Shown here in pieces: positions 1-64,000 of a stretch of 64,000 nt of DNA. Origin of the DNA: Hormiphora californensis. Lineage: Eukaryota > Animalia > Ctenophora. The stretch is from the NCBI GenBank assembly GCA_020137815.1, contig CM035355.1, positions 7,192,001-7,256,000 on the forward strand, given 5' to 3'. The translations under genes and the position numbers were made by a program. The notes beneath the pieces are model-generated. The model was not told the DNA's origin. It saw nothing but the letters and a program-made list of their open reading frames with translations, and made no database searches. Every line of letters begins with the position of its first letter. Position 1 is the first letter of the stretch.

Positions 1-289
1 TAAATCTTCTCTAGCTCACCACCACAACAATAGACTCGATTAATACGGCCACGGGCCACATGTGTGTCCTGTGAGTTTTCATACTAACCTTGAGAGAGAT
101 CTGGAAGTACTAACTACATTATGATGTTAGGAGAAATCATATTGTAGAACAAAGGGAGGAAGACTTTATTATGGGAAATATGATCAACCTTGATCTGCTG
201 AGTGTCGAACCCACACAGAGCGAGTGCAGTGTGAGCTACAACACAAGATCAACCATGCTAATATCTCACTTTTATCCCCCTCCCATCCA

Positions 290-3200
290 GGCATGTGCCA
301 CGGCCCTGATCCTGGCGTGTAACCCAGTAACTACAGACCCGCTGGTATCATCGTGTGCAGCTAGGGCCTTCTTCAGATATGGAGGGGAGGCATCACTAAG
401 AGGAGGCTGTCTGGCCACCTCTACTTCTGGACACAACGAGGTGAAAAAACATTAACCCACTAGACAAGAGAAGCATAATTATATCTCATCCGACCCTCAT
501 TTCTCTATCAATGATACAAATCTCCCCCAAACAGCTTTCCCAATCGCTTGGTGGAGCGGTCGTCCCTAACGAGGCTGTATACAGTGGCAAACATGCAGGT
601 ATCTGTCTCTACTTTGCTCGACTCCTGGCCCCTCTATGGGACGGGAAACTGGTTGAGGAAAGTACAACTCCGGACAAACAACTAGTTAGCAGGTAAAGAC
701 AAATTAGATTCACTTGTGTATATATGATAGTCATACAGCAGCTGCTATATATTGAAAACATTATGTGTCTTGATTTAACTTGATTATGTATGAAGACTAA
801 ATGTCACAAACTTCTATTCACGTATATGAAATTCCATGCCCATATGCCCATATATGGAATAATTTGTTTACAGATTCACTTGTGATGACTTGGCATGGTT
901 TACAGAGCAACTCACTGGACTGAAAGGGTTCCTTGATGAGTATGCCCCCTTCTCCCACTCCGACCTAACAGATTCACCCTGCCGGACTTCTCGCACTACC
1001 TCCAAAGTTCAGGTTAGCAGAGTTTTTATCAGGAACCGACCGAAACAAGTAAACAACCAATCAGAACTCGTTATCATCCAATCAGGGACCAGTATCTCCT
1101 GATTCGGTCGGTTCCTGGTTTTTATATTCTCTGTATGTGTCCTAAAACTAATTTGTAACCTTGCAATCTTGTTATCTTTGAAATCTTGTTATATTTGTAA
1201 TGTCTGTAATCCTTGTAATCTGGTATATCGTATCTCCCCAGGCGGAAGCATTTGAAAGGAATTCAGTGCTACAGCTAAGACTCCTAGTACAATACAGTGT
1301 AGAGGCTCTGGAGTTGTGGAGAGAGCTGTGTGAATACCAGTTTCACCTCATTGCGGAACGACTCCCAACTGTGAGTTTCTTACCCCCTCATTTTATCTTG
1401 TGATATTTTGTCACACGACTGTAACATCACGGCCCAGTCCGGAGAGGACAGTCTTTTGTGAGACAAGTGACATTCGGTCCTGCAATCGCCCATCATGTCC
1501 ATGATATCATTCTGTGTGTGCCCCGGATTCAGTCACACATTCCCTCCTTTTTCCTGTCGCGCGCGGGTAACACCTAACGCGCGTTTAATGAAAGCACACT
1601 TTTCAGCGTTTCTATTGCGCGGCTCGCTCAGTTCGTCTTGCCGCTCTGTCCAGTGTGTTCTGACAAGCGCTCCTGCTTTTCCTATCTAACAAAACCTTTC
1701 AGCATCTTACTGTTTCTAAATCCTTTAATATACAGGAGATAAAAGAGGACCTATGTCGTGCTACGTTCCGAGACCTGGTAGTTGGAGGAAAGCAGATAAC
1801 TGTAGCGCTGATTAATGCTCTGATGGAGAGATACTTTGGAGATACAAATCTTACAGACGCCCTTTGTGCACGGTAAGTAACCCAATTCGTTTTTATAAAC
1901 AAGAAACTAACTGTGGCAGAGCTCTACAGAGGGGTATAATGGGGCCGGTGATTAGCTAAATTAAATTGAGCTTGCTCAATATGTGTCTCAGAAAGTAACT
2001 GTTCCTCTCCTCTCCCAGTTTACGTGAGATTTGTCCCAATTTGTACGGGGCAGCGGATCTGAAGACTACGAAAGCTAACGAGTTGCTACAAAGCGCGAAA
2101 CATCAAACAAATAAAACAGAACAAAACTCAATGCTTCAGAAATCCCTGGAACTTTACAAGTAAGAAATCACACCTTTTATTGGAATGCGGAAATCCCCGT
2201 AATTATTGATCCTGAAATCCAACGAGTCTCAATTGTCCATATCATTACAACAGAATTATATCATCATGAGACTCATATCAAGCTGGACAACCAAACAATT
2301 GTTTCAATCCTTTATAAAGCTAAATTAAAGATCTAGAACAAATAGACCAGGGGAAACTAATGCTGACAATAGACCACCTGCTAAATTCCAATATTTTATC
2401 TCTCCCTTCAGACAGGTGACAGTTAATATAGACCTATCGGGGATTTGCAATCAATACGCCTCTGTGTGCTTCTACGAGGGTATTGTCGAGTTGTGTCTAG
2501 CTACTGCAGAGAACCAAGATAACCAGAATCTCGCATTGCATCTCACACATACTGGTAAGAGTGGTGGTAACTAGTAGTTACACCCTGGTAACCAGTAGTT
2601 ACACCATCATGGTAACCAGTAGTTACACCATGGTAACTATAGTAACCACAAAGGCCACGAAGGGAATGAACTAGCAGACTCCCTCGCCAAAAAGGGAGCA
2701 CAAGAGATTGAAAACATCATACGCCCTCCAATCCCGAAGAAAGCCGCCTATGCGGCCCTTAGGGAAAAGACAAAAATGACAACGGCTCCAACGGCTCACA
2801 TGAATCTTTTCTGGAACCCGAACCACGTCAAACAGCTCCAGAAACTGGACCGAAACCACTTGAGAGCGGCAACCCAGCTTCTGACTGGGCACAACACACT
2901 TAAATACCATTTTCACAAGATGAAACTAGCAAACACTCCAACCTGCCGCCTATGCGGCATAGAAAATGAAACAGCCAAACACCTCCTCACCGACTGTCCA
3001 GTTCTCTGGAAACAGCGGCAAGAGAGGTTTGATCGGCTTGGTTTAACCCTCGATGACATCAAGAATGGCTTCCCGATCACCAAGACTGTTTCATTCTTCA
3101 TGGATATCCTGAAACAGTTAAACCGGGGGGAAGAGGACTAACAAATCCAAACCCCAAAACCAGGCCGGGGAAAGGAATCACTTTGGTACCACCCCTCTAT

Positions 3201-5570
3201 CTCACCTATGGTGGAGACGGCCTAATAGAAGAAGAAGAACTATAATAACCAGTAGTTTCAACCCTGTACTATTTTCACAGGAGAGGACCAGGGAGAACAA
3301 CTGTTAGTTGCAAGACGGCACTGTTATCTACCAGTTACAAATACACTAAACAATCTTCTGGCAATGTCACAGGGTGCCAGCGGAGTCCAGAATAGTGCAG
3401 GTAATGTCCCATCTACGATGTTTGGGCTGCTATTATAGAATAACTAAAGTTGTGGTTGTTTTTTCCCTTTTTCTAGGCTGCACCAGAGCCTCTGCATCAG
3501 TGCAGCAGTCACATCATATGAACTGCTCTCTAAACTTCGTCCCCCTCACTTGTTGAGTTCCCACCCCTTACTCAACAAGTCCCCCGTCCCAGGTGTTAAA
3601 ATCAGCAGTGCCGCAGAGGCAGAGCGACAACTAACAGAGATGCTGCATTATTGCTACTCCAGTACTGACGAAGTGTTCCACGTGTTCCTGTATGAGTGGT
3701 TGATTGGTAATGGCCTAATTAGCAGGCTGTTGGAAGTCAAAAGTAGTTTCCTGGAGCCATTCCTGCGGCGTACAGCCCGGCAACCAGACAACCTTCAGAT
3801 ACTGTGAGTACACACTACCCGGGGTAGATGATATCGTATTTTTTTTTGCTCTCGAATGCTGTGACCGCGGTTCTAACGCTCCGCGAGAATAGGGTCAGGC
3901 CAATGCTCGGACAGTCTCGAAGGGGGGGGGGGGCCGGGGGGGGGGGGGGCATAGTGAGACCCGTCCCCCCACTTCACCCTCACCTCTGTATAATAACTGC
4001 ACCTCCATTACACGCTTCCCTATTTCACTGTACCTCTTACTCTACTATTTCACCCTTATCTCTGTATAATCACCTCCAACTCTACTAGTGACATTATGTG
4101 GAAGTACTACGAGAAGGAGAGGAACTACAGTGCAGCTGCACGCATCCTCGCCAAACTAGCAGACCGGGATACTGACAAGTTTACACTTTGGGACAGAGTG
4201 GACTACATCTCCCGAGCTATCCTGTGCGCCAAGGCTTGTAGCACTACTCTGAATAACGATGTAGGTGTCTATCTTGTACTTATCTTAATTTGAGGAGAGA
4301 TATGAGTGTATCGTGATTTTAATACCCTCTTTTTAAAAAAAGAGGGCAACACGAGACAGCTTGAACCAGTACCCATGGAGTGGTGTATTTTTACAATTTC
4401 CCCTAGTCCCAGGGAGAATTCCTACACGAGCTAGAAGACAAAATGGACGTTGCCCAACTCCAACTCTCAATCTACTTCTGCCCTGGAGCAACTAACGGAG
4501 AACAACCCCGGGGTTGCAGTAGCCCTAAAATCCCTCAACTCCCTAGTCGACATCTCAACACTATACTCTGAATACGCCGAGAAGTTTGAGTTGGCGGAAT
4601 GCCAACTTGCTATTGTGCACTGTGCAGGACACCATGATCCCATGCTTGTCCAGAAGTTGTGGAGGGAGTTGTTGAATCAGGAGTTGACGAGTGGGGCTCA
4701 CCTTCCAATGGTGTCCATGATGAACAATTTGAGGAGTAAGATAGAGGTAAATATCTGGATTCTGATAGCAGTTATTGTTGCCCTAAAAATAGAATTAGTT
4801 CCTTGTATTCAGACAGTATTCTACCAATGTTTCATATACACAATACTTTTCAGACATTGGGGAGGACATATCAAAGCTCAGAAAAGTTCTTCCCCCTGCA
4901 ATTCCTTGTCCAGCAGCTGGAGGTTATTGCTTGTAAAGGTAAATTTCAGATGAAGCAACCCCCTCTAAACCTCCTCTAACTTACAGAGTTTAAAGTCGGT
5001 CCCCAGTTTCCTAACTACACTCCGCTCTCACTATAATGCTGATATTACCTCCAGCCTCCTAACTCCTCTTCTCTCCAGGTGGTTGGGGTGAGGGTTGGGT
5101 TGTCGAAACACTCCTCTCAATCCCTGTATCCTACCCTGCCCTCCACTCAACCTACTCCTCCCTCATTCAACTAAAGCTGCCATGTTGGAACCAGCTAGGT
5201 CAACCCTACCACCTTCACATCGCTATGTCACTCCTTCTCTCTTCATACGTTCAGCACCTCAACTCCGTGCCTCTGGCAGAGAGGAAACCCTTGCTGGCAT
5301 CTATCCAGGTAAACCATCACCCCGGGGGCCTTGTTTAACAACCACTCCTGCTGCCCTGACCCGATAAAACTGCCGAGTTATAAAATGGGTTTGCTAAACC
5401 ACCATTGAGTTTCCCAGTTTCAATATTAAAATGTCTCACCACTCTAATAATTTCAGGATATTATCGATGCTTATGTAGTTGACCTACAAGCCAGTACTAA
5501 TGTGGGGGCAGACGTTACCTCCGCTCTATCCCGGTTCAAAGCTCTTCAGGCTGGCTTCAACAAATACTGA
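290..5570 (+). CDS. NUP155: Nucleoporin Nup155, 3' portion (about 14 exons; gene starts upstream of the window)
   Basis: Spliced exons give [10 protein letters not shown]...[82 protein letters not shown] and [24 protein letters not shown], all Nup155/Nup170 motifs. Introns are GT-AG and the stop TGA is at 5568-5570. Confidence 0.93.
1030..1117. mobile_element. hAT-like MITE (short internally deleted copy) in a NUP155 intron
   Basis: TIR CAGGAACCGACCGAA...TTCGGTCGGTTCCTG with a perfect 8-bp TSD GTTTTTAT. A second copy is at 39121-39229. Confidence 0.85.
2648..3237 (+). mobile_element. 5'-truncated non-LTR retrotransposon (I/LOA/R1-like): RNase H end plus C-terminal CCHC domain
   Basis: [16 protein letters not shown] (RNase H end), [10 protein letters not shown]...[19 protein letters not shown], (GAA)n tail, and a flanking near-duplication AACTAT(A/G)TAACC-like of ~13 bp. 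Lies in a NUP155 intron. Confidence 0.85.
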
Positions 5571-6308
5571 GAGATAAACTGAACTATTGAGAGACTCTTT
5601 TGACTAATTTATGACTGTGGTTCAATGATTCCTTAAATTAATTCTCGGATTTTTATTGGTTATGAAAGTGCTGTCCTAGCTTCGTCGCGAACACTGTGAG
5701 CGTGCCTTGCCCAAATCCAGTGTGACCTATAGTATATATCATGTCGCATATCACTATCTGCGAGATTTAATTCGTGATCATGTCAACGCCGCCAGAGAGC
5801 AGTGGGAATTGTTGTGACTTGAAGCGGGGATAGCAGTATGGTATTATGGTAGTTGGGACTTGGGAGATAACCATAGCTGTGTCTGCTCCCTCCTGGCCTG
5901 TATGGCGGCGCCCATGCCCCAATTTGATTCTCAACGACAGTGCACTCAGATGGGGTCGGCTCCTGGCCGAGAAGGGTATTTACTGAATAATAAAAACACA
6001 GAATTTTATTTTAAGAAACTGTTTTAAGAAGTAACACTCACACACACTTGATAACACATAAAAACAACGTCCGTTAAATAAACCTGTCTTTCTGCCGTCG
6101 CAGTGAGAGAGAGGGTTGAGCAAGGGAACTTCCAACCGTTCATTGAGAACGCGGCCCAAAACCCAAGCACCTCAAGCACTATGATTATTCAACCAATTCC
6201 ATCTTTAAATTCCCTAGTTTGCCCTATTATTCCCGAATCCCGATTATCTGACGCATTCACAAGTCTCAAATAATAATACGCAAAGTTAAACTGAGATAAA
6301 CAAGTCTT

Positions 6309-7673
6309 TAATCATTTCCATCGCTTGCTGCTGTCGAATTAGCAGCAGGACAGTCTTTAATCTGACAAAACACGTCTCTGTTCGATTTTAAAAGGCTCCA
6401 TATTTGTGTGGCTGTGACGGAGGATTTCACTGATTCCACCCGATCTTCCAAGACTGCGAGAAAGATTAAATGTTAACATAAAATATGGGGAACATAAAAT
6501 TGTATCAATATCATTAAATGGCACGGGTGGTCGTGAAATTGAAGCCAAACGAAATACAGATCAAAATAAGAACAGTACTTACGTTCAATAAGTTGCCGTA
6601 ATTGTCGATACAACAAATTCAACTCCGTAAAATCATTCTGAAAGAGAGATAGATTTAAACCTTTCATACAAGACAAATGCATCAGTTGCCAGCGCCCCTC
6701 GTGCGGAGACTGTCCTCAAGAGGGAGTGACAAGTGTGGGAGAGGGGCTTGGTATCGAAGACACCTCACACTCAGGGAAAGGGGCCAAGTTTACAGTTCCA
6801 GCTGCAAACAGCGTGGGTGTTTTTGCGTGTTACGCGCGCGTGTCTGTGCAAATGAGGTTCAATGACAACAGAGCATTTCACCACATTCCACTCTTCGCGC
6901 GTTACAACATTATACCTTTTCTTGCGCAGTGAGAAGTTTATGTGATTTATCCATCTCACTTCTAAGTGATGTTAGTTGCTCGTTAAGTGACCCGATAGTT
7001 GTTTGTGTTGATGTCCAGGTCAGTTGAGTCCGTAGCAGACTGTCAACATCGTTTGACAGGCGTATCACTGCAAAAGAAAATGTGTCTTTAGATTTGGAAA
7101 ACGACTCAAATGACAACTATTGCGGTATCTCTGACCTTAATGTTTTCTTAATGACACAGTAAAATACAGGAGGTATTATTTTCTCGATCATACAACTTAC
7201 CCTTAACCTCTAGAGTCTCCAATCTGAACTTCATACTAATGACTAGCCATGCCAGGGTTGCTATGAGAACCAAAGCCATGAAACCTGTTGCTGTAAAGAA
7301 AACATTCCTCCAAACTGATCCACTGTTAGCTAACTTAGCATACCGCCTGAAGGAAAGAGTTAGGAATTACAAAGAAACAAAGTGAAAGAAACCCGAAAAA
7401 ATACATTGCTCAGGCGACTCAAATGCAGAGAATATATGGTTGAAGGACATCTGACCGTGTCGTAATATAGTTGAAACGGCCACCTTTGCGCTATGATTAT
7501 CGAAAATTATTAATTTTTAATTACCGTTTGTGTTTTCTAACAGGGGGAAGGGGATGTGGGCCATCATGATCACTATTGCTACTGGATCTTGTAGCCAGTA
7601 TACTGTAAAACTGATCTCCCTCCCTTGTTCGCTCAATAAAAACGGCGTGGTTTCGGTCTCCTTTTGCCTTCAT
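6309..7673 (-). CDS. Uncharacterised type II membrane protein with coiled coil (multi-exon, frame problems in this assembly)
   Basis: Minus-strand exons with GT-AG ends encode MKAKGDRNHAVFIERT..., a TM segment VFFTATGFMALVLIATLAWLVISM, and heptad-rich SLNEQLTSLRSEMDKSHKLL / NDFTELNLLYRQLRQLIELLEDRVESVK, ending ...DGND*. One junction near 7120-7200 does not keep frame. Confidence 0.5.
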
Positions 7674-7699
7674 TTTATTCGGTTTCGTCTATATCACTC

Positions 7700-9690
7700 T
7701 GGGGGGAAATAAAATTTTGGTCACGGGGGTAAGGGGTCAAAAAGGGGAAGTATTTTAAAAGAATCGTTTTAAAAATTTTTGGAAAAGATAAAAGAGGGGA
7801 AAAAAAAAAAGAAAAAAAAATTTGAACTCTGCAAAAGGGGCTTTCTCTTCACTACAAACCCCCCTTCTTCTTAACCTGCTCCGGGGGACCCACTGCATTC
7901 TAAATTAAATGGTTATTATTTAATCAATATAAGGCTTGGGTGGGGGGTTATTAAAAGGGAGGGGTTAAAAATAGGGAATGTTAGGGGGGGTAACTAACTA
8001 AAAACGATAATTAAAACCTTTAAAAAAGTGAAAATTTTATTAAAAGACCAAAAGAATAACAAATTTTTCATCATGCTTTGATTTCATTATAATTCTATAG
8101 AAAATCTAATCGTGAATGTAAACACCGATAAATAATGGAATAAAATATCTGTCTCATCTCACTAAAAACCCTTGACTTCAATGTTCTTCTTTACTTCTTA
8201 CTTTTCATCAAATATATTGCTTCCCTCTTTTTAGTCCTAACAAATGGCACTGATGTGCTAATATCAAGTCCTGCAAAAACATAAAACTTCTCAACAACTT
8301 TTTGATGGGATTTCTCTCCCTTTGAGGGTTCCACTAGGAGGATTCGTAAACGGGTTTTTCAAAGTAGGTTTCTGTTTTACGTGTTCCTTGCGGGACCGTA
8401 AGAGATTCACACTCTTTTCCCAAAACCCGATAAACAAGGGGGGGTCCCAAAAAACCCAAAATATTTTTTTGCCCTTTGGTTTTGGGGGCTCCACCCATGT
8501 TTTCTTTGCAAAAAGCTTGATCCTTTGACAGAAAGAAAGGGGGCAGGGAAAACATTAAGAATTGCAATGATTCTTTTTAGAAAATAATTTGGGAACAATT
8601 TTAACTTAGAAAAAGGTTATTGCCAAACCCAATTTTTATAAAAAGTGGTATTAATCCCAATGGGAGCTTTTTTTAAAAAATAAAGTGAAAACCCATCCCC
8701 CGGGGAAAAAATGATCCCGGTAGAGAGGTTTTATAAAATTTAATTTAAGGAAAAAGGAATCCAAATTTTTAATTTGAAACCGGGAACAAATGCAACCCTA
8801 ATAAATTGTCGGATTGTTTTAAAAAATTTGGGTTTAAAATAAATAGGGAAAAGAGAAAAAAAGAAAAAGAGAGAGAGGGGAGGAGAAGAAAAAGAAAAAA
8901 GAAAGAGCGGAGAAAGAGAGGGGGGAGAGAAGGAGACAAATAGAGAAGGGGATACATAGTGGGGGATGGGAAGAGGGAGAAAAAGAGGGGGGGAAGAGAG
9001 AGAAAGAAGAGGGAAGGAGAGAAGAAAGAGAGAAGCAAAAAATAGGGGGGGAAAAAAAGTAAGAGGGAAAACCCCCCTCCTCTTACCCTTCTCGGGGTTT
9101 TGGGGTTTACCCCCTGGTTCCCCTTTCGCCTCTTTTTCTTTTCCTCTTTTCTTTTATTTCCCCCCCCTCTCTCTCTTTTTCCCCTTTTTCCCCTTCTTCT
9201 CTTTTCTCTTTTTTCTTTTTTCTTCCCTTTGTTTTCCTTTTCTTCTTTTCCTTCCCTTCTTTACCTTAAAATTTTTTGTTCCATTTCCTTCCAACCCTTC
9301 TTAAAATTTCCCTTCCCTCTTTTCCTCACCCCTTTTTTCACTTGGCCTTTTTAAAAAACCGTGTTGGAAAACCTTCTTCTCTTTTAATTTTTTCTTTCCT
9401 TTTTTCCCACGCCATTTTTCCAACTTCGTACCCGTACAAAAAAAGACCCCCCCCCCCCCCCCCCCCCCCGAAAAAACTTGCAAATTTACCATCACCCTTA
9501 ATTTTCCCAAAACCAATCCCCCAAAACCCCCCCCCACCCCCCCCCCAAAACCCCCCCCCCCCCCCCCCGTACCTTAATTTTTTTTTGTTTCCCATTTCCC
9601 CCTTAAACAAATTTTTAAACATCTATAGGCCTCTTCCCCTCCCCCGGGGGATTTTTAAACCCCAATTATTGTTAACCATGAACTTTCAAG
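7700..9690. other. Low-quality (homopolymer-garbled) assembly segment, probably hiding the last ALG12 exons
   Basis: Almost all runs are inflated homopolymers. A PGG-like remnant (cf. ALG12 NYPGG) is visible near 9640 on the minus strand. Confidence 0.75.
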
Positions 9691-9706
9691 TTAACCATGA
9701 ACTTAC

Positions 9707-10215
9707 AGGTAATGTTAACTAGAAGACATCCCATGGTAGCAAGTTTAAACACTAGACCCTTGTTCCAAAGGCTGGCAATAAAACTGGCTGCTGCCACATT
9801 TAACAGGGGAACCGCATACAGCACAAATCTGAGAGAGGAATCTTTGAATCAAGGAGTAGGTCGTTAAAATGCAAAACAGAATGGGTCCGATCCCTAATTA
9901 GTATTAGACAATTTTGACCGGTGATCTAAGTTTTCACATTGCACCGTTTCCGCCGGTTACAGTGCACTGTGAAAACTTAGACCACTGCAAAACACTAGTA
10001 ATTATAAAGTAAAATACCGTTGCAGTGGTATGTGAAAAATTAGACACTTTCTAGTCACACACACAGTATAAACATTAAGTCACTACTGCACACGCCCTAA
10101 CCCTTATCTTTTCTTCCCCTCTGCAACTATAGGTCACGTGATCGTCACGTGATGGCACCACCCCAATGAGCGTCCTGCATCTGCTTTCCCTCTCTGCCTT
10201 CGATTCTCTCTTTCC

Positions 10216-10291
<76 letters not shown>

Positions 10292-12904
10292 CTCATTCTC
10301 TTTCTCTCTCTCTCTCACACTCAATCTTTATCTCGTTCACTCAGTTTGTTTCCAAAATCATCTAATAAAATTAGATGACTGCTTTTACATGCTCTATTAC
10401 ACAACAATAATGTTAAAGATTCTTTCACTTTTAGACCTCGCAGGCTCGGCCCAAAAGTACAACTACAGAGCTCGCAGGCTCGCTCAGTAGTTACACTTAG
10501 CGTGCCTCGCAGGCTCGGCAGCTAAGTAAAAGGATCTACCTCGACCTGTCGGTCTCGGTTCATTATTGTTGTATTTAGAACACTCGGCCTTCGGCCTCGT
10601 GCACTAAATAGTAATAGACCATTTTAACCAGTCATCTAATCATATAGTAACTCTCCCCCTAGCATCCCCTAATTAGTAGTAACTCTCTTTGATGATCGTG
10701 TATAAGAGTAGAGACATGTTATTCATTGAGTTCGGAAATACCACATGTGGAATCCACCCTAAGTCTGCCTACCTGAGTTCCTTGTGGGGGAGGAGCGAGT
10801 AGAGGCAGAGGAAGAGCAGGGCAGGGCTTATGAACTTAAGGACCTTTCTGTCGAAGAGAGAGCCAGCAACGGCGAGAGGGAGAGCTGTGAGCATAGCTCG
10901 GGGGAGTGCCGAGTAGAAATACCTGGGATTTGTAGATGATGGATATTAAAAAGCAGTTCTAGTTAATTGAAACATAGCTAATTATTTCCTTGGAGGTAGT
11001 CTCCCTTTACTGTACAGAGGTAAAATTAAACCTCTATTTACCGAGCACCTCGATATACCGTGAATTTATCCATCCTCCGACGAGTCCGGTAAATCGAGGT
11101 TCGTCGTTCGACTATAACAAGGCACTCAAAGCTTAGCAAAGGTAGCTCACCATAACATGGGCTGTGTTCCCCAATCACTACTCTTATTCAGCCAAGTATT
11201 GTAGTACAGAACCACGGCCTCGGGCCACACCGTATACCTCCACAGATAGGTGTCGATAGAACAGCAAACGAGAAGTAGCAGGGCTGCAGTCTGGATACCC
11301 GGCATTAAAATCTGGGAGGAAGGAGGAATTTAGGGTTGATAAGTGACACGATGTTTGTAATCAGTAATTTTATTGCGTGGCAAGCTTTCTGGTTGCAAAA
11401 ATGTACCCAAAACAATAAATAGTTCGGCCGACAGTTTTGTATATAAAGGTCTCATAAAAAGGAACAAGTTTCAAAGTGATAGTCGAACCCTCACAGTGTC
11501 GCACGTGGTATCCCACATAGCATCCCTCGCACAGTACACAGAATGACAGTATTTAGCAAAGGCCAAGGTTCTCTCATCGGACATCTCACACGCACACACA
11601 TTCAAGTCTTGCTTACGTCATACACTCACACACACGTGCTTACGTCACCAGGGCATCCTAATCCCAACACTATCACGTGGTAGATAACCACGTGACTCTT
11701 CCGTAACCGGAGGTGCAACCGGTAAAGCGATCGGTATAACTGCAGCATATATAGTGCTTTGTGGACAAGAGTGGACTATATTGGGGCTTTTTTAAAAGCT
11801 ATATTTGTTCTGTCGTAGTGAATCATGATTATCCCATGCTCAACCCATTTTGTGTACAAATACTGGAAAACATTATAGGCGTCATTATGCTTCATAAATG
11901 GGCTTTCTTCGAACATGGATAATGCTCTGTGCATTTAAATGGCTTTGAGCCTTTGACAATCATTGTCCAGTACACAAAGTGCTAAGAAAGTTGGCTGAAA
12001 ACAAGTGCTTATTTTCGGTTTAAAGACTACCTTTTCTCTCTTCCTTTCTCTCTCGCTCTGTCTTCCTATCTTTCTTACCTCATCCATCTTCAGCTTCTCC
12101 TTGACTAGTTCCCAAAGCAGCATGGGACCAAGAAGTATCATTAGCTCAGAACGGAAGATAAGCACAGCCAATCCTGACCACCTGGGAGAAATTAAATCTC
12201 AAGAACTTTCTAAAACCATCTCTCTTCTCTCTACCTATTTCTTCTTCTCTCTCCTCCAGACCCTACCGAACAATTCTCACCATAGAAAGTTTTCCCACTG
12301 CTTGGTGACCCAGTAGGCAGTGGCAACCAACATACAGCACATTCCAAAGGTATTGGGCAGTGTCCGGGAGGCGTAGAACAGGAAATGGAACTGAGAACAT
12401 GTTATAGCCACCAGTAGGTAACCAGTCTAAAGAGGGGGGTGTTGGTTATTTAGCGATCATAATAACGATGAAACAGCAGCAATATTACAACTAATACATA
12501 CTACATAACAACAACAGATGGCATCTAAAGGAAACACGTTATAGGATTTAATTACACGAGCACGTGTCAGTGTGCCTCAATACATCTAACATTTACAGGG
12601 ACAATCTACCAATACAAACATACAGCAGTGTTACAGGACTCAACACAGTGTACAAAAAGTAGAGGAGGGGGTGACTCACCAAATTACCGAATGCCTTCTT
12701 GACAGCCCTTCTGAAGGTACTGAAAGCCCAGACCACATAGAATCCCAGCACAGCACGTGCTATCATGTAGGTGGCTGCCTTGGTGCAGGATGTTAGGTAG
12801 CTGATTAGACCCGTGGGTAGTGCTACAGTTATAGCTCCCATGAAGGTACGTGGAACTGATCCTGGGTAGAGGGGTGGAGAGGTAGAGAGAGGGGGGGTAA
12901 ATAG

Positions 12905-12941
<37 letters not shown>

Positions 12942-13557
12942 AGAGGGGTAGAGACTCTATATTAGAGAGGGATAGAGATAGGGGTAGAGGGGTAGTAAAA
13001 GTGTAAAATAATAGGGAAAAGAAAAACACGAGTCCTTTCTAAAACACATCTAGCTAAACATACCAGGAAAAGTAATATGGTCGTAATAGTACAAGTACTT
13101 TGTGTTGTAAATGATATCATGTATCGCCTGGGTATTGAAACTCTCTTCTACCTGGTTAGTGGGAGACATGTTGTTTGGTTTGGGGACCCAAGAGATAATA
13201 TTCGAAACTGAAGTTACAAGGAAGGAACACAAATGATAAATGTAATGTCTAACATGAAAGCCAGTCATGGAATAACTCAGATCGAATATATTATCCAGTC
13301 AGACACCGATCTACCAGATTCTCGGAGGAAAGGATTTTGCCCGGTCATTCGGGGTGTCCAGTATATATCAGGGTCAAATAATGTTAAATTCCTATTCAGG
13401 GAGAAGTTTATCCTCCCGTTAAATCGGGGTCCGACTGTACCTTTTTTCTACATATTGCTACCTTGTTGTAGGGACAGCAGGAGAGATAGAAGAAGATGAC
13501 ACCCAACATGATAAGCTCATCTTTCTTTAGTTTGAACTTTACCACATCTTCTGACAT
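9707..13557 (-). CDS. ALG12: Dol-P-Man:Man7GlcNAc2-PP-Dol alpha-1,6-mannosyltransferase ALG12 (3' end lost in garbled region)
   Basis: Exons 13557-13462, 13151-13064, 12861-12680, 12426-12281, 12181-12079, 11311-11151, 10922-10773 and 9828-9707 splice in frame: [81 protein letters not shown]. Confidence 0.93.
10370..10640. mobile_element. Non-autonomous DNA element with ~30-bp imperfect TIRs and five internal hairpins
   Basis: ATTAGATGACTG...CAGTCATCTAAT termini and repeated CTCG-x-CTCG hairpins. Lies in an ALG12 intron. Confidence 0.65.
13296..13437. mobile_element. Tc1/mariner-pogo-type MITE (CAGTCGGACCCCGATTTA family), diverged
   Basis: CAGTCAGACACCGAT...ATCGGGGTCCGACTG followed by TA. 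Confidence 0.7.
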
Positions 13558-14329
13558 CTTTTATCAGCACGCTATCTTGAAAGAGGGGGTTAGATCGAGA
13601 TGGTCAAATTGGGATTTAGATTCCACAATGATTTGAGAATAGCGAATTTTGATGCACGGGTAGTTGGATGTATTGTTGTAAATAATAACTAGATTGAGGT
13701 GTATGTCATATCCATTTAAAAACACTGTAATATATGCTCAATAGGCAGCCGATGATATGCATACACTTTCGACCAGGGCCGGTGGGGGGGGGGGGGGGGG
13801 GGTGGCACATTGAAAATGTGTGGCCAAGTAGGGGGATATTATCACTGAATAACGTCTGCCAAATATTGTGTAACTGTGTTGTGGTGGTAACCATGCTTAC
13901 ACATTGTGGTGGCATGTGGTAACCAGAGTTACACAATACACATTCTGTTCACTAATAACTGTATGGGATTTGAACAGTGGAAAAGTAATAAAACACCGGT
14001 TAGTCTGAGAGAAAATGATTGTAGTCAACAAATATTGTACAGAAAACAGCTATGTTATCACAATTATATATTTTACCTTTTATACAAATTATATGGAACC
14101 TGGGGTTGTCACTGCGCTGGCAAGCACAAACGTGGTTATTTCAACTAGCAAAACTGGGGCGATCGTACCGATCGCAAATCGAGGGGTCTGTTTCTATGTT
14201 TTTCTCTCTGCCTGTCTGCTATATAATGCTATGTGATGTGATCACTCTCTTTCTTTCTCTCTCTTTCTCTCCCTTTTATACATGTGATGTGACCCCCCAA
14301 GTCGCAAGCAGTTCTCAACACGTGTGATA

Positions 14330-14440
14330 CGTGATACCTACGAATCACGTCGTCACACTGACGGATCATGTCGTCACACTGACTGATCACATCGTCACAT
14401 TGACGGATCACGTCGTCACATTGACGATAGGGTGTCACAT
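14330..14440. repeat. 21-bp minisatellite (GATCACGTCGTCACACTGACG-like), about 4-5 copies
   Basis: Direct tandem repeats visible in the sequence. Confidence 0.8.
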
Positions 14441-14563
14441 ATAGTTAGATATCCCGAAACCAAAATAATACCGTTTACTAGTCATATCGGTTTTGTTTGA
14501 TATTTATCTGTGCTCGTACACTCGGATAGATAAGAGAAAAGAGACGACGGAGAAAAGGTAGAT

Positions 14564-14622
<59 letters not shown>

Positions 14623-14800
14623 GAGAGAGCGGCAGAAAACAAGAGAGCAATCGCACAGTACATCTTGTCGATTAGATCATACAAAACGTCTTGTGGATTG
14701 TTATCTACTAGCTAGCTTGCTCTCGAAAAACAAACATCCTTCACTTCTTCGTGTACATTCCTTGCCTTCGTTTTCCTATAGTTCAGACGATGGCTTGAAC

Positions 14801-15408
14801 ATGACAGGTAGACTTTGTTTGCTGTTTCTTCTAGGAGCGACACTTACTGGAGCAACAGCTTCAGAACAAGTTGACATTGTTAGTGCAACTGCAAGGACAG
14901 ACTATCTTGAATCAACTGCAAATGGACCCGAGAAAGCTATCGATGGTAACTCAGCTACAGTATATCATTCGGATCATAGTCAGCCAGAACAGTGGCTGAA
15001 ACTGACATTGAAGGAACCAACTTTAGTCGAAAATGTTGTTATCATTAACAGGTTCGTTAATTTGATTAAAGTAGATTAATATATTGGGAAAAGTGGCCAT
15101 TTGTTCAGTAATTTAACCCAAGTTCTTCTTTTAGACGCGATAGCAACTTAGTAAGAGATCGTCTCCTTGGTACAAAGGTTTCTCTAATCGGAGCAACAAC
15201 TGAAACGACATGCGGGACTATCAACTCTGTCAATGACGTGTTATCTGAAGAAGATCAAACCTACACGATAACCTGTCCAGTTGCCGAAAAAACACTTTCG
15301 GTTCTTCTTAACGATACTGTTATGGAGTCATGGGATGGGAAGTCGGGCTGGCTGATCATGAATATAGCAGAAGTGATGGTGTACAAAAAATTAAAAATTA
15401 GTAAGTAA
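14801..15408 (+). CDS. Secreted F-type lectin / F5-8 type C (discoidin-fold) protein, copy 1
   Basis: Signal peptide MTGRLCLLFLLGATLTGA, PEKAIDGN...YHS...QWLKL, an intron at ~15051-15134, then RRDSNLVRDRL (H-x27-R-x-D-x4-R, resembling the fucolectin motif), CG, and MNIAEVMVY. Confidence 0.8.
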
Positions 15409-15674
15409 ATTAGTAAGTAATGGATGATGATATTTTTAACTTTAAAAGTGACCAGGGATTACTTTTAAAGATTAAACACTGTTATAACATATCATTGTTT
15501 GTGACGTGACTTACAAATTACCGAATTGACAAAAAACTGACAACGTAAGTGTATACTGACCGTCTTATCTGTACAACTAAATGTATCAAAATTATGTCAA
15601 AACTAATTTGAATTGATCGGTTGAAGCTGCTTATTCCAACCACGATTTAAAACATTTATTTTTTATACAAATTA

Positions 15675-15843
15675 CAGTCGGACCCCGATTTAGTGGCATC
15701 CTCGGGGAAAAAAAATCCTGCCACTAAATCGGGGTGCCACTGAATCGGGGTTAAATAATGTTAATTTTCTATATCGGGGGAAAAATCCTGCCACTAAATC
15801 GGGGTGCCACTAAATCGGGGGCCACTAAATCGGGGTCCGACTG
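15675..15843. mobile_element. Tc1/mariner-pogo-type MITE
   Basis: TA-CAGTCGGACCCCGATTTAGTGG...CCACTAAATCGGGGTCCGACTG-TA. The empty site is present in the paralogous duplicate at ~14090. Confidence 0.9.
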
Positions 15844-16287
15844 TATATGGAACCTGGGGTTGTCACTGCGCTGGCAAGCACAAACGTGGTTATTTCATTA
15901 TCCCGAAACCAAAATTAACCGTTTACTTGTCATTATATCGGTTTTCCAATAGCCGACAGAAACGTTTTTGTTTGATATTTCTCTGTGCTCGCACACTAAG
16001 ATAGATGGAGAGAGAGAGGGAGAGAGATGGAGAAAGAGAATTATAAGAGTACCGTACGAAGAGAAAGGCAAAAAATGGAATGTAGAAAAGGGAGAGTAAC
16101 GATGGAGCGGTAGGGAACAAGAGAGCAATCACACACTGCACAGTACATCTTGTCGATTAGATCATACAAAACGTCTTGTAGATTGTTATCTAGCTAGCTT
16201 GCTCTCGAAAAATAAACATCATTCACTTCTTCGTGTACTCCTTGCCTTCGTTTTCCTATAGTTCAGACGATGGCTTGAACAATGAAC

Positions 16288-16899
16288 ATGACAGGTAGAC
16301 TTTGTTTGCTGTTTCTTCTAGGAGCGACACTTACTGGAGCAACAGCTCCAGAACAAGTTGATATTGTTAGTACAACTGCAAGGACAGACTATCATGAATC
16401 AACAGCAAATGGACCCGAGAAAGCTATCGATGGTAACTCAGCTACAGTATATCATTCGGATCATAGTCAGCCAGAACAGTGGCTGAAACTGACATTGAAG
16501 GAACCAACTTTAGTCGAAAATGTTGTTATCATTAACAGGTTCGTTAATTTGATTAAAGTAGAATGTAGATTAATATATCGGGAAAAGTGGCCATTTGTTC
16601 AGTAATTTGACCCAAGTTCTTCTTTTAGACGCGATAGCAACTTAGTAAGAGATCGTCTACTGGGTACAAAAGTTTCTCTAATCGGAGCAACAACTGAAAC
16701 GACATGCGGGACTATCAACTCTGTCAATGACATGTTATCTGAAGAAGATCAAACCTACACGATAACCTGTCCAGTTGCCGAAAAAACACTTTCGGTTCTC
16801 CTTAACGATACTGTTATGGAGTCATGGGATGGGAAGTCGGGCTGGCTGATCATGAATATAGCAGAAGTGATGGTGTACAAAAAGTCAATAAGTAAGTAA
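16288..16899 (+). CDS. Secreted F-type lectin-like protein, copy 2
   Basis: Near-identical tandem duplicate of 14801-15408 with the same intron position. Confidence 0.8.
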
Positions 16900-17201
16900 A
16901 TTAGTAAATTACTGTTTGTTGATAACTTTAACTTTAAAAGTGACAAGGGATTACTTTTAAAGATTAAACACTGTTGTATATTACTGTTTGTGACGTGACT
17001 TACAAATTACCGAATTGACAAAAAACTGACAACGTAAGTGTATACTGACCGTCCTATCTGTACAACTAAATGTATCCAAATTATGCCAAAACTAATTTAA
17101 ATTGATCGGTTGAAGCTGCTTATTCCAACCACGATTTAAAACATTTATTTTTTATACAAATTACAGTCGGACCCCGATGTAGTGGTTATTTCAATATCAC
17201 G

Positions 17202-17323
17202 ACAAATAGAAACACGTTGGTTTACAAACAAATGTTTCGATCTTGCGATCTCATCAGTGTAATTACACTGATGAGATCGCAAGATTGAAACATTTGTTTG
17301 TAAACCAACGTGTTTCTATTTGT
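17202..17323. ncRNA. Palindrome containing two minimal type I hammerhead ribozyme motifs (Penelope-like pLTR remnant)
   Basis: 61-bp arms with one mismatch. Each strand reads aca-CTGATGA-GATC-GCAA-GAT(C/T)-GAAA-CA-TT-tgt. Confidence 0.75.
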
Positions 17324-17327
17324 TGTA

Positions 17328-18383
17328 CAGGGTGTCCCACTGTCTTTGCATCACCTGTGATTTTGGGTCATAACCGGGCTCCATTTAACTAACCAAAACT
17401 CATCGAAAAATTGGTCAAAATGGTTCTAACAAAAACCAGTGTTCTAGAGAATTGTCTGGCGAACAATTTGGTGGCAAGATTGACGTACCAAGTTTTACCA
17501 ATCGTCAGATATATCGTCGTAAAGTCAAAAATACATGTTCATGAAATCCGACCGGGGTTCACGTTTTGAAAAATTCACAAATGCAAAGTTGCTCGGATCA
17601 CATTGCATCACTCATAAGAGTTGTAGGAAATTGTCTGGCGGTCATTTTGGTACCCGGGTTTTTGTCCTAGCTCAATGTTTAGAGTGTCTTATGACTGTCT
17701 AAAGACGAAATTCAACCAGCATTTTTGTCTAGATGAAATTGAGACGATATGTGCTGATTATCATGGGATTACATACGACACCGAGCCACCTAATTAGGGG
17801 TTGTGAGCCGATACCAACTAAGACTCAGCATAGAACAATTTTCATGTTCCTACAGTCATAACGCAACTAAAACATAGAGCTATGGAAAAAATCATGGTAT
17901 CAAAATGAACCTTAGACAATTCCAATGAAGCTCTTGTAAATTTCAAATCATTTTACCCATTTGTTGATGACACGTGATCCCCTCAAAAATGCTGGTTGAA
18001 TTTCGTCTTTAGACAGTCATAAGACACTCTAAACATTGAGCTAGGACAAAAACCCGGGTACCAAAATGACCGCCAGACAATTTCCTACAACTCTTATGAG
18101 GGATGCAATGTGATCCGAGCAACTTTGCACTTGTGAATTTTTCAAAACGTGAACCCCGGTCGGATTTCATGAACACGTACTTTTGACTTTACGACGATAT
18201 ATCTGACGATTGGTAAGACTTGGAACGTCAATCTTGCCACCAAAATGTTCGCCAGACAATTCTCTAGAACACTAGTTTTTGTTAGAACCATTTTGACCAA
18301 TTTTTCGATGAGTTTTGGTTAGTTAAATGGAGCCCGGTCATGACCCAAAATCACAGGTGATGCAAAGACAGTGGGACACCCTG
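17328..18383. mobile_element. Non-autonomous Tc1/mariner foldback element with ~400-bp TIRs
   Basis: TA-CAGGGTGTCCCACTGTCTTTGCATCACC...GGTGATGCAAAGACAGTGGGACACCCTG-TA. Confidence 0.9.
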
Positions 18384-18623
18384 TACTATAGATAGTAGCA
18401 GATCTGCTCTCGGTTCCACGCCGATAGAGCTCTCTTGTGGCCTACTGAAACAACCATATTGAGTTATTTCAATATCATATCCCGAAACCAAAATTTATCG
18501 TTTACTTGTCATATCGGTTTTCCAATGGCCGATAGACCTTTTTTTTGTTTGATATTTATCTGTGATTGTACACTCGGATAAAGAATAAAGGCGAAGGAGA
18601 AAAGGTAGAGGGCAAGGTAGATA

Positions 18624-18669
<46 letters not shown>

Positions 18670-18711
18670 AAGAGAGAGATAAAGAGATAAAGAGATAAAG
18701 AAGGTCCCTAA

Positions 18712-19172
18712 CAGCCTGACACAGTGGTTATCCACACCAAACCCCGGCACAAGAATTAAATAACAGGTCAGAAACAATCGATATTATTAATACCATCTCC
18801 AGAAATGGAGAATGCTCCCTTGGGAGAAACCGCACCCTCGGGTGAAACCGCACCTTCGGGTGAAACCGCACCTTCGGGTGAAACCGCACCTTCGGGTGAA
18901 ATCAACGGGGTTGCTCCCCTCAATCCCGAACCCAAGGTCGAACCCACCTAAAGGGCTCCCCCTGCCCACACGCGACCTATCCCTCCCCCATGGGTCGTGA
19001 TCCGTCACCTTCACGTCCACACGCGACCTATCCCTCCCCCAAGGGGTCGCGTACCATCCTCCACGGTCATCATTAGCGGTGCTGGTATCACTAAGTGACT
19101 GGCCCCTGTGCGTAGGGTCCCCGCAAGGGGTTCACGCCCATGGCAACCGCTCTTATCAAATCAAATCAAATC
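18712..19172 (+). mobile_element. Structured non-coding retroelement segment (SINE-like or LINE 3' UTR) ending in (ATCAA)n
   Basis: The last ~110 nt are near-identical to 47098-47210. It contains 18-bp tandem hairpin repeats. The 5' boundary is approximate. Confidence 0.65.
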
Positions 19173-20546
19173 AAGGTCGGAATGGTCGGAATGGACACAA
19201 ATATAAGGCTATATGCAGATGATATGAAAATCTGGCGTATCATTAAAAGTAGCGGAGATAGTCTCCAACCTGACATAGATAGATTGTTGATCTGGAGCGA
19301 GAATAACAAAATACACTTTCATCCTGATAAGTGTAAGCTCCTTAGATGTTCCCTAAAACAAAATCCTGTACATTTAACATACCATCTGGGAAGCACACAA
19401 ATAGGTCCTAGTCAAACGGAGACTGATCTGGGTGTTCTGACTACAAATAAACTTTCGTCAACCCACCATCAGAACAAGCTCCTATCAAAATCTTCCCAGA
19501 GGTTAGGTCTAGTGAGGAGAACGTGTTCTGACCTAGTTCAGTCGCAGAGAAAACGCAAAACTCTCTTCATTAGTTTAGTAGGGTCACTATATGAACACTG
19601 TAGCGAAGTATGGCGGCCCATTTCTGCATCTAGTATTGAAAAATTTGAAAAGATGCAAAAAAGGGCCGTAAAATGGGTATTCAATGAATTGGAGTGTAGT
19701 TACAGCAACGAAGTGTACGTAACTAGGCTCAAGGAACTTAAGATCCTACCCATGTCTTCTAAGTTCCTATATAATGATCTTAAAATGTTCCATAAGATAC
19801 TTTACAAGCTTATACCAATAGAATTCCCCCCTTACATGAGACGTTTTGACCCAACTGTTGACAATGACCGACCACCTACAAGACAACAAATCAACAAAGA
19901 CGCGACTTACGTAGTGTGTGATGAGCGCCCTAGAATAGATGTTTTTAAAGATTCATTTTTCTACCGTACCCACATAGAGTGGAATTCCCTACCGCATGAT
20001 ATTCGTAGCATTAGTGACCATGTGATATTTTCCTCAGAACTTAAGAAGCATTTGTGGAATGCATCTAGTATCCAGCCTTCTGTCTGAATTTTTTCCTTAT
20101 CATTGGCGGATCACTTGGCAACAATTGTAAATGGATATAATATGTTTATTGTTTTTAGGAGTTTGAGGTCATAGAAATTGTTGATGGGTTTGGAGTTGTG
20201 TTCGAAATGTTTGAAACTTAAAAGTTGTTGCCCGGTGATGTGCCAATACCAATTGACACAAATTGACAGTTGACACTGACTGGGGTAGGGAGGGTTTGGG
20301 TTTGGAAGGGTTACTCCGGAACTTATTAACCTATTAACTTAATTTATTACTATTAAACCAATATATATTTCTAATCGAGTGTGTATATAGCTAACATGAC
20401 GTATTTTTATACTACATTTTTACACTTTATCTAAATTTAAGACGTAAGCACTCATGCCTTGGGCATCTATTTTAATAGAGAGTCTGTCGGGTTTTGTATG
20501 AAGTATCAATGTATCTTTATATTTTACCTTTTTCAAATCAAATCAA
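19173..20546 (+). mobile_element. 5'-truncated CR1/L2-like LINE (RT C-terminal half, ORF to 20087)
   Basis: LYADDMKI, DIDRLLIWSENNKIHFHPDKC, ETDLGV, SFFYRTHIEWNSLP, and a (TCAAA)n tail. Confidence 0.88.
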
Positions 20547-20616
20547 AACAAACATCCTTCACTTCTTCGTATACTCCTTGCCTTCGTTTTCCTATAGTTC
20601 AGACGGTGGCTTGAAC

Positions 20617-21224
20617 ATGACAGGTAGCATTTGTTTGCTGTTTCTTCTAGGAGCGACACTTACTGGAGCAACAGCTCCAGAACAAGTTGATATTGTTAGT
20701 ACAACTGCAAGGACAGACCATTATGAAGCTGGATATGGACCCGAGAAAGCTATCGATGGTAACTCAGCTACAATGTATCATTTGGATCGCAGTCAGCCGG
20801 AACAGTGGCTGAAAATGACATTGAAGGAACCAACTTTAGTCGAAAATGTTGTTATCATTAACAGGTTCGTTAATTTGATTAAAGTAGATTAATTATATAT
20901 TGGGAAAAGTGGCCATTTGTTCAGTAATTTAACCCAAGTTCTTCTTTTAGACGCGATAACAGCAGAGTAAGAGATCGTCTACTGGGTACAAAAGTTTCTC
21001 TAATCGGAGCAACAACTGAAACGACATGCGGGACTATCAACTCTGTCAATGACATGTTATCTGAAGAAGATCAAACCTACACGATAACCTGTTCAGTTGC
21101 CGAAAAAACACTTTCGGTTCTCCTTAATGATACCGTTATGCAGTCAGACGATAAGAAATCGGGCTGGCTGATCATGAATATAGCAGAAGTGATGGTGTAC
21201 AAAAAATTAAAAATTAGTAAGTAA
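20617..21224 (+). CDS. Secreted F-type lectin-like protein, copy 3 (diverged loops)
   Basis: Same exon structure as copies 1-2, with substitutions DHYEAGYG, MYHLDRS, RRDNSRVR and QSDDKK. Confidence 0.8.
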
Positions 21225-21687
21225 ATTAGTAAATTACTGTTTGTTGATAACTTTAACTTTAAAAGTGACCAGGGATTACTTTTAAAGATTAAACACTGTT
21301 CTAATATATTACTGTTTGTGACGTGACTTACAAATTACCGAATTGACAAAAAACTGACAACGTAAGTGTATACTGACCGTCCTATCTGTACAACTAAATG
21401 TATCCAAATTATGCCAAAACTAATTCAAATTGAACGGTTGAAGCTGCTTTTTGAAACCAAGATTTAAAAGATCGATTTTCACACTACAGAAACATATTAT
21501 TGTGACAAAGCTTGGTAAATAATCAACCCTCAACCGAACATTTTTAATTAGTTTTGGAACAATAAATTAAAACTTTTATGGATAAACAGAGTTCAATTGA
21601 CATTTTATATTTGAAGCCCGTTCAAATGAAAGGTTCAAAAAAGGCAAGAGATAAAAACGGAAAAGTTTCCTCATCACGGAAGAAACA

Positions 21688-24524
21688 TTACGGAGATAAA
21701 GAAAGAGATGTAGAGAGGGGCAGGTATAAAGGGGATGAAGGACTATCAAGATCATCTTCATCAGCTCCTGATCCCTCCCCACCTCCGCCTTCTCTCTTGC
21801 GGTGGGAGGGCAGTTCCATGTGTATCAGGTGAAAGACTGAGTTTGCCGAGTTCTGAAATGTGTACTGTTATTAGTTTTTGGAACGAATTTTTTCCCTGCC
21901 CGGGTGAATGCCTTCGGCATTCACCCGGATGCCTTTTTACTTTGTAAAAAGGCATAGCAGGGTTAGAATTCGAAAACGACATTTTGGTATACTAACTAAT
22001 CGGTAGAGGGACATTTTTGGTCACACTTTCGTTGCGAGGGCAACGGTGTAGCAACTAGAGCCGCGCACACAGTGACGATCAGCTACTCCTTCATCAAACA
22101 CCTCATTGACACAGTTTGATGGACGTGTGTGCGTGCGCCACTCAACAAAACATGAAATGCTCTGCCGCGCTTTTCGCGTGTTACATACACATTTTCATCT
22201 TGCGAGTCGAGTGTGAGATGTTAGATAAGTAGTTAAGTTGGAGTGTCAAAAGCTGGTTAGCAAGTGTCATGTGATTAGGAGTTAGCTAACTCTAAGCTAT
22301 GTGAGAAGTATACTGACAGCTAGATCGTATGCATCTCACATTACATTATGACCAAGCCTTGATCCTGTTGGTAGTGACAATGTCACTGACATGTGAAACG
22401 GTAGGGCAGGGAAACACAGCATTATGAATACATAATGCAATAATTCTTGTTATATTTTTGACTCTTTTTATTGTACAAAATTGGTATTTTAGTGCGTCAT
22501 AAAAGATATATAAAACTCCCTAAAAGCACTTGAAGTTAACTAACAATTAACATCATACCTGAGTGCCAATAACACGGATATATGATGTTGCCATGAGAGG
22601 AAAAGATAGGTACTGCCAAGAGCTACACTGACGTCTACTGTTATCCACTACATCCACCCAATCTTTTCGGTTCTGAGAATGGGGGATATTTAGGAAATAG
22701 GCAGCATTACGATTTCAGGAATATTAAAAAAGTGAGGTTACACGGTCGCTTGTAGTGGGAAAACGGAGATGGAAAACGGAGATACAGTAAGACGACGCGC
22801 AACCGTGGCCAATCAGGGCGCTAGTACGTGCTGAACACATGGACTTTTTGCCGCACGTTATGCAACGTGCGTGTCTCATTATTGTATTTCCATTACGGTA
22901 ATACGACTACAAGCAGCTCTGTAACAGTAGTTATGACGGTAATTTATCAACTAAATAAAGGTAGGGACCGTCACAGAGACACATTTGAGGGTTTCTCTCT
23001 ATCTTTCTTCCTCTCTCTCTGAATATCCCAGAAGACAGAAGCGATTTCAAATAATATTTATCATGAGTCCCAAGATCTTGAAAATGTGCTAATTGTTCTT
23101 ATAATAGTTTTCTTTCTTGTTTCGTACCGATATGTTACCTCGCCCGTTACAATACAGACATATTCTAGTAAGAAAATTGAGCAAAGAGCACACCTGCTTC
23201 AAATATTCAATATATCGATCCTTTAAAATGAGTGACATTTCTGGTCATGTTATTCTTTGAGCTGTAGGCGACATTTGGCAAATGTTTTCCTTTGTTCTAC
23301 TTTTGTTATTTACGCAATGGATTCTGGCAGCGATAGGTAAGTCACCGGAAAAGTTAACCTCGTATCATTGTCCTAACGGGTCACCCTATTGTTTGTTCAA
23401 TCAGCACGGGCGTGTTCTAACATTTTTCGGTCTCCCTCTTTTAGACTGGCAAATAGTGGAGCTTGGTGTAAAGTTTCCTTGGTCGATTTCCAGTACACCA
23501 CTTTATGTTCAGACTAGCGGAACTAACGCGGGAAATATCTCTATAAACGGATATGATTCCTCTGGTGTCCAGCAAGGCTACATTAGCATTCAGATCATGA
23601 AAGAGGGGACAGTATACTTTACCATTTGTTGTTTGGGTATGGAACCAAAAGAAAAAACAGCGAATTTCACAGGCGGAAATATCTGGAGAATCTCCACATC
23701 CATGAACGGCTACCGGCAATTATTCTGGGATTTTCGTTGTAATGGTAGCTCTGTTTTATCGTACCAACTGAGTACAACATGTAAAGATGCTTGGGATGCT
23801 GTGGTGGACCTTGCCTTTTCACGGGATTCTGATACTGATTCAATAGCTTATGGATTGAGTATTATAAGTAAGTAAAAAAATTTAGTTGATTTATATGCGT
23901 TGACATGCGTTGGGATATTTCAAAAAAGCCAATAAATCCAGACAATCCCAATATCCAAGTCATTAAAAAAAACCCTCGAACTCCTCAGTGTGCCCAGATA
24001 TCAACATCGAAGGGGCCACTATAAACAGCACGTCAATCGAGCCTGGTGATGTTGTCTCTGTGAGATGCGAGGAGAATGCAGTATTGATAGGGGACAGTGT
24101 TCTCACATGTCAGGGTGATGGATCCTGGGATTCGATGCCCCATTGTATAGGTAAGTGACAGGGAGTAAGTATGGCAGGTCGGGGTAATCTGGTGGTACGG
24201 GTTATTACTTATTTGGTATAATTTTGTTTGTTTTTTTAGGAAAGGTTTTCATTCGTACCAAAGTTATAGGGGAACTTTTGTACGGAATAATATTAGCTTT
24301 CAATGGACACCAATTAACTCTGATGCATTGTTAATTGTATTGTATTGTATCACATCATTATCGTATCCCTCTAGTGGGGTACAGCTGTCTTGGCAGGGAA
24401 CCCAATCATTTCAATAGCCTTGGGGACTTTCAATATCTCCCAGGGAAAAAGCTCTCTGGAACGCTCCTTTAGATATTATTAGACAGAGGGATTCTGAACA
24501 GAAAGAATACAGATCACAAGAGAG

Positions 24525-24599
<75 letters not shown>

Positions 24600-27500
24600 A
24601 GAGAAAGAGAGAGAGGGAGAGAGGGGAAGAGGGAGAGCTCTTCTTACACAGCACCTAGGTGGCTTATTCAACATTGTGATTGTGGTTTCTAAAAATAAAA
24701 CGAGAGCGAGGGAGAGAGCATAAATGCGTTACAAGCAATCCCTTAGTCTTTGCTTTCCCAGTTTCTTACTATCGTAGTAAGCCTTGCTTTGCTGTTATAC
24801 TTTCATTTCATTCACCAAGCAGGCCACCTTATGGTGATTTCTTCAGCTGGAAATATTTAACTCATCTATTTAAATGTTATGCACTTGTATTTTTAACCCA
24901 CCTCATTATAGTACTACTGCTGCAGTCGGACCCCGATTTAGTGGCCCCCGATTTAGTGGCACCCCGATTTAGTGGGAGGATTTTTTTTCCCCCGATATAC
25001 GAAAATTAACATTATTTGAACCCGATTTAGTGGCACCCCGATTTAGTGGCAGAATTTTTTCCCCCGAGGATGCCACTAAATCGGGGTCCGACTGTACCTA
25101 ATTACCTGCATCCATCATATTATTATTCATTTTAGTGTTTCAAAATGTTGTTTATTGTGCTGAATCTACTGGTGGCAGCTGTAGCAGCACAACAGATTGC
25201 TTATTTTCCACCACCGAACTCCGTGGACGACTACATCCGAGTTGATATCTCCAACGGTGGCTCTCCCATAACAGAAGTCACCATCGCAGCCTGGGCTAAA
25301 CAAGCCACACCTTATGAGTCGGATAGCGCCGAAGGCTATTTCTTCAGCTACATGTCGTCAACAGATAGCGATCACAATTTGCTACTACTTGGTGGTAGCA
25401 ACACTTTCTGTATAAAATTTTGGGTTTTCAGTAGTCGGCAGAGATCTTCTTCGTGTAGCGATTACGGTATTACAGTCGGTATGTTAAAATCATGCCTCAC
25501 AATTCCTTTATGTTTGTAGTGTATTGCTATGTATATCTATCCTTGCTAGTGTTTTTACAAGTATTAGTTAGCTGAACTCAATACTGACTAACGGCGGTGG
25601 CATTCCCCTCTTAGGTAAGTGGATTCACTACGCGGCCACATGGACAAGTGCAACGGGGGCAACTAAGGCCTACCTTAACGGAGAGCTGATCAAGGAAGCC
25701 ACCAACATCAAGAAGGGCTTGCAAATTGGAAACGAAGGAGTTTTGATCATTGGACAGGTTGATCTAGGTTTTTTGTCTGGATAAATAGCCATGATAAAGG
25801 TAGCAACAAAAGTATGCTGTTGATTGAATTGAAACCGTTTCCTCTTTTCAGGACCAAGACAGCTACGGAGGCGGTTTTCAAGTAAAGAATGCCTTTTCCG
25901 GTGAATTGACGGGTTTATTCTGGTTGAGAAAGGTCCTAACGCCGGACCAAGTTTCTACCCTCTACAAGGACACCCTTGTCCATCGTGATTCCGAAAGTTA
26001 CCCTCCGGGTGACATAGTTCTCAGTTGGAGTGATATCATGACCACAGGGTCATTTCACGGTGGTACCTATAGCTATTATAGTATCTACGGTAATTATTAT
26101 CAATTTTTTAAGTTATTGTGGGCCGTGGGGGTTTATGGTTTTTATTCGTACAAAAGTTACAGGGCTGAGAACTTTTGTACGAAATAATATTTTTTAACTT
26201 TGATCATTTTGATCCGACGGCCCTAACCATATAACCCTAACCCTACCTGTTATCAAGATTATCTATAGCGTCCTGACTCCTGAGTACGGCGCCAATGGTG
26301 AAAAATTATAGGAACAGAAAACAACGAATACATGCAAGGTAATGTTATAAAAGTAACAACAAAACCAACATGCCCTCTGTAGCTTCCCCATCCCCAGTTT
26401 AACTAAAAAATAAACCTCTATACTATCCCCATCCCTGCAGTACCTTGCTGATGGAGACGATGTAGCTGTAGCATCGGTTATCACAATCCCAAAGGAGCAG
26501 GGAGAGGGTTGAGATGAGGTAGGGCTGGGGGAGGAGCACTATAATCGCACCCGATCCAACCTGACAGAGGAGGTGATTGGTTGCTGCAAGACACTCAGAG
26601 ACTTAAAAAGTGTTGTGTTGTTGATCGAAAAGACAATTTTTATACTTTGGGTCTAAAATCGGTGTCTTCGATTCTAATGATTAAAATCAGGTTCACAGCT
26701 AACTGATTTACCCCAAACAAAATATTTACCAGTACTCAAAAACAATTTGATTCCCCTCACCTGGTGGCAAGTGTACCCATCCTCCCAATCGTATTGTGTT
26801 GTATTCCCATTTAGCAGGGTACTCCTATACTTGCTGACACCCTCCACTACTATGGATCCCCGTTCTATGGTGGCCACATTGTCCCTGGGCTCTATCACCC
26901 CCTCCTCATCCACACTGACCACATCCACAGTCGAGGTGTACCTGGGGTGAAAGTGTGAGTTGTTATATAGAGTTGAGAGGGGGTGCAGTGATGGGTTGGG
27001 GTGAGAGCCGAAGGGTGAACTGAGGGTGGAGAAGGGGAGTCAAGTGAGGGGGTCAGTGGGGGAAGGACAGTGTACCTACTAGCGCCCCCCACCTAATAGG
27101 TACTACCTAGCGGCCAGTTATGCTAGTTATATTATCATTGCACACGGATACGATAATTAGACAATACACTACATTTATTAGTAGTAGTGCAGACACGTTA
27201 TTAGGAAGTATTTGTACACCAACAATAGACACACATTACACTGCACTACTGCTGTACTCAGAACTCCGGACATGTAGGAGTTGCAGTACACTACAAAGAC
27301 CACAACAATTACGATTGAAATAGGTGCGATTATATGTCGAAACAGAACACAAAGATACCACCCCTCACTTACCTCACACTAGCCTCTTCAATGGAGAACA
27401 CCTTACTGGTAGAACACCATGTACCCACAATCCTAATCATACCCACAGCCCGGGGTTGTGCCAACTGAATCCTCTGGTAACCATGGCAATGGTATTGTTC

Positions 27501-29400
27501 ATAGTTAGCAACACACTTCCAACTCTCCCCATCCATTGATATAGACACTCTGTAACTACTGTAACCCTCACCACTCTCCTTACTGTTGCTAGGCAACGCA
27601 AATCCTATCTCATTAACGATGTGAGGCCTGGTAAACCGGAGCGTGATCCCCCGTTCATCCCCAATAGCATGTTTACAAAACACCTTATCCGTTGAGCCTG
27701 CAACCCCACTATGATCGTAACTCCTGGTAAACAGAGCGTATCCGTTCTCCCCCGTTGCCACACTCAAAACACCGCTCTCCACCAACTCCATCCCCTCTCT
27801 CCTGATACCCCTGTGTGGTAAATCCACATGGTCGGAAAGTGTTTGCTCTCTGAGTGAGTCTAGAATAGTTTCACTAGTAAACAGTTCCGTTGGAGCAATG
27901 TGCAGGAAGACTTCCTTGGGTGGGATGAGACACAGACGCAGGTAGGAGAGCAGGGTGTCTTGTTCGGGTTGGGTTCGTTTTTTGGCGGATATCCACGAGT
28001 TAATGTGGTGGAAGATGTCCAGTTCAACAAGGGGGTAACTGTCCCGGCGGAATATTGCAGAGAGGGTGTGGTGGGAGAGATCATCAATACTTGATAAACA
28101 CTCACTGAAAATGTGTGCGGATTAATAACAACTAATAATAACCACCGCTTGTTTTTCGAATTAGGAACCATATATTTTTTGCCGGATAGCAAAAAATGGG
28201 TGTGCTGTAAAAAACACGGACAACCCTGCACAATTTATGCACTGTTAAAGTGCATATATTTTGCCACTGTGTGTTTCCTACCTGGGATGAGCATCAATTA
28301 GCTGAAGGCAGTGCTCCTGTAAATTAGCAAGGTTGTAGAACGTTGCTAGTTGGCAGATCTCCGCAGCATTGGATGTGTCTATTTGGGTTCGGAGAAAGGA
28401 GCAGATATCCATTTCTAGGAGAGTCAACTCGTATCTGTGAGCTAGTTCCAGTAGTAGTAGGACCTGGGAAATGGGGTGAACTGAGACGGTCGTGTTGTAA
28501 CTTGTATGGGTGCAGGTTAGACCCCCCCCTGTTGCATTGTCTAGATGTTTGGGGTGGGGGAGGGTTGAGCGACAGAAATATTTAGTTCGCTGTGCCCTCT
28601 CTCGATATAGACAAGTTGTAAGAAACAATGCGTTTGCACTATTCATAGCATCTGGCAGGCTCTTCCAAAATGCAATAAACGCAGACGCAAATGGCAATGC
28701 ACACATGCACACACAGCTTGCAAACATTCCAACACTTTAAAAGCGACGACTTTTTAAAACAACCATGCTGTGGTCTCCAGTCTGTTCAATTCAATCATTA
28801 TCATACAGATATTGCTGTGATCGTGGGACTTTTGTCACTGATTATTTTAGACGTTGGTGAGACAAAAAATGACATCTATTGGAAAGACAACTCATTACAG
28901 CTGTTACCTCGGAGGTGGAGACCTTGTTCAGGTCCATTCTGCAGGTGTACAGGTACTCCCTGATAACAGTGAATGTGCCAGGTTCCACATCGTGCATCTG
29001 GATCTCTGCACCTGGCCTACTTTCCCTCATACCACCTGGGGATAAATGTTGTCTTGTTTCAATTTACACATGGGACTGAGAGTTGAGAACATGATAGTAT
29101 AGTTTAGTACCATTCAATTATCGAATCTAAAATACGGAATTCTATTCTACCTAAATCAAGCAAATTTGCACTTCTCATTTGTGTACGTCATATTAATAAT
29201 AGAAATCACTCACCATACAGTAGTGCACGGAAATACTTTGATCGTGCAGCAAGGATGGCCTTATGACACGGGAACTCCTGTCCCTGACACGTAATCATGA
29301 CATCACTCTCTATGTCCGGGTCCTCCAGGAGGGACCCCAGTTGGGCAGATAGTTCACTGCTGTGGTTTATAGTTCCTCGGTCCCAACCTGCCCCTGCCAT
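21688..29400 (-). CDS. BTBD9: BTB/POZ domain-containing protein 9 (BTB-BACK-2x F5/8C)
   Basis: Exons 29400-29214, 29035-28908, 28463-28282, ~28104-27373, 26941-26761, 26560-26444, 22672-22559 and 21852-21688: FPCHKAILAARSKYFRALLYGGMRES, NVATI...VEGVSKYRSTLLNG..YDWEDGYTCHQVGSGAI, LLLWDCDNRCYSY, YIRVIGTQNSANSVFH. Confidence 0.92.
23282..24158 (+). CDS. Secreted protein: signal peptide, unnamed beta-rich extracellular domain and Sushi/CCP domain; nested antisense in a BTBD9 intron
   Basis: Exons 23282-23336, 23445-~23867 and 23989-24150 (all phase 1). CCP pattern CPDINIEG...VSVRCEEN..LIGDSVLTCQGDGSWDSMPHC. A further short exon from ~24240 is possible. Confidence 0.75.
24923..25094. mobile_element. 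Tc1/mariner-pogo-type MITE
   Basis: Same TIRs as 15675-15843, in the opposite orientation. Confidence 0.88.
25145..26276 (+). CDS. Secreted pentraxin / LamG-like protein nested antisense in a BTBD9 intron
   Basis: Signal peptide, then EVTIAAW, FFSY, GKWIHYAATWTSATGATKAYLNG and GVLIIGQDQDSYGGGFQ..AFSGEL (pentraxin motifs). The last exon (A-S-stop at ~26269-26276) is tentative. Confidence 0.85.
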
Positions 29401-29983
29401 GGTGGGAGCCTAGATAGAAGAAAGAAGGGGGTAACCATGGTTATATGGGAGCCTAGATAGAAGAGAGAGAGAGAGGGAGTAACCGTAGTAATATCGTAGG
29501 AGCATAGATAGAAAAGAGAGGGAGTAATACGAGGAATGATGTGTCCCAGGCCCATATTGCTTGATCTTGGCAGCAATTTACTGGAGTTTTGTACATGGGG
29601 TGTTTAGATTCTAGAAAAACGCGAAAATAATAATACTTTGTAAATAAACTACAGCTACAACTTACAAATAACACGTCCAGAAAAGAGAATATACAAAACT
29701 TGCTAATAAGCTACAGGTATAGAATCAAAAATATTCGTAATAAACACCTTGGGCACACCGTCCCATCTTTCTTTCTCTTTCTCTCTGCTAACTGCTTCTC
29801 TCGTATAATTCACATCTTCTGTCACACACGCCGCTTTATTCCGTAAACACCAACAGGCCACATAATTTCTTCATACATATCTGAGACCTCTAACGTTCCC
29901 TCAGTCCCCCTCTGACCTCTCGTTCTTCTCCTCACACTCTTCTCCCACTCTCAGTATCTCCCTTTCACTATCATACAAACATG

Positions 29984-31678
29984 TTACATGACTTTAGTAA
30001 CGCCAGCCTGTTGCTGCTGTGATGTCTCGTGGGTCGGATCAACCATAAACATGTACCACTTGCTTACCAAACACCTGAAAAGTGTAGGGGATGTTAGTTT
30101 ACCCCCTTTGGAAAGAAAACCAGAGAAAACAACGATTTGGCAGTATACTAAAATTCAATCTTTGCTCAATGGTTCAGGATATTTAAAGAAAGATTGTCTC
30201 TTGGGCAGTGACGAACACAGTTTACATACTACACGGCGGGGACAGGGCAGTTACACACGAGACATTAATTACAGATCACTACAAATTACAGATCACTAAT
30301 TACAATCTTAACATACCTCTCTTATCCGTTCCATTCTGCTCATTTTAACAACACCACTACTAGCGATCGGCATAGATCGGCACAGAATGGTTTGTTGTGG
30401 AACAGCAACTGAAAACAAGGGAAGGAGTTATTAATTAGATCTAAACCTTCTTTCCGCACGGTGAAAGAGATCATCGAGCAAGGCAAGGAGGTGGTATAAA
30501 AATTTTAAAAAACGGGACAATAGTTGAATAAAAATCCAAATCGTCGTTCGGTTTTACCCACCATGTATTCGTGGTAGCAAAGTATGATAGCTCCAGCAAG
30601 GGCCATAGTGCTCACAACGATGTTACAGGAAACGAGACAATGGGAAAATGTCACCGAACCCGTCAAAAACCAAAACAGCTGAATAAATAGTGTTTGTGTT
30701 GGGGATAGAGATACATATTAAATCTCGATAGTACGATCCTCAATACACCCAGACTTCTCCCAAAAAAAAGAAGTTTTACTAATTTTTATCCAGTATTCAC
30801 CCAGGCAGTACAGGGGAAATATAAAATGCAAGTTGTTTTACCTGCATGGGTGCCAGGACAGTCAGAATCACAGTACCGGGAGTCTCATGTGTAACGATAA
30901 AGATCAGATTCGAACACAAGTAGGTTGCTGATATCCCCAATAATGAAAATACTGTTACCTAAAACGGTCAGGTTGAGAAAATGTTAAATTATCGGATATT
31001 CCAGAACGCAAAAACACTCAAGATGTTCCGATTTTCCACGATATTCCAATCTCCAAACCGTTACATTTACCATAAAGAAAGGAAGGTTATATTTTCCTAT
31101 ACAACTTCCAGTAAAGTGGCAGTGGTGATCTCTCTGAACAATGCACACGTCACACGTATGACAGTGCCTCGAGTTAACTGGTACCGAACCTACAAGAGGG
31201 GTAAACGTTTTCAACCGATAATGTCAACACATTAACACAACCTTTCAGAACAAAAATACCACCTAGATTGGTACCATAGTTATGAAATTAATGTATTTAA
31301 AGGTTGGTTTCACTTACCAGAGCACCCATCGTAAGGACAATACCGCCACCCATCTGTCTGAATGTGGGGGACATTCTTCAGACTCTTAGCAGAACTATCT
31401 ACCAAAATGCACTTCCAGTAGTTGGTAACCAGAGCCGAGTTGAAAAGTAGGGTGGGTCCGATAAATAACCAAAGAAAACCTGCAAATAGCGGTATCTTGT
31501 TTCATGTTTGGTGCCATGACAAAATTATCATTTTGTAATTATCATGTTGTAATACTTTGGTAGCTTCATCTGACGTACCTATCTCATACTGAACGAAAAA
31601 TAGCTGTACAAAGAAAGTGGCAACGATGAGGAAAAAGCTCAAGAAAACCATAAACTTTTCCAGTCCAGATTTTGCCAT
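29984..31678 (-). CDS. DHHC-type palmitoyltransferase (small ZDHHC family member)
   Basis: PVNSRHCHTCDVCIVQRDHHCHFTGSCIG..N with flanking TM exons and ATG at 31678. The last exon appears to carry a 1-nt indel, so the stop position is approximate. Confidence 0.88.
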
Positions 31679-32103
31679 CTTGGAAGGAGCTAAAAAGAGT
31701 TTTTATAACACAATGTTGCAAATGGTTAGGCGCGTGATAGTTAGTTAGTGTATTTCTCTTTATGATGAGCCTGCATTCAGTAGCACATGACTTCAGTCTT
31801 CATGACAGGCAGGGTTGCCGTTGCGATTTTTGCAAAAAATCGAAGAAACATATAATAAATTAATTCATGGTCTTGATAATTCTTCTTATCCTCTTCTTAT
31901 TCACTTCACGTAACAAGCTCAGTGCAAGCTAGGTTGGCGATGGCGATCTTCCTCCGATTTCCTCTCAAGGCTATGATATTTTTTGATTGATTTTTGCAAA
32001 TATTTTTAAAAACTGGGGGGGGGGGGGGCAATATCGGCCTTAAAATAAAATATATAATAAATTATACAGTAGAAATCAATGGAATCAATAAATTATTGTG
32101 GAA

Positions 32104-32725
32104 TTAGTCCATACGATATAAATATTCATCAGCGTCACTTGCAGCCGCCTTGCCCCTGCCCCGATATCCCCTAATCGATACAGTTATTGAGCGAACCATC
32201 GCAAATGATAAGCACAGTCTAAGATACCGAATACAGTCCTGGCGCTCATATCCAGTTTTGGAACATTTTCGGTGGGCCAACTGTTTCAGTGTGTTCTGAA
32301 ATTCTCTACCAAGTCCGCCTGATGTTGACATGACAAGCGGAGTGAACACCGCCTTCTCAACCTGGAGAACTCGTTGCAGATAAGCTTTCTTCTTCTCAGT
32401 TTCATGCTTCTCATAGATCTTCTGTATACTCTGGTTGGCATTAGACTTTACCCTTGGATTAAAAATCCTTACGTCAAAATAGGTACAGTCTAAGCTTGAC
32501 CAGAGTCCACGGGTTCTGATGTCAAGGCGAGCCCCGTCTGCTGTGATGGTCCCAGCTGGAAGGGACGTCCCCCGAACGTTGAGAAGGTGAGGTTCGACCT
32601 TGGTATCGAGGCCGACAGTGCTAAGCTCTTTCGCAATAAAGTCTCTCACGTTGTCGTGCCTGTAGTTAACAAATCCTCCAAGCTTGCAGGAGATAGCATG
32701 ATCGATACTGTTAGCTTCTCCGCAT
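32104..32725 (-). mobile_element. Fragment of a CRE-like non-LTR retrotransposon (CCHC zinc knuckle plus restriction-like endonuclease)
   Basis: CTCGEANSIDHAISCKLGG...RHD..RD, EP, RLDI, FDV, EKKKAY, FTPLVMSTSGG. Confidence 0.8.
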
Positions 32726-32862
32726 GTACAAATACAAATACAAATACAAATATACATTTATTGTCCGCTTTTCATTGTCCATATTTTAAGAACAACACGA
32801 GTTCTGTTAGGTCTTGACTACTTGCATCACTTGGTGCGGACTTCGTCTCACTAACTCTCGTT

Positions 32863-33785
32863 GGGGGGGGGGGGGGGTTCAACCCTAAAAATTTCCATTG
32901 ATACCCACTTTTTTGGCAAATGGAAATTTTATATTGGAAATTTTTAGAAATTTTTAGAAATTTTTGGAAATTTTTGGAAATTTTTAGAATTTTTTGGAAA
33001 TTTTTAGAAATTTTTAGAAATTTTTAGAAATTTATGGACGATGGAAATTTTTGGAAGTTTTTAGTAAATGGAAATTTTTAGAAATTTTTAGAAATTTTTA
33101 GAAATTTTTAGAAGTTTTTAGAAGTTTTTAGAAGTTTTTAGAAGTTTTTCGGTAACCCAATTGTAAGCTAATGACAGGTAATCTTTGCATGTTTTCGACA
33201 GTAAGATAGTTATACAAGCTACATCCATGATCTACAGTGATCTAGCTTAAAAAAGAGTTTAAAGTTTCTATTTTGTATGCTAAGAAACCCGATCTACTAC
33301 GGTATTAGGCATTCCGTCCGAAGGAATGTAAGGTATCTTGTGCTATTTGGTAACTTACTTTTCAATAAGTTTTCGAGACGCCCTTAGTTGGCCTTAGTTG
33401 GCCAATGAATCTATGATTTCTGAAGAAATTGTACGGATTGCCAAAAAATATATGATCTCGATGTTTTTGACCTATTATTAAATGATTTATTGATGCTCAG
33501 TGCTCACAAGAGGTAAGGAAAAGTAACCAGTTCTGCGACAACTGTGTTTGTATATTTTCATGTTTTTGTTAGTTTTTCTTTTCTTGGTCAATGGAAATTT
33601 TTGGAAATTTTTGGAAATTTTTAGAAATTTTTGGAAATTAATGGAAATTTTTGGAAATTTTTAGAAATTTTTGGAAATTTTTAGTACTAAAAACTTCTAA
33701 AAATTTCTAAAAAATTCTAAAAATTTCCATCGATACCCGGATTTTGGCAAATGGAAATGGAAATTTTTAGGTTGAACCCCCCCCC
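32863..33785. mobile_element. Foldback DNA element with poly-G/poly-C termini and 10-bp GAAATTTTT(A/G) arrays
   Basis: G(n)TTCAACC..AAAAATTTCCATT...AATGGAAATTTTTAGGTTGAAC(n), flanked by a CTCGTT duplication. Confidence 0.8.
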
Positions 33786-33817
33786 CTCGTTTCAAAAGCG
33801 GTTAGTTCTATACCAAG

Positions 33818-49845
<16,028 letters not shown>

Positions 49846-49899
49846 GGGCTCCTCCAATTGGATTCATTTTTAGACTGTAAAATAGTGTTATCATAATAT

Positions 49900-49975
49900 T
49901 TTGTTCCTTGTGGTTGCCTCGCTCGACCGGTCGCGACCCTCTGTAACGGAGGGGTTAGAACTTAGAACATACCAA
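49900..49975 (+). repeat. Hairpin-bearing end of an interspersed repeat; reverse copy at ~63400-63460
   Basis: TTGCCTCGCTCGACC..TCGCGA..CTCTGTAACGGAGGGGTTAGAAC matches the reverse complement of 63405-63456. Confidence 0.55.
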
Positions 49976-50389
49976 AGTTATATTAGCAAAGTGGTTTTGA
50001 AAACCTGTTTGGAGAACTACAATGAAATAGCAGTTGACAAGAGTGATCTATATTTATCATCAATTGAGGCGTATAATATGAGAACATTTTATCATTATCT
50101 TCTTTGCATTGGGCATAAGATGCTTGTTGTGTGTAGACTAACGCTTTCTCGAAAATACGAACAAATCGAACAACGTTCCTTGAGCACTTACACAATTTAT
50201 ATTGCATATCTGACTTAATATAGAAAAGAAAAGGTGGCGTTTCATGTCATTAGAACTATACCAGAGCTATTGTTGCATCTTTAGGTATTTTGAAATATTT
50301 ATGTGCTGGCGTTTACATGTCTTTGACTTTCCACTTAAGAAAATATAGTTTTATTTGTTTTTATTGCCCTGTCTCAGACAGTGTCTGGG

Positions 50390-50763
50390 GGTAAGCGGTA
50401 AATACTCACTCGGTTCTTCACATTTTTTGGACGTTTTTGGCCATAACTCAGCCATTTCTTGACCAATTTGCAAAATATTGGGCTCATTGGAAAGAAGACA
50501 TTAAGAGCTTTCCAATGAGCCCTAGAAAATGAAAATCGGCGCAAAATGCGCGGCGCTATGGCGAAAACGCGCATTTTACGCCATAACGCCGCGCATTTTG
50601 CGCCGATTTTCATTTTCTAGGACTCATTTTAAAAATCTTAATGTCCTCTATCCAATGAGCCCAAGATTTTGCAAATTGGTCAAGAAATGGCTGAGTTATG
50701 GCCAAAATAAAAACGTCCAAAAAATGTGAAGAACCGAGTGAGTATTTACCGCTTCGGCTTACC
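50390..50763. mobile_element. Near-complete foldback MITE (Merlin- or MULE-like)
   Basis: GGTAAGC...GCTTACC termini, long palindromic arms, and 9-bp TSD GTGTCTGGG. Confidence 0.85.
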
Positions 50764-51029
50764 GTGTCTGGGGGTCCGGGTGCTGACTGTTTTGAGGATC
50801 AAAACAGTACCAGTGGCACTGCATGCATGAGGTGACAGTGATCTCAGATTTCAGAATCCAGCTAGTAATCAATCGCAGTCGGCCGTGTGTGGCAGTGGCA
50901 CGATTCGTGTCGGTACTGGTCAAATGGTCAATGGAATGCGCGGTCAATATCAAAATGCAACGCAATAAAATGTCAGCGCGTGATTCAAATCGGAAGCAGC
51001 CGCGCGTCGTGTTTTTTAAACACGAGAGA

Positions 51030-51925
51030 TTAAAAAACTCCTCCAGTTTTTTTTTCAGTTGGAAAGCGCTTCCTTTGGTTGGCATGCGCTGCAGACCCCA
51101 AGTGCGCGCGTTTTCCACGGCTTTAGGGCCTGTAGCATAGGCCAATTCCTTTGGCATGCGCTGCAGACCTGCCTGTAGCATAGGCCAAGCGCTTCCTTAT
51201 CCCGATTTTCGTTGCCAACCTGTCATGTCACGCGTGCTTATTGGAATGCGCTGCAGCCCCCTCATGCGCGCACCCCCGCAACGAGGGGACTGGAGGGAAT
51301 GCCGCGCGCGCGTTTGGCCTGATCCCGGCTGGGTCGAAGATAACTTTGCGGTCGAAAAAACGGCGGTGCTTATAACTTTGGCTCCTGAAGTCCGTTTGAC
51401 TTGATTCTTTCACCAGTTGTTAGATCTGACGATTATCTACCTTGCTGTTTTTGAGAGAAGTTAATTGGACTTAAGGAGGATGAGCAATAGCCGTTGAAAG
51501 ATGGGTTGTTTTCAAAAAGTGACGTCACAGATTCTTGCAGGGACACCTTTTTTTAAAATTTCATTCAAATTTTGATTTTACCGCACTCGATTTTGCGGAG
51601 TTTGGTTCATATCTCCTGTTCCTGATAAGATAGAGACCTGAAACCGGTTGCATTTGAAAGCTGTTATCTTCCTCTTTCCAACGCTACCAAAACGATTTCT
51701 GTACCTTATCTGGAACCGGAGATATGATTGATTATGTATTCCCCCCTAGCGCGGTATTCCCTCCAGGCCCCTTATATTATATTATAAGGGGCCTGCAACG
51801 TATGCCAAGCGTGCTTACGCCTTACGTCCCCTCGTACGCTTACCCAGGGGCTGCTGCAGCAAATGCCAAATTTTTCCAAGCAGGGCTCGGTCCAGAAACC
51901 AATTTTCGGGTGAAAGAGTTAAGAC
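51030..51925. mobile_element. Probable DNA transposon remnant with repeated TTGGCATGCGCTGCAG motifs
   Basis: The motif recurs at ~51079, 51151 and 51241, and inverted at ~51793 and 51855. Ends were not resolved. Confidence 0.4.
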
Positions 51926-52387
51926 GGGATCATTATTATTATTAAATCTGTTTACAATAATTTAACACTGTCATGTTAAGACGGGAAACTAAACAAAAAG
52001 TGAGATAAAACACAAATTTCTATGAAAAATTGTGTGAACGTCAGAAAAATGTCGCCTGTTTCTTATCTGGGCGAGTGTAAACATTACTTAGTCGTCTTTG
52101 CTCCGTCGAAAGACTAAACAGAATAAATGGATCCTAAGACACAGCAGCTGACCCCTTTAGGATTGAGGACACTTCCCATTAAACTACACTGCACTATAAT
52201 TGCCATGTGCTAGATTAGTCACATTTTAAAGAGTAATACGGCCGTCACGTGTTATAACCCAAAGTCAACCGACTTGAGCTAACGTGCAAATATATTTCAT
52301 GTTTAAAATACTCGGTTAGGTTTTGAGGTCTCCGGTCTTGTGTTTCTCAGATAATTTTTTAACACAGCCCAACATACCTTAGTGTCA

Positions 52388-55300
52388 ATGCTCAGAAACA
52401 CAACAAATCTCGAGTATGCCATTCCCTCGGAAATCAGGGACGAACAGAAAACATCACTCTCGGATGCCCCACCCTTAGGCTCTGAGAATATCTTGGATTT
52501 TCTTCATAGAGACATCATAGGCAACGATGCGACCTTCAAAGGTCCTTTCGGCGTTCGCAAGATAGGTAAGCATGCAACATGAAGACACATTTGTCTCTCT
52601 CTCTCTCACATACACACACACTCTTTCTCTCTCAGCTCACTCCCTTTATCTTTCCGTTGTCTTTTAACAGGAACGCACACGCCGCATACATACAGCCACC
52701 ACCGGCCAATATATATTAGTACTGCATTATTAATAGTTAATACACTGTGCGTCCTATTTGTGTACCCACACACTATTTTCAGTGTATAGCGACTGGGCCG
52801 CATCAGGCCGTTCACTGCGGTTCATTAACGACTACATAACCAGTGAAGTGCTACCCTGGTATGGGAACACCCACTCCATGGCTAATGTCACCGCTACTCA
52901 AATATCAATGCTGCGAGAGGAGGCACGACAAATTGTGAGGTATCCTGTTTCAGCAGTGTGTGTGTGTGTGAGTGTGTGTTGTTTAGACAATTGTACAGCT
53001 TTGTGTTTTCCGTGTTCTACAATACCTCGCTATCTAAATATTCACATTTCACTGAATATAATTGTGAGGTGTGTAGTTCCCTTGTTGTTGTTTTAATTGC
53101 CCCCCCCCCCCACCTCCAAATCACACCTGTATAAGGGGTTCAGGAGAGGGATCACATTACCTCTCTCTCTCCTGAGCTCTAAATATCATTTCTCTCTCCT
53201 GCAGGCACACAGTGAACGCTAACTCAGACAAAGACAGTGTTATATTCCACGGTAATGGCACAACTGGGGTCACCTCTCTACTGCGGCACATCATTGATGT
53301 CCCCTCGGCCGTATTTCTAGTTGGGGAGGAGGCCCACCATTCCCTCTACACACCCTGGAAGGACCACAGTGATAACGTGCTAATGATACCTGACTCGCCG
53401 GATAGGGAGGAAATACTGGAGGGTGTCCTCTGTGATATCAGGGCAGCTAACCCAACTGTACCTGTGTTTGGATGTTTCGGAGCGGTCAGTAATGTGACTG
53501 GAGCTGTATTTGATGTGGATTCCCTAGCACGGATACTCCACAAACACGAGGCGTTGATTGTGGTGGATTATGCGAGTGGAGCCCCCTATCTTGACATCAA
53601 TATGAACCCAACGGATGGGGTGAGTTATAAAGATGCGATTGTATTCTCAGCTCACAAATTCCTTGGTGGAGTTGAGAGTCCCGGGGTTTTAGTGGTGAAG
53701 AAGGCCCTGTTTAGGGCTAGTAAACCCATGGTTAGTGGTGGTGGGACCGTGTTCTATGTCAAGGAGGATGAGACAACTTATTTCAAGGCACCAGAACTGA
53801 GGGAGGAAGGTGGAACTCCAAACATTTTGGGAGCTATCAGGGCTGGGCTGGCTTGCTACGTGAAGTTGAGAGCAGTTGGACCTGTTAGCAGGGATCGGTG
53901 TGCACGGAGTGTTGAGAAATTTAAAGCTATGGCAGCGGATAACTCTAACATTATTCTTATTAGTGATGAAGGACGTGAGCGTGTTCCTGTTTTCTCCTTC
54001 CTGATCCGACATCACCATCTCTTTCTCCATCACAATTTCGTAGTGGTCCTGTTGAATGATTTGTTTGGAATCCAATCCAGGGGCGGGTGTCTATGTGCAG
54101 GGTCCGTACGTTCAGCGCCACCTTGGAATTGACACACCCCTCAATAACCGTCTCCTGGCGCTACTCTCCGAGGACTCCAAATTGGATCGGCACCATCTGA
54201 GGCGGACCCGGGAGTACAGTTCGTATGAGGTGTTTCGGCCGGGTGTGGTTCGGGTGTCATTGTGTTACACCACACCTGCAGAAGAGGTAGATTATGTGAT
54301 CCGGGCTGTTGAGATGGTGGCGAGGGATGGGTGGAGGTTGTTACCATTCTACAGGTGTAACAGTGAGACAGGGGAGTGGCAGCATCTCAACAACCTCCAG
54401 TTTAATGATCGAAGGTGGTTATCCCATGTGAAGATATCTGAGGGTGGGGTTAAGTGGAAGACATTTCAGAAGGAAACCTCGCCCGATTTTGATAGCTGTT
54501 TAGTGCAAGCACATAAAGTGCTGGAGGGAGTTAAATCTTACCCTGGATCCTCTCAGGAGGGATTGTTTGCGGAGTGTGATGATTTGAGGTGGTTTTTGTT
54601 GCCTAGCGACGTGGTTACGGAAGTAAACCACTCCCAACCACCTGTCACTTCATCACCTTTCCAACCAGGATCACTAACCACCTGTCCATTGGTTGTGGCA
54701 AAGCGACAGGAGGATCTAGCTACAATACTGAGATTCTGTAGACAACCACCTAAATCTCAAGTTACTAGCACTGATATCACATACACCAGGGGAGCCGCTG
54801 GTGTGTTTTCATTGGTACGGTACATTGTGAAACTTCTCTCTGCCTCATGGTCTTGGTGGGTTGGTGATGTTGGCAAACCTCCAGCGATCACTAGTTACAC
54901 AACGCCAGCTAAAACTGATCACGTACGTGATGAGGAAGGGGTGAAGAAAAACAATGGTGTAGAGAAGGGTGCTACAGCAGTGAAGGAAAATAGAGAGGAA
55001 GCGAAAGTTTGCAAGATCAGAAAACCGCCAAAAGCTGCTCCAGGTAAGGGTGTAATCACTGCATCACTGTAATACTGCATCACACTGTAATACTCTAAAG
55101 TTCTCCTAAAGTTCACCATTTTGAAAAATTCTTTACAAACTCCATTAGCTATCTCTATCCCTTCCAGGAAAAGCTCGCTGGCATGCCCCAACTAAGTCCA
55201 TACTGAAGCCCATGGTACGGGCTATTGAGGAGTTTCAGATGATCCAGGATGGAGATAGGGTATTAGTGTGTTTGTCTGGCGGCAAAGACTCTCTCTCCAT

Positions 55301-58300
55301 GCTCCACTCCCTACGACAGTACCAGTTTATTGCCCGCAAAAAAGGTACGTTTTTTTAGTTTTGGTCTAAGCTTCGGTTGACATGTATTATAATCGTTAAC
55401 CACCCTCTACCCTCTTCAGTGAGTTGTTATATAGAACTTCATTCCGCTTCATTATGCCATATTTGATATGTTAGAAAATGACAAGTAAAGCGCATATATA
55501 TATATAATTTATCTCACAAAGACTGCCCTCGGGGGGGGATCCCATGGCATACTTTGGTATACTTTGGCACTTTCCACAACTTTTTCAGCGATTTTCCATA
55601 TACCAAAGTATACCAAAGTATACCAAAGTATACCAAGGTATACCAAAGTATACCATAAAAATTTTGAAAAAGGTAAAATTTAAGCGATAAGTTAACATAA
55701 ATGACTAAATTTGTAAAACTACATCCTTATTTATTTATAAGTTGGTAATATAACGCTTATTAAACCGATTTTTACGTTTTTGTTACATCATCCGGCTAGT
55801 GCTCAAGGCTTGCCGCTCAGGGTTCGATTCCCGGTGAAGGCAATTGTTGAAAAATTTTTGGAGACTTTACCAAATACTATTTGAACATTTTCTTGACTTT
55901 TTAAAAGTTTTTTTATCATACTCAAATGGGTCCCAATTTGTCAAACCCCAGTTTTCTGACTCACCATTTTATAGGTAATATTTTCCCTCGATTCTATGAA
56001 TTTAGCCTATTTAGCACCATTGTCCAATTTTATGAGTTAAGAAAGTTTATATAAAATGTTTTAAAGCCTTAACTGTTGTAAATTAACACTTTAAAGTACT
56101 TTAAAGTTATTAAAAAGATATGGTATACTTTGGTATACTTTGGTACTTTCCACATATTTTTTTGGGATTTTCCATATACCAAAGTATACCAAAGTATACC
56201 AAAGTATGCCATGGGATCCCCCCCCTGCCCTCTCACAAGAGACTGTCTTACCTCAACGTACTGAGTCTCAGAAGCTCACTGTATGTGTCTTAGCCAAGTC
56301 CTATTGCCCACCCACTCGTCCCTCATCCTAGTCTTTAGTTTTTACAGTGCAGTCCCTACAAACTGTGAAACTTGCTGAATGTTTAGATTTGCCTGTGCTA
56401 AATATGTTTGGGGTATGACTGAATCTTGAGCTGCAACGTAGCTCAATATACAGCCATGTGTGCGATGATATAATCACGTACATGACAACCTATAATGTAG
56501 ATATATATTCATGCATCATAAAACTAGATCTAGTAAAGGTTTTCTGTACGTATCTCTGTAACATTTAAATCAGATATATATAATCTGCTCTGTACGATCC
56601 AACACTATATTCATGTTATCGTATGATCGGTACTACTGCTCTTCATTTAGCATGCATTAAATGTCATGCGCTTTATAGTATTTTGAACTTCAAATTTAGA
56701 TCTAAGATCTATCTAAAAACTATAGTTACGAAACGTCTATACCTCTTTTATCTAAACAGGTCACCACACATCCTATTCAGCAGTACCTCAATTCAAATTC
56801 AATTTCAGGAGTGAATTTCACCCTAGGAGCGGTGACAGTCGATCCAATGACTCCCACTTACAACCCTGCACCACTTATTCCTTACATGGAGGAGTTGGGA
56901 GTGGAATATCTCTTCGAACGACAGGGTATTCTGGCAAAGGCGGAGGAAACAGCCGAACAAATATCAAGTATTTGTAGGTAAGGAACACACTCATTTCATA
57001 ATAATCAGTGTCTTGGCTCTCATCCAAGGTTTTTTGTCAACATAATATTTACCGAACGATCTCACACCTCCTTCTTTCCACACTGGAATAACTGCTAGAA
57101 TAACTTGAGGGCCTCCAGTTATAATTCTAGCAAACGCCAGTTATTCTAGATCCAGCAATTACACCCCTCTTACCCTCCGGTTATTCTAGCGAACACCCCT
57201 CTTATCTGGCAGTTATTCTAGATCTAACAAACACCCCTTGAAGTCTACTTTCCTACAGTTACTGTAGCCCCTCTCTCTTCCTACAGTTACTGTAGCCCCT
57301 GGCCCTCTCTCTCACTTCCTACAGTTACCGTAGCCCCTCTCTCTCACTTCCTACAGTTACTGTAGCCGGATGAAGCGGGGAAGGATATACTCAGCAGCCC
57401 GGAGAAAGGGATATAATGTCGTAGCGATGGGGCAACATCTGGACGATTTATCTGAGAGTTTCTTCATGTCCGTCTTCCATAACGGACTTTTGAGGTAACT
57501 ATGTGGCGTGGTCATTGTCGTTACCTACCTAGGACCTCCCACCGCGTGATCAGATTTAGAGCCTGATCTCAGATCTGTTTATGCTGATGTACATAGTATG
57601 TAGTGCTAAACACGTCAACGTCTAAATCCTATTTCTACACGATGAGCTATATTTTACACTTTGAATCTTCCTAGGCTATAATATGAGTCAATTTTAACAG
57701 ATCATATCTGTTTCAAGTAAAAATTTCTCGCCCTCTGTAAAACAATGAAAGTAACAACTCTCTCTCTCTCTCTGTTCAGAACAATGAAAGCCCATTACAC
57801 AGTCACCGAAGAAGACCTCAGAGTAATTCGACCCCTCATCTACGTGAGGGAACGAGACCTAAGAAGCTTTGCCGAGAGTCGGGCATTACCCGTTATTGCA
57901 GAGAACTGTCCGGCGTGTTTTGAGGAACCAAAAGAGAGGCACCGGGTTAAACAGCTTCTTGCTCAACAGGTATTCAGTCACACGCTATATTTTTTGTGGC
58001 TCGCACCGCATTTTTTCATTAAATGACAGCGCTTTGTGAGAGTTCGATAGATCAAGCAACACAAATACGGGTTTCTTCAATTTGGCAAAGGGGCCCTCTG
58101 TCAAATTGAAGAGACCTGTATTTGCCAAAGGGGTTACCCATCTATCAGAGCTGGGCTTGGTATTATATCTCATTGGTTGTGATTGATTGGTTATCAGTGG
58201 TAAGATCTGAAATCGATTATAAGATGGACATCAATTACTCGATTGTAGGTTACTATCACTATTACAGGAGTTGCTATTTCCACGGCTAGCAAACAGTCTC

Positions 58301-58456
58301 CAGCGAGCCATGAAGCCACTATACTCCAAAGCCAGGGTGGGGATGGAATCAAGACCTGGTATGGACCAGCAGCTGAGAGGAGAGCCATTATCTGGTGATA
58401 TTACTGTTAACGGTGATGGAGATACGGATGATGAGATGTTTCCACAGGGTTGCTAG
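52388..58456 (+). CDS. Fusion of class-V PLP cysteine desulfurase-like domain and TtcA-type (PP-loop, 2x CxxC) tRNA 2-thiolase; one-base frameshift at ~54100
   Basis: Eight exons (52388-52566, 52783-52939, 53205-55043, 55168-55344, 56809-56977, 57357-57494, 57780-57969, 58268-58456): YSDWAASGR, YGNTH, HHS, FSAHKFLGG, EEGGTP, RGGCLCAG; then LSGGKDS, CSYCSRMKRG, GQHLDD, VIRPL, CPAC. Confidence 0.9.
55531..56225. mobile_element. Foldback DNA element with G8/C8 termini and 10-bp CCAAAGTATA arrays
   Basis: GGGGGGGGATCCCATGGCATACTTTGGTATACTTTGG...inverse, with a 7-8-bp TSD (C)TGCCCTC. Confidence 0.85.
57249..57368. repeat. Four tandem copies of a 3' splice site plus exon start (TTCCTACAG|TTACTGTAGCC)
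   Basis: AG ends at 57258, 57286, 57324 and 57356; only the last keeps the frame. Confidence 0.85.
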
Positions 58457-58827
58457 ATGTTCCAGCTGTTTGCTAATTAAGAGAAGTCCCCTTCCACTCA
58501 CAATGATGCCCCTTAGGAAGAACGAAGATATCAATTTTTAGTTTTCCTTGTTTTTACACCGTGGGATAATTTTATTTAACTTATTATTCTTTTAAAGTTA
58601 TTTATTTGACATGTTTATATCACGAGACGCTGCGCTATATTTTTAATCTTACTCCCCCCTCTCTCTCTGTCTTCCCATCTCTCTCTCTCTCTGTCTCGAC
58701 TCTCGATCTCCCTTCCCCAATTTGATTAACCCCTTTAGTTCCTCGACAGGCATGACGTCCCATAACAGCTACCGTGAGAGGAATCTTTAAAAGATATCAA
58801 TCACGGATTGCAATCTTTAAAATTTAA

Positions 58828-59302
58828 AGTGAGAGTGGACCGAATCAGAATTGGACAAGTTTGTTGTAGGTAGTAGAGATTAGCTTTCTGAGCATTTTGC
58901 GTTTTTGCCGCTCAAAATCGACCCACCCATCACTGAGATATTTTTGTTATGTTGGGAGAACTCCTATTTAATCAGTATGTATAAAACAGAATAGAAACAA
59001 TCGTGGTGTTTTACTAACACATTCTGAATATAAGCAGTGAGGTTGACATGTCCATGCACAGAAGTAGGGCAATGCAAGCCATCATATTAATGATTTAAAG
59101 AATGTGTTAGTAAAACACAAGGATTGTTTCTATCCTGTTTGTTAAATATTGATCCCGCAGGAATTCTCCCAACACAACAAAAATATCTCAGTGATGGGTG
59201 GGTCGATTTTGAGCGGCAAAAACGCAAAATGCTCAGAAAGCTAATCTCTACTAGTACTACCTACAACAAACTTGTCCGATTCTGATTCGGTCCACTCTCA
59301 CT
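58828..59302. mobile_element. Kolobok-like non-autonomous element with long TIRs
   Basis: TTAA-AGTGAGAGTGGACCGAATCAGAAT...ATTCTGATTCGGTCCACTCTCACT-TTAA. Confidence 0.8.
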
Positions 59303-59350
59303 TTAAATCAAAGATTGCTATCTTTTAGTCCTAACCACCCCGTATATTAA

Positions 59351-60741
59351 GGGTACGCTAACCAAAATTTTTTTTCGAGTGCAGGGAAATCTCTCACCGT
59401 AGGGTTGTAGGCCATGCCAAGGAGACCTCAAATATGCAATTTGAGCTCTCAAGTCGAATTCATATTTTTGCTACAGCTGCTTGAAAAATGAACTGAAAAT
59501 AAGTTTTTGGCATCTCAAAAAATTTTTTTCAAAGATAGGAGCATGAAAATTTGGGGATTTGAAGAGGACATGAAGGTGAATAACCACAAAAATTTTTTTT
59601 GCAATCCGAGCTGATTTCCGGTCCTGAGATGGATTTCTTTTTTTCCACTTTAACGCCCTATTTGGCAAAGTTCCGAAAACATGTGAAAGCTGTAAATTGG
59701 TGAAAAGTTGCGTCTAACGATTATCTAAGTGGCCATAAATTTTGGGCGTGTCCTTATTTGAGATAAGCTGTACGGAGTTTTTTTTGTGAAAGCCGTCATT
59801 TCAGAAATAAATAAATTCCCTGTATCTCAAAAACGGCTGATCGTAGAGACCTGAGACTATGCTTAAACGATCCAGAAGGTCCGATTTTGGGGGGGTCTTC
59901 TGAGAGACATTTTGCTCCTACTTCAACCGTTTTTGCTGTAATTGCGAAAAACAAATTCTATGAAAAGGGCAAAAGCTAAACTCCAATATCCTGTAATTAG
60001 GGAATTTTAGCTAAGAAAGGACCGAAACTATGGAAAAATGTTTAACAAGCTAATTCCTTCACTATTTGGTCCATATGGGTCCCTATAATCATCAAAAACA
60101 AAATCACAAAAAATCCACGATGGCGAAGATGGGTTATTGTTTTTCGCAATTACAGCAAAAACGGTTGAAGTAGGAGCAAAATGTCTCTCAGAAGACCCCC
60201 CCAAAATCGGACCTTCTGAATCGTTTAAGCATAGTCTCAGGTCTCTACGATCAGCCGTTTTTGAGATACAGGGAATTTATTTATTTCTGAAATGACGGCT
60301 TTCACAAAAAAAACTCCGTACAGCTTATCTCAAATAAGGACACGCCCAAAATTTATGGCCACTTAGATAATCGTTAGACGCAACTTTTCACCAATTTACA
60401 GCTTTCACATGTTTTCGGAACTTTGCCAAATAGGGCGTTAAAGTGGAAAAAAAGAAATCCATCTCAGGACCGGAAATCAGCTCGGATTGCAAAAAAAAAG
60501 TTTTGTGGTTATTCACCTTCATGTCCTCTTCAAATCCCCAAATTTTCATGCTCCTATCTTTGAAAAAAAAAATTTGAGATGCCAAAAACGTATTTTCAGG
60601 ACATTTTTTAAACAGCTGTAGCAAAAATATGAATTCGACTTAAGGGCTAAAATTGCATATTTGAGGTCTCCTTGGTATGGCCTACAACCCTACGGTGAGA
60701 GATTTCCCTGCACTCGAAAAAAAATTTTGGTTAGCGTACCC
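59351..60741. mobile_element. Kolobok-like non-autonomous element with ~600-bp TIRs
   Basis: TTAA-GGGTACGCTAACC...GGTTAGCGTACCC-TTAA. Confidence 0.85.
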
Positions 60742-60856
60742 TTAATATCCAGTAACATGGAATAACTCTATAACCACCCTCCTTTTTTGATAACGTTTCC
60801 TAACCCTTCCTGGTAACTTGCCACATATATCACTCCTTATTTGTATTTTGCAAATA

Positions 60857-60956
60857 CAGTCGGATCCCGATTTACCGGGATGCTCGGGGGAAAGTGTTTT
60901 GCCCGGTAAATCGGGGTGCCCGTTAAATCGAGGCCCGGTAAATCGGGGTCCGACTG
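60857..60956. mobile_element. Tc1/mariner-pogo-type MITE
   Basis: TA-CAGTCGGATCCCGATTTACC...GGTAAATCGGGGTCCGACTG-TA. Confidence 0.85.
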
Positions 60957-61152
60957 TAGTTGAACCCTAGCCACTCCAAACCTCTCTTAGCAATACACTA
61001 ACCACTTTTAACTACATCTCCTAACCTGTCTTAGCAATACACTAACCACTTATAACTGTACCCCTAACCACTCTCAGTAACACTAACCACTACTAATTGC
61101 CATAGCACCATGGCGGGGGAGTAGTTGAGATTCTGTAATGTGTCGACATAAA

Positions 61153-63653
<2,501 letters not shown>

Positions 63654-64000
63654 GTAAGACTTGATAATGTTTTGTACAACTATATACCTTGGGTACAATG
63701 CCCCCCTTTCTCGTGTAGTACGGGCTAGTATAACAGGGCTTGTTTTTGTAACACATTGTGTACATACATACCCTAGATGGCCTGTGCAATGTGCAGTGTG
63801 CAGTGTGCAATGTCTTGCAGGCCCAAGAAAATACATTGTTGAATTATGAAACTCGATATTCGCCTTATTTTTATCAAAAAGAGAGTCCTATTTTTGTGGA
63901 AAGAGATAGGGTCTTGAGGCCTATTTTTATCAAATCCGATTAAGTCGAGAAGGATAACTTATTATACTTGGAATTAGCTCTACACATGCATTCCTAGATT

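Follow-up and report, generated by a model that had tools for sequence, protein, structure and literature searches.

The window (the whole stretch of 64,000 nt that was analysed) carries on its forward strand a Hormiphora fusion gene, whose spliced model, read from the window, comprises 8 exons and 7 GT-AG introns. An earlier sequence-only reading had described one spliced gene with seven such introns, carrying the motifs FSAHKF, RGGCLCAG, SGGKDS, CSYC, and CPAC, the last two being its only CxxC motifs. The introns were recovered, each motif was located at coordinates in the window, and no other CxxC occurs in the protein. The Aminotran_5 profile check that it had proposed also gave a Pfam match, in exon 3 (E 6.7e-26). 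The parts of the gene are as follows:

52388..52565, + strand: exon 1; opens with the ATG and an acidic N-terminal leader, then enters the desulfurase domain
52783..52939, + strand: exon 2; N-terminal part of the desulfurase
53205..55043, + strand: exon 3; core of the desulfurase, the C-terminal extension specific to the family, and the greater part of the linker; contains the frame break
53644..53661, + strand: FSAHKF; PLP-binding lysine, aligning with E. coli SufS K226
54079..54102, + strand: RGGCLCAG loop; second Cys aligns with E. coli SufS C364 (persulfide-forming)
~54099..54102, + strand: frame break, one base in a G run, directly after RGGCLCAG
54800..54859, + strand: amphipathic/hydrophobic linker segment GVFSLVRYIVKLLSASWSWW, common to ctenophore-like relatives only
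54998..55024, + strand: linker cysteine in EAKVCKIRK, 15 residues ahead of the linker end; putative tethered sulfur carrier
55168..55344, + strand: exon 4; start of the TtcA domain, with the PP-loop
55275..55292, + strand: PP-loop SGGKDS, within exon 4
55531..56225, no strand: MITE-like insertion in intron 4, outside the protein
56809..56977, + strand: exon 5; TtcA domain as far as the first Cys of CSYC (= E. coli TtcA C122)
56973..57363, + strand: CSYC, interrupted by intron 5
57357..57494, + strand: exon 6; remainder of CSYC (= C125) and GQHLDD
57780..57969, + strand: exon 7; holds CPAC (= E. coli K-12 TtcA C210/C213)
57907..57918, + strand: CPAC, within exon 7
58268..58456, + strand: exon 8; end of the TtcA domain, acidic tail, TAG stop

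Alignment of the protein with fused orthologues begins at aa 18–44. The insertion in intron 4 has 37-nt terminal inverted repeats and an 8-nt flanking duplication, is present in high copy, and is missing from one contig of sequencing run X1. No tRNA genes were found by ARAGORN within the 64-kb window. From one RNA run, only two partial contigs were obtained.

A one-base break in the reading frame

As assembled, the spliced sequence is 3037 nt long, which is not a multiple of three, and an unshifted reading stops at residue 421. The earlier description of a single gene encoding the fusion therefore needs amending: its exons, introns, and motifs stand, but the assembled window is not one open frame, and the break had been overlooked. 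Reading across the break yields a fusion protein of 1011 aa, with both domains read in a single frame from one spliced gene. In runs X1 and X5, the Logan contigs are one base short at 54099, which accounts for the entire depth of both runs there, and both X6 contigs covering the site show one gap (X1 n = 1, X5 n = 1, X6 n = 2; X5 and X6 represent one sample, and X1 may be the source). Given that three public runs are without the base and that purifying selection acts on the frame downstream, the break is most likely an assembly error.

We consider it improbable that the haplotype in the window represents a genuine null allele or a recent pseudogene, with a protein ending at residue 420 as a truncated desulfurase. 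Such an allele would account for the break in the assembled sequence, and over 54046–54220 no run contig is identical to the window, whose haplotype was thus not directly seen; it may be absent among the run contigs, because they differ from the window at several bases near the break, and rare variants drop out of contigs. On the other hand, all four contigs over the site are one base shorter, the break sits in a G run, and there is no further stop or break within 3 kb of coding sequence. The 12 variants listed downstream all fall on third positions, 11 synonymous and one non-synonymous, which also argues against a null allele; even if real, it would affect one haplotype and not the species. 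A small intron at the break was rejected, since the GT..AG and GC..AG candidates were too short or would remove conserved coding residues from PYVQRHLG on, and the run contigs lack the base. A programmed frameshift was likewise rejected, as the base is simply missing from those contigs.

The desulfurase half

E. coli SufS residues H123, D200, K226, C364, and R379 each align to an identical residue in the Hormiphora protein, in agreement with the SufS-position cysteine claimed earlier, and both cysteines of RGGCxC are invariant in 92/92 aligned fusions. These residues fit the type II (SufS/CsdA-like) definition as given in the consulted portion of PMC10011822, namely PLP Lys, His, Asp, Arg, and, on a short loop of the form RxGxxC, the catalytic Cys. 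The loop is short in Hormiphora, and the long flexible SSGSAC loop of IscS/NFS1 (type I) was not seen. By blastp, the protein matched E. coli SufS (1e-15) and CsdA (4e-17), while IscS was not matched at E 1e-3. A model of the sponge orthologue, searched with its desulfurase part alone, aligned to SufS structures over 390 residues (Z 33.9, rmsd 2.0). Scores against TIGR01979, the family of SufS proper, lie below its cut-off of 475 bits (87.1 for the Hormiphora exon-3 piece, 105–158 for orthologues), as does a SufS NCBIfam score of 114.6 (cut-off 475). Judged by these comparisons, the Hormiphora desulfurase is SufS-type, and the second Cys of RGGCxC is its predicted catalytic cysteine.

The TtcA half

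E. coli TtcA C122, C125, C210, and C213 align with CSYC and CPAC; three of these four are essential cluster ligands in E. coli TtcA, according to the part of PMC4081106 available, whose Cys222 was equated with K-12 C213 by offset. The cysteines from aa 725 on are at 759, 839, 842, 929, 932, and 1011. In NCBIfam scans of the C-terminal half of the Bolinopsis orthologue, TtcA was the best family at 209.6 bits, ahead of TilS (51.7) and TtuA (45.8, cut-off 450). TtcA was the best family for the fusion orthologues scanned even though scores fall under the NF007972 equivalog cut-off of 272 bits (other fusions 179–211, bacterial CPAC type 195–238). Ctu1, Ncs6, TtuA, and NcsA carry extra terminal zinc-binding CxxC/CxxH motifs. 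No such terminal motifs of the Ctu1/TtuA type were found in the Hormiphora protein, and no zinc-ribbon Pfam families were found on orthologues. Together with the cysteine alignment and the NCBIfam scores, this bears out the earlier choice of TtcA over CTU1. The C-terminal half belongs to a CPAC subfamily of TtcA-type proteins.

The linker

Across fusions, the linker ranges from 20 to 353 residues by our working definition and is disordered by prediction. An amphipathic segment noted earlier is real but modest, with a best 19-residue Kyte-Doolittle mean of 1.25 and a moment of 0.47, and is confined to the nearest relatives; at that hydropathy, a transmembrane helix is unsupported. Linker cysteines show positional enrichment, with a peak that keeps a constant spacing from the TtcA domain, and are missing in 3/46 representatives. 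There is a single one in Hormiphora and often a C-x4-C or CxxGxC pair in fusions. The enriched cysteine may be a built-in sulfur carrier. A single-chain AlphaFold prediction gave a pTM of 0.89 over 880 residues, which would exceed the usual value for two freely moving domains. SufS-type enzymes form dimers, however, and modelling one as a monomer can place a domain against the dimer face.

Distribution and bacterial relatives

The fusion occurs in invertebrates, a choanoflagellate, and oomycetes, with all three motifs in 176 sequences, Hormiphora counted. The family motifs (PLP lysine, RGGCxC, SGGKDS, CSxC, and CPAC) are all present in the Hormiphora protein, whose closest named relatives are Bolinopsis microptera XP_063682977.1 and XP_063682978.1 (uncharacterized LOC134817652/3). 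A literature search for the Aminotran_5 and ATP_bind_3 combination found no papers. Such fusions had been thought unstudied, which did not hold: besides being widespread, the family includes an "IscS-TtcA" fusion of Aplysia californica, LOC101861551, named by Huang et al. (bioRxiv 10.64898/2026.09.27.754811). According to the accessible text of that preprint, Aplysia tRNA-Lys(UUU), which is not a bacterial TtcA substrate, was shown by mapping to carry s2C32, and the fusion is the TtcA match of that genome and thus the candidate enzyme, a correlative link. The animals covered there are molluscs; birds and insects enter as data not shown. By homology, the Hormiphora gene is an ordinary orthologue of this recently named family, with a predicted activity.

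The nearest bacterial relatives of the Hormiphora TtcA domain share 55% identity with it. These CPAC-type proteins group with the eukaryotic domains against canonical TtcA with support 100, in trees whose outside groups were canonical TtcA and TilS only. A quick tree with TilS placed the bacterial CPAC clade inside eukaryotes, and one without TilS placed eukaryotes (96) inside CPAC bacteria. Canonical TtcA was found in 47/151 sampled Pseudomonadota and alongside the CPAC type in 0/50 bacterial genomes, the CPAC type being the only TtcA-like gene in 50/50, many of which are MAGs of unstated completeness. All five CPAC-type genomes checked had the CPAC gene and a long, TilS-size PP-loop gene only. 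A literature search for a TtcA CPAC subfamily found none.

An RGGCxC-type desulfurase lay within 6 kb of none of 80 CPAC-type loci (positive control 80/80, many loci having less than 6 kb on one side). No full-length one was found in the 50 genomes, seven of which gave partial SufS-level matches of up to 69 bits, and ttcA adjoined none of four stand-alone bacterial desulfurases. No sign of a bacterial operon origin, with the desulfurase adjoining ttcA, was thus found among these loci and genomes.

Discussion

The modification s2C32 was long regarded as prokaryotic. We think it probable that this protein of ~1011 residues, a SufS-type desulfurase joined to a TtcA-type ATPase with a frame break that is likely an assembly error, makes s2C32 in cytosolic tRNA, likely with sulfur that it releases itself. 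The PLP domain would likely convert L-cysteine to alanine, leaving the sulfur as a persulfide on the second cysteine of RGGCxC, given the conserved residues and the chemistry of SufS. Sulfur would then pass to the TtcA domain, plausibly through the flexible-linker cysteine standing in for SufE, which is the weakest step. From conserved residues and the chemistry of E. coli TtcA, that domain likely holds a [4Fe-4S] cluster through three of the four CxxC cysteines; on the same chemistry, it likely uses ATP at the PP-loop to adenylate C32, after which O2 would be replaced by sulfur. Analogy with Aplysia makes tRNA-Lys(UUU) the likely target, and cluster supply would presumably still require the cytosolic Fe-S assembly machinery. 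A fuller version, a self-contained relay, is tentative and to our minds somewhat unlikely as a whole: the desulfurase would dock on the TtcA domain of its own chain, while a cysteine of the disordered linker, often paired, would act as a swinging arm replacing SufE, picking up persulfide at the buried active site and delivering it to the cluster. The TtcA half would come from an unrecognised second subfamily, one that takes the place of canonical TtcA in sulfur-oxidising proteobacteria, joined to the desulfurase early in eukaryotic history.

It is quite conceivable, if short of probable, that s2C32 is made but that fusion serves co-expression or local supply of sulfide or cluster rather than hand-to-hand persulfide transfer, with the linker a tether or cleaved. 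The variable, disordered linker is compatible with this, as are bacterial CPAC-type TtcA proteins that lack an RGGCxC desulfurase nearby or in the genome. Cleavage or co-expression is raised in the consulted text of 10.64898/2026.09.27.754811 itself, and the requirement of E. coli TtcA for DTT in vitro, reported in the portion of PMC4081106 seen, fits free sulfide. The fixed position of the linker cysteine peak points the other way, as would the AlphaFold pTM if it is indeed high for freely moving domains. We see little likelihood that the C-terminal domain acts, by thiolation or selenation, on a substrate other than tRNA C32, for instance a different nucleoside or a different RNA. Its score under the TtcA equivalog cut-off, its mere 34% identity with E. 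coli TtcA, and an Aplysia tRNA-Lys target outside the bacterial range leave room for this, and SufS also acts on selenocysteine, as PDB titles indicate; against it stand the mutual exclusion of CPAC type and canonical TtcA in bacteria, the missing extra cysteines of the TtuA/Ctu1 type, and, in the preprint's available text, s2C32 in an animal whose TtcA match is the fusion. The proposed eukaryotic thiolation pathway gains outside support from the Aplysia modification; it is no longer uncharacterised, and its selenium variant is without support here.

The first eukaryotic report of s2C32 is the September 2026 preprint 10.64898/2026.09.27.754811, in whose available text the enzyme is still a candidate. 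The Hormiphora copy extends the gene beyond that coverage, to a lineage that may have been the first to branch off among animals. Further additions are the exact predicted catalytic cysteine, a candidate tethered sulfur carrier, culturable bacteria with the eukaryotic-type TtcA as their only TtcA-like gene, and the finding that the desulfurase and CPAC-type TtcA halves were not linked in bacteria among the 80 loci and 50 genomes searched.

Comparison with known systems

Bolinopsis is sister to Hormiphora in both trees (support 99 and 100). The proteins are collinear over 959 columns, with identity at 62% overall and 84% within the TtcA domain, and their linker cysteines occupy the same position, but Bolinopsis has two near-identical annotated copies whose models lack the first ~90 residues of the Hormiphora model. 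The Aplysia gene, as far as the preprint's accessible text describes it, likewise encodes a CsdA/SufS-like domain, a variable linker, and a TtcA-like domain in one spliced gene, with the PLP lysine, SGGKDS, CSxC, and CPAC kept. It differs in length (1177 aa against 1011 aa in Hormiphora), in carrying one more Cys upstream (the C-CSFC arrangement of molluscs), and in having no hydrophobic linker segment. That text does not name the catalytic cysteine, because its comparison was with IscS; the present alignment places it at SufS C364.

SufS and CsdA share their fold and catalytic residues with the fusion's desulfurase half, at 26–27% identity, with RTGHHC in place of RGGCxC. The fusion also has a C-terminal extension of ~120–130 residues, found in stand-alone bacterial proteins of 550–580 aa as well, and no separate SufE/CsdE partner was identified for it. 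E. coli TtcA aligns at its PP-loop and both CxxC motifs and, like the fusion, has no terminal zinc fingers; at 34% identity to the Hormiphora domain, it stands alone and takes sulfur from IscS in trans, whereas the fusion falls in the separate CPAC subfamily. The bacterial CPAC-type proteins of Thermithiobacillus, Thiothrix, Acidithiobacillus, Thiobacillus, and Chromatiaceae are stand-alone and uncharacterised, at ~245–260 aa, and have CSFC/CPAC motifs as in the fusions.

Results

The fusion gene, a SufS-type cysteine desulfurase joined by a linker to a TtcA-type PP-loop ATPase, runs from ATG 52388 to TAG 58456, where the sequence-only reading had placed it, with 8 exons and 7 GT-AG introns, the shortest 124 and the longest 1464 nt. 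All motifs quoted in that reading were found in the gene, and the Pfam search it suggested recovered Aminotran_5 in exon 3 (E 6.7e-26) and, in exon 4 by itself, ATP_bind_3 (E 0.067), a weak match because the domain is split across five exons. Its neighbours in the window (a Nup155-like nucleoporin, two GT2 glycosyltransferases, one with a ricin-type lectin, a BACK/F5-8 protein, and an EF-hand protein) are eukaryotic; the gene is therefore no bacterial contaminant, in agreement with the sequence-only reading. Other features of the window were also observed.

Further features of the window
8740-9720: long low-complexity, purine/pyrimidine-skewed stretch resembling noisy long-read sequence
14534-15079 and 20479-20892: locally duplicated, near-identical exon pair from a secreted F5/8 type C (discoidin) protein
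39430-43755: two divergent GALNT-like glycosyltransferase genes, intron-poor with long open frames
55531-56225 (intron 4): MITE-like element; terminal inverted repeats of 37 nt, 10-nt repeats inside, flanked by an 8-nt duplication (CTGCCCTC)
57243-57378 (end of intron 5): splice acceptor and first exon 6 bases in four tandem copies

The MITE-like element had depth in the thousands in three public sequencing runs and was skipped by one contig of run X1, and is thus high-copy and polymorphic. Coding sequence continues from the last copy only of the 57243-57378 array, 36 nt of which are missing in X1 and X5 contigs; the copies are possible alternative acceptors. The noisy-looking stretch is consistent with local assembly errors.

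The sequence-only reading of one spliced gene overlooked a one-base frame change in the G run at ~54099-54102, directly behind RGGCLCAG in exon 3. Joined, the exons amount to 3037 nt; straight reading stops at residue 421, and reading through the break gives a protein of 1011 residues. In Logan contigs, X1 and X5 lacked base 54099 at full depth, and the two contigs from X6 that cross this position were each one base short of their span; X5 and X6 are one sample from a different study, and X1, possibly the assembly source, is not independent. Among 37 coding variants, taken from the best-supported 40 of 341 rows, all 12 located 3' of the break were third-position and 11/12 synonymous, and 18/25 were synonymous 5' of it. 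Because the run contigs lack the extra base and downstream variants are mostly synonymous, the break is very probably an assembly error. The same two observations speak against a real null haplotype, an unlikely explanation that keeps some probability because contigs lose rare variants and none of those compared is identical to the window haplotype there.

E. coli SufS H123, D200, K226, C364, and R379 have identical residues in the aligned window protein. C364 pairs with the second Cys of RGGCLC, in line with the SufS-position cysteine proposed from sequence, and both cysteines of the loop are invariant in 92/92 aligned fusions. The AlphaFold model of a sponge orthologue (mean pLDDT 89.1, pTM 0.89; linker 595-615 below 50) matched SufS best (Z 33.9, rmsd 2.0, 390 aligned). 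Its high single-chain pTM suggests that the two domains pack together, though modelling a dimeric enzyme as a single chain can give a misleading picture. An IscS-like desulfurase was ruled out by the lack of any blastp match to IscS at 1e-3, and SufS proper by scores far below the TIGR01979 cut-off. The closest prokaryotic kin are stand-alone proteins of 550-580 aa, with RxGCxC in 23/23. Among four such loci inspected, ttcA was never beside the desulfurase; neighbours were ABC transporters, an Lrp regulator with an MBL-fold hydrolase, or a thiazoline-carboxylate hydrolase, with two neighbourhoods hinting at cysteine catabolism.

Bacterial stand-alone RGGCxC desulfurases
L128:759-10651: with ABC transporters and thiazoline-carboxylate hydrolase
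L129:5333-8284: with Lrp regulator and MBL-fold hydrolase

In the TtcA half, CSYC and CPAC pair by alignment with E. coli TtcA C122, C125, C210, and C213. Cys122, Cys125, and Cys222 are reported as essential (Bouvier et al., PMC4081106), where Cys222 would be K-12 C213 by constant offset. The TtcA-type assignment stood: the window protein has no extra zinc-finger cysteines in this half, and TtcA was the best model for the Bolinopsis orthologue at 209.6 bits, below the cut-off of 272, vs 51.7 for TilS and 45.8 for TtuA. The closest bacterial proteins, 55% identical to the window domain vs 34% for E. coli TtcA, make up a CPAC-type subfamily whose named carriers are mostly sulfur-oxidising Gamma- and Betaproteobacteria. 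In a sample biased to the 80 loci closest to Thermithiobacillus, of 466, the 50 genomes searched (including MAGs, completeness not given) carried the CPAC type in 50/50 and canonical TtcA in 0/50. Evenly drawn Pseudomonadota had canonical TtcA in 47/151 and the CPAC type alone in 3/151. This mutual exclusion, the best sequence-level evidence, suggests that the CPAC subfamily does TtcA's job. No RGGCxC desulfurase was found near the 80 loci or in the 50 genomes, and so the sample holds no operon precursor of the fusion. Quick trees built without Ctu1/TtuA rows separated eukaryotes and CPAC bacteria from canonical TtcA, with support of 87 (74 rows, with TilS) and 100 (35 rows, omitting TilS and 33 others); they conflict on how the two groups nest, so no donor is claimed.

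Linker length and sequence are unconserved across fusions. The amphipathic segment described earlier is real but lineage-limited: among 84 linkers of 97 rows (13 had no definable linker), the window and five close relatives are 6 of the 10 most hydrophobic, with window hydropathy 1.25 against a median of 0.52. Some orthologues (P0021, P0044, P0069) have a hydrophobic, tail-anchor-like C-terminal segment. With such tails in some orthologues and a hydrophobic linker segment in ctenophore-like ones, attachment to membranes may have arisen repeatedly.

Linker cysteines, counted in 46 representatives from the 163/176 fusions with a definable linker, peak 20-29 residues before the linker end (38/460 positions, 8.3%, vs ~2% in most other bins). 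C-x4-C occurs in 14/46 linkers, against a mean of 5.7 and a maximum of 12 over 1000 shuffles, and CxxGxC in 5/46 vs 0.5 shuffled; the remaining spacings in these linkers were at chance level. The cysteine pattern was recognised post hoc and in related rows, so that shuffles exaggerate its significance. The window and Bolinopsis have one linker Cys, 15 residues from the end, and 3/46 representatives have none.

The nearest named relatives are two models from the ctenophore Bolinopsis microptera (62% identity, 959 columns), taken from the cluster of the best match and sister to the window protein in both trees, which makes the window probably ctenophore DNA; this pair (P0241, P0242) is near-identical and adjacently numbered, on contigs of one length, with one marked low quality. 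Among the matches listed, 120 of 878 in one search, proteins with both PF00266 and PF01171 were observed in sponges, Trichoplax, and cnidarians; molluscs, annelids, a brachiopod, a nemertean, and a flatworm; nematodes, tardigrades, chelicerates, crustaceans, and insects; echinoderms, hemichordates, amphioxus, and tunicates; and, outside animals, Monosiga and oomycetes. The listed matches included no vertebrate but are too few to show absence. Across 169 proteins >780 aa with SGGKDS and an HK motif, RxGCxC was present in 168, the first CxxC in 165, and CPxC in 162. Desulfurase paralogues also accompany the fusion, as likewise noted in Aplysia by Huang et al. (bioRxiv 10.64898/2026.09.27.754811).

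Stand-alone 710-780 aa desulfurase-subfamily paralogues without a TtcA domain
Echinoderms: P0065, P0024, P0057, P0070, P0120
Oomycetes: P0031, P0037, P0047

Discussion

The window gene is a true orthologue within a fusion family that was named only recently, and it is conserved; we consider the fusion a probable eukaryotic tRNA C32 2-thiolase. Cysteines in the tails of ribonucleotide reductases are often spaced C-x4-C. In type II desulfurases the persulfide stays on a loop that is short and buried, and these enzymes depend on a carrier whose cysteine is flexible, for instance SufE (PMC10011822), and flexible-tail cysteine pairs in ribonucleotide reductases shuttle to active sites (PMC5704485), which makes a linker-cysteine relay mechanistically attractive. 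The linker cysteine would carry persulfide from the desulfurase to the TtcA half as a tethered SufE substitute. A tethered-cysteine relay together with a second TtcA subfamily is a tentative reading that we think rather unlikely to hold jointly.

Huang et al. mapped s2C32 in Aplysia tRNA-Lys(UUU), claim its first eukaryotic detection, and report that 28 species of mollusc have the fusion, which they name 'IscS-TtcA'. The eukaryotic s2C pathway proposed in the sequence-only reading thus gains support from Aplysia, but the fusion had already been described there. Among the papers listed in our literature searches theirs was the sole eukaryote-specific one, and none was found on the domain pair under its Pfam names or on the CPAC subfamily. 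The available text of Huang et al. leaves the catalytic cysteine unassigned and contains no enzyme test; in contrast, we assign it here, by SufS C364, to the second Cys of RGGCLC.
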